NCBI GenBank assembly: GCA_963662265.2
Contig: CAXXHA010000035.1
Coordinates: forward strand, 1 to 64,000
DNA from: Spirochaetia bacterium
GTDB lineage: Bacteria > Spirochaetota > Spirochaetia > CADAEX01
Length of the DNA: 64,000 bases
Reading direction: 5' to 3'
Positions 1 through 64,000 of the stretch are shown here, piece by piece. Position 1 is the first letter of the stretch, and the number at the start of each line of letters is the position of its first letter. Under the pieces are notes generated by a model. It did no database searches, was not told where the DNA came from, and saw only the letters and a list, made by a program, of their open reading frames with translations. A program made the translations under genes and the position numbers.

Positions 1-65
1 GAGTAATTTTTCTTCTGTTTTTGATGGTTCCGAGGTACTTCTTTTTTCCTGGTTATCCTGTTTTC

Positions 66-971
66 TCAGCCTTCATCAGCATCTTCATCCATGAGAATAA
101 ACGGGTTATAGAGGTATTCAATAGTATTCCTTCTTCCTGGATCTATTGTGTTCCGTCTGCTCTTTCTGTATCTGTGGGGAGTTTCTCCGAAAAAATTTTT
201 AAAGACTTTGTAAAAGTGTCCCTGGCTTTTGAACCCGCAGTCATAGCTTATGTTCTGAATATCATAGCTTGTAAAAACCAGCATATAGGATGCCCACTGC
301 ATGCGTGCCCGGTTGACAATCTGGGAGACAGTATAACCTGTTTTTGTTTTCAGTTTTCTTTCAATATGTTCGAGTGATTTTCCGCAGAGTCTTGCAAATT
401 CTCCTGTACCGTTTCTGAAATTTTCCGGTTTCCTGATTTCCCTGAGCGCGTAATCAAGCCAGTCGTTTTTTTCTGTTGATGGAAGAGATTTACTGTTTTC
501 CAGGTAATCAAGAAGATTTATGAGGAAATGGTCCAGTTCAAAAAGAGACCCGTCAGCTGTTAAAAGCCTGTTGAAGCAGGATTCAAACCATATGGGATTT
601 ACATGGTGTATGTGCCTGAAATCAGCTGCCCTGTCTGTCCATAACCTGCTGATGCCCCTTCCCTTATACCTGTCATGTAGAAAGCTGTATGAATCCTTTT
701 CAAACATAACCTGGATCATTTCAAAATCCTCACTGCAGCTTTCTATACAGTGCTCATCCAGTTCGGGACGGGTAAATATAATATGGTTTTTATCTGCAGT
801 ATGTTTTGTCCCGTTGATTATGCAGCTGCAGTTCCCTTTCTGTATGAAAAAGATTTCCCCGTACTCATGTCTGTGAAGGGGAAGGAAAGGCCTTACTCTT
901 TCCGACTGTCTTTTAAGTACATAGTGTGTATTGCTGCTTTGCCGGATTTCATCTTCCCACCTGAGAATCAT
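66..971 (-). CDS. AraC-family transcriptional regulator (cupin + HTH)
   Basis: N-terminal cupin (LHRHEYGEIFFIQKG); C-terminal AraC signature (IQNISYDCGFKSQGHFYKVFKNFFGETPHRYR); divergent from the 1219 operon. Confidence 0.92.
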   Translation of the reverse strand: MILRWEDEIRQSSNTHYVLKRQSERVRPFLPLHRHEYGEIFFIQKGNCSCIINGTKHTADKNHIIFTRPELDEHCIESCSEDFEMIQVMFEKDSYSFLHDRYKGRGISRLWTDRAADFRHIHHVNPIWFESCFNRLLTADGSLFELDHFLINLLDYLENSKSLPSTEKNDWLDYALREIRKPENFRNGTGEFARLCGKSLEHIERKLKTKTGYTVSQIVNRARMQWASYMLVFTSYDIQNISYDCGFKSQGHFYKVFKNFFGETPHRYRKSRRNTIDPGRRNTIEYLYNPFILMDEDADEG

Positions 972-997
972 ATGGGAATTATATTATAAAAATCCTT

Positions 998-1039
998 AAA
1001 ATCAATATAGCGCAGAAAAAAATCAATATAGAGCAGGAA
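998..1039. promoter_or_regulatory. 21-bp tandem direct repeat, probable AraC-family operator
   Basis: AAAATCAATATAGCGCAGAAA (998-1018) and AAAATCAATATAGAGCAGGAA (1019-1039), 19/21 identical; 21-bp spacing is typical of AraC half-sites. Confidence 0.65.
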
Positions 1040-1218
1040 TCGTTTTGTGAACTGTTTTAGATTGAATCCTGAAGAATATCTGTCTGCTCTTCAGTAAGGA
1101 ATGTTTTCTTTCCAGATGACAGGGATATTTTCTGATAGAAAACATTACCCGGCAGTTTGCCGGTGTATTAATTAAATTGAAGACCTTCCGGGCAAAATAA
1201 TAAAAACGGAGGTTTACC

Positions 1219-2115
1219 ATGAAAAAGGTAGGCGTCATCGGGCTGGGCGATATGGGTATAGGCCTTGCCAAAAATGTAATAAGAGCCGGGTTCCCATGCA
1301 TCGGGCTGGATCTCAGGGATGAAAGGAAAAAAATGCTTGCCCCTCTCGGCGGGAATGCTGCAGGATCAATAGCTGACTTCGCAGACTGCGATGCAGTATT
1401 TATAATGGTTCTTAACGGAACACAGGTGAAAAGTATTGTACTCGGTGAAAACAGCCTTCTTTCCAGGATTAAGAAAGGAGCAACAATAATTGTTTCTGCA
1501 ACAATCAAGCCGGCAGAAATCAGGGCGCTTGCTGAACCTGCTGCAGCTGCAGGCGTCAATCTTATCGACACCCCTGTAAGCGGCGGAAAGAGCGGCGCGG
1601 AAAACGGCACCCTTACAATGATGGCAGCAGCAAAAAAAGATGTCTTTGATGCAAACAAAGATGTCCTCGATGCTGTCGGTAAGGATATTTTCCATGTAGG
1701 TGAGGAAATCGGGCAGGGGCAGACAATCAAGGCTGCTCTGCAGGCTCTTATCGGATCAAGTTTTACAGCAATTTTCGAAGCTCTTGTACTTGGAACCAAG
1801 GCCGGGGCAGATCCTGAAACTCTATACAATGTCTTCTGCTCAAGCGGTGCAGGTTCCGGGCTTCTCAGAAACTGCGGAAGGCTAATCCTTGATAGGAAAT
1901 TCGAAAAAACAGGTTCCCATATCGGAACAATGTATAAAGACCTCGGTATTTCAATGGACCTTGCCAAAGAGGAAGGCTGTGCAATGTTTACAACAGCTGC
2001 TGCATATGAACTTTTCAGATCGGGAAAATCGCTCTTCCCTGATGGGGACAACTGGTCAATCATCAGACTTCTTGAACAGGTTGCAGGTGTTGAAGTAAAA
2101 GGCGATCAGGCGTGA
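1219..2115 (+). CDS. NAD(P)-dependent beta-hydroxyacid dehydrogenase (3-hydroxyisobutyrate DH / LtnD-like)
   Basis: GVIGLGDMG Rossmann motif, DTPVSGG, GQGQTIK catalytic Lys region, TMYKDL; GGAGG RBS. Confidence 0.88.
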   Translation: MKKVGVIGLGDMGIGLAKNVIRAGFPCIGLDLRDERKKMLAPLGGNAAGSIADFADCDAVFIMVLNGTQVKSIVLGENSLLSRIKKGATIIVSATIKPAEIRALAEPAAAAGVNLIDTPVSGGKSGAENGTLTMMAAAKKDVFDANKDVLDAVGKDIFHVGEEIGQGQTIKAALQALIGSSFTAIFEALVLGTKAGADPETLYNVFCSSGAGSGLLRNCGRLILDRKFEKTGSHIGTMYKDLGISMDLAKEEGCAMFTTAAAYELFRSGKSLFPDGDNWSIIRLLEQVAGVEVKGDQA

Positions 2116-2139
2116 GCAGGGAATAAAGGAGGCAGATAA

Positions 2140-3000
2140 ATGAAACTGGCAGTAATATCAGACGGGATAAGCAGGGATCCGGAGGTCGCCTGCAGGGTAG
2201 CTGCGGAATACGGACTTGAATATATTGATTTCCAGTTCCTGGATGACGGTGAAATAGGGGATCAGAGTGATGAATCAGTCCGGAAACTTAAAAAAATACT
2301 CAGGAAATACGGTGTAAAACTTCACTGTCTTACAAGACATAACTTTGCAGGTCTTCCCTGCAAAATGGAATCTGTCGGGTCAGAAGCCTATAAAATTCAT
2401 TTTGAAAAATATAAAAGGTGTTTTGAGATTGCGAATAAACTTGAGGCCCCCCTTGTGAGACTGATGAGCGGCAGGAAAGACATGATACTTTTCGGCAGCA
2501 ACGGAGCTGAACAGTGGGTAACAGCAACTGGCGCATGGGATGCCCAGGTTGAAATTTTCAGAGAGCCTGTTGCTTATGCTGAAAAAATGGGCACAGCAAT
2601 TGTTACAGAGAACTGCAACGGGGGTCAGATTACATCAAACATTCTTGCAGTTAAAATGATTGAAGAACTCGGAAGCGATAATCTCAAGATCCTGTGGGAT
2701 CCATGCAACGCTATGTACTGTACAGAAAAGCCTTACCCTGAAGGATATGAAAGAGGAAAAAAATACTTCGGCCACATTCATATCAAGGATGCGAGAATTG
2801 ATATAGCCGGGGCAAGAGTAGAGTTCTGCTCCCTCGGCCAGGGCGATATGGCTCCTTACCTTTCTGACATCGGAAACGCACTCAGGGCTGATGGGTATGA
2901 CGGTGTTGTTTCTCTCGAAGCAAACTACAGGCCTGATGGCAAGGATTTTATTGACGGATTCAAATCATCAATAGATTATTTCAGGAAAATGTTTGGATAA
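2140..3000 (+). CDS. sugar phosphate isomerase/epimerase (xylose-isomerase-like TIM barrel)
   Basis: Metal-ligand motifs VTEN, WDPCN, HIHIKD, YDGVVSLE; AAGGAGG RBS. Confidence 0.85.
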   Translation: MKLAVISDGISRDPEVACRVAAEYGLEYIDFQFLDDGEIGDQSDESVRKLKKILRKYGVKLHCLTRHNFAGLPCKMESVGSEAYKIHFEKYKRCFEIANKLEAPLVRLMSGRKDMILFGSNGAEQWVTATGAWDAQVEIFREPVAYAEKMGTAIVTENCNGGQITSNILAVKMIEELGSDNLKILWDPCNAMYCTEKPYPEGYERGKKYFGHIHIKDARIDIAGARVEFCSLGQGDMAPYLSDIGNALRADGYDGVVSLEANYRPDGKDFIDGFKSSIDYFRKMFG

Positions 3001-3161
3001 TGGCTGAGGCTCAACTGTATTGAAGGGGTCGGTGTGAAAATTCCTGAAATACCCCTTTTTATAGAGCTGTTATGATTTTATAATAAAAAATATTCCCGGA
3101 CCTGATTTAGTTCAATCCGGGGATATCTTTTCTGAAAAGACTGCAATTGCAAGGACAAATT

Positions 3162-4016
3162 ATGGAGATAATATTTTTAGGAACAGGTGCTGCAGAGGGA
3201 ATTCCGGCTTTCAGGTGTGAATGCTTCACCTGCCGGGAAGCAAGGCTTAAAAAAGGGAAGCACAAGAGGTTTAACAGTTCATTTTATATAAAAGCAGGGG
3301 GAGCATCTGTTCTTGTGGATATGCCTCCACAGATTGCTACCCTGCTTGATTCAAACGGGATTGATGACAATGCCATGGATTCAATCCTGCTGACACATTA
3401 TCATAAGGACCACACAGGAGGTCTTTATCATTTGTTCGGCTCCAGGAAAACCAGCGGCCATGTTGTAAAATCTCCGTTGCCCGTCTATATGCCTGAGGAC
3501 TGCTGTAAAACAGCTTTCAATGAGCGTTATTATCCTGACCAGCCGGATCTGAATATGACAGATTTTTCTGACTATTACAGTATCAACATGCTTAAGCACA
3601 CAGAAAATGTGAAAATAAAGGATCTTGAGATCCTGGCCCTTGATTCGAATCACCTCTCAAATCATTCTGTTATACCATCGAGGAGGGAATGCCACGGCTA
3701 CCTTTTTTCCGCTGACGGGAAAACTCTGGCATATATGGTTGACTCCTCGGCTGATCTTCCATTGTCAACTCTTGAAATTCTTGAAAAAACAAAGCTTGAC
3801 TGCCTGGTCTATGAATGTACATTTGACAGACTCCCTGCCGGTAAATCCGGACATACAGATATTGAAGGGGTCCTCCGTATTAAAAAAAATCTGGATCCTG
3901 AAAGAATGATAATCACTCATATCAGCCACAGAAATTACGGGCATGACAGGCTGAATTCGGTTATGAAAGAGCATGGGATTGAAGTTGCCTGGGACGGCCT
4001 GAGTGTGAATATCTAG
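3162..4016 (+). CDS. PhnP-like metallo-beta-lactamase-fold hydrolase
   Basis: FLGTGAAEGIP..CECFTC, THYHKDH and THISH motifs; ATG at 3162 preferred over TTG at 3147. Confidence 0.85.
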   Translation: MEIIFLGTGAAEGIPAFRCECFTCREARLKKGKHKRFNSSFYIKAGGASVLVDMPPQIATLLDSNGIDDNAMDSILLTHYHKDHTGGLYHLFGSRKTSGHVVKSPLPVYMPEDCCKTAFNERYYPDQPDLNMTDFSDYYSINMLKHTENVKIKDLEILALDSNHLSNHSVIPSRRECHGYLFSADGKTLAYMVDSSADLPLSTLEILEKTKLDCLVYECTFDRLPAGKSGHTDIEGVLRIKKNLDPERMIITHISHRNYGHDRLNSVMKEHGIEVAWDGLSVNI

Positions 4017-4118
4017 CACCTGAATATCTTTGCAAACATGTTGCTCAAGCAATATATGCTGGCAGATCAGTGAGATAAGTATTATGTTTAACTATATCGA
4101 ATAAACAAAGGATCTGAT

Positions 4119-5168
4119 ATGAAAAAAATTGTAACCGGCCTTGCTTCTTTCGGCTTATCCGGCAGAGCCTTCCATTATCCCTTTCTTACTGTAAATGAAA
4201 ATATTGATCTGAAGAAAATTGTAATAAGAAACGCAGAGGAAAAAGAGCTGCCCGATTTTCCTTTTCCAGTTGAAATAGTGCCTGATTTCGGCAGCCTGGT
4301 TGAGGACCCTGAAATAGAGCTTATTGTTGTAAACACACCTGATTATCTTCATTATGAGATGGCTAAAAAAGCCCTTCTTGCAGGAAAGCATGTTGTAATT
4401 GAAAAGCCCTTTACCAAAAGCATTGAAGAGGCTGAGGAGCTTCTTTCAATAGCAGCGGAAAAAGATCTTGTTATTACCCCCTATCAGAACAGGCGTTTTG
4501 ACGGTGATTTCATGACAGTGAAAGAGTTGATAGAATCTGAAAAACTCAAAGATGTAGTTGAATTCCGGTCAACGTTCTCGAAGTTCTCTGTTAATTTCAA
4601 CCGTGAAAAGTGGAGCGAGAGCGGAGAAAAAGGTTCCGGAGCTCTTTTTAATATTGGTCCTCATCTGGTTGACCAGGCAGTCTCTCTTTTCGGAAACCCT
4701 GAATCTGTTTTCTGCATATCCAGGAGAAACCGGCCCGGTACCAGGATAGACGACTTTATTACAATTACCCTTTTTTATGAAAAAATGACAGCTGAGCTCA
4801 GGTGTTCATATGTGGAGAAGATCTTTTCACACAGATTTCACGTCAATGCGCTTAACGGATCATATCTGAAGTTCGGAATAGACCCCCAGGAGGCTCTACT
4901 CAGAAGCGGCGGAATTGTTCTGCCGGAAGGGAAAGACTGGGGAGCCGATAACAGGGAGAACTGGGGAATGCTTGATATTGACGGCAAAGGGGCTGAAAAG
5001 TACAGAACAGTAAATGGCAATTATTCGCACTTTTATGACAACCTGGCAGCTGCTGTAAGAGGGGCGGGTGAAGTCGAGGTGAAGCCTGACCAGGTTGTTG
5101 CAGTTTTAAAAATCCTGAAGCTCTGCGAAGAAAGCGGGAAGAGCGGGAAGAAAGTGGATTTCAGATAA
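4119..5168 (+). CDS. Gfo/Idh/MocA oxidoreductase (YdgJ/IolW-like)
   Basis: FGLSG, VVNTP..H, GKHVVIEKP, YQNRRFDGDF, GPHLVDQA, KFGIDPQE. Confidence 0.9.
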   Translation: MKKIVTGLASFGLSGRAFHYPFLTVNENIDLKKIVIRNAEEKELPDFPFPVEIVPDFGSLVEDPEIELIVVNTPDYLHYEMAKKALLAGKHVVIEKPFTKSIEEAEELLSIAAEKDLVITPYQNRRFDGDFMTVKELIESEKLKDVVEFRSTFSKFSVNFNREKWSESGEKGSGALFNIGPHLVDQAVSLFGNPESVFCISRRNRPGTRIDDFITITLFYEKMTAELRCSYVEKIFSHRFHVNALNGSYLKFGIDPQEALLRSGGIVLPEGKDWGADNRENWGMLDIDGKGAEKYRTVNGNYSHFYDNLAAAVRGAGEVEVKPDQVVAVLKILKLCEESGKSGKKVDFR

Positions 5169-5436
5169 ATCTGCAGCTCTTGAGGATAATTCAGGAAATG
5201 AGCTTTTCGTATTTTTTTAGTCTTTTTAACAAAACTGCTGCGGCATGAATTTGAAGATCGGGTTGTAGGGCAATAACACAGCTCAAATATTTAAAAAAAA
5301 TATTCTCTGAACCTGTCAAAATATATTATACTTTGAACCATGATAATCAGGGAATCCTCAAAGAGAGATTCCTGTGTGCCTGGTGCCGATGAAAAAAGCC
5401 TCAGGGTTTTTAAGGCGCCTGCTAAGGAGCTGTTTA

Positions 5437-6210
5437 ATGAATTTCCTTCATATTGAAAAGAGTGCTCTGATTTCAGGTATTGTAAAGAAAATAATAGAAG
5501 AGAGCGGTAATTCAGTACATAACTGCACTGAGAACAGCAAAGCTGTTGATATATTAATTAACGAAGATATTGATTTCATAATCACGGGGCTTGATAAAGA
5601 AAATCCTGAAGGGGAAGTTTTCCTGCGGGAGATTCATGAAAAAGATTTACCTGTCCGCCCTGTCCTTATTCTTACCGAGGATGATGATCTGGTTCTTGAT
5701 GACAGGCTGTTCTGTTACGGTGTAATTGATATAATAAACAAGAAATATATCAGTGACGAGAATTTTAAAAGTTTTTTTGATGTTTTTCTCAGGGAAGACC
5801 GTCTTCTCAAGGAGCTGAGAAAGTTATCAATTGCTGTTCTTGACGGTAATATCCAGTGTATTAAATGCTATAGGGCAATGTTTGATTTTTACGGTATTGG
5901 AAATGCTGAATATTTTTCTGAGCCGGAGGAGCTTCTTTACAGCAGCAAGTGTCATGATTTTTATATTCTAGACATAACAATGCCGAGGGTTTCCGGCGAA
6001 AAAGTAATTAAAAATATACGGGAAAGAAACAGGGACAGTTTTGTAACTGCTGTTATCTCGGAAAATAATAACAGGGTGATAAATAATATTGTTGTTGCAG
6101 GTGCTGATAACTTTATTTCAAAGCCTTTTACAGCAAATGTATTCATGTCCCGGATGAAGGCAGATGTCAGGCACTTCATGAAAATCAGGAAACTTCAGGA
6201 TAAAAGCTGA
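5437..6210 (+). CDS. tandem receiver-domain protein (REC-REC) with no output domain
   Basis: Two CheY-like domains: DFIITG.. (degenerate) and DFYILDITMPRVSG..GADNFISKPF; AAGGAG RBS before ATG 5437. Confidence 0.75.
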   Translation: MNFLHIEKSALISGIVKKIIEESGNSVHNCTENSKAVDILINEDIDFIITGLDKENPEGEVFLREIHEKDLPVRPVLILTEDDDLVLDDRLFCYGVIDIINKKYISDENFKSFFDVFLREDRLLKELRKLSIAVLDGNIQCIKCYRAMFDFYGIGNAEYFSEPEELLYSSKCHDFYILDITMPRVSGEKVIKNIRERNRDSFVTAVISENNNRVINNIVVAGADNFISKPFTANVFMSRMKADVRHFMKIRKLQDKS

Positions 6211-6270
6211 GCTGTCTAACGATGTGTTATAATCATTTTATATAAAAGCTCAGCAGGCGCAGATTTATAC

Positions 6271-7548
6271 ATGGGTAAAAAAACATTTAAAGAAATACAG
6301 GGGATACTGTATTGTCATATTATTAAAATTCTCGTTTTCAGCAGAAATGTGCTTATTCATTTTTATAAGGACAGATGTCTTATAAGGGCTTCCGGCATGG
6401 CATATTCCTCACTTCTTGCCCTTGTCCCGCTTAGTGCCCTTGTTTTTTCACTGCTCACAGCATTCGGAGCTTTTGACAAATTAAAAGAAACAATACAGGT
6501 AATTATCTTTCAGCAGCTGCTTCCGACAAGACAGAATGATATAATACAGTATATTAATATATTCATAGAAAACACAAAAGCTCTCGGAGTTGTAGGGCTT
6601 CTGCTTTTTACAATTACATCTGTTTTCCTGATATCCAATATACAGGGGAATTTCAATGATATATGGAAAGTCAGGAAAAAAAGAAATTTTTTCAGCCAGT
6701 TTGCTGTCTATATTTCTGTAATCATACTGAGTACGCTCCTGATAGGTTCAGGATTTGCAATAACCGGCTGGATTAAAAGCAGGGCGGCAGATATATCTTT
6801 TCTCAGAATAAACCAGGCAATACAGTTTCTTATAACTTTTTCTCCCAAGGTGCTTTTTTCTTTTACACTGTTTATCATTATACTTGCTGTTCCCTCTGTT
6901 CGTGTAAAAATTACCGGGGCTTTTGCCGGTGCTGTTTTCGGCGGACTTCTGATGTGGGGAGTAAAAAAGCTTTTCGCCACATGGTCTGCTACAGCTATCA
7001 GTTACTCGCTTATTTACGGATCTATTGCCCTTATTCCGATTTTCCTCATATGGCTTTATATAATCTGGCTTGTCATTCTGCTGAGTGTTGAAATATCATA
7101 TGTCTGGCAGAACAATGGTGCTGATATTGATTCATATGATGATTCTATGATGTTTAACAGGTTCAGATCTGCTTTTGAGACCTATCTTATGATTTCGGAA
7201 AGATACATGGAAAACAGCGGGGGAATTACTGCTGATGAATTATCAGAGGCAGGAGAAACTGACGGGATAGATATTCAGCTGCTTAATATACTGGAACAGT
7301 CAGGACTTGTTTACAGGGTTGAAAACGGCAGTGTGTTTTATGTCCCCTCTTCTCCTCCCCATACTACTGAAACAGAATCTGTAATAAGAAAAATTACAGG
7401 TTATTCAGAAACAGGTGAGAGCCGGTACAGTGTTTTTTACAATAAATTGGCAGAAGCGGTCCATTCGGATTTTTATGAAAAAAAATATAAATATATAAGC
7501 GGGCTTCTTTATATGAATGCGGCAGGCACAGAAAAGGAAGAGGAATAA
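6271..7548 (+). CDS. YihY/BrkB-family membrane protein with C-terminal extension
   Basis: ASGMAYSSLLALVPL, FNDIW, YSLIYGSIALIPIFLIWLYIIW. Confidence 0.88.
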   Translation: MGKKTFKEIQGILYCHIIKILVFSRNVLIHFYKDRCLIRASGMAYSSLLALVPLSALVFSLLTAFGAFDKLKETIQVIIFQQLLPTRQNDIIQYINIFIENTKALGVVGLLLFTITSVFLISNIQGNFNDIWKVRKKRNFFSQFAVYISVIILSTLLIGSGFAITGWIKSRAADISFLRINQAIQFLITFSPKVLFSFTLFIIILAVPSVRVKITGAFAGAVFGGLLMWGVKKLFATWSATAISYSLIYGSIALIPIFLIWLYIIWLVILLSVEISYVWQNNGADIDSYDDSMMFNRFRSAFETYLMISERYMENSGGITADELSEAGETDGIDIQLLNILEQSGLVYRVENGSVFYVPSSPPHTTETESVIRKITGYSETGESRYSVFYNKLAEAVHSDFYEKKYKYISGLLYMNAAGTEKEEE

Positions 7549-7552
7549 TACA

Positions 7553-8443
7553 GTGGATCTGATAAAGCTGAAATCATTTATAACAGTAGCAAGGCTGAAG
7601 AATTTCAGGAAAGCATCTGAAGAGCTTTATTTTTCACAGCCTGCAATAAGCGCCCAGATAAAGGAACTTGAAAATTACTACAATGTGGAACTTTTTGAGA
7701 GGATTGGTAAAAAGATAAAACTTACAGAAGCAGGGGAGCTTCTTCTTCCCTATGCAGAGGACCTTGTTACAAAGTTTGAAGAGTCCCGGTATTATGTCCA
7801 GAATGCATTTCAGAAAAGCAAGGGACGGATAAAACTGGGAACAAGCGTTCTTCCGGGAGTTTATTATCTTCCATCTGTCCTTGCAGAATTCAGATCAGAT
7901 TTTCCCGATATAAAAATTGATCTTCAGGTCAATTATTCATCTGAAATAGAGAAAGCTGTACTGGACAATATACTTCATGTCGGAATCGTGGGATCGCCAG
8001 AAGGGGTTGTTTTTAACAGCAATCTTGAAAATATTATTCTGCTTAAGGATCAGCTTGTCGCATGTATCGGGCAGAATCACAGGTTTTACAATGCCGAGTC
8101 TGTGGCAATCGAGGATATTGCTGAAGAGAGCCTTATTCTTCCCGGAAAAAACACTTTTACCCGTAAGGTCCTCGAAGATGAGGTAAAAAGGAAGGGGCTT
8201 AAACTTAATATTGAATATGAAATTGCCAATAACGAAATGATAAAAAAAATGGTTGGCAACAGCCTCGGTATTTCTGTTCTCTGTTCGTCAATGATTGAAG
8301 AGGGGAAGGAGGTCAGAGCTGTTCCCATAAAAGATCTGAAATCTCACCGCCATATTGATCTTATTTACAGAAAAGACAGGAAATTGTCTCCCCCTCTTCA
8401 GAGTTTTATTAATTTTACTATTCAGGCTTCCAGAAATTCCTGA
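7553..8443 (+). CDS. LysR-family transcriptional regulator (CysL/CmpR-like)
   Basis: NFRKASEELYFSQPAISAQIKELE..LFER..LTEAG HTH; GTG start at 7553 after an AGGA-type RBS. Confidence 0.93.
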   Translation: MDLIKLKSFITVARLKNFRKASEELYFSQPAISAQIKELENYYNVELFERIGKKIKLTEAGELLLPYAEDLVTKFEESRYYVQNAFQKSKGRIKLGTSVLPGVYYLPSVLAEFRSDFPDIKIDLQVNYSSEIEKAVLDNILHVGIVGSPEGVVFNSNLENIILLKDQLVACIGQNHRFYNAESVAIEDIAEESLILPGKNTFTRKVLEDEVKRKGLKLNIEYEIANNEMIKKMVGNSLGISVLCSSMIEEGKEVRAVPIKDLKSHRHIDLIYRKDRKLSPPLQSFINFTIQASRNS

Positions 8444-9504
8444 ATAACAGGCTGAAGTTTCTTCCTGGAATATGCCGCGTTTTTCTGGGCAAAAATATCC
8501 ATCCTGTTTATGTCCGGATTCTCAATTCCTCTTATTGCTTCAAGCTGAAGATCATTTTCCTGCATACAGTCAATCAGCTGTTTTCTTAAAGCCCCGTCAT
8601 CTGAAAACAGCATAAGCTCTCTTGTAAATTCCGGTTCAGTGTATGCAATCATGATAAAGAGAATATCGAGATTCCTGTCTCTGCAGTAGTCTGCTGTGTT
8701 TTCAGAGATTTTATCATCTTTTGCAAGCCATTTAGCTGAAGGAAGGAGCGCTGAACTGAATCCGCATTTTTCCCCCCCCATATTCCATTCTTTATAGTCC
8801 TTTCTGAGAAGATCAATTGTAGAAAGGGATGATGTATTGAATTTTTCAAACTGGAGTTTTTCAAAGAGTTTTTCCCTGTCAAGATTGAAAGTCTCCAGAA
8901 GATATTCTGTAACTTTCATATCTTTGTCTGTTGTTCTTTTTGCATCAGGGTTGAAATTGACTGTATCGAGAAGAACAGTACCTGCCATCAGTTTTGCAGT
9001 GCTTTCGTCAAAAAGTGATTTATTGTTTTCAAGTATTTTTTCAGAAACAAGGGTTGCTGCTGAACCTACCGGTTCAATTACAGTTATTGAACTGTCATAT
9101 ATCCCCTCGTCTTTGTGATGGTCAATGACTTCTATCACTTTGTCTGAATAACTGCTTAACCCTGCGGATATCCTGTTGTGGTCCACAAGTATAAGGCACA
9201 ACTTTCCTGATTTATCAATTTCATCAATATTTATTTCATCATTGAAAATCAGGTTTTCCGAATCTATTCCTGCCTCGGAAAAAAGGTATACCGCCTCTGT
9301 TCTGAGTTTGAAATCCTTTTTGGGTATATTAATAAGCGGGAGATATATACTTTTGTCATCTTTATTCTGTGACTGAAGATAATATGCATAAACAACAGAC
9401 GAAGCCATTGAATCAAGATCTGCTGCTTCGTTTCCCATTACGATACATACTTTATCCTTTTTATTAAGACTGAATTTTGAATCAAATAAAAAATGGTTTA
9501 ACAT
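8422..9504 (-). CDS. DHH/DHHA2 phosphoesterase of Prune/PPX1 exopolyphosphatase type
   Basis: GNEAADLDS, LVDHN, IDHH, GSAATLV, LLDT, LRKDYK, SRKK; GGAGG RBS before ATG 9504. Confidence 0.8.
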   Translation of the reverse strand: MLNHFLFDSKFSLNKKDKVCIVMGNEAADLDSMASSVVYAYYLQSQNKDDKSIYLPLINIPKKDFKLRTEAVYLFSEAGIDSENLIFNDEINIDEIDKSGKLCLILVDHNRISAGLSSYSDKVIEVIDHHKDEGIYDSSITVIEPVGSAATLVSEKILENNKSLFDESTAKLMAGTVLLDTVNFNPDAKRTTDKDMKVTEYLLETFNLDREKLFEKLQFEKFNTSSLSTIDLLRKDYKEWNMGGEKCGFSSALLPSAKWLAKDDKISENTADYCRDRNLDILFIMIAYTEPEFTRELMLFSDDGALRKQLIDCMQENDLQLEAIRGIENPDINRMDIFAQKNAAYSRKKLQPVIQEFLEA

Positions 9505-9585
9505 TTTGTCCTCCATAAATAATAAGGATATCCCAACTGTGAAAAAAATCAATAAATAGATCAGGAATTATCGATTCAAATTTGC

Positions 9586-9598
9586 TATCAGCCTGATA
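9586..9598. promoter_or_regulatory. candidate LysR box (T-N11-A palindrome)
   Basis: TATCAG-C-CTGATA in the divergent intergenic region between the DHH phosphatase and the CYTH-tct operon. Confidence 0.5.
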
Positions 9599-9724
9599 AC
9601 TTATTTGAATTGGAAATTATATCTGTTTCCCCAGTATACTTTGTTTACAAAGAAACCCGCGTAATGAAATCTGTGAAATGATTCATGACCAGCGAAATAA
9701 GTAAAGGAAAACGGAGGTACGACT

Positions 9725-10309
9725 ATGGGCGAAATAATCCCGAGATGGGAATGGCGCCATTTTGCAAAAGAGATCAAGCTTTCTATTGATCTTTCTGAAT
9801 ATGAAAAAACACGGCATGTTGAAAGTACAGAAATGTATATCCCGTCAACAGTTGTGGATGAAAATCCCAAATTCCGGGACAATAAAATGGATGTTAAGTC
9901 TCTTCAGAGAGTTGACAGGGACGGTCTTGAGCAGTGGAAGCCTGTTATCAAGGTTGAGTTTCCACTGCCTCTTTCAGAGATGGAAAAAGTTTTTGAAATC
10001 TACAGGCTTTCAATGCCTGCATTTAAATCTGACCCGGTTCCGTTTGAGGAATTTCTTGAAGAAGCAAAACATAATCCCAGGCTTGTTCCTGTAGAAGTTG
10101 TTAAAGTCAGGGATCTTTACGATGTTGACGGATGTATAGTTGAGTATGCGACTGTTAAAATTGACGGAAAAGAATATGTAACAGTTGCAGCAGAAGACCC
10201 TGATACCGGGCTTGTTAAAAATACTGTGAAAAAACTTGGACTTTGGGGTAAAGAAAACATAAACTATGTAAGAGCAATAAAAGATTCTGTAAAAGGTAAT
10301 TTAAAATAG
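9725..10309 (+). CDS. hypothetical protein, CYTH-like (triphosphate tunnel) fold suspected
   Basis: N-terminal RWEWR resembles the CYTH ExExK strand; basic K-x-R motifs (PKFR, VVKVR) and acidic C-terminal strands; GGAGG RBS. Confidence 0.55.
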   Translation: MGEIIPRWEWRHFAKEIKLSIDLSEYEKTRHVESTEMYIPSTVVDENPKFRDNKMDVKSLQRVDRDGLEQWKPVIKVEFPLPLSEMEKVFEIYRLSMPAFKSDPVPFEEFLEEAKHNPRLVPVEVVKVRDLYDVDGCIVEYATVKIDGKEYVTVAAEDPDTGLVKNTVKKLGLWGKENINYVRAIKDSVKGNLK

Positions 10310-10393
10310 GTGGATGATAAAAACTTGTTTTTTATCATCCGCGGCAGAGACTTTCCGGAGGAAAGTGCTCGAAAGCGTTATGGAGGAAAATAA

Positions 10394-11341
10394 ATGAAAA
10401 AAATAACAGCTGTTATCACAATTATGCTGATTTTTTCAGCAGTGGTTTTTGCAGGCGGCAATAAAGAGGCTGCATCAAACTTTCCGGAAAAACCTATAAA
10501 ACTTATTGTTTATACAGGTCCGGGCGGAGCAGGGGATATACTTGCAAGAAAATTCACAGATATTGCAAGCAAGTACACCGATGCTACATTTGTTGTTGAA
10601 AACAAAGCCGGCGCAGGCGGTATTGTTGCAATGGAATATGTTGCGACAACAAAACCTGACGGCTATACACTTATGTATATGACAAAATCAAATATATCAA
10701 AACTTGTTACTACAAATTCTGAACTTGATCCAATGACTTTTGACTGGATTTCTCTGATGCAGATAGACCCTGAATGTGTTATTACAAATAACAAGAGCGG
10801 TATTGTAACATGGGAAGAGGTTGTTGCAGATGCAAAAGCCAAAAACGGCGAACAGCTCTGGCTTGGACCTGCAGCTGGCGGACTCGACCATGTAACTGCA
10901 CAGGCTATATGGAAGAAAGCAGGTATCAGTGCAAAATGGGTTCCATTTGCAAGCGGCGGAAAAGCCAAGGCTGCTCTTCTGGGTAAACAGGGTGTCACAT
11001 ATACAGGTAATCCCGGAGAAATTATTGGAAAACCTGATTTTTCTGTAGCTGCAGTATGTGCTGCTGAGAGACTTCCCCAGTTTCCAGATGTTCCCACTTT
11101 CAAGGAACTTGGGCTTGACGGGCTTGAAAATGAAATCATGTGGCGAGGTTTTGCTGTCAAGGCAGGAACTCCTGACAATGTAATTGCATGGTATGATGAT
11201 ATTTTTGAAAAAGTAACAAATGATCCTGACTGGAAGGCAACTTATGAGCCTCAGGGCAACATGCTTGTACATAAAACAAAAGATGAGTTTAACAAGCTTG
11301 TACAGGATGATTATGCTGCTTATAAGGCAGCTGCAAAATAA
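10394..11341 (+). CDS. tctC: tripartite tricarboxylate transporter substrate-binding protein (Bug/TctC)
   Basis: Signal peptide ending FAGGNKE; FPEKPIKLIV..PGGAGD, VENKAGAGG, PDGYT, PDVPTFKE, WRG. Confidence 0.93.
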   Translation: MKKITAVITIMLIFSAVVFAGGNKEAASNFPEKPIKLIVYTGPGGAGDILARKFTDIASKYTDATFVVENKAGAGGIVAMEYVATTKPDGYTLMYMTKSNISKLVTTNSELDPMTFDWISLMQIDPECVITNNKSGIVTWEEVVADAKAKNGEQLWLGPAAGGLDHVTAQAIWKKAGISAKWVPFASGGKAKAALLGKQGVTYTGNPGEIIGKPDFSVAAVCAAERLPQFPDVPTFKELGLDGLENEIMWRGFAVKAGTPDNVIAWYDDIFEKVTNDPDWKATYEPQGNMLVHKTKDEFNKLVQDDYAAYKAAAK

Positions 11342-11364
11342 TAAACTGTTTAAGACTGTTTTAT

Positions 11365-11394
11365 ACACCTTCGGGATTTATCCCGGGGGTGTTT
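11365..11394 (+). terminator. hairpin after tctC (terminator or mRNA stabiliser)
   Basis: ACACCTTCGGGA-TTTA-TCCCGGGGGTGT followed by TT. Confidence 0.55.
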
Positions 11395-11462
11395 AGTCTT
11401 GCTCAAAGAATTTCAAAGAGCATGTTCTGATTTGACAGGTCTTGATAGTTGGCAGGAATATA

Positions 11463-12029
11463 ATGGAAATAATAAAATACCTTGGAAAAGGATCGGGATT
11501 CTGGGTCCTGATTATATTTATGGCGGCAGTTCTCTCTGCTGCAGGATTTCTGATTAAAAGATCAAAGCTCAGGAATTATACAGGGAGAATCATTGTCCCC
11601 CTGATTTTTATCGAGTTTGCTTCTGTATTCGGAATTATGGCACTTGGTTTTCCAAAGGGATCGGCTGATGAGGTAGGCCCCGGCGTTGTCCCCGGATTGT
11701 GGATAGCCGGCATTCTTCTTCTTTCCTCTTTTTTACTTGTTAGAGGACTTGCCGGTAAAGAAGAAGCTGATCCAGAGTGGGGAAAAACAAAAAAAGTGCT
11801 GATGTTTATAGGCATGACTGTTCTTTATCTGTTTGTAATGCAGGTTATAGGTTATACAGTTGCAACTCTTGCCTATCTGATTGGAGGTATGATGTATCTT
11901 TCCTACAGGAACTGGAAAGTAATGGTAACAATCTCAATCGGATGGGTGGTTTTTTCATACTTAGTATTTTTTAAACTACTCTATGTCCCTCTTCCCAAAG
12001 GGATACTTATTGAACGGATATTTGGGTAA
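11463..12029 (+). CDS. tctB: TctB small membrane subunit (appears to have an extra N-terminal TM segment)
   Basis: VGPGVVP, IGYTVAT, F..LLYVPLPKG; lies between tctC and tctA. Confidence 0.85.
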   Translation: MEIIKYLGKGSGFWVLIIFMAAVLSAAGFLIKRSKLRNYTGRIIVPLIFIEFASVFGIMALGFPKGSADEVGPGVVPGLWIAGILLLSSFLLVRGLAGKEEADPEWGKTKKVLMFIGMTVLYLFVMQVIGYTVATLAYLIGGMMYLSYRNWKVMVTISIGWVVFSYLVFFKLLYVPLPKGILIERIFG

Positions 12030-12042
12030 GGAGCTTTTTTAT

Positions 12043-13539
12043 ATGGAATTACTAGCTAATCTTTTTCAGGGATTCGGATATCTTGTCGGTATCCAGCCTG
12101 TTGTGGCAATCATCGCCGGAGTAATTCTCGGCATACTGGCAGGTGCAATGCCCGGTCTTTCTCCTTCAATGGGAGTTGCGCTTCTTGTACCTTTTACATA
12201 TAAACTTTCCCCGCAGATTGCGCTGATACTGCTTGTATCAATTTATATAGCTGCAAATTACGGGGGATCAATCACTGCTGTTACAATAAATACGCCGGGA
12301 ACACCTTCGGCTGTTGTAACTTCATTTGACGGCTACCCCCTGACTCTTCAGGGCAAGGCAGGTGTCGGTCTGGGAACATCACTTGTAGCTTCTACTCTCG
12401 GGGGTATTATCGGTACAATCATACTGATTTTTTTCTCTGTACCTCTTGCCCGTCTTGCAGTCAAGCTGCATCCGGCTGAGTATTTTGCCCTTGCAGTTTT
12501 CGGCCTTACAACAGTTGCCTCTCTTGGCGGGAAAAACTGGGCAAAAGCCTTTGTCGCAGCAATGCTGGGGCTTTTGATAAATACTATCGGAATTGATCCG
12601 ATATCAGGTGTGAAAAGATTTACATTCGGTACATACAGACTTTTTGACGGCTTTTCTCTCATCCCTGCGCTTATAGGGCTGTTTGCGCTAAGCGAAGTTT
12701 TTACAAGGATAGAAGAATATAAACTTGAAAAGGGAAAAGAGACAACTTTTGAAAAGACACACTGGCCCTCTTTTTTTGAATACTGGAAGATGAAGCTTAC
12801 AATTATAAGATCATCTGTTCTCGGAACTCTTATCGGAATTTTTCCCGGAGCAGGTGCGACAATAGCTGCATTCCTTTCTTATGACCTTGCAAAGAAATCA
12901 AGCAAGGATCCTGACAGTTTCGGAAAAGGGAATCCCGACGGAGTTGCAGCTGCAGAAGCAGCCAATTCAAGTTCTGTCGGAGGTGCCCTGGTTCCGCTGC
13001 TTGCCCTTGGTATTCCCGGAAGCGCAACAACAGCTGTTCTTGTAGGAGCGCTGATGATTCATGACCTTGTTCCCGGCCCTCTTCTCTTTGTTGAAAGGCC
13101 TGATATTATTTATTCACTGTTCGCATCCCTCCTCATTGCGAATATAGTAATGCTTGTTCTCGGTATGTTCGGATCCCGCCTGTGGATAAAGGTGACAGTA
13201 ATACCCAAGAAAATACTTCTTCCCTGTATTCTGGCAATATCAATAATAGGGAGTTTTGCTGTACAGTATTCATTCTTTGATGTGGCAACCTGTATCGGTT
13301 TCGGTATTGCAGGATGGCTTTTAAAGAAATACGGGTTTCCGGGAGCGCCGATTGTTCTGGGAATGGTCCTTGGAAAACTTGCAGAAACAAATTTCAGGAG
13401 AGCGGTTATTATGGGCGGATATGATGTTTTCTTTACACGCCCTGTAAGCCTTATTCTTCTTCTTACAGCACTTCTTTCTTTCGGAGTACCTCTTTATCAG
13501 AACTGGAGAGATGAACGGAAAGTAAAGAAACAGCATTAA
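12043..13539 (+). CDS. tctA: TctA large permease subunit
   Basis: GAMPGL, YGGSITAVTINTPGTP, DGYPL, AAEAANSS, LGIPGS; ATG at 12043 after AAGGAG. Confidence 0.95.
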   Translation: MELLANLFQGFGYLVGIQPVVAIIAGVILGILAGAMPGLSPSMGVALLVPFTYKLSPQIALILLVSIYIAANYGGSITAVTINTPGTPSAVVTSFDGYPLTLQGKAGVGLGTSLVASTLGGIIGTIILIFFSVPLARLAVKLHPAEYFALAVFGLTTVASLGGKNWAKAFVAAMLGLLINTIGIDPISGVKRFTFGTYRLFDGFSLIPALIGLFALSEVFTRIEEYKLEKGKETTFEKTHWPSFFEYWKMKLTIIRSSVLGTLIGIFPGAGATIAAFLSYDLAKKSSKDPDSFGKGNPDGVAAAEAANSSSVGGALVPLLALGIPGSATTAVLVGALMIHDLVPGPLLFVERPDIIYSLFASLLIANIVMLVLGMFGSRLWIKVTVIPKKILLPCILAISIIGSFAVQYSFFDVATCIGFGIAGWLLKKYGFPGAPIVLGMVLGKLAETNFRRAVIMGGYDVFFTRPVSLILLLTALLSFGVPLYQNWRDERKVKKQH

Positions 13540-13634
13540 TCTTCTATGCCTTTAAAAGGTATTCCTTCCCTGCGGGTTCTACAGATCTGAAACCTGCAGG
13601 CCATGTTGTTATATACGACAGACTTCTTAACTGC

Positions 13635-13669
13635 AGGGCTGTGCCGGATATCCTGGCACAGCCCTTTTT
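13635..13669 (+). terminator. intrinsic terminator of the tct operon
   Basis: AGGGCTGTGCC-loop-GGCACAGCCCT followed by TTTT. Confidence 0.75.
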
Positions 13670-13987
13670 AATTGTGCGACCGGCGGGCACTACTGTGAGG
13701 AGGAGAAAGACCTCTACAGACCTGAAAGGGGAACTGTTGGCTGGCCGGCAGGCGTGAGCCTTGCCTCCTTTCCGATGCATATGAAAAAACTCAATGACTG
13801 AAATGCGTGATTGATAATAAAAATGTTGAAGCTGAAACAAGTACAGAAACAGGGCTGGCATTTTCAAGCATTTTTACCGGGAATATAGTTTTTATACTAT
13901 TAACAGTTGTAATTAATCAGTTATAATTGCATAAAATTCCGGGGTGAAAATAATCTGCTTTATGTCTTTATCGTAAAGGGATTCATC

Positions 13988-14722
13988 TTGCCGATGGCCC
14001 TGGAAAGATATTTCCGGAGTATCTCCTTGAATACTAAATATCCAGTAACTGCGCTGATTTTTCTGATTTTACTCGGGATAACTATGATACTGTCTTTTTT
14101 TTATATATTCAGAAATTCAATGAATATACACGCCCCCTTATCAGTTGCTGCTGTATGGTTTCTAGCCGGAATTTTAAGTGAGTCGCTTACAGTTTACAGT
14201 TCAAAGGGAAATATCTATATTGCAGTAACTGATGCTGTATTCTATGCAGCCTATCTCTGTGAAGGGGTGCAAACAGCTGCAGCAGTAATTGTTGTGTCTT
14301 TTATTTTCAGCATTCACAAAGGAGGCGGGAAAATCCGCTTCATATTCAATACACCTTTCCGGCTGACTCTGTTTAATCTGTGCCATTACATCCTTATACT
14401 GATGCTGATCGATATGGTTTTCATGTTTTTCTCAAAGATAACCGGCGGCCTTTTTCTTATTCCTGCAATTGTCACAGCTCCGTTCTTTTTTCTTTTTTCA
14501 TGTATTCTGAATGCCCTGTTTTATAAACTTGAGGAGAAAAGAAATTTCAGGAAATACTTTGCTGATATATTTCTTCCAGTTCTCCCTGATGCTCTTCTCG
14601 GCAGTCTGGGGGCAGTCATTGTTGCAATGGCATATCCGGTTTTCGGTTCACTGTCTGTGCTGCTTGCTGTGCTTCCTCTTGCTGTTGCCAGAATGGCGTT
14701 TGTCAAGGCTGCGGAGAACTGA
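13988..14722 (+). CDS. stand-alone multi-TM membrane protein, MASE9-like sensor domain
   Basis: About 7-8 hydrophobic segments; ILSESL..IAV..AV..AA..G..AA and IFNTPFRLTLFN resemble the membrane domain N-terminal to HD-GYP/GGDEF proteins; ends at PLAVARMAF, where the output domain would begin. Confidence 0.6.
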   Translation: MPMALERYFRSISLNTKYPVTALIFLILLGITMILSFFYIFRNSMNIHAPLSVAAVWFLAGILSESLTVYSSKGNIYIAVTDAVFYAAYLCEGVQTAAAVIVVSFIFSIHKGGGKIRFIFNTPFRLTLFNLCHYILILMLIDMVFMFFSKITGGLFLIPAIVTAPFFFLFSCILNALFYKLEEKRNFRKYFADIFLPVLPDALLGSLGAVIVAMAYPVFGSLSVLLAVLPLAVARMAFVKAAEN

Positions 14723-16665
14723 TGAAAATTTATTTTTCCCGGAAACGATTTTATTATGCTTTACTGATTCTCTATATGATTATTCCTTTTCCGGCTGCAT
14801 CTGTATATTCAGTTTTCATATCAGGGGGAAATCTTTATCCTGCATTTTATAACCTTGCAGCCGGAGCCGCAGCTGTTGTTATACAGCTTGTGCTTATTTC
14901 TTTTATAAACTTTGCCGTGAATTTTAAATCCGCTGTTTTGCGCGGTATTATTCTTCTCGCATTCACCGCAGCCTCCGGAGTTATTCTTGGAAGAATGCTG
15001 TCCCCGGTTTTCCTCCGGATTGTAACAGTCTTTTATCCCGGTCCGTTTCTTGCATCCGGTTTCTATATTGTAAAAAAATACATGAGAAGGAGTTCCTTTG
15101 ATCAGCTTGCTCCCGGCATAAACAGGATTATTATGATCCTGACATCCTACAGCATTCTTCTTGTCTTTCTCAATGTTTACCGTTACATACATTCTCCTGA
15201 GGCTTCTTTTTCTGAAGGTGCTTTCGGAGGTCTATATTTCATCCCTGCAGTCCTTCTGCTTGTAAACCTCAGAAACAGTTCCCGCGATTCTCTTAAAATA
15301 TTAAAGGATAAAATAATATTCAGAAATGAAGATATCTCCGGGAGTTTCAACCGGCTGCAGCGGTATATTCTCGGGAAATTTATTCTTGCCCGGGACAGCC
15401 GTGTCTGTTGCAGTGAAATTGTTGCTGATCTCTGCAGCCAGGACTGGGGTCCTGAAACAGACTGTGACTGTAAAGGGAGCTGCAAACCCTCAATGTGCAG
15501 GGCTTATATAAGTATTTACCGCAATATAGCGTCCATGAAAAAGACTCTTGAACATCTTGGTATTGCAGGTATTTATTCACCTGAAAACAAGAGAGATATA
15601 AAGGAGGAGGGGTGGGAATTCAGGCTTTTTTCCGGTGTGAGACTTGAAGTCGAGCCGCAGCTTGAGACGGAACCTGAAAAACTGTTTTCCCTTGCCGAAA
15701 AAGAGACTCATAACTCTTTTCCTTCAGTAAACAGTATTCAGAAAAAGTCATCTGCAGTTACTATGTGGTCTGCCGGAAATATATCTGTTCCTGCAGTCCT
15801 GCTTGCTCTTTTTAATGTTGTTTTTGTTGCACTTGAACTGAAGCTTTTTTACCTGCCCCATACTGCTGTTCTTTTTTATTCCTTAGTATATTTTATTTCT
15901 GCACTTATTCCATTCGGGTATCCCGGCAGTTCAAAGAGAATGAAGCTGTTTATCTGTGCCGGGAGTATTTATGCTGCAATGCTTATAACTTTGAGTTTTT
16001 TCATCCCGGAAGAGACAGTTTTATTTATGCTGATAAAATGCCTGGCAGTTTATTTAAGTATTTTCCTCCTTCACCGCGGAAGGCTGCGGTTCGGAGACAG
16101 CCGGGATAATGATAAGGTGTCCCGCCTGCTGTTCTGGTTCCTTTGGTTTTACATGGCAGCTCTTCTTGTTTTCCGGGATGTCTCAATACGGGATCAGTTT
16201 TCTGACAGCAGCAAAATGTTCTACCAGTTTTTTTATCTTCATGACAGAGTGATTTTTATTGTGCTTTTTCTTCAGTCTGTGTTTTTTCTTTCAAATCCCG
16301 GAAACTGGCTTGAAATAAACGGCAAAGAAATAAAATTTAACAGCAACCCTGTTGATGTTCATCTTACAGAGCAGAATAAAAAACTCTTCAGGCTCTTAAT
16401 TGAGTCTGACAGTGCGCCTGTATACTGCAGCAGGATTGCTGAAATAATGTATCCTGAAGAGTCGGCAGCCTGTCTTTCACTCTGTAAACCATCTGTATGT
16501 CCCCTTTACCAGAAGATGTACAAGAGGATAAGGGTAGTGGGCAGGTATATGGAAAACCAGGGAATAGGGACTGTTCTGAGTCCTCCCAGAAAACCGAATT
16601 CAAAAGATGAGGGCTGGCGAGCAGTTCTTTTTGAAAATGTGTATCTTAAAACAGAAAACAACTGA
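14722..16665 (+). CDS. membrane protein with two internal repeats (TM bundle + Cys-rich OmpR-like winged helix)
   Basis: C-x3-CKPSxC..Y..[IM]Y..I....LE/ME..GI..[IV].SP......EGW...LF..V occurs twice; TGATG overlap with the upstream gene. Confidence 0.6.
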   Translation: MKIYFSRKRFYYALLILYMIIPFPAASVYSVFISGGNLYPAFYNLAAGAAAVVIQLVLISFINFAVNFKSAVLRGIILLAFTAASGVILGRMLSPVFLRIVTVFYPGPFLASGFYIVKKYMRRSSFDQLAPGINRIIMILTSYSILLVFLNVYRYIHSPEASFSEGAFGGLYFIPAVLLLVNLRNSSRDSLKILKDKIIFRNEDISGSFNRLQRYILGKFILARDSRVCCSEIVADLCSQDWGPETDCDCKGSCKPSMCRAYISIYRNIASMKKTLEHLGIAGIYSPENKRDIKEEGWEFRLFSGVRLEVEPQLETEPEKLFSLAEKETHNSFPSVNSIQKKSSAVTMWSAGNISVPAVLLALFNVVFVALELKLFYLPHTAVLFYSLVYFISALIPFGYPGSSKRMKLFICAGSIYAAMLITLSFFIPEETVLFMLIKCLAVYLSIFLLHRGRLRFGDSRDNDKVSRLLFWFLWFYMAALLVFRDVSIRDQFSDSSKMFYQFFYLHDRVIFIVLFLQSVFFLSNPGNWLEINGKEIKFNSNPVDVHLTEQNKKLFRLLIESDSAPVYCSRIAEIMYPEESAACLSLCKPSVCPLYQKMYKRIRVVGRYMENQGIGTVLSPPRKPNSKDEGWRAVLFENVYLKTENN

Positions 16666-16694
16666 AGACAGAATCTGTGTTTAATTTTCTATAA

Positions 16695-16712
16695 TTACAA
16701 ATTAATTTGTAA
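16695..16712. promoter_or_regulatory. perfect 18-bp palindrome, operator-like
   Basis: TTACAAATTAATTTGTAA directly after TATAAT (16690-16695), 30 bp upstream of the ORF at 16742. Confidence 0.45.
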
Positions 16713-16741
16713 AATATTCCAATAAGATTAAAATTCATTAA

Positions 16742-17416
16742 ATGAACAGTATATATAAAAAAGTTGTTTCTTTTGCCGGATATGTAAAAAAGCATCCTTT
16801 AAAAACTGCACTTTATTTACTTCCCTCTTTTTTTGTTTTCTACTCGGTTTATCTTGCCGCTGGTTTCTGCAGCGGTATCGTTAAAATAATTTTCATTGCT
16901 TCCTCTTTTCTTGTTAAAACAGGTCTTTTTATTTTTGTGAAACTAGTAATTCATACTCTTCAATACATTTATATTCCCCTGCTGCTGTATCTATCTGTAT
17001 GCCTGTTTGTGAAAAAGAAATTTACAAGGGTGTATCTCTTCACAGTTCTGTTTTCTGTTTATCTGGTGTTGTTTTTTGAAGTTGTTCTTCCTTCAGGATT
17101 TGATATTCCCGGCAACCTTTTCAGGATTCATAAAATTATTATTGCTCTTATCCAGATATATATTTTTGCTGCATTGATTATCCCCTATTGGATGTCTACC
17201 GTGCTGGCATCATTGTTTTTCGTTGTAAAGAGCCTTCTTGTTTTTATTCTTCCAGACCTTCCTACCAGATTTGATGATTTCGGAATTATTCTGGCTTTGT
17301 TTATATTTACCTTTTTGTATTTAAATACTATTGTCTACCTGTCTAAAGCTGCAGGAAAGTTTCTGGTTAAAACAGATGTGTCTGCATCTTTTCAGAATAT
17401 CAGGAGGCTGAATTGA
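16742..17416 (+). CDS. hypothetical integral membrane protein
   Basis: Very hydrophobic 224-aa ORF; overlaps the next gene's start; LPDLPTRFDD weakly recalls YkvA/DUF1232. Confidence 0.6.
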   Translation: MNSIYKKVVSFAGYVKKHPLKTALYLLPSFFVFYSVYLAAGFCSGIVKIIFIASSFLVKTGLFIFVKLVIHTLQYIYIPLLLYLSVCLFVKKKFTRVYLFTVLFSVYLVLFFEVVLPSGFDIPGNLFRIHKIIIALIQIYIFAALIIPYWMSTVLASLFFVVKSLLVFILPDLPTRFDDFGIILALFIFTFLYLNTIVYLSKAAGKFLVKTDVSASFQNIRRLN

Positions 17417-18294
17417 TGAATAAAACTGATTCCAGAAAATACGGTCTGATAATATCTTTTTCCGGAATATTTCTGATGAGTTTCGACTCACTTCTGATCA
17501 GGCTTGCCTCTGTTTCCAGCTGGAATGTGGCCTTCTACAGGGGATTTTTCATATTCCTGATTCTGGGAATTCTTTTTCTCAGAACAAACAGGAGAAACTC
17601 AGTAAATATTCTGAAGTCAGGCGGAATTCCCATGCTTTTTTCAGGGCTGCTGTGGGGTTTGAGCGGCTTTTTCTTTGTACTCGGCGTGAAGATGACTCTT
17701 GTTGCAAATGCCCTTGTTTTTCTGAGCCTGTCCCCTGTCTTTGCAGCAGTAATGAGTTTTTTCATGCTCAGGGAATTCATCCCTTTAAGAACCTGGTTTT
17801 CGATTATAGTCGCTTTTACAGGTGTGGTTGTAATTGTCACTGGAGATCTCGGTTCGGGAAATATGACCGGCAATATTTTTGCACTTCTTGCCCCTTTCTG
17901 TCTTGCTCTCAATCTTACACATATGAGAAAGCATCCGGATGTCAGCAGGACAGCTTCTGTGTTTATAGGAGGTATTGTGACAGCATTGATTGCTCTGCCT
18001 CTTGCTTCCCCTCTTTCTGTTCCCCTGTCCGGGCTTTTTTATCTTGCTCTTCTCGGCCTGGTTGTACTCCCTTTTTCACAGCTCCTTCTTTCGACCGGGA
18101 CAAAATACCTTCCTTCTCCGGAAGTAGGTCTTGTCATGGTTAATGAAACCTGGCTTGGCGCGGTCTGGGTATGGATTTTTCTGCGTGAGATGCCGACAGC
18201 AAATACTTTTGCAGGGGGATCACTTATTCTTGCGGCAATGCTTTTAAACTCTGTAATGTCTCTGAAGGCTGAAAAGAACAATATATCGGGATAA
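17413..18294 (+). CDS. EamA/DMT transporter
   Basis: About 10 TM segments; LSPVFAA..LRE, GTKYLPSPEVGL, WVWIFLREMP. Confidence 0.9.
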   Translation: MMNKTDSRKYGLIISFSGIFLMSFDSLLIRLASVSSWNVAFYRGFFIFLILGILFLRTNRRNSVNILKSGGIPMLFSGLLWGLSGFFFVLGVKMTLVANALVFLSLSPVFAAVMSFFMLREFIPLRTWFSIIVAFTGVVVIVTGDLGSGNMTGNIFALLAPFCLALNLTHMRKHPDVSRTASVFIGGIVTALIALPLASPLSVPLSGLFYLALLGLVVLPFSQLLLSTGTKYLPSPEVGLVMVNETWLGAVWVWIFLREMPTANTFAGGSLILAAMLLNSVMSLKAEKNNISG

Positions 18295-18419
18295 AGGAAG
18301 CATTTATCTGATATCCTTGCAATGTTTTTATTCTGAATAATAATTTATATAATATTTACTGATTTGTTTTTAAAGGTCTGGCCAGGTTCAGGCCTATTTT
18401 TCTATCTATTCAGACCTGT

Positions 18420-19079
18420 TCAGATAAAGACATTCAGTGTCTGTTTATAAAGTGTTTCCACATAATCGAGAAGAATATCTGATTTTTCTGCTGCTAGCTT
18501 TTCATCTCCCGAAGCAACAACCCTCATCAGGGAACAGTGGGCATTGTTAATTTTTTCAATAAGATCCGGGTCAGTTTCATACTGCATGAAGTAAATCCGC
18601 CTTGCAAGAGCATGAAGAGGCTGAAGAGCTTCCTTTGCAAATTTGTTTCTTGCGCAGTCTGCTATGAATAAATTGAATTCATTGTCAATTCTTACAGCTC
18701 CGAGAGTATCTCTGCTGGATGTTGCCTCTTCGTAATCCCGTGCAAGCTGAAGGAAATTCTTTCTTTCATCCGGGGTTGAAAACCTGGCAGCCCTCCTGGC
18801 TATGAGTCTTTCAAGGATTCTCCTTACTTCCATCTGAAGGTAGAGGCTTTCAATGCTGATTTCATTGATATGTATACCGTGTCTCGGAACAACTGTCAGC
18901 AGATGGCTTCTCTCAAGTCTTTTCAGGCTTTCCCTTACCGGCATCCTCCCTATGCCGATCAGTTCGCTGAGTTCATTTTCTGTCCAGTTTGTTCCGGGTT
19001 TGATTTCCAGGGTGACAATCATTTCTTCAAGCCTGTTGTAGGCTTCATCTGCTTTACTTATATGTATCTTTTTTTTCAT
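18420..19079 (-). CDS. GntR-family (FCD) regulator
   Basis: AYNRLEEMIVTLEIKPG..ENELSELIGIGRMPVRESLKRLE; C-terminal FCD with DNEF..ARN..H. Confidence 0.92.
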   Translation of the reverse strand: MKKKIHISKADEAYNRLEEMIVTLEIKPGTNWTENELSELIGIGRMPVRESLKRLERSHLLTVVPRHGIHINEISIESLYLQMEVRRILERLIARRAARFSTPDERKNFLQLARDYEEATSSRDTLGAVRIDNEFNLFIADCARNKFAKEALQPLHALARRIYFMQYETDPDLIEKINNAHCSLMRVVASGDEKLAAEKSDILLDYVETLYKQTLNVFI

Positions 19080-19216
19080 AACTTTCTCTCATGTCATTAT
19101 AACTGCAATGAATCTTTTTTAAAGTAATTAATTAGAATAATTTCTTCTGCCTGACCGGGACAGGTTGTGAAGAGAAAGCGGATAACAATAATACGGGATT
19201 CAGCATACAGGGCTTT

Positions 19217-21376
19217 TCAGTAAATTGAGACAATTTCTGCCGCAGGGTAGTAGTGGTTCAGTATCTGCTGATGTGTATATCCTTCGTGAGCCATCCCTGC
19301 CGCACCTGTCTGGCACATACCCACTCCATGTCCCCAGCCGGCACCTGCAAATATAAAATATTCAGGCATGCTGTTCCTGCCGAGTTTCGGCATCATTATG
19401 AACAGGCTGCTTCTCAGGCCTCCCAGGCTTTTCCTTATTTTATCGCCCCTTATAATCTTCTCCCCTGCAGTTCCCTTTATAAGGATTCTTTCGACTCTGC
19501 CGCTTTTTCCCCTGCCTGCAGTTGTAACAGATATAATATCTCCTACGCTGTTTCCTGTCCTTGCCTCTATCTCATCGGCCGGCACAATCAGACGCCACCT
19601 GTAGGAGGACCTGAAATAGTATTTCGGATGGGAGCTGAAGCTTTCAGGTTCTGAAAGTATCCATCTTGCAAGTTCATAGGGCGCCGGAGGTTCTGTTTCA
19701 AAGGAAAGCTGCGGATCTGTTACACCTAAAAGAGGGTATTTCCCCCCCCATACACTTTCTGCAGACTCTGTCCTTCCAGCGGAATTTGCTGAGTAGAAAG
19801 CGTTCAGGTATTTTCCCTCTGCCCTGAGAACAATTCCGCGGGTCTTTTCAACTGCGGAAGTTGTTTTTTCATTTTCGCCGGTAAAGCCTCTGTAGAAATG
19901 GGATTTTATTGATCCTGTTACATCGTATCCCTTTTTCCTGTATTTTCCCCTGTTTGCAAGTGTGTATGACCTTGCAGCTACTGCCTGTGCGCAGAGCGCT
20001 TCCTCGGGCCAGTAGGAGGGTATTTCCGACGGGACGACAGAGTAGAGATATTCCTCAAGCGGCAGTGTGTTTATTACCGTGATCCTTCCCCCTGATGGTT
20101 TCAGTGAGATTGTTCCCCGGTATGACCTGTCCTCTCTTCCGGCAGAGAGGTACCCTGTGCTGTGGACAACATTGAACATCAGTATTGTATCTGAAGGTGA
20201 ATTGCAGGTGATTACAGTATCCCCCTGATGATTCAGGACCGGTTTGCCGTCATCTGAACTTATAAAAATAGTCCTGTATGAAGATGTAATTTTCAGGACC
20301 TGGTTCTGTTTTCCCTCTGCCAGCAGAGTTCCTGATTTATCTGTTATCCTGAAATCTCCGCCCGGTTTTATATGGAGTTCCCTCAGGTTTTCTGCAAGCC
20401 CCACCCGTATTGAAGGCATTTTATCCGGCTCGGGGGTAAATACTTTTGCTTCAGGTACAGAGACAGAAAGTCTGCGTTTTTCTTCAACAGCTTTTTTCGT
20501 ACTTACAATGTCGGGATTGTTCTCCTCAAATCTTTTCAGGAATTCTCCTGTTTCCCTGTCCCACGGCCTGATAGCGGCAGCCCTTTTCAGTGCCGCATGT
20601 CCCTCTGAGAGCCTGCCCCCTGCAAGTATGGTTTTTGCAAGAGTAACCCTTCCTGCAGTCTGGTTCGAATCATTCTTAAGCGCAGTGTTCAGGTTTTTTG
20701 CCGCGAGAGCAAACTCGTTTTTTTCAAAATAAAGCTGTCCCAGGAGCAGGCTGGCTATCGGGAAATACCCCCTTTTAGAGAGAGCTTTTTCAAGCATTTC
20801 CACAGCCTTGTCCCTATTTCCTGTATCAAGCCAGGCAAGGGCTGTGAAAAAAAGTCTTTCACTGATTATTTCATTCTGAAGTTCAGGCGGAGCATTTTCC
20901 TGTTTACTGTATATTCCCTCTTCTGAATTTATCTTTTCAAGATATTCTTCGGAATTGCCTGAGAGAAAAACCGGTAAAAGAGGGTCTTCCCATACTGTGC
21001 CGGGCTTGAGCCTTTCTGAATTTGTTTCTGCCGTATCAGAGATATATGATAATGCTTCTCTGTAATTTCCTGTCTCGAAGAGAAGCATTGCAAGGCTTAA
21101 ACTTGCTTTCCGGTTACCCTTTTCATGTTTCAGAATTGATTTATACATTTCAACAGCTTCTTCAGTCTTTCCGCTGTAGTATAATGCAGATGCATCCCTG
21201 TTTCTTATTTCTCTGGAGTCTGTTTCCGGTATTATACTGCTTGTTGCATCTGAAGAAGTCTTCTCGCCTCCGGCCCTGGCCGGTTCTGCAGATCTGCATC
21301 CTGCACATGATGCGGCAGCTGTGAGTATTATGAGTGTTAAAGAAAGTTTTAATGTAACTTTGATATACTTTTTCAA
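19217..21376 (-). CDS. SpoIID/LytB-domain peptidoglycan hydrolase with TPR repeats, probable lipoprotein
   Basis: Lipobox-like AASC; TPR helices; LPLEEYLYSVVPSE..EALCAQAVAARSY and GWGHGVGMCQTGA..ILNHYYP. Confidence 0.88.
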   Translation of the reverse strand: MKKYIKVTLKLSLTLIILTAAASCAGCRSAEPARAGGEKTSSDATSSIIPETDSREIRNRDASALYYSGKTEEAVEMYKSILKHEKGNRKASLSLAMLLFETGNYREALSYISDTAETNSERLKPGTVWEDPLLPVFLSGNSEEYLEKINSEEGIYSKQENAPPELQNEIISERLFFTALAWLDTGNRDKAVEMLEKALSKRGYFPIASLLLGQLYFEKNEFALAAKNLNTALKNDSNQTAGRVTLAKTILAGGRLSEGHAALKRAAAIRPWDRETGEFLKRFEENNPDIVSTKKAVEEKRRLSVSVPEAKVFTPEPDKMPSIRVGLAENLRELHIKPGGDFRITDKSGTLLAEGKQNQVLKITSSYRTIFISSDDGKPVLNHQGDTVITCNSPSDTILMFNVVHSTGYLSAGREDRSYRGTISLKPSGGRITVINTLPLEEYLYSVVPSEIPSYWPEEALCAQAVAARSYTLANRGKYRKKGYDVTGSIKSHFYRGFTGENEKTTSAVEKTRGIVLRAEGKYLNAFYSANSAGRTESAESVWGGKYPLLGVTDPQLSFETEPPAPYELARWILSEPESFSSHPKYYFRSSYRWRLIVPADEIEARTGNSVGDIISVTTAGRGKSGRVERILIKGTAGEKIIRGDKIRKSLGGLRSSLFIMMPKLGRNSMPEYFIFAGAGWGHGVGMCQTGAAGMAHEGYTHQQILNHYYPAAEIVSIY

Positions 21377-21587
21377 TTTATTGTTATCCTGTAGTAAAAA
21401 TTATGCTTTTTCAGATTATAACATTAATACAAATCACTATCCTTAAAACAGGGTAAAAAAACGAAAAATATTATAGGGGAATCTCTAAGATGCTGTTCAG
21501 TATTTTACAGCTTATTAAATAGAAGTTGAAAAATAACTGATTGGGAATTATTATATTCCATTAACTGATGAAATAACGGAGAAAAGA

Positions 21588-22190
21588 ATGGGAACACATC
21601 TGTATATAGTAAGGCATGGAGAGACTGTCTGGAATACACTGGATAAGATGCAGGGGGTAAAAGACAGCCCTCTTACAGATAAGGGGAGAAGTCATGCCGA
21701 GCGTATGGGGGGGAAGCTTAAAGAACTTGATGCCGATTTTTCAGCCCTCTATACAAGTGATCTTGGAAGAGCATTTGAAACTTCAAGGCTTATCAACAAC
21801 AGCCTTGGACTTGAAATAAAAGAGGATGAGAGGCTCAGGGAAAGAAACATGGGTGTTTTTGAAGGGCACAGCTGGGATTATGTGAGGGAGAATTACAGTG
21901 ATGACTTCCGCCTCCTTGTCTCTGATGATGATTCTTATGAAATTCCGGAAGGGGAAAGCAGGGCTGCCTACAGGGACAAGGTTATTTCTTTCATGGAATA
22001 TATTGCAGAAAGCCATGAAGGGGAAAATGTTCTGGCAGTAACCCACAGGGGATTTATTAATTTTTTCCTGAGAATTATACTGAACATACCTCTGAATGCC
22101 AGAAGCGGACTGAAGATAAATAATGCATCACTCAGTGTGTTTACTCTTTACAAGAAGAGATGGCTGCTTGAGCGGTTCGGTGATATTTAA
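21588..22190 (+). CDS. histidine phosphatase (phosphoglycerate mutase family)
   Basis: RHGET, SDLGRA, LRE, PEGES, VTH. Confidence 0.92.
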   Translation: MGTHLYIVRHGETVWNTLDKMQGVKDSPLTDKGRSHAERMGGKLKELDADFSALYTSDLGRAFETSRLINNSLGLEIKEDERLRERNMGVFEGHSWDYVRENYSDDFRLLVSDDDSYEIPEGESRAAYRDKVISFMEYIAESHEGENVLAVTHRGFINFFLRIILNIPLNARSGLKINNASLSVFTLYKKRWLLERFGDI

Positions 22191-22310
22191 AAGCAGATCA
22201 GCAATATGTTTGCCGGAAACAGCCTGCCCTGATAAAGGCATTATTCTTTTTCACCGGCACTTTTTATGATAATATACGCGGGGAATGTTCCCTGGATATA
22301 AGGAAAAAGT

Positions 22311-22703
22311 ATGTTTTTTATAGGTATATTCGGTATTGATAAGAAAAATGAAGAGATAAAAGCCCTGCATGATACTGTATGCAGGGAATGTTCCTGCAGC
22401 AGCTGTACACTTTACAGGGAATATTACAGATTTCATTTTTTCTTCATTCCGCTTATTACCTGGGGTAAGAAATACCGTGTTGTCTGTGAATCATGCGGCA
22501 CAGTTTTTAACGTTTCTGAAGAAAAAGATTCATACAGCTACTGGGAGCTTAACAATATTCTTTTCAGGGGACATCATACTCAGCCCTGTTATGACGGCAG
22601 GGGTGGCAATGAAGAAACCGGAAGCAGCATTTGCCCCAACTGCGGCGCTGAAGCAGATGTGTCATGGGTATACTGTCCATCCTGCGGGAAGAAGCTTCAG
22701 TAA
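22311..22703 (+). CDS. zinc-ribbon protein
   Basis: CxxC pairs, FHFFFIPL, C-terminal CPNCG..YCPSCGKKL. Confidence 0.8.
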   Translation: MFFIGIFGIDKKNEEIKALHDTVCRECSCSSCTLYREYYRFHFFFIPLITWGKKYRVVCESCGTVFNVSEEKDSYSYWELNNILFRGHHTQPCYDGRGGNEETGSSICPNCGAEADVSWVYCPSCGKKLQ

Positions 22704-22880
22704 ATATTTATAAAAATACCCGTATTATTTAACCTGGGAAAATCAGAAACAGCTTGTGTGTAAGCTGGAAAGAAACAAATAAACTGCAGATACAGTAGCA
22801 GCATGTATAAAGCTGTATATTCTCTCTGTGAATATCTCTCCTGTACAAATGAAGTTTAATTAGTTATTATGGAAGTAATT

Positions 22881-24680
22881 ATGTCAGCAAAAAAAACTCA
22901 ATCCTACGATGAAAGCAAAATTAAAACGCTGAGTTCTCTGGAACATATAAGACTCAGAAGCGGTATGTATATCGGACGCCTGGGCGACGGAAGCAACCAG
23001 GATGACGGGATCTACATACTTTTAAAGGAAGTTATTGATAACAGTATTGATGAATTTATAATGGGACACGGCAAGCGGATACTTATCGATATCAAGGACA
23101 ATCTTGTAAAGGTGCGCGACTTCGGAAGGGGTATTCCCCTTGGTAAGGTTGTAGAATGTGTTTCTGTAATCAATACAGGGGCAAAGTACAACGATGACGT
23201 GTTCCAGTTCAGTGTCGGGCTGAACGGTGTCGGTACAAAGGCTGTAAATGCCCTGTCCTCCCATTTTCGTGTTGTCGCATTCAGGGACGGCAAGTATAAG
23301 GAAGCAATTTTCAGCAAAGGTACTCTTTTGTCTGAAAAGAAAGGGACAACAGCAAAGGAAAAAAACGGGACCTATATAGAATTCACTCCAGACAGTGAGA
23401 TATTCGGGGATTATACATATAACTTTGAATACCTTGAGCAGCGGCTCTGGAATTACGCGTACCTTAACAGGGGACTCACTCTGAAGATGGGTAAGCAGGC
23501 TTTTGTATCAGAGAACGGGCTCCTTGATCTTCTCTATTCGGAAGTAGGGGATGATACATTTTATGATATCATCCATCACAGGGGAGAAAAACTGGAGTTT
23601 GCTTTTTCCCATACAAGGAACTACGGGGAAACTTTTTTCTCGTTTGTAAACGGGCAGTTTACCAGCGACGGGGGTACACACCTGTCAGCTTTCAGGGAAG
23701 GTATTCTGAAAGGTGTTAATGATTATTTCAAGAAAAGCTATACCGGACAGGATGTGCGTGAAGGTATTGCAGGCACAATATCCATCAAGCTGAAAGACCC
23801 TGTTTTCGAGAGCCAGACAAAGAACAAGCTTGGAAATACAGAGGTCAGGAGCTGGATTGTAAATGAGGTGAAATCAGCTGTTGTTGATTTTCTTCACAAG
23901 AACCAGCCCCTCTCAAAGAAACTCGAAGACAAGATTATAAACAATGAAAAGCTCAGGAAAGAACTCAATGTAGTAAAGAAAGAGGCAAAGGAAGCTGCAA
24001 AGAAGATATCGCTTAAGATACCGAAGCTTAAGGACTGCAAGCACCATCTTACTGACGGCGTAAAAGGGGAAAACTCCACAATATTTATTACAGAGGGACA
24101 GTCCGCATCCGGTTCAATTGTAGGGGCAAGGGATGCCTATACACAGGCGATTTTTTCTCTCCGCGGAAAGCCCCAGAACATGTTCGGTAAGAAGAAGGCT
24201 GAAATATATAAAAATGAAGAGCTTTACTACATGATGATGGCTCTCGGAATTGAGAATGATGTTGAAAATCTCAGGTACGGGCGGATTGTTGTTGCGACCG
24301 ATGCGGATAACGATGGTTTTCATATCAGAAACCTTCTGCTTACTTTTTTCCTCAATTACTTTGAAGAGCTTATTGTGGAAAACAGGGTATATATTCTTGA
24401 AACACCTCTTTTCAGAGTCAGAAACAAAAAAGTCACAAAATACTGTTATTCCATAAAAGAAAGGGATGAGGCTATTGGTGAAATTTCCGGAGCCGAAGTT
24501 ACCCGTTTCAAGGGACTCGGTGAGATATCGCCGAAAGAATTCGGCCAGTTTATAGGCGATGATATGAGGCTGCTCAAGGTGAGCATAAAATCACTGAAGA
24601 CAATTCCCGATACTCTTGAATTCTATATGGGTAAAAATACACCTGCGCGTAAACAATATATCATGGAGAACCTTATCTGA
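22881..24680 (+). CDS. parE: DNA topoisomerase IV subunit B
   Basis: EHIRLRSGMYIG, EVIDNSIDE, DFGRGIP, GLNGVG, TOPRIM EGQSA/LRGK/TDADNDG, RFKGLGE; short form; overlaps the parC start. Confidence 0.93.
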   Translation: MSAKKTQSYDESKIKTLSSLEHIRLRSGMYIGRLGDGSNQDDGIYILLKEVIDNSIDEFIMGHGKRILIDIKDNLVKVRDFGRGIPLGKVVECVSVINTGAKYNDDVFQFSVGLNGVGTKAVNALSSHFRVVAFRDGKYKEAIFSKGTLLSEKKGTTAKEKNGTYIEFTPDSEIFGDYTYNFEYLEQRLWNYAYLNRGLTLKMGKQAFVSENGLLDLLYSEVGDDTFYDIIHHRGEKLEFAFSHTRNYGETFFSFVNGQFTSDGGTHLSAFREGILKGVNDYFKKSYTGQDVREGIAGTISIKLKDPVFESQTKNKLGNTEVRSWIVNEVKSAVVDFLHKNQPLSKKLEDKIINNEKLRKELNVVKKEAKEAAKKISLKIPKLKDCKHHLTDGVKGENSTIFITEGQSASGSIVGARDAYTQAIFSLRGKPQNMFGKKKAEIYKNEELYYMMMALGIENDVENLRYGRIVVATDADNDGFHIRNLLLTFFLNYFEELIVENRVYILETPLFRVRNKKVTKYCYSIKERDEAIGEISGAEVTRFKGLGEISPKEFGQFIGDDMRLLKVSIKSLKTIPDTLEFYMGKNTPARKQYIMENLI

Positions 24681-26629
24681 TGACATATATAAAAAATCTA
24701 TTTGATGTGAATTTTCTTGAATATGCTTCGTATGTAATCAAGGAAAGGGCTATTCCTGATATTGAAGACGGGCTGAAACCGGTACAGAGAAGAATTCTGC
24801 ATTCGCTGTTTGAAGTTGATGACGGGAAGTTTCATAAAGTTGCAAATATAGTCGGACACTGCATGAAGTATCATCCGCATGGTGATGCATCCATATATTC
24901 AGCTCTTGTAGTCCTTGCAAACAAGGATCTCTTCATAGATAAACAGGGGAACTTCGGAAACCTCTATACAGGGGACGAGGCATCTGCTGCAAGGTATATT
25001 GAGTGTAGAATACTGCCTCTTGCAAAGGATATTCTCTATAATCCCGAGCTTACAGAATATATCCCTTCGTATGACGGAAGGAATAAGGAGCCTGTCGCTT
25101 TTCCTGCAAAACTTCCTATTCTCCTTGTAATGGGGGCTGAAGGTATTGCTGTCGGTATGTCGACGAAAATTCTGCCTCATAATTTTATTGAGGTTCTCGA
25201 TGCTGTTTCTGCTTCAATAAAAGGTAAAACTGTAAAGCTGTATCCTGATTTCCCGACAGGCGGTTATATTGATGTTTCTGGCTATGATGACGGTAATGGC
25301 AAGGTCCTGGTAAGGGCCAAGCTTGATACTAAAGACAGAAAGAAAATAGTTATAAGGGAACTTCCCTACGGACAGACAAGTGAGAGTCTTATAACTTCCA
25401 TTGAGAATGCTGCAAAAAAGAATAAGCTTAAAATTGCATCAATCAACGACTTTACAACAGATAAAGTTGAGATTGAAATAAAGCTGCCGAGAGGTATCGA
25501 GACAAATGATGTTGTTGATGCTCTCTATGCATTTACAGACTGCGAGATTTCCATATCGGTTAACTTTCTTGTTATAAGAGACGGTAAGCCGTGTCAGATG
25601 TCTGTCAGCGATGTTATCGGGTACAGCGCTGCAAGGCTTATTGATATTCTTACAAAAGAACTGAAGCTTGAGGAAGGAAAACTCAGGGATAAACTTCATG
25701 CAAGGACTCTTGAACAGATTTTTATTGAGGAACGGATCTACAAGAAAATTGAGCAGATGAAGACTCATGACGGTGTTATCAATGCGGTAATCAAGGGATT
25801 TGAGCCTTTCAAAAAGCAGATTAAGCGGGAAGTGACTGTTGAGGATGTGGAGAGGCTTTTAAAAATTCCTATAAGAAGAATTTCTCTTTATGATATTAAT
25901 AAGGCAAAGAAAGAGATGGAGGAAATTAAAGAACGTCTCAAGGAAATCAAATACCATCTTGCCCATATCAAAGAATATGCTCAGGGTTATATTGAGCGTA
26001 TAAAGAATAAGTATACAGAAAGCCTCAGCAGGAATACCGAGATTATCTCCTTTGATAAAGTTGATATAAGGGAAGCTGCCCAGAGAAACCTGAAACTGAG
26101 GTATGACAAGGATTCCGGTTATCTAGGCCATGCTGTAACTACTGGGGATGCGCTGTTTGATGTCTCGACTTATGACAGGGTGCTTGTTATAAGAAACAAC
26201 GGCATCTATTCGTTCATGAATGTTCCTGAAAAAATATTCATAGACAAGGGGATGTTCTACTGCGGTCTGGCAGAGAAGGAAAACCTTTCAGAAACAGTGT
26301 TTACTGTTGTATACAGGAATGAAAAAAACAAGGCTATCTATATCAAGAGATGCAAAATAGAAAAATATATCCTTGATAAGTCATATGAGCTTGTGCCTGA
26401 TAAATGCAAGGTCCTGTTTGTTTATACCGGAGAAAAAGGTGTAGTTAAAGTCAGCTATACTCCAAAGCCCAGGGTCAAGATTCTGGAAGAAGCTTTCAGT
26501 ATAGAGGATTATCTTATCAAGGGGGTTAAGGCTGCCGGTGTGAAACTGACAAGCAAACAGGTCAAATCCTGTAAGCTGGTGACCCGTGTAAGGAAGAACC
26601 TGAAGTCAGATGAGCTGTTTGATGAGTAG
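24680..26629 (+). CDS. parC: DNA topoisomerase IV subunit A
   Basis: DGLKPVQRRI, YHPHGD, AARYIE (catalytic Tyr), GIAVGM, PDFPTGG; short CTD with no GyrA box seen. Confidence 0.93.
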   Translation: MTYIKNLFDVNFLEYASYVIKERAIPDIEDGLKPVQRRILHSLFEVDDGKFHKVANIVGHCMKYHPHGDASIYSALVVLANKDLFIDKQGNFGNLYTGDEASAARYIECRILPLAKDILYNPELTEYIPSYDGRNKEPVAFPAKLPILLVMGAEGIAVGMSTKILPHNFIEVLDAVSASIKGKTVKLYPDFPTGGYIDVSGYDDGNGKVLVRAKLDTKDRKKIVIRELPYGQTSESLITSIENAAKKNKLKIASINDFTTDKVEIEIKLPRGIETNDVVDALYAFTDCEISISVNFLVIRDGKPCQMSVSDVIGYSAARLIDILTKELKLEEGKLRDKLHARTLEQIFIEERIYKKIEQMKTHDGVINAVIKGFEPFKKQIKREVTVEDVERLLKIPIRRISLYDINKAKKEMEEIKERLKEIKYHLAHIKEYAQGYIERIKNKYTESLSRNTEIISFDKVDIREAAQRNLKLRYDKDSGYLGHAVTTGDALFDVSTYDRVLVIRNNGIYSFMNVPEKIFIDKGMFYCGLAEKENLSETVFTVVYRNEKNKAIYIKRCKIEKYILDKSYELVPDKCKVLFVYTGEKGVVKVSYTPKPRVKILEEAFSIEDYLIKGVKAAGVKLTSKQVKSCKLVTRVRKNLKSDELFDE

Positions 26630-26766
26630 AATCTGCAAGATAAAAATCTTTTCTGCAAGCTGTTGATCCGGGTATGTAAGACCCTGAAATCAGAAGAGTT
26701 GTTTGGTTAGTAGAATCAATAAGATAACAATCTGTCCTGCCAGCTGATATCACGGGTCTGAAAGAA
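26567..26766 (+). repeat. degenerate 84-bp tandem repeat of the parC 3' end (about 2.4 copies)
   Basis: Units start at 26567, 26651 and 26735; copies 1 and 2 match at 66/84 with no gaps (hand count). Confidence 0.85.
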
Positions 26767-26992
26767 TGGATTTGTATGATTTAAATTATAGCTATTAGGA
26801 ATAAATTATATTAGAATTTATTTACAGGGACTGCGGAAGGTCAGTTATTTTGATTCTGAATAGAATAACACCTTCCTGACATCATGTATTCCTGCAGTTA
26901 GGGCATTGAGACTCCTGAGTAATTATAATAAATGACAGGATAGGAAATAAAGAAAAAATATTTCTTAATGATATTGGATAACTGGTGTTTCT

Positions 26993-28741
26993 ATGAAAAA
27001 AACAAAAAAGGGATTTCCTTATGATTATTCACCCCTTTTAATTGCAGGGGTATATGTTGTTGTCAGCATTTTATGGATAGTGTATTCAGATAAAGTCGTA
27101 GAAATATTATCTGCCAATTCCAGGCAACTGCTGATACAGCTGCAGACTCTGAAAGGCGGATTCTTTGTTGTTGCGACCGGTATTATGCTTTATTTCCTTA
27201 TCAAGTCGCGTCTTAAAGTAATTAAGCAAAGTGAACATCATTATCGTACTCTTTTTGAATTTGCCGGTGACGGTGTTTTCATCTATTCAAGGTCAGGTAT
27301 TATTGACTGTAATCAGCATGCCCTGAAGCTTTTTGATTGTTCTGATAAGAAAGAAATTATCGGAAAGCATTTTTATGATCTGTCTCCCCCTGTCCAGGCT
27401 GATGGCGGAGATTTTGAAAAATTATGCAGAGAAAAAACAGATAATGCGCTTAAAGGGAATCCCCAGATTTTTGAATGGCAGTACAGGAATTTAAAAGGGG
27501 ATGTGATTACCGGATCGGTAAGTTTTTCCCTTCTGGATGAGGAATCAGGGACACTTGTTGCTATTCTGCATGATATAACGGAGATCAAGCTTATACAGGA
27601 AAAGCTGCAGCACTATCAGAAGATGAAAGTTGTCGGTCAGCTGGCCGGAGGAGTTGCTCACGATTTTAATAATATTTTAAGTGCAATTCTGGGATATGCT
27701 GATATGGCGCTTGATGAGGTTAAAGATGAGAATCCTGTTTCTGAATATATTCAGAATATTCTCAAGGCAGGCAACAGAGCAGAAAAGCTGGTCTCTCAAA
27801 TACTTACTTTCAGCCGCCAGGGTAGTGATGAGAAACGTTCTGTCAGGCTTAAGCCGATTATCCTTGAAGTGCTTGAACTGCTCAAAGCCTCTCTTCCCTC
27901 TACAGTTAAACTTGATTCCCTGCTCTCTGACGACACAATGCCTGTGTTTGCTGATTCCGATAAAATTCATGAAGTGCTGATGAATCTTGCGGCAAATTCT
28001 GTTCATGCAATGGATGAAAAAGGAAAACTGACTTTTGTCCTGTATGAAGAGAAAAATAATTCAATTTTAAAAGGTATAATCGGCCCGGTAAATCCTGGTT
28101 TTTATTCAGTTATTGAAGTACGGGATACCGGGCATGGAATTGAAGATTCGGTATTGTCCAGAATTTTCGATCCTTTTTTTACTACAAAAAGAAATATGAA
28201 AGGAACAGGTTTAGGCCTTTCTGTAGTATACGGTGTAATGCAGTCGCACGGTGGAAATATTCAAATAGAAAGTGTTATTGGGGAAGGAACTGTATTCAGA
28301 CTGTTTTTTCCCAAAACTGACAAAGCTGAAGAAGCGGAAAAACAGAAAGATGAGAATATATCTGAAGGGAACGAACGGATTCTTCTTGTTGATGATGAAG
28401 AAATCCTTGTTGACTTGGGGAAATCAATGCTTTCTTCACTGGGGTATAAAGTTCGGGCTACGACAGACAGTCTTGAAGCGCTTCAGCTGCTTCAGGATTC
28501 TATAAATGATTATGATATACTGATAACCGACCAGACAATGCCCAACCTGACAGGTATTGAACTTGCGGAAAAAATCCATAAAAATAATCCCGGTTTCCCT
28601 ATAATTTTGTGTACTGGTTTCAGTTCCAGGGTGGATGAGGAAAAAGCTGAAAAAGCAGGGTGCAGAGGTTTTTTGAAAAAACCTGCTACGAGGCAGGAAT
28701 TCACAGAGATGATAAGAAATATTTTTGATAGCAAAGAGTAA
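26993..28741 (+). CDS. hybrid sensor histidine kinase (2TM-PAS-HisKA-HATPase-REC)
   Basis: AGGVAHDFNNIL H-box, DTGHG, FDPFFTTK, GTGLGL; REC with ILLVDD, ITDQTMP, KP. Confidence 0.95.
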   Translation: MKKTKKGFPYDYSPLLIAGVYVVVSILWIVYSDKVVEILSANSRQLLIQLQTLKGGFFVVATGIMLYFLIKSRLKVIKQSEHHYRTLFEFAGDGVFIYSRSGIIDCNQHALKLFDCSDKKEIIGKHFYDLSPPVQADGGDFEKLCREKTDNALKGNPQIFEWQYRNLKGDVITGSVSFSLLDEESGTLVAILHDITEIKLIQEKLQHYQKMKVVGQLAGGVAHDFNNILSAILGYADMALDEVKDENPVSEYIQNILKAGNRAEKLVSQILTFSRQGSDEKRSVRLKPIILEVLELLKASLPSTVKLDSLLSDDTMPVFADSDKIHEVLMNLAANSVHAMDEKGKLTFVLYEEKNNSILKGIIGPVNPGFYSVIEVRDTGHGIEDSVLSRIFDPFFTTKRNMKGTGLGLSVVYGVMQSHGGNIQIESVIGEGTVFRLFFPKTDKAEEAEKQKDENISEGNERILLVDDEEILVDLGKSMLSSLGYKVRATTDSLEALQLLQDSINDYDILITDQTMPNLTGIELAEKIHKNNPGFPIILCTGFSSRVDEEKAEKAGCRGFLKKPATRQEFTEMIRNIFDSKE

Positions 28742-28934
28742 TATCAGGAATTTTTAAATATAAGCAACAGAGTGAATCTCTCTTTCTTGTAATTGAATAA
28801 AACATGTTTAAAAAGATTGTCTCAGAAGAACTGCCTGTCAGCTGAACAGCCCGTTGTGAGAGAACAGCAGGCGTTAGCCTGCTTTCATTCTCTGCTTATT
28901 TTCTCTGAATCAAATTCTGAACTTTTTTTATAAA

Positions 28935-31900
28935 CTACGGAAGCTGGAAGCTGAAATTCATATGCATGTTGTCCTTGTCTACTGTAGGTGTCTGAACCGG
29001 TATTTTACTGTTTACATCCTTTTTTACCGCATCAATAAGATTTCTGAGATCAATTGAATTTGAGTTTTCAGAAGCTGAAGACTTTTCATTGCTGCTGTCT
29101 GAAGATTTTCCCTCTGATGATTTCAGTGTTTTAAATGCAGATAAGAATGATGATGTAAAGTATCCGTTCTCAAGTTCATCATCTTCATATGAAAATTCGT
29201 TTCCCCTGCATGATGAGAAAACTACAGTTCCGCTTCTTCTGCTCAGGTCGTTGAGAATATAACGTCCTTCATCTATTGTCCATGTTATCTGTTTTTTTCT
29301 TACAACAAGTCCCCTGCTTTTTGCCTTTCCTTCAGGGATGATGCTTCTTGCATGGATTCCTCTTGAATTGCTGTTTAAAGCGGCAAGGCCTGAAAAACCA
29401 GAATCCATCCACGGCGCAAAGTCACCTGACTGGCATGTATCGAGGAGAAGGAGTTTTTTTCTCGGGCTGCTGATGCTGTTTCCGGTTAAAAGTTCTTCAA
29501 TCCAGGAAAAATCTGCAGCAGTATTTTCGAGGTTGCTGAGATCTGTATCTGAAGTCAGAAAATAATAAGTTGAGTTTACATCATCAGCGTGAAGTCCGTG
29601 GCCGGCTGCAGCTACAACCAGGGTATCATTTACACCTGCATCCTTGATAAAATCCTTTGCTCTTCTGATTGATTCAGCTGTCACATTACTGTTGACAAGT
29701 GTAAGCGTTTTAACATTCCTGTATGACGGCTTAAGCGAAAGAAAAAGCTTTTCAAGGTCAAGGATGTCATCATCTGCGTATTTCAGGTTGCCGATATCAG
29801 GGCTTCTGTATTCTGATACTCCGAAGCCGATAAAATAGAAGGTTCCCATTTCTTCTGAAACAAGGTTTATATTATGAGGTACTCTGTAGCTTTCTGTCAT
29901 TCTGCTATTGAAGCATGATACTTCAATACGGTTTTCTCCCCGCGTCAAAGGGACAGTTTCAGAAAGAGATAATTGTTTATACCCTTCAGAAATTGACTTC
30001 CCCTGCAGCCCGAACACTGGGACTCCGTTTACAAATATATTATAGCTTTTAAGGTCGTATTTACTGTCTGAGAAATCAATTTTAAGATTTACATATTTCC
30101 CGTTCCGATTCTTGTTTCCTGATTTATCTGTTCTTGTTATTGAAGATATATTCCCTTCCGGAGTATGAAGCCCTGTGTTGTAATAGTCTTCAAGGTATTC
30201 AAGATATGACGGGATAGTAAGCAGCCTGTATCTGTCTTTAAGTGGTATGTCATTCTGGCTTCTGTAATCAGCAAGAAGATTTCCCTCTCTATAGTATTTA
30301 TCAAGAAGTGCTTTTTCTCCGGTGTCTGCAGTTTTTAAAACAGCATCCCACCTGTCCTGAGGTATGTTTTCAGGAAGAAGTCTGTAGTTTATAAGCCGTT
30401 TCAGGTAGTGGCGGAAATACTCCTCTTTAAGAGCAGTATTGCTGCTGCCTCTTCTTTCCATGATAATATCAGGCCTGTTTTTAAAGACTGCAAACTGGTC
30501 AATCGCATAGTTTCCAAGTCCATGAGTAAGTGTAACTGCCCTATTTACAATCTGTCCCTCTCCTGCAAAATAGCCGTCAGGTGTCCATGTTAAAGCCTCT
30601 CTCCCCGGGCCGCTGAATGATGAGGTTATCAGCTTTCCTGTTTCTGTTTCATAAAGTCTGAATATCCCGTCTTTAACTGCAACATGAAGTCTTATCCCGT
30701 CTTCTGAAAAGAAGGCATTTTCAGCTTTGTAGGTAAGAGCTTTTTGATAGAGTTGTTTTCCTGTGTATGTGTCCCATACAGCAAAGCTTTTATCCTTTCC
30801 CAGTGTTACTAATCTGCTTCCGTCTGGTGAGATTTCAAGAGATTCAATTCTCATGCTGTGCCCTTCAAATGTCTTGATTGCTCTGATATCCTGCCGGGAA
30901 GCAAGTGAGTTTTTATTGTTTTTATATGAATATCTGTATGCTGTGGCACCTGCATTGAGATATATGCTTTCGTTGTCAGGGCTGAATCTTACAGTATAGG
31001 GTTCGTCATAAAGCTTTCCTTCATGAATAATTTCCCCGCTTTCTAGATCCCAGACTTTTATTTCTTTATACAATGATACTGCGGTAAGCATTTTTCCATC
31101 AGATGAAAAATCCATATCTATAATTTTCTTCATTCCTGAATTTATTTCTTTGCAGACTGTCCCTTTATCAAGGTCCCAGAATCTTATTATCCCGTCACGG
31201 TATCCGCATAGAACCTGACTGCCGTCAGAAGTGAATTTCAAGTCAGTAAGAAACTCCCCCCTGTATGGAAGATGTTTCAGAACTCTTCCTGTTTCTGAAT
31301 TCCAGTAGACAATCCCTTTTTTACTGGAAACAGCCCTTCCAGTCTGCTTATGATATGCTTCTTTAGAAAGCCATTTTGCCTCAGCCGGTGCAGGCCTGAT
31401 TTCTGTTTCCTTAAGCCCCTCTTCCATGTTCCACAGGGCCCAGCCGCTATCGTGATCGCTTATGAAATAATCCGATCCTTCTGAGTAAGTTCCTCCCCAT
31501 GCTGCTGAATTCTCTGCTGAGAAAGTGTATTTTTTATCAACATTTCCATGTTTACCGGAATTATACAGATAGAGCTGATCTCTCATAACAAGAATTTCCG
31601 ATGTCTCCGGAAGGGGGCAGATAACAGGGAACTGTACTTTGTATTTGCTCTTTGCTCTTCCTTCAAAGCTACTGCAGAATCTGCCGTTTTTATTTTTATA
31701 AAGTACAAAGAATCCGTGCTGTGTAGTTAGATAAAGCTGTGTGCTGTCTCTGTTGAATTCCATATCTGTAATATTATTGAACTGCGGAAATTCATAGTCT
31801 TCTGCATATGTCGTTCTTTTTAAATCTCTATCCCAGATGAATAATCTGGTTTTGCTGTCAGTTGCTGCAATATATCTGTTATCATCAGAAGCCCTTATTT

Positions 31901-32699
31901 TTGTGAGAATGCCTGAATCTGATTTATATCTTTTTATTATTTCCCTTTTTTCCAGACTCCATACCGCGATTTCTTTTACTGTTTTTGCAGAACCCGGATT
32001 TTCCTCATAATTTGAATATGCGTATTTACCGTCTTTTGAAAAGAAGAAATTAACACAATAATGTGCAGTCCCGTCAAGGAATACCTCTTTTTTGCCTGTT
32101 GAAAGGTCAAATGCATATACACCTGTAAAGCCATTGTCTTTATAAACAGAAATAAAGATCTCTGATTCATTTCTTCCCTGTTCTATTGTATTAATCTGAT
32201 CTGCCGCATTGTTGAATGTTTTCTGTAGATTCCCTGTTTCAAAATTCCATATTCTGATGCTTTTATCTTTTGAAGCAGAATACAGGTGTTTTTCATCAGG
32301 ACTCAGGACAATATCCCTGACATCCTTATTATTGCCTGTAAGTGTTCTTATATGTCTTCTGTTTCTTATGTCCCATATTTTTATTGTTGAATCTTTCGAA
32401 GATGAAACAGCATAGCGGGAATTTCCTGTTACAAGCAGTTCTGTGAGAGTTCCGAAATGGCTGAGATTTATGGATATGTTTGAATATGCATCATTATCCG
32501 GCAGATCCAGCAGTTTTTTCGGCGGTGCTTTTTTCTGATCAGGCGAAGCTGTTTTTATTTCCGGATCAGGTGTCTGATTTTCCGTTACTGATGGAGATGT
32601 TGTACCGCAGCTGAAAAGTAAAAACAGCAGAAGCAGCGATGTTGATGTAATTATTATTCTGCTGACTTTGTATCCCGAATTTGTAAAACTTTTTATCAA
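28935..32699 (-). CDS. WD40-repeat lipoprotein with C-terminal caspase-like (peptidase C14) domain
   Basis: Lipobox LFSC; many WD repeats (SKDSTIKIWD, DKSIRIWN, DGIIRFWD); Ig-like segment; C14 dyad AGHG / LDTCQSG, ENGYFT, QTP. Confidence 0.88.
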   Translation of the reverse strand: MIKSFTNSGYKVSRIIITSTSLLLLFLLFSCGTTSPSVTENQTPDPEIKTASPDQKKAPPKKLLDLPDNDAYSNISINLSHFGTLTELLVTGNSRYAVSSSKDSTIKIWDIRNRRHIRTLTGNNKDVRDIVLSPDEKHLYSASKDKSIRIWNFETGNLQKTFNNAADQINTIEQGRNESEIFISVYKDNGFTGVYAFDLSTGKKEVFLDGTAHYCVNFFFSKDGKYAYSNYEENPGSAKTVKEIAVWSLEKREIIKRYKSDSGILTKIRASDDNRYIAATDSKTRLFIWDRDLKRTTYAEDYEFPQFNNITDMEFNRDSTQLYLTTQHGFFVLYKNKNGRFCSSFEGRAKSKYKVQFPVICPLPETSEILVMRDQLYLYNSGKHGNVDKKYTFSAENSAAWGGTYSEGSDYFISDHDSGWALWNMEEGLKETEIRPAPAEAKWLSKEAYHKQTGRAVSSKKGIVYWNSETGRVLKHLPYRGEFLTDLKFTSDGSQVLCGYRDGIIRFWDLDKGTVCKEINSGMKKIIDMDFSSDGKMLTAVSLYKEIKVWDLESGEIIHEGKLYDEPYTVRFSPDNESIYLNAGATAYRYSYKNNKNSLASRQDIRAIKTFEGHSMRIESLEISPDGSRLVTLGKDKSFAVWDTYTGKQLYQKALTYKAENAFFSEDGIRLHVAVKDGIFRLYETETGKLITSSFSGPGREALTWTPDGYFAGEGQIVNRAVTLTHGLGNYAIDQFAVFKNRPDIIMERRGSSNTALKEEYFRHYLKRLINYRLLPENIPQDRWDAVLKTADTGEKALLDKYYREGNLLADYRSQNDIPLKDRYRLLTIPSYLEYLEDYYNTGLHTPEGNISSITRTDKSGNKNRNGKYVNLKIDFSDSKYDLKSYNIFVNGVPVFGLQGKSISEGYKQLSLSETVPLTRGENRIEVSCFNSRMTESYRVPHNINLVSEEMGTFYFIGFGVSEYRSPDIGNLKYADDDILDLEKLFLSLKPSYRNVKTLTLVNSNVTAESIRRAKDFIKDAGVNDTLVVAAAGHGLHADDVNSTYYFLTSDTDLSNLENTAADFSWIEELLTGNSISSPRKKLLLLDTCQSGDFAPWMDSGFSGLAALNSNSRGIHARSIIPEGKAKSRGLVVRKKQITWTIDEGRYILNDLSRRSGTVVFSSCRGNEFSYEDDELENGYFTSSFLSAFKTLKSSEGKSSDSSNEKSSASENSNSIDLRNLIDAVKKDVNSKIPVQTPTVDKDNMHMNFSFQLP

Positions 32700-32933
32700 T
32701 TTTGTCCCCTTTTTATATTATTTTAATAAGCTTTAAATGTAATTTTCCTGTAGAACTCTTTCCGTTTTTAATAATATCTTCAAAATAATTTTCTTCAGTA
32801 TAAGAGGGCGGGGGTGATTTGTAAATAATTCATCCGGCAGGACACTATGATCTGCTTTTTATGGAATAGCCAATTTATGATCTGCTTCTGATATCTGAAT
32901 TCAGGGTAAATAGTTTTTGACAGTGTTCAGTTA

Positions 32934-32964
32934 TAAAAAGGACAGCGCTGTTTCGCGCTGTCCT
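32934..32964 (-). terminator. intrinsic terminator after DUF1015
   Basis: AGGACAGCGC-TGTTTC-GCGCTGTCCT with a T-run on the minus strand. Confidence 0.7.
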
Positions 32965-33009
32965 CTATTGTTGTTATGTCTTAAATCACAGGTTTACTGT
33001 TAGCAGGCA

Positions 33010-34275
33010 TTACCTGAGCTTCCTTGCTTCAAGGTAATACCTTTTTTCAATTGATTCGCCGATTGAAAAAGTCTTCCTGGGGTAGACTCCTTTCTCCGCA
33101 ATCCTGCTGAAGAAGGTCTCTTTCGATATTTCCGGAAGCAGGAATCCTATGTTGTTTTCTTTTTCCGCAAGATCAGTAAGGTCTTTTTCCCCGTGGATAT
33201 AGTCTATTTCTCCCATTTCACCATTATATGAATCAAGAAAACTCTGAATTTTTTCTGTTGCAAGAAGATTTGCTTCGCGTTTGAGAGTTATTCTGCCGCA
33301 TTTTTTTCCTGTCACGAAAATCATTGTTTCTGCAGAACCGGGAGTTTTAACTTCATCTTTCTGTATTTCCTCAGTAGTGCAGCCCAGGCTTTCTTTCAGC
33401 TTTGCAAGCATTGCTTCGGGATCTGTATCGAAAACAACCCTATGAATCGGCTCAAATCCGATACCATCGCTTTTTATATTGACCAGTTCAACAAGCGCGT
33501 ATCTTGCAGGGTGGTCCGGCTGTATTCCCGGTTTCTTCTTTATGAGGTTCCAGACCTCTTTTGCCGCAGCCAGGGAGTGGTTACCGTCTCCGACAGCAAA
33601 AAGTGTGCTGTTTTTCTGTGCCAGGTTTGAAAAAGCAGTTTCAAGGTATTTTAAGGTTTCATCCTCTTTTATATGCCACCCTCTTATTTTCCCTCCATCC
33701 TTCATGAGACTGAGGTCGTAAATTTCTTCATGCCTGTCTTTTTCCGCATACAGTTTTTCTATTACAGTCATATCACTGTCATTGATAAGAAAAAGTATAT
33801 GGGGAAGATCAAGCGATGCGTTCTCTCTTATTTTTATTCTGGGGGGAAGCCTGTCAACAACTGTTTTTTCAGTCGGTCTTATAGGGGAATCTGCAATTTC
33901 CGAATAGTCATATTTTTCAAGATCCACAGCAATGATCAGTCCTTTCCGTGAAGGGGTGTAGGGGGTTTTCCTCTCTACAAGGACAAATCCTTCATCAAGT
34001 TTTTTCAAAACACCTTCTTTCAGGTATTTTTCCATATTGCTGTTGATTGTCTTAAGTTCTTCATCAATATCCACTTGTTTCAGATAACACTCAGGAAGTA
34101 TGAGGTTTACAGTTGAATAGCTGTCCTGTGTTAGTTTTTTTACATCATCCCAGTATTCTGTCGAGGCTGTAAACTGGTCACATGCAATGACCGGCCATTT
34201 TGAAATATCTGTTTTTCTGCTGTCCGGTACAAGTATCTCCGGTACTTTTATTCCAAGTTGTTCAAAACTGCTCAT
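33010..34275 (-). CDS. DUF1015 family protein
   Basis: WPVIACDQFT, IRPTEKTVVDRLPPRIKIR, AVGDGNHSLA, IDYIHG, PRKTFSIG..KRYYLEAR. Confidence 0.88.
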   Translation of the reverse strand: MSSFEQLGIKVPEILVPDSRKTDISKWPVIACDQFTASTEYWDDVKKLTQDSYSTVNLILPECYLKQVDIDEELKTINSNMEKYLKEGVLKKLDEGFVLVERKTPYTPSRKGLIIAVDLEKYDYSEIADSPIRPTEKTVVDRLPPRIKIRENASLDLPHILFLINDSDMTVIEKLYAEKDRHEEIYDLSLMKDGGKIRGWHIKEDETLKYLETAFSNLAQKNSTLFAVGDGNHSLAAAKEVWNLIKKKPGIQPDHPARYALVELVNIKSDGIGFEPIHRVVFDTDPEAMLAKLKESLGCTTEEIQKDEVKTPGSAETMIFVTGKKCGRITLKREANLLATEKIQSFLDSYNGEMGEIDYIHGEKDLTDLAEKENNIGFLLPEISKETFFSRIAEKGVYPRKTFSIGESIEKRYYLEARKLR

Positions 34276-34297
34276 TTCTCTTTCTCCTGTATTTTAT

Positions 34298-34768
34298 TTA
34301 TTCCTCAGTATCTTCAATATCAAACTGATGAGGTATTTTGAAATTAAAATTCTTATATGCAATGAAAGTTTCTGTTAATGTAATTCCTTCAATCTTTGAA
34401 AGTTCTTCACTCAGGAATTCAAGAAGACCGAAGTCGGGGAACAGGTGCACTATAACCATGAGGTCATAGCGGCCAGTAACTACACTTGTGGATATTACTC
34501 CCTTCAGGTTGTTTATATTTTTAGCTGTCTGAACCAGTTTCAGGTTATCAATCTGAATCCCGATAAATACAATTGTATGGTTTTTCATTATTTCCGGGTT
34601 TACAAGTGTTGTAATATCAATGATGCCTGCTTCTTTCAGCTTCTGTATTCTGCTTTTTACAGTATTTTCAGCAAGAGACATTTCTCCAGCTATTTTCTTG
34701 TATGATATCCTGCCGTCTTTAAGATAGTTTATAATCTGTTTGTTTATTGAATCAAGTTTTATTCCCAT
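34298..34768 (-). CDS. Lrp/AsnC-family regulator
   Basis: LDSINKQII..DGRISYKKIA..AENTVKSRIQKL..GII; VTGRYDL. Confidence 0.92.
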   Translation of the reverse strand: MGIKLDSINKQIINYLKDGRISYKKIAGEMSLAENTVKSRIQKLKEAGIIDITTLVNPEIMKNHTIVFIGIQIDNLKLVQTAKNINNLKGVISTSVVTGRYDLMVIVHLFPDFGLLEFLSEELSKIEGITLTETFIAYKNFNFKIPHQFDIEDTEE

Positions 34769-34916
34769 TTTCCTCTTACCCTCTGCTGTATAATACCGAT
34801 ATCCGGTACTTTAATTTTAATAGGAAATTATAAAAATAACATTAAAATATTTATACCGGAGTAAAGCCTCTGAATATGTTTATAAATATAGTGGTAAATA
34901 ACTCCGGCTTGTTACA

Positions 34917-35813
34917 TCATGCCCCTTTTATCAGTGTATGATGTATGTAGTGATCAAGAATATCAATAATTTCTTTACCGATTCTGTCAAGGTTTTCTTT
35001 TGAATTGGCCCCTATGTGGGGAGTCATTATAACCCGGTCTGATTTCAGTAGCGGGTAGTCGGATTTCGGAGGATCAGAAGGCCATACATCGCTGCAGTAG
35101 TATTTGATTTTTCCGTTTTTAAGAAATTCAAGCACATCATCCGGGTTTATACAGGCAGCTCTTGCTGTATTTATAATCACAACATTGTCCTTCATTTTAC
35201 CGATAATATCCCTGTTTATTATTCCTTCTGTTTCCGGTGTCTGGGGGACATGTATTGAGATGTAGTCGGCATCTTTCACAGCTTCTTCGAGGTTCTGCTT
35301 TACATCTGCATAATCTGATGATATCCCTGATTTTCTGTATGTAGTTATATTCATTCCGAAAGCACTGGCTCTTTTTGCCAGTTCTGTTGCAATATTCCCC
35401 ATTCCGATCAGGCAGAGGTTTTTGTTGAACAGCTCGTTCCGTTTAAGCTCCTTCTTGATCCATTCATTTCTTTTCATGCTGCTGTCTCCCTCCAGTATTC
35501 TTGAAGAGACTGCTGACATAAATGAAAAAGCAAGTTCTGCAACCGCGATTCCCGAAGCTTTAGGAGTATTCCGTACTACTATGCTCTTGAGCGATGCGTA
35601 GTCTGTATCAATGTTATCAATTCCCACACCGCCTCTGATAATCAGTTTCAGATCAGGAGCGCTGTCAATAAATTCTCTGGTACATTTTGTCTTGCTTCTT
35701 ACAAGAACAACATCGGCCTTTTTCCAGGAAGAGGGATCTGTATCAACTTTTCCGAATTTTGCCAGTTTTTCTGGCAGATCTTTTGAGAATTGATCGCAAA
35801 CAGTTATATACAT
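34917..35813 (-). CDS. serA: D-3-phosphoglycerate dehydrogenase-like D-2-hydroxyacid dehydrogenase (no ACT domain)
   Basis: RGGVGIDNID, NTP..AVAE, GMGNIA, INTAR, TPHIGA; DUF1015 context. Confidence 0.75.
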   Translation of the reverse strand: MYITVCDQFSKDLPEKLAKFGKVDTDPSSWKKADVVLVRSKTKCTREFIDSAPDLKLIIRGGVGIDNIDTDYASLKSIVVRNTPKASGIAVAELAFSFMSAVSSRILEGDSSMKRNEWIKKELKRNELFNKNLCLIGMGNIATELAKRASAFGMNITTYRKSGISSDYADVKQNLEEAVKDADYISIHVPQTPETEGIINRDIIGKMKDNVVIINTARAACINPDDVLEFLKNGKIKYYCSDVWPSDPPKSDYPLLKSDRVIMTPHIGANSKENLDRIGKEIIDILDHYIHHTLIKGA

Positions 35814-35907
35814 GGGTTTCCTCCGTTTATACCGAAATACAAATGTTTCCGAAAATCTGGTATTACTCTTGTATGATGAAAAATAAGAAAATCGGCATTA
35901 TATTATA

Positions 35908-35936
35908 ATTATCGGTCCTGACAACAGAGCTGTCAA
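35908..35936 (-). promoter_or_regulatory. sigma70-like promoter for the serA operon
   Basis: TTGACA-17 nt-GATAAT on the minus strand. Confidence 0.55.
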
Positions 35937-36494
35937 TAGTTAAATGATGTTGAGTGTTAAAAAACATATGTTAAAATGCATAAAATGCAATAAAATAAAG
36001 AATAATGGATGTTAAATGCAAAAATGATGATATGTCATGAGCTTCCGGCAATGCAATGGCAGGTTTCTGTTTTTATTTGATTTGTCCTACATTAATGTAG
36101 TAAATGCATTTTTATGGTACAATAATGTAGGATTTGCTTTGTCTGAAAAACATATAAACAGCTTATATCCATGTCTACTACACTGTTAGGCATGAATACA
36201 GCCGCCTTTTTCCCTTTATGTGCTGGAATGTTGAACATGGCATGTTTTTTGCATATATTAAGTTAACTGTTAAACTACACATTGAATGCGTCAGCAGCAG
36301 ATGTGCAGAAAGATGGCAGGATTTTGTCTTTAAAACAGGTTCCTGCCGGGGCACTTTATACTTTCTTAATAGAACAGCTGTAGGAAGTATATGATATGGT
36401 GCCTTCAATAAATACCCGGATATTGGTATGAGTTCTGGACCAACTTGTATTTTATATCTGTTGATTTGTTCTTAACAGTCTCCTTAAGTTACCT

Positions 36495-36529
36495 GGCTCT
36501 TTGCTTGTCAAGCAGGGAGCCTTCTTTTT
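36495..36529 (+). terminator. orphan intrinsic terminator upstream of gatC
   Basis: GGCTCTTTGCTT-GTC-AAGCAGGGAGCC followed by TTCTTTTT. Confidence 0.6.
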
Positions 36530-36625
36530 AAAAAAAGTTTCTACAGACTGATACTGCAAGGTAGAAGATTTTTTTTAAAACAGTATAATGATATTTATCA
36601 GATCCCATATATACAGAGATATAAA

Positions 36626-36907
36626 ATGCAAAAAGAAGAATTACTTATTACTGCTAGTCTTGCAAGGCTGGAGCTTAATGATAATGAAATAGACAAGCTT
36701 GATGAAGCTGTTTCATCAATGATTGAATATTTCACATTGATGGATGAAATAGATGTTGATGATCTTGAGCCTACAACACATGCCTTTATCAGGGAAAACA
36801 GAACAAGGAAAGATATTCATGCAGAAAGCAGCGGAATGGCTGATAAGCTGATTGATAACTCACCTGAAAGAGAAGACAGGTTTATTGTTGTTCCGAATGT
36901 AATTTAG
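36626..36907 (+). CDS. gatC: Asp/Glu-tRNA amidotransferase subunit C
   Basis: ASLARLEL, EPTTH, FIVVPNVI; first gene of gatCAB. Confidence 0.93.
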   Translation: MQKEELLITASLARLELNDNEIDKLDEAVSSMIEYFTLMDEIDVDDLEPTTHAFIRENRTRKDIHAESSGMADKLIDNSPEREDRFIVVPNVI

Positions 36908-36937
36908 CTATATCCCCAATTCATACAGGAGAAAAAA

Positions 36938-38332
36938 TTGAGCTGGAATAATATCTTAAGCACTGAAAATGCTGACAGCTATAAAAAATATATTGATGAA
37001 TGGGAAAGCCGAATCCATTCATTTCTCGAATATAAAATCGAAGAGACAGATCTTTCCGAAGCCGGAGAGAATTCCGGTTATCTTTCAGGTATGCCTTTTG
37101 CTGTAAAGGATAATATTGCTGTTAAAGATTATAACCTGACCTGCGGTTCAAGAATACTTGAAAATCTTGTTTCTCCGTATGATGCCACTGTAATTGAAAA
37201 ATTGAGACAGAAGGGCTGTATCCCTGTAGCAAAAACAAACATGGATGAATTCGGCATGGGCTCTTCTACAGATAATTCAGCTTTTTCTGTTACAAATAAC
37301 CCCTGGGATCTTGAAAGGGTAACAGGCGGTTCAAGCGGAGGCAGCGCTGCAGCTGTTGCAGCAGGGCTTGTTCCTTTTGCTCTCGGTTCCGACACCGGGG
37401 GATCAGTCAGGCAGCCTGCTTCTTTCTGCGGCGTTTACGGGCTGAAACCCACATACGGGGCTATTTCCAGATACGGACTTGTCTCATATGCCTCATCACT
37501 CGATGTAATCGGGATTATGTCCAGAAGCCTTGAAGTAATTGAAGAGGTTTTCAAGGCAGCAAGAGGAATTGATACGAGAGACCAGACATCAATCGAATAT
37601 CTGGCTTCAGATGAACTTAAGCTTCCTGAAAAACCTGTTTTCAGCATAATTAAAAACCTTGAAGGACTTTCTGAAGAGGTTGAAGAAGCTTATAGGAAGG
37701 CAGTAGCCGTTCTTAAAGAGAAGGGTTATGAAGTAAGGGAAATAGAGCTCCCTGTTCTTGATTATGTTGTTCCTGCCTACTATACAATAGCAACAGCAGA
37801 GGCAAGCGCAAACCTGGCAAGATATAACGGTGTCAGGTACGGTTACAGGAGCGCAAAAGGGGAAACTCCGTCAGAGCTTATGAAGCTTACAAGGGATGAG
37901 GGGTTCGGCGATGAAGTTAAGCTCAGGATCCTTCTCGGAACATATGTCCTCAGATCCGGTTTCCAGGACAGGTACTATGTCAAGGCACAGAAAATAAGAA
38001 CCAGAATAATGAATAAGCTTGATGAGGTTTTCAAGACTTCAGATCTTATAATGCTTCCCTCATTTCCTGTTCCTGCATTCAGGCACGGTGATGAAAGCAT
38101 GACCCAGTACCAGCAGAAAGTTGCTGATAAATTTACTGTTACTGCAAACCTTGCAGGTATTCCGGCTCTTAGTTTTCCGGCAGGCAATTATAATTCACTC
38201 CCTGTGGGGCTCCAGTTTTTAGCTCCCCGTTACGGAGAGAAGATGCTGCTTGATGCTGCAGGAATTTTTGAGAAAGATTTTCCGGTACTTGATCCTCCCG
38301 GATACAGGCCGGCTGATGAAATCACAGGATAG
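36938..38332 (+). CDS. gatA: Asp/Glu-tRNA amidotransferase subunit A
   Basis: AVKDNI, KTNMDEFGMGSS, GGSSGGS, GSDTGGSVRQPA, EASANLARY.G.RYG. Confidence 0.96.
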   Translation: MSWNNILSTENADSYKKYIDEWESRIHSFLEYKIEETDLSEAGENSGYLSGMPFAVKDNIAVKDYNLTCGSRILENLVSPYDATVIEKLRQKGCIPVAKTNMDEFGMGSSTDNSAFSVTNNPWDLERVTGGSSGGSAAAVAAGLVPFALGSDTGGSVRQPASFCGVYGLKPTYGAISRYGLVSYASSLDVIGIMSRSLEVIEEVFKAARGIDTRDQTSIEYLASDELKLPEKPVFSIIKNLEGLSEEVEEAYRKAVAVLKEKGYEVREIELPVLDYVVPAYYTIATAEASANLARYNGVRYGYRSAKGETPSELMKLTRDEGFGDEVKLRILLGTYVLRSGFQDRYYVKAQKIRTRIMNKLDEVFKTSDLIMLPSFPVPAFRHGDESMTQYQQKVADKFTVTANLAGIPALSFPAGNYNSLPVGLQFLAPRYGEKMLLDAAGIFEKDFPVLDPPGYRPADEITG

Positions 38333-38483
38333 CTTCAGAGATTGAAGTTTTACCTGAATGCAGTTCAGGATTATTGGAAGAACCTGGTTAAGCAGGTTTT
38401 TTAATTTTTTAAATACATGTCACCTGCGGGGCAGGGATGTAACAGTTTAATACTGATATAGTTTTGACATCAGAAACATTTTT

Positions 38484-39908
38484 ATGGAGAAAACAGTGTT
38501 TGATACATATATAGGACTTGAGATACATATACAGCTTATTACCGATACCAAGATATTCTGCAGCTGCAGAAATTCATTCGGCGATGAGGCAAACACAAAT
38601 ATATGTCCTGTATGTATGGGATACCCGGGTGTGCTTCCTGTTTTAAATGAAGAGGCAGTAAGGAAATCCTATATTGTCTGCAGGGCTCTCAACTGCCATC
38701 TCAACGAAAAGGCTGTTTTTGACAGGAAAAACTATTTTTACCCCGACCTTCCCAAAAACTACCAGATTACACAGTTTGAATATCCATTCGGTATTAACGG
38801 GTATTTTGAAAATGAATCCGGTGGTGAAGTTAAAAAGATAAGGATACATGAGGCTCATCTTGAAGAAGATGCAGGCAAGATGATACATGAAGGTCTTTCC
38901 TCATACTGTGACTACAACAGGACAGGAACCCCGCTTCTTGAAATCGTGACAGAGCCTGATTTCAGAACAGGGGAAGAGGTCGAGGCTTTCCTGCAGAATT
39001 TCAGAAGATTTGTAAGGTACCTGGGAGTCTGTGACGGAAACATGGAAGAAGGTTCCATGAGATGCGATGCCAATATTTCCATCAACTTTCCCGGCAAGGG
39101 GCTGGGCAGGAAAGTGGAGATTAAAAACCTCAACTCTTCACGTAATGTCAAATTTGCTCTCCAGTATGAGCAGAAGCGTCAGTGGAAAATGCTTAAAAAT
39201 GATGAGCTTATTGTTCAGGAGACAAGACTCTGGAATGATGACAAGAAGAGAACAGAAAGCATGAGGAGCAAGGAAGATGCAAATGACTATAGGTATTTTC
39301 CAGAGCCTGATCTTCCTCCCTATTTTCCTGATGCTGAATTTCTGGAATCAATAGAAAAGGCACAGGTTGAACTTCCTGTTGCAAGAAAAAACAGATTTAT
39401 ATCTGAATACAAACTTACACCCGACTATGCGGAGTTTCTTACTGAAGAGAGGGACCGGGCAGATTTTTACGAATCTGCCTGTACTAATGGATGCGACAGC
39501 CAGGCAGCTGCTTCGTGGCTGAAGGGAGATACAGCAAAGGCTCTCAACGTAAGGAAGAAAAATATAAACGAAACATTTCTTACTGTGGAAAGATTTACTG
39601 AACTCCTTGGTCTTCTTGATGAAGGGCGGATAAATAATCCGACAGCCAAGAAAGTGCTTGAAATAATCATGGATGAGGATAAAGGCGCTGAAGAGGTTGT
39701 AGCTGAAAACGGCTGGGAGCAGGTAGACAATTCCGAGGAACTGGAAGCGTTTGTTGATAAGGTTTTATCAGAGAACAGCAAAGTCCTTGAACAGATTAAA
39801 TCCGGCGACATGAAGCCGGTCGGATTCCTGATAGGTCAGGTTATGAAATTATCAGGCGGCAAGGCAGATCCGAAAAAAGTAAAAGAGATAATAACAGGCA
39901 GGATATAA
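38484..39908 (+). CDS. gatB: Asp/Glu-tRNA amidotransferase subunit B
   Basis: IGLEIH, RKNYFYPDLPKNYQITQ, HLEEDAGK, EIVTEPD, EIKNLNS, YRYFPEPDLP. Confidence 0.97.
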   Translation: MEKTVFDTYIGLEIHIQLITDTKIFCSCRNSFGDEANTNICPVCMGYPGVLPVLNEEAVRKSYIVCRALNCHLNEKAVFDRKNYFYPDLPKNYQITQFEYPFGINGYFENESGGEVKKIRIHEAHLEEDAGKMIHEGLSSYCDYNRTGTPLLEIVTEPDFRTGEEVEAFLQNFRRFVRYLGVCDGNMEEGSMRCDANISINFPGKGLGRKVEIKNLNSSRNVKFALQYEQKRQWKMLKNDELIVQETRLWNDDKKRTESMRSKEDANDYRYFPEPDLPPYFPDAEFLESIEKAQVELPVARKNRFISEYKLTPDYAEFLTEERDRADFYESACTNGCDSQAAASWLKGDTAKALNVRKKNINETFLTVERFTELLGLLDEGRINNPTAKKVLEIIMDEDKGAEEVVAENGWEQVDNSEELEAFVDKVLSENSKVLEQIKSGDMKPVGFLIGQVMKLSGGKADPKKVKEIITGRI

Positions 39909-39910
39909 TA

Positions 39911-41686
39911 ATGAAAATCAAAAGAACAGCCACTTGCGGCGAACTTACAATAAAAGATGTTGACCGGTCAGTCAGTTTAAGTGGCTGGGTTGAAAACTAC
40001 CGTGACCACGGGGGAGTAATTTTTATCGACCTTTTCGACAGATGGGGAATGACTCAGGTAGTCTTTGATCCTGAAGTCGCAGGAAAGGTCGCTCATGAAG
40101 CAGCAGGTCACCTCAGGAGCCAGTATGTTGTATCTGTCACAGGAGAGGTGCGGCAGCGGCCTGAAGGAATGGCGAACGACAGGCTTGATACCGGGGATAT
40201 TGAAGTATATGTAAAGGAACTTGAAATCCTCAATAAATCAAAAACCCCTCCGTTTGATATCTATCATTCAGACGGTGTAAATGAGGAAACAAGGCTCAAG
40301 CACAGGTACCTTGACCTTAAAAGGGAAAAGCTTCAGAAATCTATAATTTTCAGAAGCAGTATGATGAATACAATAAGAAACTACTTCCATGAAAATAATT
40401 TTGTGGAAATAGAAACACCTATTCTCAATAAATCTACACCTGAAGGTGCCCGTGATTATCTTGTTCCGAGCAGGATACATCCGGGAAGCTTTTTTGCGCT
40501 TCCGCAGAGTCCGCAGCTTTTCAAACAGACTCTGATGACTTCCGGTTTTGACAAGTATTTCCAGGTAGCAAAATGTTTCAGGGATGAGGACCTCAGGGCG
40601 GACAGGCAGCCTGAATTTACACAGGTAGACCTTGAAATGTCGTTTGTCGACCGGGAAGATGTTATGGGGGTTATCGAAGGACTTTTCAGGCTTCTCTTTG
40701 AAAAACACCTTGGAAAGAATATTTCTCTTCCCCTCCAGAGACTCACCTATAAAGATGCAATGCTCAAGTACGGCTCTGATGCGCCAGACCTCAGGTTCGG
40801 CCTTGAAATAGTTGAACTTTCAGATGTGTTCAGGGAAACTGAATTTTCCGTCTTTAAGAATGCTCTTTCAAAGAAAGGGGTTGTAAGGGGTATAAACCTT
40901 AAAGGCTTGAGTTCCGAGCTCAGCAGGAAAGATCTTGATTACATGACTGAATTCGTAAAACAGTTCAGGGGCAAGGGTGTTGCCTGGATAAGGATGAATG
41001 AGGACGGTCCCCAGTCCCCGATTATAAAGTTCTTTTCTGACAGGGAAGCTGAAGAACTCTATAAAACCATGGGTGCGGAAACAGGTGATGTTCTTATTTT
41101 CCTTGCTGACAGGGAAAAAATTGTTTCACAGTGTCTGTCTGAGCTCAGGAAATATTTCGGAAAGAAGTGCAGTCTCTATACTGAAGATGATATAAGTCTT
41201 CTCTGGGTTGTCGATTTTCCGATGTTTGAACTGAATGATAACGGCAGGCCGGATGTTCTGCATCATCCGTTTACAGCTCCCAAGCCTGAGGATCTTGATA
41301 AACTTGAGGATGATATCTATGGAATCAGTACCAATGCCTATGATATAGTTCTTAACGGACATGAAGCAGGAGGAGGCAGCATTAGGATTCATGATATAGA
41401 TGTTCAGAAAAAGATCCTTGATATAATCGGAATAACAGAGGAAGAGGCTGAAACACAGTTCGGGTTTCTCCTTGACGCGCTTCAGTTCGGCACACCACCT
41501 CACGGCGGTATAGCGCTTGGACTTGACCGTATGGTTATGCTGTTCCTGGGACTGGATTCGATAAGGGATGTCATTGCATTTCCCAAGACACAGAAGGCGA
41601 CATGTCTTCTTACAGGAGCTCCCACAGAAGTTTCCGATGATCAGCTTTTTGAACTGAATCTTGAGACGCTGCAAAGTGATGAATGA
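39911..41686 (+). CDS. aspS: aspartyl-tRNA synthetase, probably non-discriminating
   Basis: RDHGG and RPEG (His/Gly pair of ND-AspRS), STPEGARDYLVP, FRDEDLRADRQPEFTQ, PPHGGIALGLDR; clustered with gatCAB. Confidence 0.96.
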   Translation: MKIKRTATCGELTIKDVDRSVSLSGWVENYRDHGGVIFIDLFDRWGMTQVVFDPEVAGKVAHEAAGHLRSQYVVSVTGEVRQRPEGMANDRLDTGDIEVYVKELEILNKSKTPPFDIYHSDGVNEETRLKHRYLDLKREKLQKSIIFRSSMMNTIRNYFHENNFVEIETPILNKSTPEGARDYLVPSRIHPGSFFALPQSPQLFKQTLMTSGFDKYFQVAKCFRDEDLRADRQPEFTQVDLEMSFVDREDVMGVIEGLFRLLFEKHLGKNISLPLQRLTYKDAMLKYGSDAPDLRFGLEIVELSDVFRETEFSVFKNALSKKGVVRGINLKGLSSELSRKDLDYMTEFVKQFRGKGVAWIRMNEDGPQSPIIKFFSDREAEELYKTMGAETGDVLIFLADREKIVSQCLSELRKYFGKKCSLYTEDDISLLWVVDFPMFELNDNGRPDVLHHPFTAPKPEDLDKLEDDIYGISTNAYDIVLNGHEAGGGSIRIHDIDVQKKILDIIGITEEEAETQFGFLLDALQFGTPPHGGIALGLDRMVMLFLGLDSIRDVIAFPKTQKATCLLTGAPTEVSDDQLFELNLETLQSDE

Positions 41687-42654
41687 TTAAAAACTGGTTA
41701 ATAAAGAATTATTTCATAACAGGAATACTTTCCGCAGTTATCGCGGGAAGTATTTTTTCAAAGGTTATAACACCTTTAAATCCCGGCGGAAAAACAGTAA
41801 TGATCCTTGTAATCCTGCTGTTTTTCGTCCAGGGATTCAAGCTTCCGACAGAAAACATAATAAAGGGGCTTACAAACTATCCTCTCCATGTTTTCACCCA
41901 GGTTTTTATTTTTGTAATCAATCCAATTTACTTTTTCATACTGATGAAAATATTTTCTCCATTTATAGACAGCAGGTTTGTGATAGGTATTTATGCCCTC
42001 TCCACTCTTCCCACATCAGTATCCAGCTGCACTGTTTTTACAAGCACTGCTCACGGGAATGTAGCCGGAACCATGTTCAATGCTGCACTTGCCAATATAT
42101 CGGGTGTTTTTATTTCTCCCCTTCTTATATCTCTTCTTTTAAGTACATCCGGGCAGTCTCTTCCTGCTGATGAAGTTATAAGGATTCTTGTAAGCCTGTT
42201 TGTAAAAATGGTGCTTCCTATAATCATAGGGCAGGTTGTAAGGCAATATGTAAAGAAATTTGCTGAGAAAAACAGGAAGAGGCTGAATATTTTTTCAAAT
42301 ATAATTATTCTCATTATTCTCCTGTTTGCCATAGCCGGGAGCGGAAAGATGTTTACATCAGAAATGCTTAAATTGCTGATTATCCCTTTTGCTCTTCTTG
42401 CTTTCTCATACCCTTTTATCCTGTTTCTTACAGGCTGTGCCGGGAAGATAGTGCGGTTCAGCAGGGAGGACCGGATTTCATCGATGTTTACAGGTTCTCA
42501 GAAGACCCTTGCAATGGGGCTTCCGCTGATGGCAACATACTTTGCATCCTCTCCTGAGCTTATCGGTTTTGCAATAATGCCAATTCTTTTCTACCAGCCT
42601 TATCAGCTTATAGTTTGCGCACTCAGCATGAAGAGGATAAGAAACCTGAAATAG
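41683..42654 (+). CDS. bile acid:sodium symporter family (SBF-like/YfeH) transporter
   Basis: LPTSVSSC..GNVA..FNA..NI.GVFISP; SQKTLAMGLP. Confidence 0.88.
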   Translation: MIKNWLIKNYFITGILSAVIAGSIFSKVITPLNPGGKTVMILVILLFFVQGFKLPTENIIKGLTNYPLHVFTQVFIFVINPIYFFILMKIFSPFIDSRFVIGIYALSTLPTSVSSCTVFTSTAHGNVAGTMFNAALANISGVFISPLLISLLLSTSGQSLPADEVIRILVSLFVKMVLPIIIGQVVRQYVKKFAEKNRKRLNIFSNIIILIILLFAIAGSGKMFTSEMLKLLIIPFALLAFSYPFILFLTGCAGKIVRFSREDRISSMFTGSQKTLAMGLPLMATYFASSPELIGFAIMPILFYQPYQLIVCALSMKRIRNLK

Positions 42655-42806
42655 CTGATTCCTGTAAAATGAGAAACCTGCTGTTATCTGTTTAAGTGAA
42701 AAATATTGTACAAATTATGAGAAGAATGAAACTTTCTTGACAAATGATGTTTATGGGATAATTATTATTTTATAGGATTTAAATATTATTTGATAAGGAG
42801 TTCCAT

Positions 42807-44057
42807 ATGAAAAAGGGATTGTTGTTCTTTCTTGTGCTTCTCATGCTTATTCCTGCTGTAATTTTTGCAGGCGGAAAAAAAGAGAAAGAGGAAAAAGGTG
42901 CTTATCCTCCTGAAATGGATGCATGGGCAAAAGAAGCTAAACTCGGTGTCTATGACAAGGACCAGGACTGGGATGAAATTATTGAAAAGGCAAAACAGGA
43001 AGGAAAAGTTGTTGTTTATTCCTCCTCTTCACGAATTGCAGGGCTTGCAGAAGATTTCGCCAGGTTATATCCCGGAATAGAAGTCGAGAGTTTCGACCTT
43101 GGATCTGTAAAAACATTTGAAAAAACAATTCAGGAACAGGATGCAGGGCTTTACAATGCTGATATTATTACAACAGGGGGAAGCGGAAACTATTACTTTG
43201 AGCTTCTTAAGAAAAACAGAATTGTAAATTTTGTACCTTCAACACATAAGGATAAAATTCCAAAAGAATTGAGAGATCCTCTTCTTGTAAGAATAAATGA
43301 AGCAATAGTTTTTATGTATAACATGGAAAACCATGATGCTCCTCCTGTAGATAATTTATGGGAACTTACAACAGAAAAATACAGGGGAAAAGTTGTTATC
43401 AAAAACCCGCTTGCATCTCTTTCAAATCTTATGGGTGTTGCAACAATTGTTCAGCATGCTGATGAAATGGAAAAAGCGTATAAAAAATTTACAGGCGAAA
43501 AACTTGTTCTTTCAGAAGGTGTTCCTGATGCAGGTTATGAATGGCTTTACAGACTTATCCACAATGATCTTGTTATTCTTAAATCCGGAGGAAAAGTTGC
43601 ACAGGCTTCGGGACAGAAAGGACAGGATAATGCTCCTCTCTCAATTGGCCCTATAGCATACGGTGCAAGATATAACAGGAATAAAGGTTATGTAAACGGA
43701 TTAATCTATCCTGTAGAACCAGCAGACGGTGTTATTTATCCAACCTATATGTCTATCGCAAGACAGGCTCCGCATCCGAATGCTGCGAAACTCTTTACAG
43801 CATATCTTCTCGGAAATCCTGATGTAACTCCGGATACAAAAATTGAAGAACCATATACTGAAGGTGAATCTATAAAATGGCTTCAGGGGATGGCACCATA
43901 CTTTTTTGCCGGCTCTATGAGTCCTATGGAAAATATGCCGATAGCTGGGGATGTTAAGGACTGGAATAAAATGAACATGTGGACAGTTGATCCTGAGTTT
44001 ATGTGGTATGAAGGACCTAAAGTTCAGGACTTCTGGATGAAGGAAACAGCTAAATAA
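42807..44057 (+). CDS. ABC substrate-binding protein (Fe3+/thiamine/phosphosugar class)
   Basis: Signal peptide ending FAGGKKE; AKQEGKVVVYSS, APHPNAAKLF. Confidence 0.85.
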   Translation: MKKGLLFFLVLLMLIPAVIFAGGKKEKEEKGAYPPEMDAWAKEAKLGVYDKDQDWDEIIEKAKQEGKVVVYSSSSRIAGLAEDFARLYPGIEVESFDLGSVKTFEKTIQEQDAGLYNADIITTGGSGNYYFELLKKNRIVNFVPSTHKDKIPKELRDPLLVRINEAIVFMYNMENHDAPPVDNLWELTTEKYRGKVVIKNPLASLSNLMGVATIVQHADEMEKAYKKFTGEKLVLSEGVPDAGYEWLYRLIHNDLVILKSGGKVAQASGQKGQDNAPLSIGPIAYGARYNRNKGYVNGLIYPVEPADGVIYPTYMSIARQAPHPNAAKLFTAYLLGNPDVTPDTKIEEPYTEGESIKWLQGMAPYFFAGSMSPMENMPIAGDVKDWNKMNMWTVDPEFMWYEGPKVQDFWMKETAK

Positions 44058-44068
44058 TAAAGTAAATA

Positions 44069-44099
44069 AAAGGGCTGTCCATATGAGGATAGCCTTTTT
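44069..44099 (+). terminator. hairpin with T-tract after the binding-protein gene
   Basis: AAAGGGCTGTCC-ATATGA-GGATAGCCTTTTT. Confidence 0.65.
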
Positions 44100-44283
44100 A
44101 AACAGGAAATTCATTGCCCCCTGATGATTTTCTGTTCTTTATTTATGGGGGAATATATCAGGTTCTTCTGAAAAATATATTTTTATAATCAAAGTTAAAA
44201 TCGATGTCTGATAAAAATTGATTTTGAGTATTATCAGTATTCGAAATGATCAGTTTCAAAAGGACCTTAATTAGGAAATACAG

Positions 44284-46083
44284 ATGCAGCAGAAAATTCA
44301 ATTCTATACATCAAAATTAAAATCAAAACCGGAGATAGTACTGTCAATTATATTTGTAGCAGTTTTTGCATTTTTAATTGTAGTGCCTTTTGCTCAGATG
44401 ATTTATACGACTCTGACATATCAGTCCTATGACCTCCGGCTTGAACGGGGCGCAGAAGAGGGCGCTTTTACTTTTTTTCATTATAAAAGAATGTTTGGAA
44501 GCGATTTGACAAAATCTCTTTTCTTAAAACCATTCTTAAACAGCATCAAGGTCGGAGTTTCAGTTACTCTTATCGCAATGTTTGTGGGATCCATTCTGGC
44601 ATGGCTTTTTGTAAGGACAGACATTCCTTACAAAAAATTCTTCCAGACCATAATTGTTGTACCTTACATGATCCCCTCCTGGGTCATCGCCCTGGCCTGG
44701 CAGCTCTTTTTTCAGAATACAAGAACAGGGGGCCACGCAGGTGTAATAACAGCTCTTTTCGGGATAGGTATTCCAGACTGGTTATCCTACGGTTTTGTCC
44801 CTATTGTTATATGTCTTGCGCTGCATTACTATTCCTATACATTCCTTCTTATGTCAGGGGCCCTGCGGACAATAGATTCAGAACTGGAAGAAGCTGGAGC
44901 AATCGGGGGACTTTCAAGAATCCAGGTATTGGGAAAAATAACTTTTCCTCTCGTTCTTCCGGCTCTGGGATCCTCCTTTGTCCTTACTGTTACAAGAAGT
45001 ATGGGAACTTTCGGTACGCCAGCTCTTTTGGGGCTTCCGGTAAGATTTTTCACCATCCCGACCCAGATTTACGCCATGATAAACGCGAGAAATATGGGAG
45101 ACGGTTTTGTCCTTGCTCTTGTTCTTATTATTCTTGCCGCTACTTTTATCTCGGTAAACAATAAAATAATAGGGGTTAGAAAGAGTTTTGTAACAATGAA
45201 AGGAAAGGGATTCAGGTCCAGTCCCATGAAACTCGGTAAATTAAGACCTGTTTTTATAGCAGCTCTTATTATTTTAATACTCTGTCTTATCGTCTTTCCC
45301 ATAGTAATGCTTTCATTAAGTACATTAATGCTTCTTCCTGATGATTACTCCCTTTCCAACTTTACAAGCCACTTCTGGTTTGGAGATAGTAATTCGGAAA
45401 TTGCGAGCGGTGAAAAGGGTGTTTTCAAGAACCAGGGAATTATCGGAGGAATGCTTAACAGCATCAAGCTTGGTATTCTGGCAGCAGTTGTAAATGCTTT
45501 TCTGGGGCTTTTGATAGGTTATACAGTTGTAAAAAACAGAGGTACAAGGCTCTCTCAGATTATTGAGGGTGTTGCCTTTGCCCCGTATGTTTTTCCAAGT
45601 ATTGCATTCAGTGCAATATATTTAAGTATGTTTTCAAAGCCTGTGGGACCGATTCCCGCTTTATACGGAACATTTTCTCTTATGGTTTTGATTGTAATTG
45701 TTAAAAATCTTCCGTTTTCATCACGTTCCGGGATAAGTTCGATGCTTCAGGTTGATAAGTCTCTGGAGGAGACAGCCAGTATACAGGGGATCCCTTTCAT
45801 GAAAAGGTTCCGTCTGATTATAATGCCGCTGTGTAAAAGCGGATTCCTTTCAGGTATGATCCTGACTTTTATTACAGCGATGAGGGAGCTCTCCCTTGTT
45901 ATACTTCTTGTAACACCTTCTACAAGGTTGTTGACAACAATGATATTTGCATATGAAACACAGGAACAGGAACAGCATTCAAATGCAGTAACACTGCTCC
46001 TTTTACTGATTATAATACTGGCTAATGTTTTAATAAGAGTGCTTGTTAACAGAAAATCTGAAGACACTATGAATTTGGGGTAA
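44284..46083 (+). CDS. ABC permease, FbpB-type (two fused TM domains)
   Basis: Two EAA loops (DSELEEAGAIGG; DKSLEETASIQG). Confidence 0.92.
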   Translation: MQQKIQFYTSKLKSKPEIVLSIIFVAVFAFLIVVPFAQMIYTTLTYQSYDLRLERGAEEGAFTFFHYKRMFGSDLTKSLFLKPFLNSIKVGVSVTLIAMFVGSILAWLFVRTDIPYKKFFQTIIVVPYMIPSWVIALAWQLFFQNTRTGGHAGVITALFGIGIPDWLSYGFVPIVICLALHYYSYTFLLMSGALRTIDSELEEAGAIGGLSRIQVLGKITFPLVLPALGSSFVLTVTRSMGTFGTPALLGLPVRFFTIPTQIYAMINARNMGDGFVLALVLIILAATFISVNNKIIGVRKSFVTMKGKGFRSSPMKLGKLRPVFIAALIILILCLIVFPIVMLSLSTLMLLPDDYSLSNFTSHFWFGDSNSEIASGEKGVFKNQGIIGGMLNSIKLGILAAVVNAFLGLLIGYTVVKNRGTRLSQIIEGVAFAPYVFPSIAFSAIYLSMFSKPVGPIPALYGTFSLMVLIVIVKNLPFSSRSGISSMLQVDKSLEETASIQGIPFMKRFRLIIMPLCKSGFLSGMILTFITAMRELSLVILLVTPSTRLLTTMIFAYETQEQEQHSNAVTLLLLLIIILANVLIRVLVNRKSEDTMNLG

Positions 46084-46086
46084 ACT

Positions 46087-47178
46087 ATGAGTAAAATTGA
46101 ACTTAAAGAAATAACAAAAAAATACGGAAAGGTTGCTGCTGTTGACAATATGGATCTTTCAATAAAAGAGGGGGAGTTTTTAACTCTTCTTGGGCCTTCC
46201 GGCTGCGGAAAGACTACAACCCTGCGAATGATTGCAGGACTTGAAGAGCCTACTCATGGAGTACTGAGTTCTGACGGTAAAGTCCTTTTTTCCAGGGAAA
46301 CTGGGGTTTATGTTCCTCCTGAACAGAGAAATCTCGGCTTCATGTTCCAGAGCTATGCTCTCTGGCCCCATATGACAGTGAGGAAAAATATTTCTCTCGG
46401 GCTTGAAACAAAAAAAATTCCAAAAGAAAAAATAAATGAAAAAGTAAAAGATGTTCTGGATAAGGTGCAGCTTACAGGTTATGACGGAAGATATCCGAGT
46501 GAGCTGTCGGGCGGTCAGCAGCAGAGGGTAGCTCTTGCAAGAATGATTGCTGCCGAGTCTGCCATATTCCTGATGGATGAACCTCTTTCCAATCTTGATG
46601 CAATGCTCAGGGTTGATATGAGGTCTGAGCTTAAAAGGCTTCACAAGGAGCTGAATGCAACATCTGTATATGTAACCCATGACCAGGTTGAAGCGCTGAC
46701 TCTTTCTGACAGGATAGTTGTTATGAATGAAGGGCGGATAATGCAGAGCGCAAGTCCTGAGGAGCTTTATTTAAAGCCTGCAAACCTCTTTGTCGCTAAA
46801 TTTGTGGGAAGCCCAAGGATTAATCTTCTTACCGGTTCTGTAAGTTCAGAAGGGGGGAAGTATTATTTTAAAAACAGCGATATTTCTATTCCGCTCAATT
46901 CCTTTGACAGTTCTCCTGTTCCTTCCGGAAAGGAAATTATCGCAGGGATAAGATCTGAAGATATTTCAATCACTAAAAATGATTCAGGCGACTACAGAAT
47001 CTATTCTGTCCTTCCTGCCGGAAGTGAAACAATAATTACTGTAATTAAGGGAGAAACCCATATTACAGTCAAAGTATCAGGTTTTACTTCTCTCGCAATG
47101 GACAATATGGTAGATCTTGATTTCAACAAGGATAAGATATCATTTTATGATAAAGACTCAGAGGATCTGATCTTCTAG
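46087..47178 (+). CDS. ABC ATP-binding protein (FbpC/PotA/MalK type)
   Basis: GPSGCGKT, LSGGQQQR, MDEPLSNLD, YVTHDQ. Confidence 0.96.
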   Translation: MSKIELKEITKKYGKVAAVDNMDLSIKEGEFLTLLGPSGCGKTTTLRMIAGLEEPTHGVLSSDGKVLFSRETGVYVPPEQRNLGFMFQSYALWPHMTVRKNISLGLETKKIPKEKINEKVKDVLDKVQLTGYDGRYPSELSGGQQQRVALARMIAAESAIFLMDEPLSNLDAMLRVDMRSELKRLHKELNATSVYVTHDQVEALTLSDRIVVMNEGRIMQSASPEELYLKPANLFVAKFVGSPRINLLTGSVSSEGGKYYFKNSDISIPLNSFDSSPVPSGKEIIAGIRSEDISITKNDSGDYRIYSVLPAGSETIITVIKGETHITVKVSGFTSLAMDNMVDLDFNKDKISFYDKDSEDLIF

Positions 47179-47417
47179 TAGCTGTTAGGTAATTCCGAAC
47201 AGTTTAAAACAGGATTTGCTGTTAATTAAAAGCTGCTGAGTCTTTAGATAAGATAACTGTTAAGGATTTATTATAATAATAATCTGGTTAAAAAACATTC
47301 TGCCGGACTTGTCTTGTTGATAAGGACGGCAGATTTTTTATCACAAGTACAGGTCCTCTCTTAAATAAGAAACCAGGCTGTCCAGCACCTGCTGAACAGC
47401 CCTTTATGTAAATTATA

Positions 47418-48041
47418 TTAAAAATACCTGACTGCCCTTACCCTGTAGAGATCAGTTTTAGGCATATTCATTATCACAGGTACACTTGAATACTCATATG
47501 GCACTTGCGCATAAGCCTCATAGGAGTTTGGCATATCCCCTGGCATGCCGCCCTGTAATGCGGGATCAAACACTATTTCTGTTGAACTCCAGTATGAGGC
47601 ATCAGCCGGCAGGGCTTCGTTGGTTGAAGAGAGAGCTGCTGCTATTGCTTCAAGTTCCCTGATTGAAGGCAGGTACCAGTCATCACAACCGCCGTAAACA
47701 AGGCCAAGGCATGCCTGTGCAGCCGGAGATGTCGGAATCGCCTCGGTATTAGCCTTTCCGGTTCCTATATCCAATCCGCTTGCGTATGTAATCACTCCAT
47801 AATGCCCCCACGCTACTGCAGGACCTTCGGTTTCTGCCGGAGCTGCTTCTATATACCGCCATCCGTCTGAGACGCTTCCCTTGTCATGGATTATTATCCC
47901 CCCCGCAGGACCTGTATCCCCGACAACCAGGCTTGCTGCTGAACTGCCGGCAGAAGAACTTCCGGATGAGTGATCTGAATCACAGCCTGTTATAAGAATT
48001 ATTAGAAAAAAGGTTGTCAGTGCATAAAAAATCTTCTTCAC
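47418..48041 (-). CDS. lipoprotein with DUF1566/Lcl-like C-terminal domain
   Basis: Lipobox ITGC, Ser/Ala linker, GDTGPAGG..WRYIEAAP, DWYLPSIREL, YWSSTE, RVRAVRYF; GTG start after AAGGAG. Confidence 0.75.
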   Translation of the reverse strand: MKKIFYALTTFFLIILITGCDSDHSSGSSSAGSSAASLVVGDTGPAGGIIIHDKGSVSDGWRYIEAAPAETEGPAVAWGHYGVITYASGLDIGTGKANTEAIPTSPAAQACLGLVYGGCDDWYLPSIRELEAIAAALSSTNEALPADASYWSSTEIVFDPALQGGMPGDMPNSYEAYAQVPYEYSSVPVIMNMPKTDLYRVRAVRYF

Positions 48042-48332
48042 AATCTGCTCCTTGTTGAATTATGTATTTTGATACATGTAAACTATAAAAAGATTCTATA
48101 ACTGATTATCAATTAAATCAATAAAAAGGTATCGATAAGAAAATATCGTTAGGCGGTATTCATGTTGGCGGAGGGAGGCTGTAATCGGAATTCCTGTTCA
48201 GCTATTTTATGAAAATAAGGAAGGTGAGGAAGATGTTGCAGAATCCTTTTACTGGATGGAGGCTCTCTGTATGTTTTTTTCAGCCCTGCCTTGAGATTCT
48301 TATGAGTGATTTATTTTAAGACATATTCCCTG

Positions 48333-50075
48333 TCAGGTGTTTGATTCTATCCGGTCCCTGCCGTTCTTTTTAGCTATATACAGCGCCTTATCCGCCCTTG
48401 CGAAAAGTTTTTCCGCATCTTCCCCTTTTCTGCGGAGCGCAAGGCCTCCGCTTGCTGTCTGTATTCTGCCTCTCATGCAGTCTGAAAAATCAATTGATTT
48501 AATCTGCTTTCTTATTCTCTCTGCTGCAGCAAGGGCATTTTCACTGTTTTCAACAATAAAGAAAACAGCAATTTCCTCTCCCCCGACTCTTACTGCGAAA
48601 TCTCCCGACCTCAGGCAGTTCTGAATTGTCCCTGCAGTCCTTTTAAGTACTATATCACCTGTGTTGTGGCCGTAAGTATCATTAACTGATTTGAAAAAGT
48701 CGAGATCTATCATTAACAGGGCAATTTCTTTTAACAGATCCCTGTCATGATGGGAAAAAATTCTGGGAATTGATTCATTCATGAATGTCCTGTTGTAAAG
48801 ACCTGTCAGTGTATCCTTTATGGAAAGTTCGTAAAATATCTGTTTTTCACTGTCGATTTTCTGCTGGATAAGTTCTCTTTCTACAGCAATGCAGAGAGGC
48901 TGTGTTATCTGGGTAAGTATATTCTGCGTTTCCCCGTCCAGGATAATTTTTTCTGATAATCCGATTAATGCAAATGCAAATATTTCTTCGTTTTCCTGAT
49001 ATTTCAGGGGAAGGGCAATTGTAAAATTCCTGTTATCCAGGATGTAGTATTTTTGATTATAATTCTGTTGTGAGTTTTCATATATATTCAGTATATTTTC
49101 ATCCGGTGTGTATGAAGTTTTCCTGTACCCGGTTTCCTCTTCAAGTTTCTGCCATATTCCCTCTTCTGTGAATATCAGGAATTTAAGGTCAATTGCCGGT
49201 ATTATCTGCTTAATATGCTTGAGAAGCTGTTTTGCTGTTGTATTGAAATCCCTGTGAAAAATAAGTGTCTTCATGAAATCGTTCATAAACTGGTGCAGTT
49301 TTGACAGTTTTCTTATTTCCGTATTTGTCTGAGTAAGAAGATATAAGCCGCAGTCAAGATCCTTGAGGTGATCAAGAATAAAGGGAACAAGATTTTCTTC
49401 TATTATTGAGCCATGCTGGGGAAGAATCCTCTTAACAGGAAGTTTCTGGAATTTTGTAACAGCAGATGCCAGTATTTCCCTGGATGGCATATAATGCTCA
49501 TGAAAAAGTTTTATTGATTCCAGGTATGATTCATTCTCTGCAAAAAGTGAAAAACCGTCAGTAAAACCCCCTGCTATATCGCTTGAAAATAGTGAGCCTG
49601 TTTCAGTGTCGAAAGAACAGAATGCTCCCGGGAAATGGAGGTAGGGTGTGAATATGAATTCCAGTTTTCGCCCCCCCGCATCAATATGCCAGTTCATTTC
49701 TTCAACACACTTAAGCGGCATTTTTAGATCAAGGTGCTTAAGAAGCGCAATTGCTCTCCAGTGGCTGAGTATGACTGAATCGTTTCTTGTATTCAGGCGG
49801 TCTATTATATCGAGAGCCCCAGTTATGTCGGGATCCTGGTGATGCACTACAAAATAGCGTATATTGGAGAAAGGTATTATCTGCTCAATTTTTTTAAGTG
49901 TGTATTTGAAAGTCAGACGGGACCCCGGGTCAAACAGTATTGATTCTGAGCCGTTTTCCAGAAGATAGCAGTGACATTGGAATGGGTCATTTTCAAGATA
50001 GTGGCCAACCCACCAGATTTTATCTGTTATGTTTACAGGTTTGTTGTAGTCAATTGATGAGATATTACGTTTCAT
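48333..50075 (-). CDS. diguanylate cyclase with N-terminal MBL-fold di-iron (ODP-like) domain
   Basis: HHQDPD, PYLHFPG, LFSSD, PQHG; C-terminal DTLTGLYNR, DLDFFKSVNDTYGH..GD, RSGD I-site, GGEEI; ATG 50075 more plausible than 50219. Confidence 0.88.
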   Translation of the reverse strand: MKRNISSIDYNKPVNITDKIWWVGHYLENDPFQCHCYLLENGSESILFDPGSRLTFKYTLKKIEQIIPFSNIRYFVVHHQDPDITGALDIIDRLNTRNDSVILSHWRAIALLKHLDLKMPLKCVEEMNWHIDAGGRKLEFIFTPYLHFPGAFCSFDTETGSLFSSDIAGGFTDGFSLFAENESYLESIKLFHEHYMPSREILASAVTKFQKLPVKRILPQHGSIIEENLVPFILDHLKDLDCGLYLLTQTNTEIRKLSKLHQFMNDFMKTLIFHRDFNTTAKQLLKHIKQIIPAIDLKFLIFTEEGIWQKLEEETGYRKTSYTPDENILNIYENSQQNYNQKYYILDNRNFTIALPLKYQENEEIFAFALIGLSEKIILDGETQNILTQITQPLCIAVERELIQQKIDSEKQIFYELSIKDTLTGLYNRTFMNESIPRIFSHHDRDLLKEIALLMIDLDFFKSVNDTYGHNTGDIVLKRTAGTIQNCLRSGDFAVRVGGEEIAVFFIVENSENALAAAERIRKQIKSIDFSDCMRGRIQTASGGLALRRKGEDAEKLFARADKALYIAKKNGRDRIESNT

Positions 50076-50234
50076 GAAATAAATTATAGTACAACAGGAA
50101 GTTGAATTGGAAACAGATTTATGACTGATACAGTCAGCCCGGGAATTGCTGTTTTTCTTTTCTGCTGTTATTGTAAGATGCAGGACAGCAGGGGAATATT
50201 GGGGTATTAAATCTGCCATTTTTTTAAAGATAAT

Positions 50235-51137
50235 ATGGTCCCGGATGAGGAGCAGCGGAGGTACAGCATTAAAAGCAGTCTTAAAGGAAATTTACTTGTA
50301 TTGTCAGGAGCTGTGTTCTGGGGAACGACCGGTACTTCCCAGGCTCTTATTCCCGGCACTCCCGATCCTCTTTCAGTCGGCGCTGTCCGTGTTATTTCAG
50401 CAGCCCTGTTTCTCTTTGTTTTCAACAGGTTGTTCAGGATCAAATCAGATCTGTCAATTCTGAAATTCAGGGAGACCTGGATTGCTTCTGTATCACTTGT
50501 TCTGTATCAGCTGTTTTTTTTCGCAGGTGTGAAGATGACAGGGATTGCAGTAGGTACTGTCCTTATGCTCGGAAGCTCAACAGTCTTTGCAGGGGTGCTT
50601 GCTGCAGTTCTGATCAGGGAAATGCCTGAAAAAAAGTGGTACTTATCTTCTCTGATGTCTGTTGCAGGATGTGTTATTCTTCTGGCCGGTACAGGCCTTG
50701 AGCTTAATATGAAGGGTGCTTTCTTTTCTGTCTGTTCCGGTCTGTCATACAGCATGTTTTCTGTTTTATCCAAAAAGGTTCTTGAAAAGCATAAGGCTTC
50801 TGTTTTTATTACGACAGTTTTTATTATCAGTGCATTCCTGTCTGTTCCAATACTTCTATTCAGGAATCCTGTATGGATATTGGATTTTTCAGGTTTGATG
50901 ATTGCCCTTTATCTCGGTTTTTTTGCAACTGCGCTTGCATATTTTCTTTATACAGGGGGATTGAAGCTTACCAAGGCATCTACAGCCGTGACTCTTGCAC
51001 TTGCCGAACCTGCTACTGCCGCGATTCTGGGGATTATGTTTATCGGAGAAAAAGTTACTTTTTTCTCCCTTTCAGGCATAGCAATAATTTTTGCAGGGCT
51101 TGTTTATCTGTCAGCTCCTCTGAAAAGAAAGCAGTAA
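50235..51137 (+). CDS. EamA/DMT transporter
   Basis: WGTTGTSQ, GVKMTGIAVGTV, TLALAEP..A.ILG..IGEK. Confidence 0.9.
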   Translation: MVPDEEQRRYSIKSSLKGNLLVLSGAVFWGTTGTSQALIPGTPDPLSVGAVRVISAALFLFVFNRLFRIKSDLSILKFRETWIASVSLVLYQLFFFAGVKMTGIAVGTVLMLGSSTVFAGVLAAVLIREMPEKKWYLSSLMSVAGCVILLAGTGLELNMKGAFFSVCSGLSYSMFSVLSKKVLEKHKASVFITTVFIISAFLSVPILLFRNPVWILDFSGLMIALYLGFFATALAYFLYTGGLKLTKASTAVTLALAEPATAAILGIMFIGEKVTFFSLSGIAIIFAGLVYLSAPLKRKQ

Positions 51138-51252
51138 ATAGAAAACATGCTTATTCTTGATTCCTGTGTGGTGATTGCATCTGGAAAAGGGAGAAGCAGG
51201 TATTATTCTGCAAAAAATCAATCAACCACCAGCAAAGCAGGTGGCTTTTGCT

Positions 51253-52155
51253 TCAGTAAATAATCTTTCCTGTAAAGTCCAGGGCCTCGGGGTATGTCAT
51301 CCCCTTTGTTGCCTCGTATATGGAATTCTCTTTTATTTCATTATCCTCGTTAAACATTATTACAGGATTTTTTATGAGGGAATAAATCCTTTTTCTGCTG
51401 TATTCCTTTTCTGTGAGGTATTTGAAAAATGAGATATTCAAGGGGTCCTTTTTTTCGCTGTTATAAAGATATTCAAGACCGTCAAGAATCTGTTCAAAAG
51501 GGCCTCTTGTAAAGTGAAAAACTCTTTCAGGGGGATGTTTCGGGTCAATTATCCCTTTTTCCTTCAGTGATGTTTTCATTTCATCGATTATTTTTCTGAA
51601 TTCCGGCCATGGGATTGAAATTCTGAATACCATGACTGCGATATCTGCATGGAGATATTTCCTGTGGAGCAGGGCAGGAAGGTCATAGTTGACTATATAT
51701 GTGTCTTTGTATTTTTTTATGGTATTTCCGTAAATTGAGAAGAAATCCTTATCATCCACCCACAGGTTGAAAAGATCTTCCTCGTTGATGGAGAACTTTC
51801 TTATCGCATCATAGGCTCCGAGTATTTCAGCGTTGTGAAAATCTTCATTGAAATAATTTTCAAAGGATTCAATCATTTTAGGAGTAAAGGCATTTCTTCC
51901 CTCTTCCGCAGCTTTCAGTTTGTGGGAATAATGGTGTTCTATTAAATGCTTTGATTTTATGAATGATCCGGGGTAGTTTGCGAAATATACCATTTTTACA
52001 GAGTCTTCATGTTCCGGGTAATTATATATCACCTTCATGATCGCGCTTTCTGTGTTGACACCGTTTGTTTCAGGCCTCAGGTAAATAAATATATCAGTTG
52101 TTTTCCCTGATGGGTCAGGACCTGCGTAGGGAAGAAGAATGTTCGGTTTTTCCAT
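51253..52155 (-). CDS. hypothetical protein, divergent NDK-like fold suspected
   Basis: FIYLRP, LIEHHY, WPEFR and FHFTRGPFE occur in the order of NDK-family motifs; start taken at MEKPNIL. Confidence 0.55.
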   Translation of the reverse strand: MEKPNILLPYAGPDPSGKTTDIFIYLRPETNGVNTESAIMKVIYNYPEHEDSVKMVYFANYPGSFIKSKHLIEHHYSHKLKAAEEGRNAFTPKMIESFENYFNEDFHNAEILGAYDAIRKFSINEEDLFNLWVDDKDFFSIYGNTIKKYKDTYIVNYDLPALLHRKYLHADIAVMVFRISIPWPEFRKIIDEMKTSLKEKGIIDPKHPPERVFHFTRGPFEQILDGLEYLYNSEKKDPLNISFFKYLTEKEYSRKRIYSLIKNPVIMFNEDNEIKENSIYEATKGMTYPEALDFTGKIIY

Positions 52156-53065
52156 TTTCTGCAATCCTGTTTTTTTCTCTTTTCTGGACAAGTATTACAC
52201 CTGTAACAGAAAGTATAATCCCTGCTGTTTCTTTTATTGTCGGCACTTCCGAGAGAAAATACCATGCCAGAATTGCAATAAATATAAGCATTGTGCTGCT
52301 TATCATGCTTGATTCAGATGCGGAAAGGTATCTGAGTGTTTTATTCCACAGAGGAAAGGTCAGGCATGTATTTATTATAACCAGAATCATCAGGGAAATA
52401 AAACCTGATGCAGTCAGCATTGTAAAACCTTCGGCAACTGTCCCTGTTATAAACAGGAGAGTGCCGCCTATAAACATGGTTACTGCTGTTATTACCATGG
52501 GAGATGCTTTTCGGGATTTATTGAGATATCTTCCTGTAAGGGATGCGATAATATGGGAAGTAAAGCAGACTGATGCTGCAATATAGCCTGCTGTCTTTCC
52601 GGAGGCGGATGCCAGGGGAAGGAAGTATATGCTGATCCCTGCAATATATATGACAATGCCGCTCCCCTTCATAGGTGTGAGTTTTTCTCCAAGCACTGTT
52701 ATTCCCAGCAGGCTTATAAATACAGGTGAAAAATTCATGAAAAGTGAAACATGATTCGATGGAAGATATGACAGCGCTATGTACTGTCCCCCCTGGGCTG
52801 TCGCATACATTGCAATGCCCAGGATAACAACGACAGGCCATGTCTTCTTTTCAATTGTTTTTACCTCTTTTATCTTTCCTGTCGAGAAACACCATAAGAG
52901 CAGAAAAAGAGATGCAAGGAAATATCTTGCGCCTGCAAAGAAGAGTGGAGGTATATCACTCAGGTTGTTCTTTATGATAATCCATGAAGTTGCCCATATT
53001 ATAACTACGAGAAATGCTTCAGCTATGTTGATTAAGTGCGAGTCTTTTCTATAAGTAAATTTCAT
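52115..53065 (-). CDS. EamA/DMT transporter
   Basis: IWATSW, PPLFFAGARY, LGEKLT, FLSE; about 10 TM segments. Confidence 0.9.
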   Translation of the reverse strand: MKFTYRKDSHLINIAEAFLVVIIWATSWIIIKNNLSDIPPLFFAGARYFLASLFLLLWCFSTGKIKEVKTIEKKTWPVVVILGIAMYATAQGGQYIALSYLPSNHVSLFMNFSPVFISLLGITVLGEKLTPMKGSGIVIYIAGISIYFLPLASASGKTAGYIAASVCFTSHIIASLTGRYLNKSRKASPMVITAVTMFIGGTLLFITGTVAEGFTMLTASGFISLMILVIINTCLTFPLWNKTLRYLSASESSMISSTMLIFIAILAWYFLSEVPTIKETAGIILSVTGVILVQKREKNRIAENGKTEHSSSLRRS

Positions 53066-53354
53066 CGAAAATATAAAAGCATAAAAAGCTATTTAAATCC
53101 ACTGTTTTCAGGCAGGAGTTTTGAAATAAAATTCATTTAATCATTGTGTATGTGTGTTGATTGTTCAGTTGGTGTAAAAACTGTGAGTATTTACACCGGG
53201 ATATTTATAGAGACAGGTTTTTTCTGAAAACAGGATAAATAATGAGGGTTTTCTGATTTATGCGGGGGATGATAAATCCTGATTGGATGCAGTATAAGAA
53301 GGGCTGTCCGCTTAAATGCAGACAGCCCGGATGAAAATATCTTGAGGTCAATAA

Positions 53355-55427
53355 TTAAAAATTCTTTCCGTATTTCCGCCATATCTTGAGTGCTATGCCA
53401 AGCGGCTCAATCATAGGCACTGTATAGGTATGAAAATCCTTCCTGTAGAGGTAATCCCTTATGTTCATTACATATTCAGAAAAACCTCTCGGGGAAACTA
53501 TCATCGGCTTGGTCATTGAATTCTTCAGGTCAACAAGCCTGTCTGCAAGGTATTCAGAAAGGAACGGCACCTGCAGGTACAGTGCAGTTATTATGCTGTC
53601 GACCTGGGGATCTTTATCTATGATTCTGAGAGCTTCGAGCAGCCTGTTGTCATCACAGTCCCCAAGCAGGTCTACAGGGTTTTTCCCGAATGTTTTTTTT
53701 GCCCCTATAAGCTCTCTCAATGCATGTTTTGTCTCATCTGTAAATTCCGCAAGCTTCATTCCGTATTCTGTGATCTGGTCTGCAAGGAGAATTCCTGCTC
53801 CCCCCCCTACAGTTACTATTGCCACCCTGTCGCCGTGTGCCACCGGGTTTGTTGTCAGGAGTGAAAGAACATTTACAAGAATTTTCGGGTCCTCGGTAAG
53901 GTCTTCGATCATATAGAATCCCGCCTGTCTGCAGCATGCCTTGAAAGCCTCAACATTCCCTGCAAGGGATGCTGTGTGTGAAAGAGTCGCTTCGGCACCC
54001 CCTCCGATACCACCCTTTATGATAAATACAGGTTTCTTCTTGGTTACTTTCTTTCCGATTTCCAGAAACTGCTTTCCGTTCTTTATTCCCTCGAGATAGA
54101 TTGCAATTACACTTATGTTGGGATCTTCTCCCATGTGATCAAGGATTTCCGGAAGTCCTACGCCGCTTGCATTCCCGATGGAAACAAGCTTTCCAAGTTT
54201 CATGTTATCTGCCCTCATCATCTCGAGAATCTCAAGGCCGATTCCTCCACTCTGTGAGATTATTCCGATTCCGTTGGGCTCTTCAATAATACTTGATCTG
54301 TGTTCCGGTATGAAAAAAGTGTTCAGCCCTGCAAAATTATTGACAGCTCCCAGGCAGTTCGGCCCGAGGTATGCAACGCCGTATTTTCTGCTTGTTTCAA
54401 CAAGCTTGTCTTCGAGGTCTTTTCTTCCGACTTCTGCGAATCCGTCACTCAGGATAATCGCCCCTTTTCCCCCTTTCTTGCAGAACTCTTCAAAGTCCTT
54501 TACTGTGCCTTCTGCATTTATAATGAAGACACCTACATCGGGAGGCTCAGGCAGTTCATCAATATTTTTATAGCACTTCAGCCCCTGCACATAGTCCCTG
54601 TGGGGATTTACCGGGTACAGTTTTTTTATCCTCATACAGTTTTTGAGAATAATTCCCCCCATGGTCCCCGGACGGGATGCCCCGAAGACAGCAACAGATT
54701 CCGGGTTCAGCACTTTTTCAAGGCTTGCCCTTACATCGGCTGGTATTTCAGAGAAATTTTCTTTGAAAACAGGTTCTCCCTTGATGATTCTGGCATCAAC
54801 AAGAGCATATCCCTCCCTGTAAAGTACGACCGGGTTGAGGTCTATCTCCAGTATTTCCGGGTTTTCCGCCATCAGCCTTGATATGTTTCTGGCAATTGCA
54901 ATGATTGCTTTTTTGTCAAGATTTTCTCCCCTGTAGCCGTCTATTATTTTTCCAGCCCTGGTGAGTGAGAGCATTTCCTCCAAATCGCTGTCTTCAAGAA
55001 GGCCTATTCCGGGGGCTGTGTCTGCAAGCAGTTCCACGTATTTTCCTCCGGAACCTACTATTATAAGAGGTCCGAAAACCGGGTCCTGATGTGCCCCGAC
55101 AAGGACTTCAAAACCTGATGACGCCATTTTCTGTATAAGGAATTCCTCCGGTTCTGAGTAGCCGGCATTTACTGCATTTCTTACAATACTGTCTCTGGCT
55201 TCAATAAGGGACTCTTTGTCTTTTATATTCAGGATAACTGCCCCGATATCTGATTTATGAACAATCTCCTCGGCATGGGCTTTTAATACAACAGGGTATC
55301 CCAGTTTTTTCGCAGCATTTATCAGGGAACTTTCATCAGAGGCAGCTATATCTCCTGATACATCAATTTTATAGTTTTCCAGAAGTTTTTTTGTCGCTGA
55401 AAAATCAATTTGTTTTCTGTCAGGCAT
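53355..55427 (-). CDS. ADP-forming acetate/acyl-CoA ligase, fused with the ATP-grasp part first
   Basis: N-terminal GYPVVLK..HKSDIGAV, DPVFGP, DLNPV, VDAR; then CoA-binding AVFGAS, GPNCLG, ISQSGG, SHTASLAG (phospho-His), NPVD. Confidence 0.9.
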   Translation of the reverse strand: MPDRKQIDFSATKKLLENYKIDVSGDIAASDESSLINAAKKLGYPVVLKAHAEEIVHKSDIGAVILNIKDKESLIEARDSIVRNAVNAGYSEPEEFLIQKMASSGFEVLVGAHQDPVFGPLIIVGSGGKYVELLADTAPGIGLLEDSDLEEMLSLTRAGKIIDGYRGENLDKKAIIAIARNISRLMAENPEILEIDLNPVVLYREGYALVDARIIKGEPVFKENFSEIPADVRASLEKVLNPESVAVFGASRPGTMGGIILKNCMRIKKLYPVNPHRDYVQGLKCYKNIDELPEPPDVGVFIINAEGTVKDFEEFCKKGGKGAIILSDGFAEVGRKDLEDKLVETSRKYGVAYLGPNCLGAVNNFAGLNTFFIPEHRSSIIEEPNGIGIISQSGGIGLEILEMMRADNMKLGKLVSIGNASGVGLPEILDHMGEDPNISVIAIYLEGIKNGKQFLEIGKKVTKKKPVFIIKGGIGGGAEATLSHTASLAGNVEAFKACCRQAGFYMIEDLTEDPKILVNVLSLLTTNPVAHGDRVAIVTVGGGAGILLADQITEYGMKLAEFTDETKHALRELIGAKKTFGKNPVDLLGDCDDNRLLEALRIIDKDPQVDSIITALYLQVPFLSEYLADRLVDLKNSMTKPMIVSPRGFSEYVMNIRDYLYRKDFHTYTVPMIEPLGIALKIWRKYGKNF

Positions 55428-55734
55428 AATCGGATCTCCTTTTTCATCGGATTTAATTGATTCGTTAAAATCTGGTTTAGTCGACAGAATAAATCAGGTT
55501 TAAATCTGCAGTCTGCTGCATTTCCTCTGACTTTAAACCAGCTGATTATGTTTTAAATTTTAGTCTGAAAAGCGCCATAAGTCCACCAAAAAATATTTGC
55601 TTAAAATGTTCAAGAGGCGAATATAAAACAAGAATATGCAGGATAAGAGAATAATATGCGGCCGGAGATTTCCCCGTTATTTTCATTTTTAATATTGATA
55701 TTACATAACTGAAAAATCTCCTTTTCCAAGGGCC

Positions 55735-57069
55735 TTAAGTCTTTAAGACCCTGTGCTTTAATATGTAATAAACTGTAATGACAAGTGTTAGTATTTCCGC
55801 TGCCGGAACTGCCAGCCATATACCTATATTCCCCAGAAATAACGGAAGTAAAAGAATTCCTGCTGCAACAAATATCAGTCCCCTTGAAGAAGCTATAGCT
55901 GCGGATTCACCAGCTTTCTGCACAGATGTGAAATAGGCCGAAGCAGTAATATTGAGTCCTGAAATAAGAAAAGCAAAGCTGAAGTATCTGGCAATTTCAG
56001 TGACAATTGCATCGAGACTGCTTTCCTTTCCTGTAAAGATATGCGCAAGTATATCCGCCTTGATATAAACTGCTGCAAAGAAAATTACTCCTGCTGCAAG
56101 GTTGAAGAAGAGCCCGAGCAGAAACATTTTTCTTATTCTCTCCTTTTTACCGGCTCCGTAACAGAAATTTATTTCAGGCTGGATTGACTGGGCAGATGCG
56201 AAAAATATCATTACTGCAATTATCATTATATAGTTGAATATGCTGAATGCGGAAACACCTTCAGAGCCTATCCTTTTCATAAGCGTGATATTGAAAAGAT
56301 ATGCGGTAATACCGGCCGACATTTCATTTATGAATTCCGATGCACCGTTGTATATAATCCTGAAGACAGATTTCACAGGTATAAGAGGGCTTGTGAACCT
56401 GAACATCGATGCTTTTGAATAAAAAAATGATATCTGGGCAATCCCTGCTGCAAGCTGTGAAATCCCTGTTGCATAGGCTGCTCCTGTAAGCCCGTATCCC
56501 AGTTTCCCGACAAAGAGCCAGTCAAGAAAAATGTTGAGAACTGCTCCTGATGTCAGGATAATAAGTGAAAAGCCGGGAGATCCTGAATTCCTTATAAATG
56601 CGTCAAATGTATATGTAATTACAAGGGGGAGAATGAAATAAAGTATTACTGTAAGGTATTCAGATACATAACTGTTTATATATTTATCTGCTCCCAGGAG
56701 GCTTATAAGCTGTTCTTTGAACAGGAGTCCTGCTGCTGAAAATAATATAGAAAATACAGTTATAACAGTTACTGTTGCACTGAAATACCTGTCCCCCTCT
56801 TCAAGTCTTTTTCCCCCCTTCAACGCTGCTGCTACAGTGCTTCCTCCCATGGCAATCATTACACTTATGCCGAAAGATACGCTGACAAGCGGATATGAGA
56901 GGTTTATGGCAGCTATCCCGTGAGGCCCTACATATCTCCCTACAAATATACCGTCAACTATCCAGGCTGTTGTCATTGCAAGCAGCCCGAAAACCGAAGG
57001 TATGAGGTTTTTTATAAATATTGTAAGTACCCGGTCTCTGCCGGGCCTTACACGTAGATTTAAATTCAT
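55735..57069 (-). CDS. MATE efflux transporter
   Basis: VDGIFVG..IAAINL, LNIFLDWLF..GAAYAT..Q, QPEI..YGA, GIWLA. Confidence 0.92.
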   Translation of the reverse strand: MNLNLRVRPGRDRVLTIFIKNLIPSVFGLLAMTTAWIVDGIFVGRYVGPHGIAAINLSYPLVSVSFGISVMIAMGGSTVAAALKGGKRLEEGDRYFSATVTVITVFSILFSAAGLLFKEQLISLLGADKYINSYVSEYLTVILYFILPLVITYTFDAFIRNSGSPGFSLIILTSGAVLNIFLDWLFVGKLGYGLTGAAYATGISQLAAGIAQISFFYSKASMFRFTSPLIPVKSVFRIIYNGASEFINEMSAGITAYLFNITLMKRIGSEGVSAFSIFNYIMIIAVMIFFASAQSIQPEINFCYGAGKKERIRKMFLLGLFFNLAAGVIFFAAVYIKADILAHIFTGKESSLDAIVTEIARYFSFAFLISGLNITASAYFTSVQKAGESAAIASSRGLIFVAAGILLLPLFLGNIGIWLAVPAAEILTLVITVYYILKHRVLKT

Positions 57070-57201
57070 TCTTTTTGTACTCCTGTTTTGAATTTCAGAT
57101 TCAGAGCTGAAATTCCATGTAATTACTGCTGTTCCGGAAATATGCTTTTTCCTGCAGTCGAAATCCTGTTTCTCAAACTGTAAAAATGTTAAAATGAATA
57201 A

Positions 57202-58305
57202 TCAGAAATTCCGTTTTCCGAGTTTTTTGACATCTTTTATCATCTTTGCAAGGTTTTTTCCTTTTTCCCTTTCAATTTTCACAGCCTGTTCATCCTGTTT
57301 CATCCTCAGGTAATTTACCTCTTTCATCAGGTCGAGGTAGTTTTCATACCTTCTGTATTCAAGTTCCCCCGAGAGAAGAGCCTCCTGCACTGCACAGCCC
57401 GGTTCCCCCTGGTGAGAGCAGTCTTTGTACCTGCAGTTTTGTGCAAACCTGCTTATATCGCTGAAAGTCTCTGAAGTGCTTTCCTCACCTGCCCAGAGCT
57501 GTACCTCTTTAAGGCCGGGAGAATCTATAAGCATTATTCCTGATTCAAGAAGGAAAAGCTCCCTGTGGGTTGTCGTATGCATCCCTTTCAGGTCTCCCTC
57601 TCTCTGTTCTTTTGTTTTCTGAAGCTTCTTCCCTGCAAGGGTATTTATCAGTGTTGATTTTCCAACCCCGGAAGGTCCTGTGAATGCTATTGTTGAACCT
57701 TTCCTGAGTCCCGAAATAAATTCTTCGACTCCTTCTCCTGTCTGTGCGCTTATAAGCAGTATTTCAACACCGGGTGCGCAGTTTTCCGCTTTGAGAAGAG
57801 CTCTTTCCCTGTCATCCTCATCTGCAAGATCTGACTTGTTCAGTATTACAACAGGAACAGCCCCGCTTTCCCATGCAAGGGTAAGGTATCTTTCGAGAGC
57901 CCCTTCGGTGAAATTCCTTCCTCCGTGAATCCCGAATACAAGCCCTATGTAATCTATGTTTGCAGCTATTACCTGCTCCTCGGTTTTTTCACCTGCAGCT
58001 TTCCTTGAAAACCTGCTTTTCCTTTCAATTACCTCCTCGATAATGCAGAAGTCCTCATCCCCCTTCCTGTATAGAACCCAGTCCCCTATAACAGGATAAT
58101 CTGATGAACAGACTGCCCTGTACCTGAATGCGCCTGAAATTTCAGCATTGAGTATTTTCTCTCCTGCGGCTATCTGGTAGAGATGCCTTGTTTCCCTGAT
58201 AACTCTTCCCGGTTCCAGATCCGTGTTTCTGAATCTTTCCATCGAAGCTTCAAATATTTTGTCCCATCCCCATATTTTTAAGTTATTTTTCTTTATATTA
58301 TCCAT
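57202..58305 (-). CDS. rsgA: RsgA/YjeQ-family circularly permuted GTPase
   Basis: OB-fold N-terminus, NKSD, GPSGVGKSTLIN, GMHTTT, DSPG, CRYKDCSH.GEPGCAV zinc finger. Confidence 0.93.
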   Translation of the reverse strand: MDNIKKNNLKIWGWDKIFEASMERFRNTDLEPGRVIRETRHLYQIAAGEKILNAEISGAFRYRAVCSSDYPVIGDWVLYRKGDEDFCIIEEVIERKSRFSRKAAGEKTEEQVIAANIDYIGLVFGIHGGRNFTEGALERYLTLAWESGAVPVVILNKSDLADEDDRERALLKAENCAPGVEILLISAQTGEGVEEFISGLRKGSTIAFTGPSGVGKSTLINTLAGKKLQKTKEQREGDLKGMHTTTHRELFLLESGIMLIDSPGLKEVQLWAGEESTSETFSDISRFAQNCRYKDCSHQGEPGCAVQEALLSGELEYRRYENYLDLMKEVNYLRMKQDEQAVKIEREKGKNLAKMIKDVKKLGKRNF

Positions 58306-58450
58306 CTGTATTTATCCTGTATCATTAAACTGTTTATACAATAATTATTATCTATTCTACAGATTTTACCGTACTTTATAATGCTTTCGAAAATTTTCCG
58401 AAATATTTCTCCTGCCGCCTTTTCTTCCGGCAGATGCCTGAAGACCGCGA

Positions 58451-58822
58451 TCATACTATTTTCCCTATCGTATTTTCCGCCGGAAAGGGGAGCATTGTAA
58501 TAGGTTTTGCAGCAAGAGTGAAAATAAGCATCTCATTATCATCTGCAGCAATTCTGTTTGCCCGTATGAAACCGCATGAAATGCATCTGTGAATTATTGA
58601 CCACTCCTTGTTCTGCCGTACCCAGACAGATATGGGTTCCATCAGACCCCGGCATCCGCATCTTCTGTCACCCTTTTTAAGGTCTACATGGAGACTCCAC
58701 AGGCATTTCGGGCAGTGGTTTCTCATTTTTCCCCCTGATTCAGGAGGAGCTACTATTGTTCCGCAGTTTCTGCAGATAAATGTTTCTTCTGTGTTTTTAT
58801 GTATTATCCTGTTTCTGGACAT
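58451..58822 (-). CDS. RNHCP-domain protein
   Basis: FICRNCG, RNHCPKCLWSLHVD..GDR, CRGLMEP, IHRC..CG..NRIAADD; AAGGAG RBS. Confidence 0.93.
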   Translation of the reverse strand: MSRNRIIHKNTEETFICRNCGTIVAPPESGGKMRNHCPKCLWSLHVDLKKGDRRCGCRGLMEPISVWVRQNKEWSIIHRCISCGFIRANRIAADDNEMLIFTLAAKPITMLPFPAENTIGKIV

Positions 58823-58952
58823 GCTTTTCTCCTTTGATGTAAAAATGATCCGAAGCCGTATTTTTATGACAGGGGAATTACCAGACTGCAGAATATGCTG
58901 CCTGTGCCTGAATAAAATTTCCGGTATCCGGGTATTTATAGTGAGATAGATT

Positions 58953-59179
58953 AAAGATGTCCTGTTCGTGGAAATGTAAAGATTTCTTGTGAGGATAAAA
59001 CGGATTAGTGTGATTTGCCTGATTTTCGGTATCCCGCCAGTTATCTGGCTGTTTTACTGAATCTCAGTCAGGTTTTATTACTTCTTGATATATAAAATAT
59101 TATAAGGTTAGCAATATAATCCGGCTTATTCCTGAACAGGAACATCCTTGATTACAAAAGCTGACATAAACGCCTCCTT
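58953..59179 (-). promoter_or_regulatory. structured 5' leader / candidate ribosome-dependent attenuator of the RNHCP-rsgA operon
   Basis: Nested inverted repeats: 59129-59149 with 58953-58973, 59117-59123 with 59001-59007, 59068-59072 with 59018-59022, plus two small hairpins. Confidence 0.55.
59126..59167 (-). CDS. putative leader peptide MSAFVIKDVPVQE (13 aa)
   Basis: AAGGAGG (59179-59173) 5 nt before ATG; TAA at 59128-59126; TTGACG upstream (59227-59222). Confidence 0.6.
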   Translation of the reverse strand: MSAFVIKDVPVQE

Positions 59180-59364
59180 TTTATACGTCTTATTAAGAGA
59201 GATATCATACTGTCTGTATATCGTCAATAGTTTTTCTTCTTCCTGAAAAACTGTACTCATATTGTGATAAAAATACTGGCTGTCTGAGAAGTATATAAAT
59301 TCTTCAGCGACTTTATTTTTATGGTTTTGAAGAAGTATCTGAAATAAAAAAGTGTAAATAAAGC

Positions 59365-59411
59365 TTGCCAATTTTGTAAACGTTTACTATACTGCTTTAG
59401 TAAACGTTTGC
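59365..59411 (+). promoter_or_regulatory. sigma70 promoter with two LacI-type operators
   Basis: TTGCCA (59365)-17 nt-TATACT (59388); palindrome GTAAACGTTTAC (59376-59387) in the spacer and GTAAACGTTTGC (59400-59411). Confidence 0.75.
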
Positions 59412-59445
59412 AGAAAAATTAAATTTGATCTGGTTTTATATAATT

Positions 59446-60447
59446 ATGGATACTACAATTAAAGATATAGCTAAAATAGCAGGTGTTTCATATGCCACAG
59501 TCTCCCGTGCTCTCAATGACAAGTATGGTGTAAATCCTGCTACCAGGGATGAAATCCTCAGGATTGCAGAGGAGCTGAATTACAGTCCCAATGCTATTGC
59601 AAGAGGGCTTGTAAAAAAGCAGACACACACAGTAGGTCTTATAATTCCTGATATAACAAACCCGTTTTTTCCTGAAGTTGCACGCGGTGCTGAAGATCTT
59701 CTTGAAAAAGAGGGGTACAGCGTATTTTTATGTAACTCAAACTGGGAAAAGACGAGAGAAAACAAGTATATAAATCTTCTGATTGAAAAGAGGGTTGACG
59801 GTCTTGTTATAGCGCCATCTTCAAGTATTGTTTCAGATAATGACAGGAAGCAGTTTGAAAGGCTTCCTGTTGTTCTTATGAGCGGTGTCCAGCCTGGCAG
59901 CGGAACAGATTCGGTAGTTCTCAACAATATCAAGGGTGGCTATATTGCGGGACAGTATTTACTCGGCAAAGGGCGGAGAAAATTCTGCTTTCTGGGGGGC
60001 TCTGAGGATTCCTTCTCTGTAAAGGAAAGATATTCTGGTTTTCTTAAATCAGTTGAAGGGTATGACGGGTGCGTCCTTTCTCCCGATATGATTAAATTCG
60101 GCGATTACAGGGAAAAGAGCGGGTACACGATAATGAACAACCTTATATCTGAAGGAAAAATACCTGATGCAGTATTTGCATCAAATGACCTTCTGGCTCT
60201 GGGTGCAATACAGGCTATAAGTGATAAAGGGCTTAAGATTCCCGAGGATATTTCTGTAGTCGGATTTGACAATATTGCAACAGCTTCATTCAGGGGAATT
60301 GAACTTACAACAATAGAACATCCGAAATACAGGATGGGGGAACTTGCGGTAAAAATACTCCTGGAAAGGATTGAAAATCCGGGAAAGGAAGAAAAAGAGA
60401 CACGGGTGGTTCTGGATCCGGAACTTATTATCAGGAAAACAGCCTGA
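59446..60447 (+). CDS. LacI-family repressor, likely regulator of the iol genes
   Basis: TIKDIAKIAGVSYATVSRALN, NYSPNAIARGL, ITNPFF, IPEDISVVGFDN, LTTI. Confidence 0.95.
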   Translation: MDTTIKDIAKIAGVSYATVSRALNDKYGVNPATRDEILRIAEELNYSPNAIARGLVKKQTHTVGLIIPDITNPFFPEVARGAEDLLEKEGYSVFLCNSNWEKTRENKYINLLIEKRVDGLVIAPSSSIVSDNDRKQFERLPVVLMSGVQPGSGTDSVVLNNIKGGYIAGQYLLGKGRRKFCFLGGSEDSFSVKERYSGFLKSVEGYDGCVLSPDMIKFGDYREKSGYTIMNNLISEGKIPDAVFASNDLLALGAIQAISDKGLKIPEDISVVGFDNIATASFRGIELTTIEHPKYRMGELAVKILLERIENPGKEEKETRVVLDPELIIRKTA

Positions 60448-60467
60448 TTTTGAGTTTTACCGTTTTT

Positions 60468-60479
60468 ACAAACGTTTAC
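60468..60479. promoter_or_regulatory. third LacI-type operator upstream of iolB
   Basis: ACAAACGTTTAC, matching the palindrome at 59376. Confidence 0.65.
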
Positions 60480-60625
60480 GAAAAGCTTTTGTTTGGAAAA
60501 ACAATTGAAATTTTACCTAAAAAACATGATATTGCCGGATTTTTTACTATCCGGATATTTATAAATTTCAGCCTGAAACAGGCATCAGACAGTAAATAAA
60601 AATTATTCAACAGGAGGAATAAATA

Positions 60626-61429
60626 ATGCTTATAAAACAGGAGGGGAAATTCCCTGAAGGGTATACTCCTATTTCAGAAATTGACGGTAAACACAGTGAT
60701 ATGCTTATGGATTTCGGTATTTTAAATATTGCAGCCGGAAAGACCGAAGTTAACAGCGATTCCAGGGAAAGAGCCTACCTCCTCATGTCAGGAACGGTTG
60801 TTCTTGAATGGAACGGAAAAAGTTATGAAGTTGAAAGAAAATCCCTTCTTGAGGAAAATCCTACAGTTCTTCAGCTTCCCAAAGACATGGAAGTAAAAAT
60901 TACAGCTGTTACTGATGCGGAACTGGCTGTCCAGAAAACTATTAATAATAATGATTTCGAGCCTGTTCTCTACAAGGCTGATGAAGTTACTTCTGCGGAA
61001 TTCGGCAAGGGAACAATGCAGGAAACATCAACAAGAACTGTCAGAACAGTTTTTGATGCTGCCAATGCACCTTTTTCTGCCATGGTAATGGGTGAGGTAA
61101 TCAACCATCCCGGTAAGTGGTCAAGCTATCCGCCTCATGATCATCCGCAGCCGGAAATTTATCACTTCAGATTCTTTCCCGAGCAGGGATGGGGCTTTTC
61201 AGGTCTTGAGGATGATGCTTTTGTTGTTAAAAACAGGGATTCAGTTACTCTCACTCCCGGAAAGACACATTCTCAGACATCAGCACCCGGTTATGCAATG
61301 TACTATATCTGGATAATCCCCCATCTGGGTGAAGATAAGTTTGGACCTGATTCAAGAAATTTCAGGGAAGAGCATAAATGGCTTCTCGATGCAGATGCTA
61401 AAATCTGGCCGGATGTAAAAGTCGATTAA
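60626..61429 (+). CDS. iolB: 5-deoxy-glucuronate isomerase
   Basis: GEVINHPGKWSSYPPHDH.QPEIY, APGYAMYY; upstream of iolD. Confidence 0.88.
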   Translation: MLIKQEGKFPEGYTPISEIDGKHSDMLMDFGILNIAAGKTEVNSDSRERAYLLMSGTVVLEWNGKSYEVERKSLLEENPTVLQLPKDMEVKITAVTDAELAVQKTINNNDFEPVLYKADEVTSAEFGKGTMQETSTRTVRTVFDAANAPFSAMVMGEVINHPGKWSSYPPHDHPQPEIYHFRFFPEQGWGFSGLEDDAFVVKNRDSVTLTPGKTHSQTSAPGYAMYYIWIIPHLGEDKFGPDSRNFREEHKWLLDADAKIWPDVKVD

Positions 61430-61458
61430 TTTCAAAATAATACAGGAGGAAATATTAA

Positions 61459-63393
61459 ATGGAAACAGTAAGACTTACCACAGCCCAGGCAATTGTTAAG
61501 TTTTTAAATAACCAGTATGTGGAATTCGATGGTGAAGAAAACAGATTTGTGAAAGGTTTCTTTATTATTCCGGGTCACGGAAATGTTCTCGGACTCGGAC
61601 AGGCTCTTGAGGAAAAACCGGGAGAGCTTGTAGTCCACCAGGGCAGAAATGAGCAGGGTATGGCCCATGCTGCGACAGGGTATGCAAAACAGATGCACAG
61701 AAAGCAGATTTATGCTGTGACTTCTTCAATCGGACCGGGAGCTGCAAACATGGTAACAGCTGCTGGTGTTGCAACTGCAAACAGAATCCCTCTTCTCCTT
61801 TTTCCGGGGGACTGCTATGCGACAAGACAGCCTGACCCTGTACTTCAGCAGGTTGAGCATTTTCATGACCTCAACATCTCTACAAATGATGCTTTCAAGG
61901 GTGTATGCAAGTTCTGGGACAGAATAAACAGGCCTGAGCAGATTATGAGTTCTCTTATCCAGGCAATGAGAGTTCTCACAGATCCTGCAGATACAGGTGC
62001 TGTCTGTATCGGTCTTCCCCAGGATGTTGAGGGAGAGGCTTATGACTATCCTGTAGATTTCTTCAGAAAGAGAACTCACAGGATCGAAAGAAGACCTGCA
62101 ACCGACGGGATGATTACTGATGCTGTAAAAGTTATCAAGAATAAGAAAAGACCTGTTATTATTTGCGGCGGCGGAGTGAGATACTCGGAAGCAGCAGGCG
62201 CTCTCAAGGATTTTGCAGAAAAGTTCAATATTCCTTTCGGTGAAACACAGGCAGGAAAAAGCGCAATTCCATACAACCACGAACTCAACCTCGGCGGTAT
62301 AGGTACAACAGGATGTCTTGCTGCAAACTTAATTGCTCATGATGCGGACTGTGTAATCGGAATCGGTACAAGATACAGCGACTTTACAACTGCTTCAAAA
62401 TGGCTTTTCCAGAACAAGGATGTTGAATATGTAAATATCAATGCCGCCTCCTTTGATGCTGTAAAAATGGACGGAGTTATGGTTACTGCTGATGCGAAGG
62501 CTGCTCTTGAAGACTTGTCAGCTGCTCTTGAAAAAGAAGGCTACAAGTCAGCATATGCAGGCGAAATCAGGGATGCAAGAGCTAAATGGGCTGCTGAGCT
62601 TGAAAGACTCTTCTCTATCGAATACTGCAGGGATAACTTTACTCCTGAAGTTGCAGGCCACCTTGATCATGTGCTTCCTGAATTTGAAGATCAGTATAAG
62701 ACATGTCTGACACAGACAAGAGTACTCGGTATTCTCGATGAAATGCTTGATGATGATGCTGTAATTGTAGGCGCATCAGGTTCTCTTCCCGGAGACCTTC
62801 AGCGAGTATGGAGACCTAAGACTGCAAACACATATCACATGGAATACGGATACTCATGCATGGGCTATGAAGTATGTGCATCGCTCGGAGCAAAACTTGC
62901 AGAGCCTGATAAAGAAGTTTATGCGCTTGTCGGGGACGGTTCATACATGATGCTCCATACAGAGCTTGTAACATCTGTGCAGGAAGGTAAAAAAATAAAC
63001 ATTGTTGTTATTGATAATGCAGCTTTCGGATGTATCAATAATCTCCAGATGGAAAACGGTCAGGGATCATACATGACTGAGTTCAGGTTCAGAGAGGATA
63101 AAACAGGTAAACTCACAGGTAAATTTGTTCCTGTTGACTTTGCAATGAATGCAGCATCCTACGGATGTAAAACATATTCTGTCAAAAATGAAGAGGAACT
63201 CAGGGCGGCAATCGAAGATTCAAAGAAGCAGTCTGTTTCAACACTTATCGATATCAAGGCTTTCCCCAAGACAATGACTCATGGATATGAGGCTTTCTGG
63301 AGAGTGGGAAGTTCAGAAGTTGCGGAAAAGGAAAATATTGTAAAACAGAACCAGGCAATGAAAAAAGAGCTTGAAAAAGCGAGAAAATATTAA
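61459..63393 (+). CDS. iolD: 3D-(3,5/4)-trihydroxycyclohexane-1,2-dione acylhydrolase (TPP enzyme)
   Basis: [55 protein letters not shown]. Confidence 0.96.
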
Positions 63394-63414
63394 TTTATCA
63401 GAGGTATGAAAATT

Positions 63415-64000
63415 ATGATGGATGCAAATAAAGTTAAACTTGGTATGGCTCCTATCGGCTGGACTAATGATGACCTTCCCGAGCTCGGAGGTGAGAACAC
63501 ATTTGAACAGTGTGTAAGTGAAATGGCTCTTGCTGGTTACACAGGAAGTGAAGTTGGAAACAAATATCCTAAAGATCCTGCAGAACTCAAGAAATATCTT
63601 GATATCAGAGGTATCCAGATCTGTAACCAGTGGTTCAGTTCTTTCCTTACAACCCAGGATTTTGAAACTGTAAAAGCTGATTTTGAGAAACAGCTTGATT
63701 TTCTCGAAGCTCTCGGAGCAAAAGTTATCGGACCTGCTGAACAGGGAAACAGTATTCAGGGTAAGGAAAATCCTATTTTCAGGGATAAGCCTTTCTTCAC
63801 AGATGAAGAATGGACAAAAGTTGCAGAAGGGCTCAACAAACTTGGTAAGATCGCAAAAGACAGGGGATTTAAACTCTGCTACCACCACCACATGGGAACC
63901 GGTGTTCAGACAATTGAAGAAACAAAGAAGCTAATGGATATGACAGATCCGAACTATGTTTACCTTCTCTTCGATTCAGGACATTTCACATTCTCAGATG
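63415..64000 (+). CDS. iolE: myo-inosose-2 dehydratase (partial, runs off the window end)
   Basis: Read by hand: [63 protein letters not shown]; absent from the ORF track because the stop is outside the window. Confidence 0.93.

Follow-up and report, generated by a model that had tools for sequence, protein, structure and literature searches.

A conserved short-ORF leader upstream of RNHCP and rsgA that looks like a new kind of ribosome-dependent control

What does a 13-codon reading frame with its own Shine-Dalgarno (SD) sequence do in front of a gene for a Cys/His-rich RNHCP-domain protein, and would a ribosome translating it open or close the start of that gene? The locus lies on the minus strand of a 64,000-nt stretch of spirochaete DNA (the window). 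A preliminary description had read it as an attenuator in which a ribosome stalled in the upstream ORF (uORF) induces RNHCP, an RsgA-type GTPase and a MATE efflux pump. The TTGACG and AAGGAGG motifs and the uORF that it listed were all recovered at their minus-strand coordinates, and the three co-oriented downstream genes were confirmed by Pfam matches (Table 1). Comparison of related loci and folding calculations led us to a different reading, which we favor only tentatively: that the 5′ leader of RNHCP-rsgA is a ribosome-sensing, three-strand translational switch.

Table 1. Coordinates of the leader elements and genes at the RNHCP-rsgA locus.
Feature	Position	Strand	Basis
Promoter-like TTGACG (59227-59222), 17-nt spacer, TATCTC (59204-59199), TG (59207-59206)	59199-59227	minus	read directly
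uORF SD AAGGAGG, 5 nt 5′ of ATG	59173-59179	minus	read directly
uORF, 13 codons + stop, ATG at 59167 to TAA at 59126, MSAFVIKDVPVQE	59126-59167	minus	read directly
P1 5′ strand AAGGAUGUUCCUGUUC, uORF nt +19 to +34	59134-59149	minus	minimum-energy fold, leader comparison
Inner multi-helix domain enclosed by P1	58992-59133	minus	minimum-energy and centroid folds
3′-side internal loop CACAAGAAAUCUUUACAUUUCCAC, C-rich, G-poor, 24 nt single-stranded, adjoins box	58968-58991	minus	sequence, predicted fold
Box (P1 3′ strand) GAACAGGACAUCUUU, common to P1 and proposed sequestor	58953-58967	minus	folds, leader comparison
Extra stem-loop domain between box and RNHCP ribosome-binding region	58848-58927	minus	predicted fold, leader comparison
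RNHCP ribosome-binding region: SD AAAGGAG (58835-58829), ATG (58822-58820), Ser codon UCC (58819-58817)	58817-58835	minus	read directly
RNHCP-domain protein, 123 aa, Cys/His-rich	58451-58822	minus	PF12647, E 1.5e-37
RsgA-family GTPase, 367 aa, Lys-rich C-terminal tail	57202-58305	minus	PF03193, E 1.1e-45
MATE efflux gene	55735-57069	minus	PF01554 (MatE), E 1.4e-34

The RNHCP-rsgA gene pair

The RNHCP protein scores 127.8 bits against PF12647 (cut-off 24) and is predicted to be of the zinc-ribbon type, with R34, N35, H36, C37, C17, C20, C40, C57, C80 and C83 invariant among 43 sequences. Its AF2 model has a mean pLDDT of 78, and no relative was found in the PDB by sequence or by fold (best E 0.15). 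Searches returned 260 RNHCP relatives, and the locus comparisons described here use 80 related loci. The GTPase scores 175 bits against TIGR00157 (cut-off 100), matches solved RsgA/YjeQ/YloQ structures with E values of about 3e-32 and aligns to 1t9h across residues 47-331. The P-loop residues (G210, S212, G213, G215, K216, S217) and the C-terminal zinc motif (C291, C296, H298, C304) are invariant in alignment A5, where the Lys-rich tail is also kept. Its scores fall below the equivalog cut-offs of PRK12288 (178 bits versus 360) and PRK12289 (128 versus 483). By these profile scores the protein would be placed in the RsgA/YjeQ/EngC family, outside the housekeeping orthologs. It is encoded by the sole rsgA copy in the window.

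RNHCP and an RsgA-type GTPase are adjacent or fused at 55 of the 80 loci, with a single ORF encoding both at 20. These counts support the earlier suggestion that RNHCP is a partner of the GTPase. At the actinobacterial RNHCP loci L082 and L083, RNHCP genes occur in tandem and rsgA is absent. In the window the two genes are separated by 145 nt that hold promoter-like sites, so rsgA may also have a promoter of its own. The MATE gene was rejected as a member of the module and is treated as a neighbor only, since tblastn with its product found a match at 0/80 related loci; in the 132-nt gap between rsgA and MATE there is an AU-rich hairpin, and nothing that is clearly a terminator. The idea that expression is conditional, in the manner of stress or drug responses, is plausible in view of the genes found around such loci. 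A TetR gene takes the place of the leader at three loci and on a Vibrio megaplasmid, GNAT genes are recurrent neighbors, and a Streptomyces RsgA paralog is targeted by WhiB7/WblC (see below).

The leader and its conservation

Searches with nhmmer, blastn and a profile located the uORF segment 5′ of RNHCP at 17 of the 80 related loci, distributed over four lineages (Spirochaetota, Leptospirales, SAR324 and Desulfovibrionales), and other uORF leaders were found in other phyla. Together with the window these loci make up a set of 18 leaders. Throughout this set the uORF ATG is invariant, the ORF runs for 10-17 codons to an in-frame stop, and the 5′ strand of a long-range helix, P1, begins at +18 to +22 and ends at +30 to +36 of the uORF; the alignment also retains the purine-rich uORF SD. 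We infer from these features that the uORF is translated. Its peptide is not conserved as such: some leaders read the motif GGAUGUUCCUGUUC as ..KDVPVQ.., others as ..RRMFLF-stop. Because one conserved stretch of nucleotides serves two frames, the constraint lies in RNA pairing and not in the peptide, and an erm-like arrest peptide is unlikely. Codons 2-5 carry a weak third-position signal (entropy 4.38/5.17/5.69).

The candidate promoter is the promoter-like pair in Table 1. TATCTC is a weak -10 element following TTGACG and is preceded by TGa; the pair was absent from the output of a consensus promoter scan, and a simple promoter-scoring script ranked another pair above it. Its -10 element stops 31 nt short of the uORF ATG, a distance like that in the promoters of relatives: 10 of the 17 related loci have sigma-70-like pairs whose -10 element ends 28-33 nt 5′ of the uORF ATG. 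Inside the leader, a scan of the minus strand gave no promoter-like site. The switched terminator that had been sought was likewise not found, either by scanning the minus strand from 59126 to 58822 or in the short leaders of relatives, and the window leader thus lacks the intrinsic terminator and antiterminator of trp/his/hflXr-type attenuators. Comparison of positions 55000-60500 with Rfam 15 gave 21 bits at best (gathering score 100), from the opposite strand or from beyond the leader, and an Rfam scan of 28 of the 80 loci detected nothing besides tRNA, tmRNA and a single distant fluoride riboswitch.

P1 and the helices nested within it are present in the minimum-energy fold calculated for 59200-58815. 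This fold has an energy of -87.1 kcal/mol, whereas shuffles average -70.6 (sd 5.0, z -3.31) and 0/100 of them folded as well. The complementarity of the uORF to 58973-58953 noted in the preliminary description is present, with pairing to 58967-58953 in this fold, as are its nested pairs and two hairpins. Within the inner domain, AGGAAUAAG (59133-59125) pairs with UUUUAUCCU (59000-58992) and CCGGAUUA (59124-59117) with UAAUCCG (59007-59001), and the hairpins occupy 59068-59056 and 59049-59036. The AGGA/AUCCU and GGAUUA/UAAUCC pairs are seen again in relatives, for example as GGAAUUA/UAAUUCC in L003.

The core P1 duplex, AAGGAUGU(U)CCUGUUC : GAACAGGACAUCUU, has an energy of -20.7 kcal/mol, and only 1/300 dinucleotide shuffles of the downstream leader offers an equally good partner in the window. 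The duplex is matched by at most 9/300 such shuffles in 15/18 leaders; in L011 both strands diverge from the consensus sequence, yet only 1/300 shuffles matches it. Across the leader alignment 77.8% of P1 cells are paired, and sliding the 3′ partner reduces this to 41-47%. The G-U pairs fit the sense strand only, and in 15/18 leaders the box and the uORF strand pair with an ensemble probability of 0.5 or more. Covarying helices, which the preliminary description had proposed to look for, did not emerge: the paired fraction is not significantly above that of shuffles (76.6%), five double changes were observed where 4.6 are expected, and RNAalifold did not recover P1 from the MAFFT alignment of all 18 sequences.

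Predicted competing helices and the direction of control

The box is complementary not only to the uORF but also to the RNHCP start region (AUGUCC and the SD). The 3′ half of the uORF (strand 1) and the RNHCP start (strand 3) are alike (GAUGUUCCUG and CAUGUCCAG), and each is complementary to the box (strand 2). By calculation, P1 (59149-59134 with 58967-58953) and the box:RBS helix (58962-58953 with 58828-58817) are mutually exclusive since both use the box. When the uORF is masked, the minimum-energy fold of the window leader pairs GGACAUCUUU with AAAAG.CAUGUCC at the latter positions. The duplex GGACAUCUUU : AAAAGCAUGUCC has an energy of -11.5 kcal/mol (p = 0.006, 500 mononucleotide shuffles, window), and the box scores at p < 0.05 against the RNHCP start in 6/18 leaders. 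When the 3′ half of the box plus its flank is used as the query, the RBS duplex lies below 5% of shuffles in 9/18 leaders, with 0/400 shuffles as good in L001 and L003; the sequestor is not significant in 9/18, and with this query the window itself is not significant (132/400). RNAalifold applied to seven short leaders yielded GGACAU:AUGUCC as the sole consensus helix. The window differs from its closest leader relatives in that they are missing its extra stem-loop domain: the box lies 130 nt from the RNHCP ATG in the window and 33-44 nt in these relatives.

Placing a model ribosome on the uORF shifted the balance between the two helices. Masking at the uORF stop lowered the mean P1 probability from 0.68 to 0.17 and raised box:RBS pairing from 0.06 to 0.21, whereas with masking at the start codon P1 stayed at 0.69. 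Masking the uORF end in the window raised box:RBS pairing from 0.00 to 0.59. AUG..+5 accessibility was lower in the stop than in the start state in 13/18 leaders and higher in two, and RBS accessibility with the uORF masked was lower by at least 0.02 in 11/18 and higher in three. The predicted shifts are modest (window AUG, 0.27 to 0.17), and their direction is the reverse of the erm-like induction originally claimed. Of the attenuator proposal, the SD-led ORF and the exclusive helices hold up, but ribosome occupancy is predicted to close the RBS.

In the switch that we tentatively favor, the P1 5′ strand would serve as an anti-sequestor that mimics the RNHCP start region, and the RNHCP ribosome-binding region (spacer, AUG and Ser codon) would be the sequestor target. 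The 13-codon uORF would be initiated constitutively. While its 3′ half is free of ribosomes, that strand would pair with the box, 167 nt downstream, in a strong P1 that leaves the RNHCP start open. Ribosomes elongating or terminating across the 3′ half would melt P1, and the freed box with its 3′ flank would fold onto the RNHCP SD and AUG. Because the competitor of the uORF helix shuts the RNHCP start, a ribosome on the uORF 3′ half is predicted to repress and not to induce. RNHCP-RsgA output would then vary inversely with the flux of ribosomes past the uORF end: low during brisk translation, and high if initiation capacity falls or if ribosomes are retained at the uORF start codon or close to it, a position whose footprint ends just 5′ of P1. 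The physiological signal might be translation or 30S stress.

The opposite arrangement, in which an antibiotic- or stress-stalled ribosome melts P1 to activate RNHCP-rsgA as in erm, cat or hflXr, shares the anatomy of leader-peptide attenuators (a short SD-led ORF overlapping a helix), and basic residues are common at uORF positions 6-7. We consider it unlikely for the window class, as the strand freed by P1 melting is complementary to the RNHCP start, all calculations for this class move the RBS toward lower accessibility, the peptide 3′ half is read in two frames with no conserved arrest peptide, and no terminator or RBS-sequestering helix was found that P1 opening would dissolve. Other leaders bear on the question, and a short ORF stands at the head of all four sequence-unrelated classes. 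Among the Bacteroidota leaders, -17 to -8 of the RNHCP start are directly covered by the uORF-end helix, whose opening would be expected to activate, and third-strand pairing was detectable in 0/6 loci; this class points to a polarity opposite to that of the three-strand model. The Firmicutes class has two terminators 3′ of the uORF, implying a default OFF state, but masking the uORF leaves its minimum-energy terminator unchanged and supports neither polarity. In the hairpin class (21 loci, 18 analyzed), unrelated in sequence to that of the window, the uORF stop lies inside the 5′ arm of a strong hairpin whose 3′ arm, together with its flank, complements the following gene at its RBS, AUG and codons 2-3, with at most 6/300 shuffles matching in nine of the 18. 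We count this class in favor of the three-strand switch, as an apparently independent recurrence of its design.

It is quite unlikely that the leader instead serves to bind a protein or small ligand (such as RNHCP or RsgA in feedback, or the 30S subunit), with the ATG and SD kept for structure or standby binding. Both P1 strands and a loop motif retain their sequence far more closely than pairing requires, the peptide is not conserved and its codon-position signal is weak, and RNHCP is a predicted zinc-ribbon-type protein, all of which would fit such a site. The correctly spaced SD, invariant ATG and stop within 10-17 codons in 18/18 leaders despite the change of frame speak for translation, as does the short ORF at the head of each leader class, and no Rfam family matches. 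More improbable is control of transcript fate, in which the uORF and P1 gate access of Rho or a ribonuclease to the C-rich, G-poor stretch that runs from the inner domain to the RNHCP RBS, as the precedents tnaC and mgtL might suggest. From the uORF stop to the box C exceeds G in 18/18 leaders, whole leaders total 850 C and 664 G, C/G ratios come to 1.4-3.5 in the best 60-nt windows, and the 24-nt single-stranded loop lies beside the box (a related motif, ACAGAAAAUCU, occurs in L001, L002 and L003). However, the bias is modest, and this model offers no reason why complementarity between the box and AUGUCC plus the SD should be conserved. Chance complementarity in a functionless AT-rich intergenic region has only the weak -10 element in its favor and is hardly credible given that sequence and architecture are kept 5′ of RNHCP in 17 further genomes from four lineages, and given the shuffle controls of fold and duplex; as judged from sequence comparison, the SD-led ORF overlapping a long-range helix is a conserved regulatory leader.

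Comparison with known systems

The leader peptides of ermC and cat/cmlA act by translational attenuation, in which access to the downstream RBS is regulated. The window leader resembles them in its short SD-led ORF, in its exclusive helices, one of which overlaps the ORF, and in having RBS access as the candidate regulated step. Unlike ermC and cat, it has no conserved arrest peptide, with two frames covering the same nucleotides, and three strands rather than four; its P1 helix spans a long range (167 nt) and encloses a multi-helix domain, and the helix formed on ORF occupancy is predicted to close the RBS, which would make its polarity opposite to that of erm. For tnaC, mgtL, toiL-topAI and the coat-replicase pair of phage MS2, where control runs via Rho or long-range RNA pairing, the position of a ribosome on an upstream ORF sets the downstream RNA fold and expression, and its stalling or passing activates the downstream gene. 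The window leader is predicted to share the first property and to differ in the second, since upstream ribosomes in its class would shut the downstream RBS.

The hflXr gene (lmo0762) of Listeria, as described in PMC6310831, likewise encodes a ribosome-associated GTPase, a paralog of a housekeeping one, behind a short leader ORF: its leader, rli80, carries a 14-aa ORF with alternative RNA structures. With respect to the features given in that description, the window leader differs in lacking a terminator and an RLR motif, and its GTPase belongs to the RsgA type, which acts on the 30S subunit, and is coupled to RNHCP. A second RsgA/EngC copy in Streptomyces coelicolor, SCO6149, is induced by translation-targeting antibiotics as part of the WblC/WhiB7 regulon; it is first in its operon, shows 68.4-fold WblC-dependent induction with tetracycline and has a 29-fold ChIP peak (PMC7157823). 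That report names SCO5211 as its paralog, a gene not found in those of its supplementary files that were searched. SCO6149 is, according to the same account, controlled by a transcription factor, unlike the window leader. On the circumstantial context of TetR and GNAT genes and the WblC-controlled paralog, RNHCP-RsgA is possibly a translation-stress module, and its leader looks like a new kind of ribosome-dependent control.

The leader in the window and its relatives

Every leader element listed in the preliminary description was located on the minus strand. The segment 59200-58815 folds with an energy of -87.1 kcal/mol, compared to -70.6 ± 5.0 kcal/mol for dinucleotide shuffles (z -3.31), none of which (0/100) was as stable, and the long-range and nested helices claimed for it appear in both its minimum free energy (MFE) and centroid structures. 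A distance of 31 nt separates the end of the promoter-like sequence TTGACG-N17-TATCTC from the ATG of the small upstream reading frame (uORF). A scan for sites between the uORF and RNHCP found neither a terminator nor a minus-strand promoter-like site, and no Rfam family matching the window leader was found. Positions of the features are collected in the table below.

Features of the window and of related RNHCP loci (loci in other genomes are designated L001 and so on)
Feature	Position	Strand	Basis or remark
TTGACG	59227-59222	minus	read in sequence
AAGGAGG	59179-59173	minus	read in sequence
13-codon uORF MSAFVIKDVPVQE	ATG 59167 to TAA 59126	minus	read in sequence
Stretch complementary to the uORF	58973-58953	minus	read in sequence
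RNHCP	58822-58451	minus	domain match downstream of the leader
RsgA-family GTPase	58305-57202	minus	domain match downstream of the leader
MatE gene	57069-55735	minus	domain match downstream of the leader
LacI-family gene	59425-60447	divergent from the leader	followed by IolB/KduI-like and thiamine-diphosphate-enzyme-like genes
TetR loci	L009:4329-5001, L019:4316-5001, L012:4344-5001, L081:3336-5432		TetR gene replaces the uORF leader
GNAT genes downstream of the module	L005:6435-6965, L006:6431-6961, L009:6429-6956, L018:6555-7013, L029:5391-6197, L053:5376-6083, L078:5434-6351
Further GNAT gene adjoining the module	L049:3057-3500

Two other features of this region were observed. An 81-codon reading frame (59126-59371) begins at TTG 59371 and runs across the promoter-like elements, in frame, into the uORF; it has no counterpart in the relatives and is probably not a gene. 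Between the leader promoter and the divergent LacI-family gene lies a near-perfect inverted repeat of the GTAAACGTTTAC type (59372-59415), which is probably a LacI-type operator. This repeat gives rise to spurious matches to mir-287 on both strands.

A protein search returned 260 RNHCP relatives, the closest named ones being from Spirochaetales. With an alignment of 43 relatives, 80 loci were retrieved from species-representative genomes, and the window leader was compared to them using nhmmer and blastn, followed by a profile. A segment comprising the Shine-Dalgarno (SD) sequence, ATG and uORF was detected 121-351 nt upstream of RNHCP in 17 of the 80 loci (L001-L004, L011, L013-L015, L018, L020, L021, L023-L025, L033, L034 and L036), which come from Spirochaetota, Leptospirales, SAR324, Maridesulfovibrio and Desulfobaculum. 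The preliminary observation of a leader is thus not only confirmed but extended across loci. Counting the window, the uORF ATG is kept in 18/18 leaders, with reading frames of 10-17 codons. A sigma-70-like promoter whose -10 element ends 28-33 nt before the uORF ATG is present in 10 of the 17 related loci, and its position before the ATG makes the uORF the transcript's first cistron.

In the window, L001, L002 and L003, the frame through the conserved motif GGAUGUUCCUGUUC gives ..(K/R)DVPVQ.., and a 1-nt indel shifts it to ..R(R/M)(M/V)FL(F/L)-stop in L004, L013, L015, L018, L020, L024 and L033. Because the same nucleotides are read in two frames, the 3' half of the uORF is constrained as RNA and not as peptide, which argues against an arrest peptide of the sort initially envisaged. 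Arrest motifs of the +X+ or RLR type are absent from this class of leaders. In codons 2-5 of the uORF, the excess of third-position variation is weak (entropy sums of 4.38, 5.17 and 5.69). A pseudoknot joining these codons to the conserved loop ACAGAAAAUCU was considered and rejected, as by eye it fits L003 and not the window.

A long-range helix and the RNHCP start region

The core of the long-range helix, P1, pairs AAGGAUGU(U)CCUGUUC in the uORF (59149-59134) with GAACAGGACAUCUU (58967-58954), leaving one bulged U. This duplex has an energy of -20.7 kcal/mol, which was equalled by 1/300 shuffles of the downstream leader. In each of the leaders, the 3' half of the uORF has such a complementary box downstream (consensus GAACAGGACAUC). 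Counted from the A of the ATG, the 5' strand starts at +18 to +22 and ends at +30 to +36 in all 18 leaders, and the box lies 33 to 216 nt from the RNHCP start. When each sequence was shuffled separately, 9/300 shuffles or fewer equalled the observed duplex in 15/18 leaders, the weaker scores being those of L021 (20), L036 (45) and L025 (125). Both strands deviate from the consensus in L011, yet only 1/300 shuffles equalled its duplex. On a MAFFT alignment of the 18 leaders, 77.8% of cells are paired in P1 versus 41-47% after a shift of the 3' partner by 1-3 columns, and its G-U pairs are compatible with RNA of the leader strand only. Covariation did not exceed that of column shuffles, either in paired cells (77.8% observed, 76.6% in shuffles) or in double-change pairs (5 observed, 4.6 expected), and RNAalifold did not recover P1 from this gappy alignment. 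A few compensatory changes can be seen by eye in L004, L033, L036, L011 and L018/L020. P1 is therefore a predicted helix supported by conserved complementarity and position, a few compensatory changes and the shuffles, without statistically significant covariation.

The box is also complementary to the start of RNHCP. Its GGACAU is the exact complement of AUGUCC (58817-58822), the RNHCP start codon and the Ser codon that follows. RNHCP begins with an invariant M-S-R in the 43 homologs, with the next ten or so residues variable, and because AUGUCC can pair with the box in the window class, conservation of M-S-R may be partly at the RNA level. Pairing of the box with the start region reached p < 0.05 in 6/18 leaders, including the window, where the GGACAUCUUU : AAAAGCAUGUCC duplex has an energy of -11.5 kcal/mol (p = 0.006). 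Sequences complementary to the SD of the respective leader lie in the 3' flank of the box, and with this flank added to the query, the pairing with the ribosome binding site (RBS) fell below the 5% level of dinucleotide shuffles in 9/18 leaders (0/400 for L001 and L003); the window was not significant with this longer query (132/400 shuffles). For the seven leaders with short spacing between box and start, the sole consensus helix returned by RNAalifold was GGACAU:AUGUCC, with six pairs and no covariation. In L004, the box sequence is repeated in the RNHCP RBS.

Pairing was then calculated over the structural ensemble of all 18 leaders, either free or with the footprint of a ribosome at the uORF start or stop codon masked, that is, held unpaired.

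Ensemble pairing with and without a masked ribosome footprint
Quantity	Free	Start-codon arrest	Stop-codon arrest
P1 probability, mean of 18 leaders	0.68	0.69	0.17
Box:RBS pairing, mean of 18 leaders	0.06	0.07	0.21
Unpaired fraction AUG..+5, mean of 18 leaders	0.34	0.43	0.23
P1 probability, window	0.86	0.85	0.00
Box:RBS pairing, window	0.00	0.01	0.59
Unpaired fraction AUG..+5, window	0.27	0.26	0.17

Compared to the start-codon state, the unpaired fraction from AUG to +5 in the stop-codon state is lower in 13/18 leaders and higher in two. A separate, earlier calculation of RBS accessibility agrees, with a decrease of at least 0.02 in 11/18 leaders and an increase in three. An erm-like mechanism, as first proposed for this leader, does not fit this lowered accessibility.

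From the anatomy and these calculations we infer a translated uORF and a switch with the following polarity and signal. The 3' half of the uORF would be an anti-sequestor and a mimic of the RNHCP start region, with the box as the shared strand and the RNHCP RBS as the target. Ribosomes at the 3' half of the uORF would free the box, which would close the RBS. With the end of the uORF empty, P1 would stay intact and the RBS open, and the same would hold for a ribosome held at the uORF start codon, the footprint of which ends just before +18. Falling ribosome flux through the uORF would thus raise expression, a logic opposite to that of erm-type attenuators. Some inhibitors arrest ribosomes at start codons.

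Other leaders, and the RNHCP-RsgA module

When the 500-nt regions preceding the module's first gene were clustered, 56 of 78 loci were assigned to nine sequence-related groups. The largest comprises 21 loci, mostly from Lachnospiraceae (e.g. L049:3535-3925), in which an SD-led uORF of 8-13 codons terminates within the 5' arm of a strong hairpin (GCAAxGGCUAU..AUAGCCxUUGC) and is followed by a Mor-family gene (PF08765, 88-106 aa) and then by RNHCP or a fused RsgA-RNHCP gene. In the Mor-like gene, the RBS, the AUG and codons 2-3 have their complement in the 3' arm of the hairpin and its flank. After three loci without a start motif or reading frame were dropped, this pairing was matched by 6/300 shuffles or fewer in 9 of the 18 analyzed and by 16-112 in the other nine. 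As predicted from these complementarities, the group has the same three-strand layout as the window class, in unrelated sequence.

A second class, in Bacteroidota, consists of six loci (L005:4800-5012, L006, L007, L008, L010:868-1081 and L016) with a mean column identity of 82%. Their 10-codon uORF lacks an SD (e.g. MIKNILVRVK), and its peptide ends in R-V-K in five of the six. The last codons and stop of the uORF pair with positions -17 to -8 of the RNHCP start in a helix that encloses four hairpins, some with compensatory changes. Pairing with a third strand was significant in 0/6 loci, so opening of this helix should activate, and the class counts against a universal polarity of the switch.

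In Firmicutes, a class of 5-11 loci (L028:3604-3942, L051, L054, L059, L076 and L078, with L072, L029, L050, L062 and L077 as weaker members) combines a fused RsgA-RNHCP gene with an SD-led uORF of 9-14 codons containing an internal AAGGUGG. These leaders also share a conserved ACCUUUCGUGAAUACUG box and, after the uORF, two intrinsic terminators in a row. No antiterminator was identified in these leaders, and masking of the uORF left terminator 1 intact in 6/6 MFE folds. In Photobacterium, Pseudoalteromonas, Tenacibaculum and a 381-kb plasmid of Vibrio coralliilyticus, a TetR-family gene lies directly upstream of RNHCP-rsgA, and the uORF leader is not present at these four loci. Two of them (L009 and L019) share an operator-like palindrome, ACTGACTGCACrGTCAGTCA, located about 70-100 nt ahead of RNHCP.

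RsgA homologs flank RNHCP in 55/80 loci. RNHCP comes first in 32 and RsgA in 23, and 20 of the latter are one continuous reading frame; both PF03193 and PF12647 were detected in all five fused frames tested. No RsgA was found within 5 kb of RNHCP in the remaining 25/80 loci, among which the sequence of L008 ends 57 nt after RNHCP. Binding of RNHCP to RsgA is a candidate interaction suggested by gene adjacency and fusion. The window GTPase passes TIGR00157 (175 bits, cut-off 100) and scores far below the housekeeping equivalog models (178 versus a cut-off of 360, and 128 versus 483). It aligns to solved RsgA structures over the OB, GTPase and zinc-finger regions (E about 3e-32), and its basic C-terminal tail is conserved among RNHCP-linked copies. 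For RNHCP, a sequence search of the PDB found no relative, Foldseek (AF2 model, mean pLDDT 78) returned only generic zinc-ribbon subunits (best E 0.15), and a protein atlas search matched RNHCP clusters only.

The MATE gene had initially been counted in the module, and in none of the 80 loci does one lie beside the RNHCP-RsgA pair. Among 71 candidate downstream neighbors, the 49 co-directional ones were scanned and the 22 on the opposite strand left out. GNAT acetyltransferases account for 7/49, from four phyla, and NCBIfam assigned no specific family to the module-adjacent GNATs. Other neighbors include an APH-like kinase (L063) and an RsmF-like 16S rRNA methyltransferase (L028). The idea of a mobile resistance gene was dropped because plasmid carriage of the module is rare (4/72,556 records, all large replicons).

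RNHCP and rsgA abut or overlap in the related loci. In the window, they are separated by a 145-nt gap (58306-58450) with promoter-like sites at 58390-58363 and 58325-58297, and in this genome rsgA may have acquired a promoter of its own. RNHCP occurs as a tandem pair of genes, with no rsgA, on a Streptomyces plasmid (L082:3500-4970) and in Nonomuraea (L083:3646-4357). On the plasmid, an FBP_C (treble-clef zinc finger) gene comes after the pair, with mobile-element genes and a short aminoglycoside-phosphotransferase annotation nearby.

Interpretation and relation to known systems

The leader and the module, whether two proteins or one fused, are conserved and undescribed. Full-text literature searches matched 'RNHCP' to chemistry papers only and 'PF12647' to nothing, and found neither work on RsgA with a leader peptide and attenuation nor a description of the RNHCP-RsgA module or its leader. 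RNHCP (PF12647) is without a described function in the literature, and its close coupling or fusion to an RsgA-type GTPase gives it a first functional context, the 30S subunit. Ribosome-dependent control of a translation-stress module, the general idea of the preliminary description, fits these results.

A more far-reaching reading, to which we give only a small chance, is that RNHCP and a dedicated RsgA-type GTPase form a widespread, unrecognized system of stress or antibiotic response directed at the 30S subunit and connected in most phyla to sensors of translation itself, with the window leader acting as a peptide-independent sensor of ribosome flux. The sensors would then be either uORF leaders, of at least four unrelated types, or a TetR repressor, and the anti-sequestor of the window class would lie inside the uORF, just past the footprint of the initiating ribosome. 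On this flux-sensor reading, the operon would be on whenever ribosomes are kept from the end of the uORF, with initiation failure, immature 30S subunits and start-codon-trapping drugs among the triggers. If the leader works as proposed, ribosome traffic represses and faltering translation relieves, without a dedicated arrest peptide, and this logic has not been described for bacterial leader ORFs.

Among known systems, hflXr has a 14-aa leader ORF with an RLR motif, alternative structures and a terminator, with lincomycin and erythromycin as inducers (PMC6310831). In Streptomyces coelicolor, the RsgA/EngC paralog SCO6149 is reported as a direct WblC/WhiB7 target and the first gene of its operon, with 68.4-fold WblC-dependent expression under tetracycline and a ChIP enrichment of 29; SCO5211, named there as its paralog, is absent from the supplementary files searched (PMC7157823). 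With several independent uORF leaders, a TetR repressor, GNAT neighbors and this antibiotic-induced Streptomyces paralog, the regulatory pattern matches, by analogy, that of known inducible antibiotic-response genes. Such a pattern would make a 30S-side counterpart of the HflXr or ABC-F factors directly testable.
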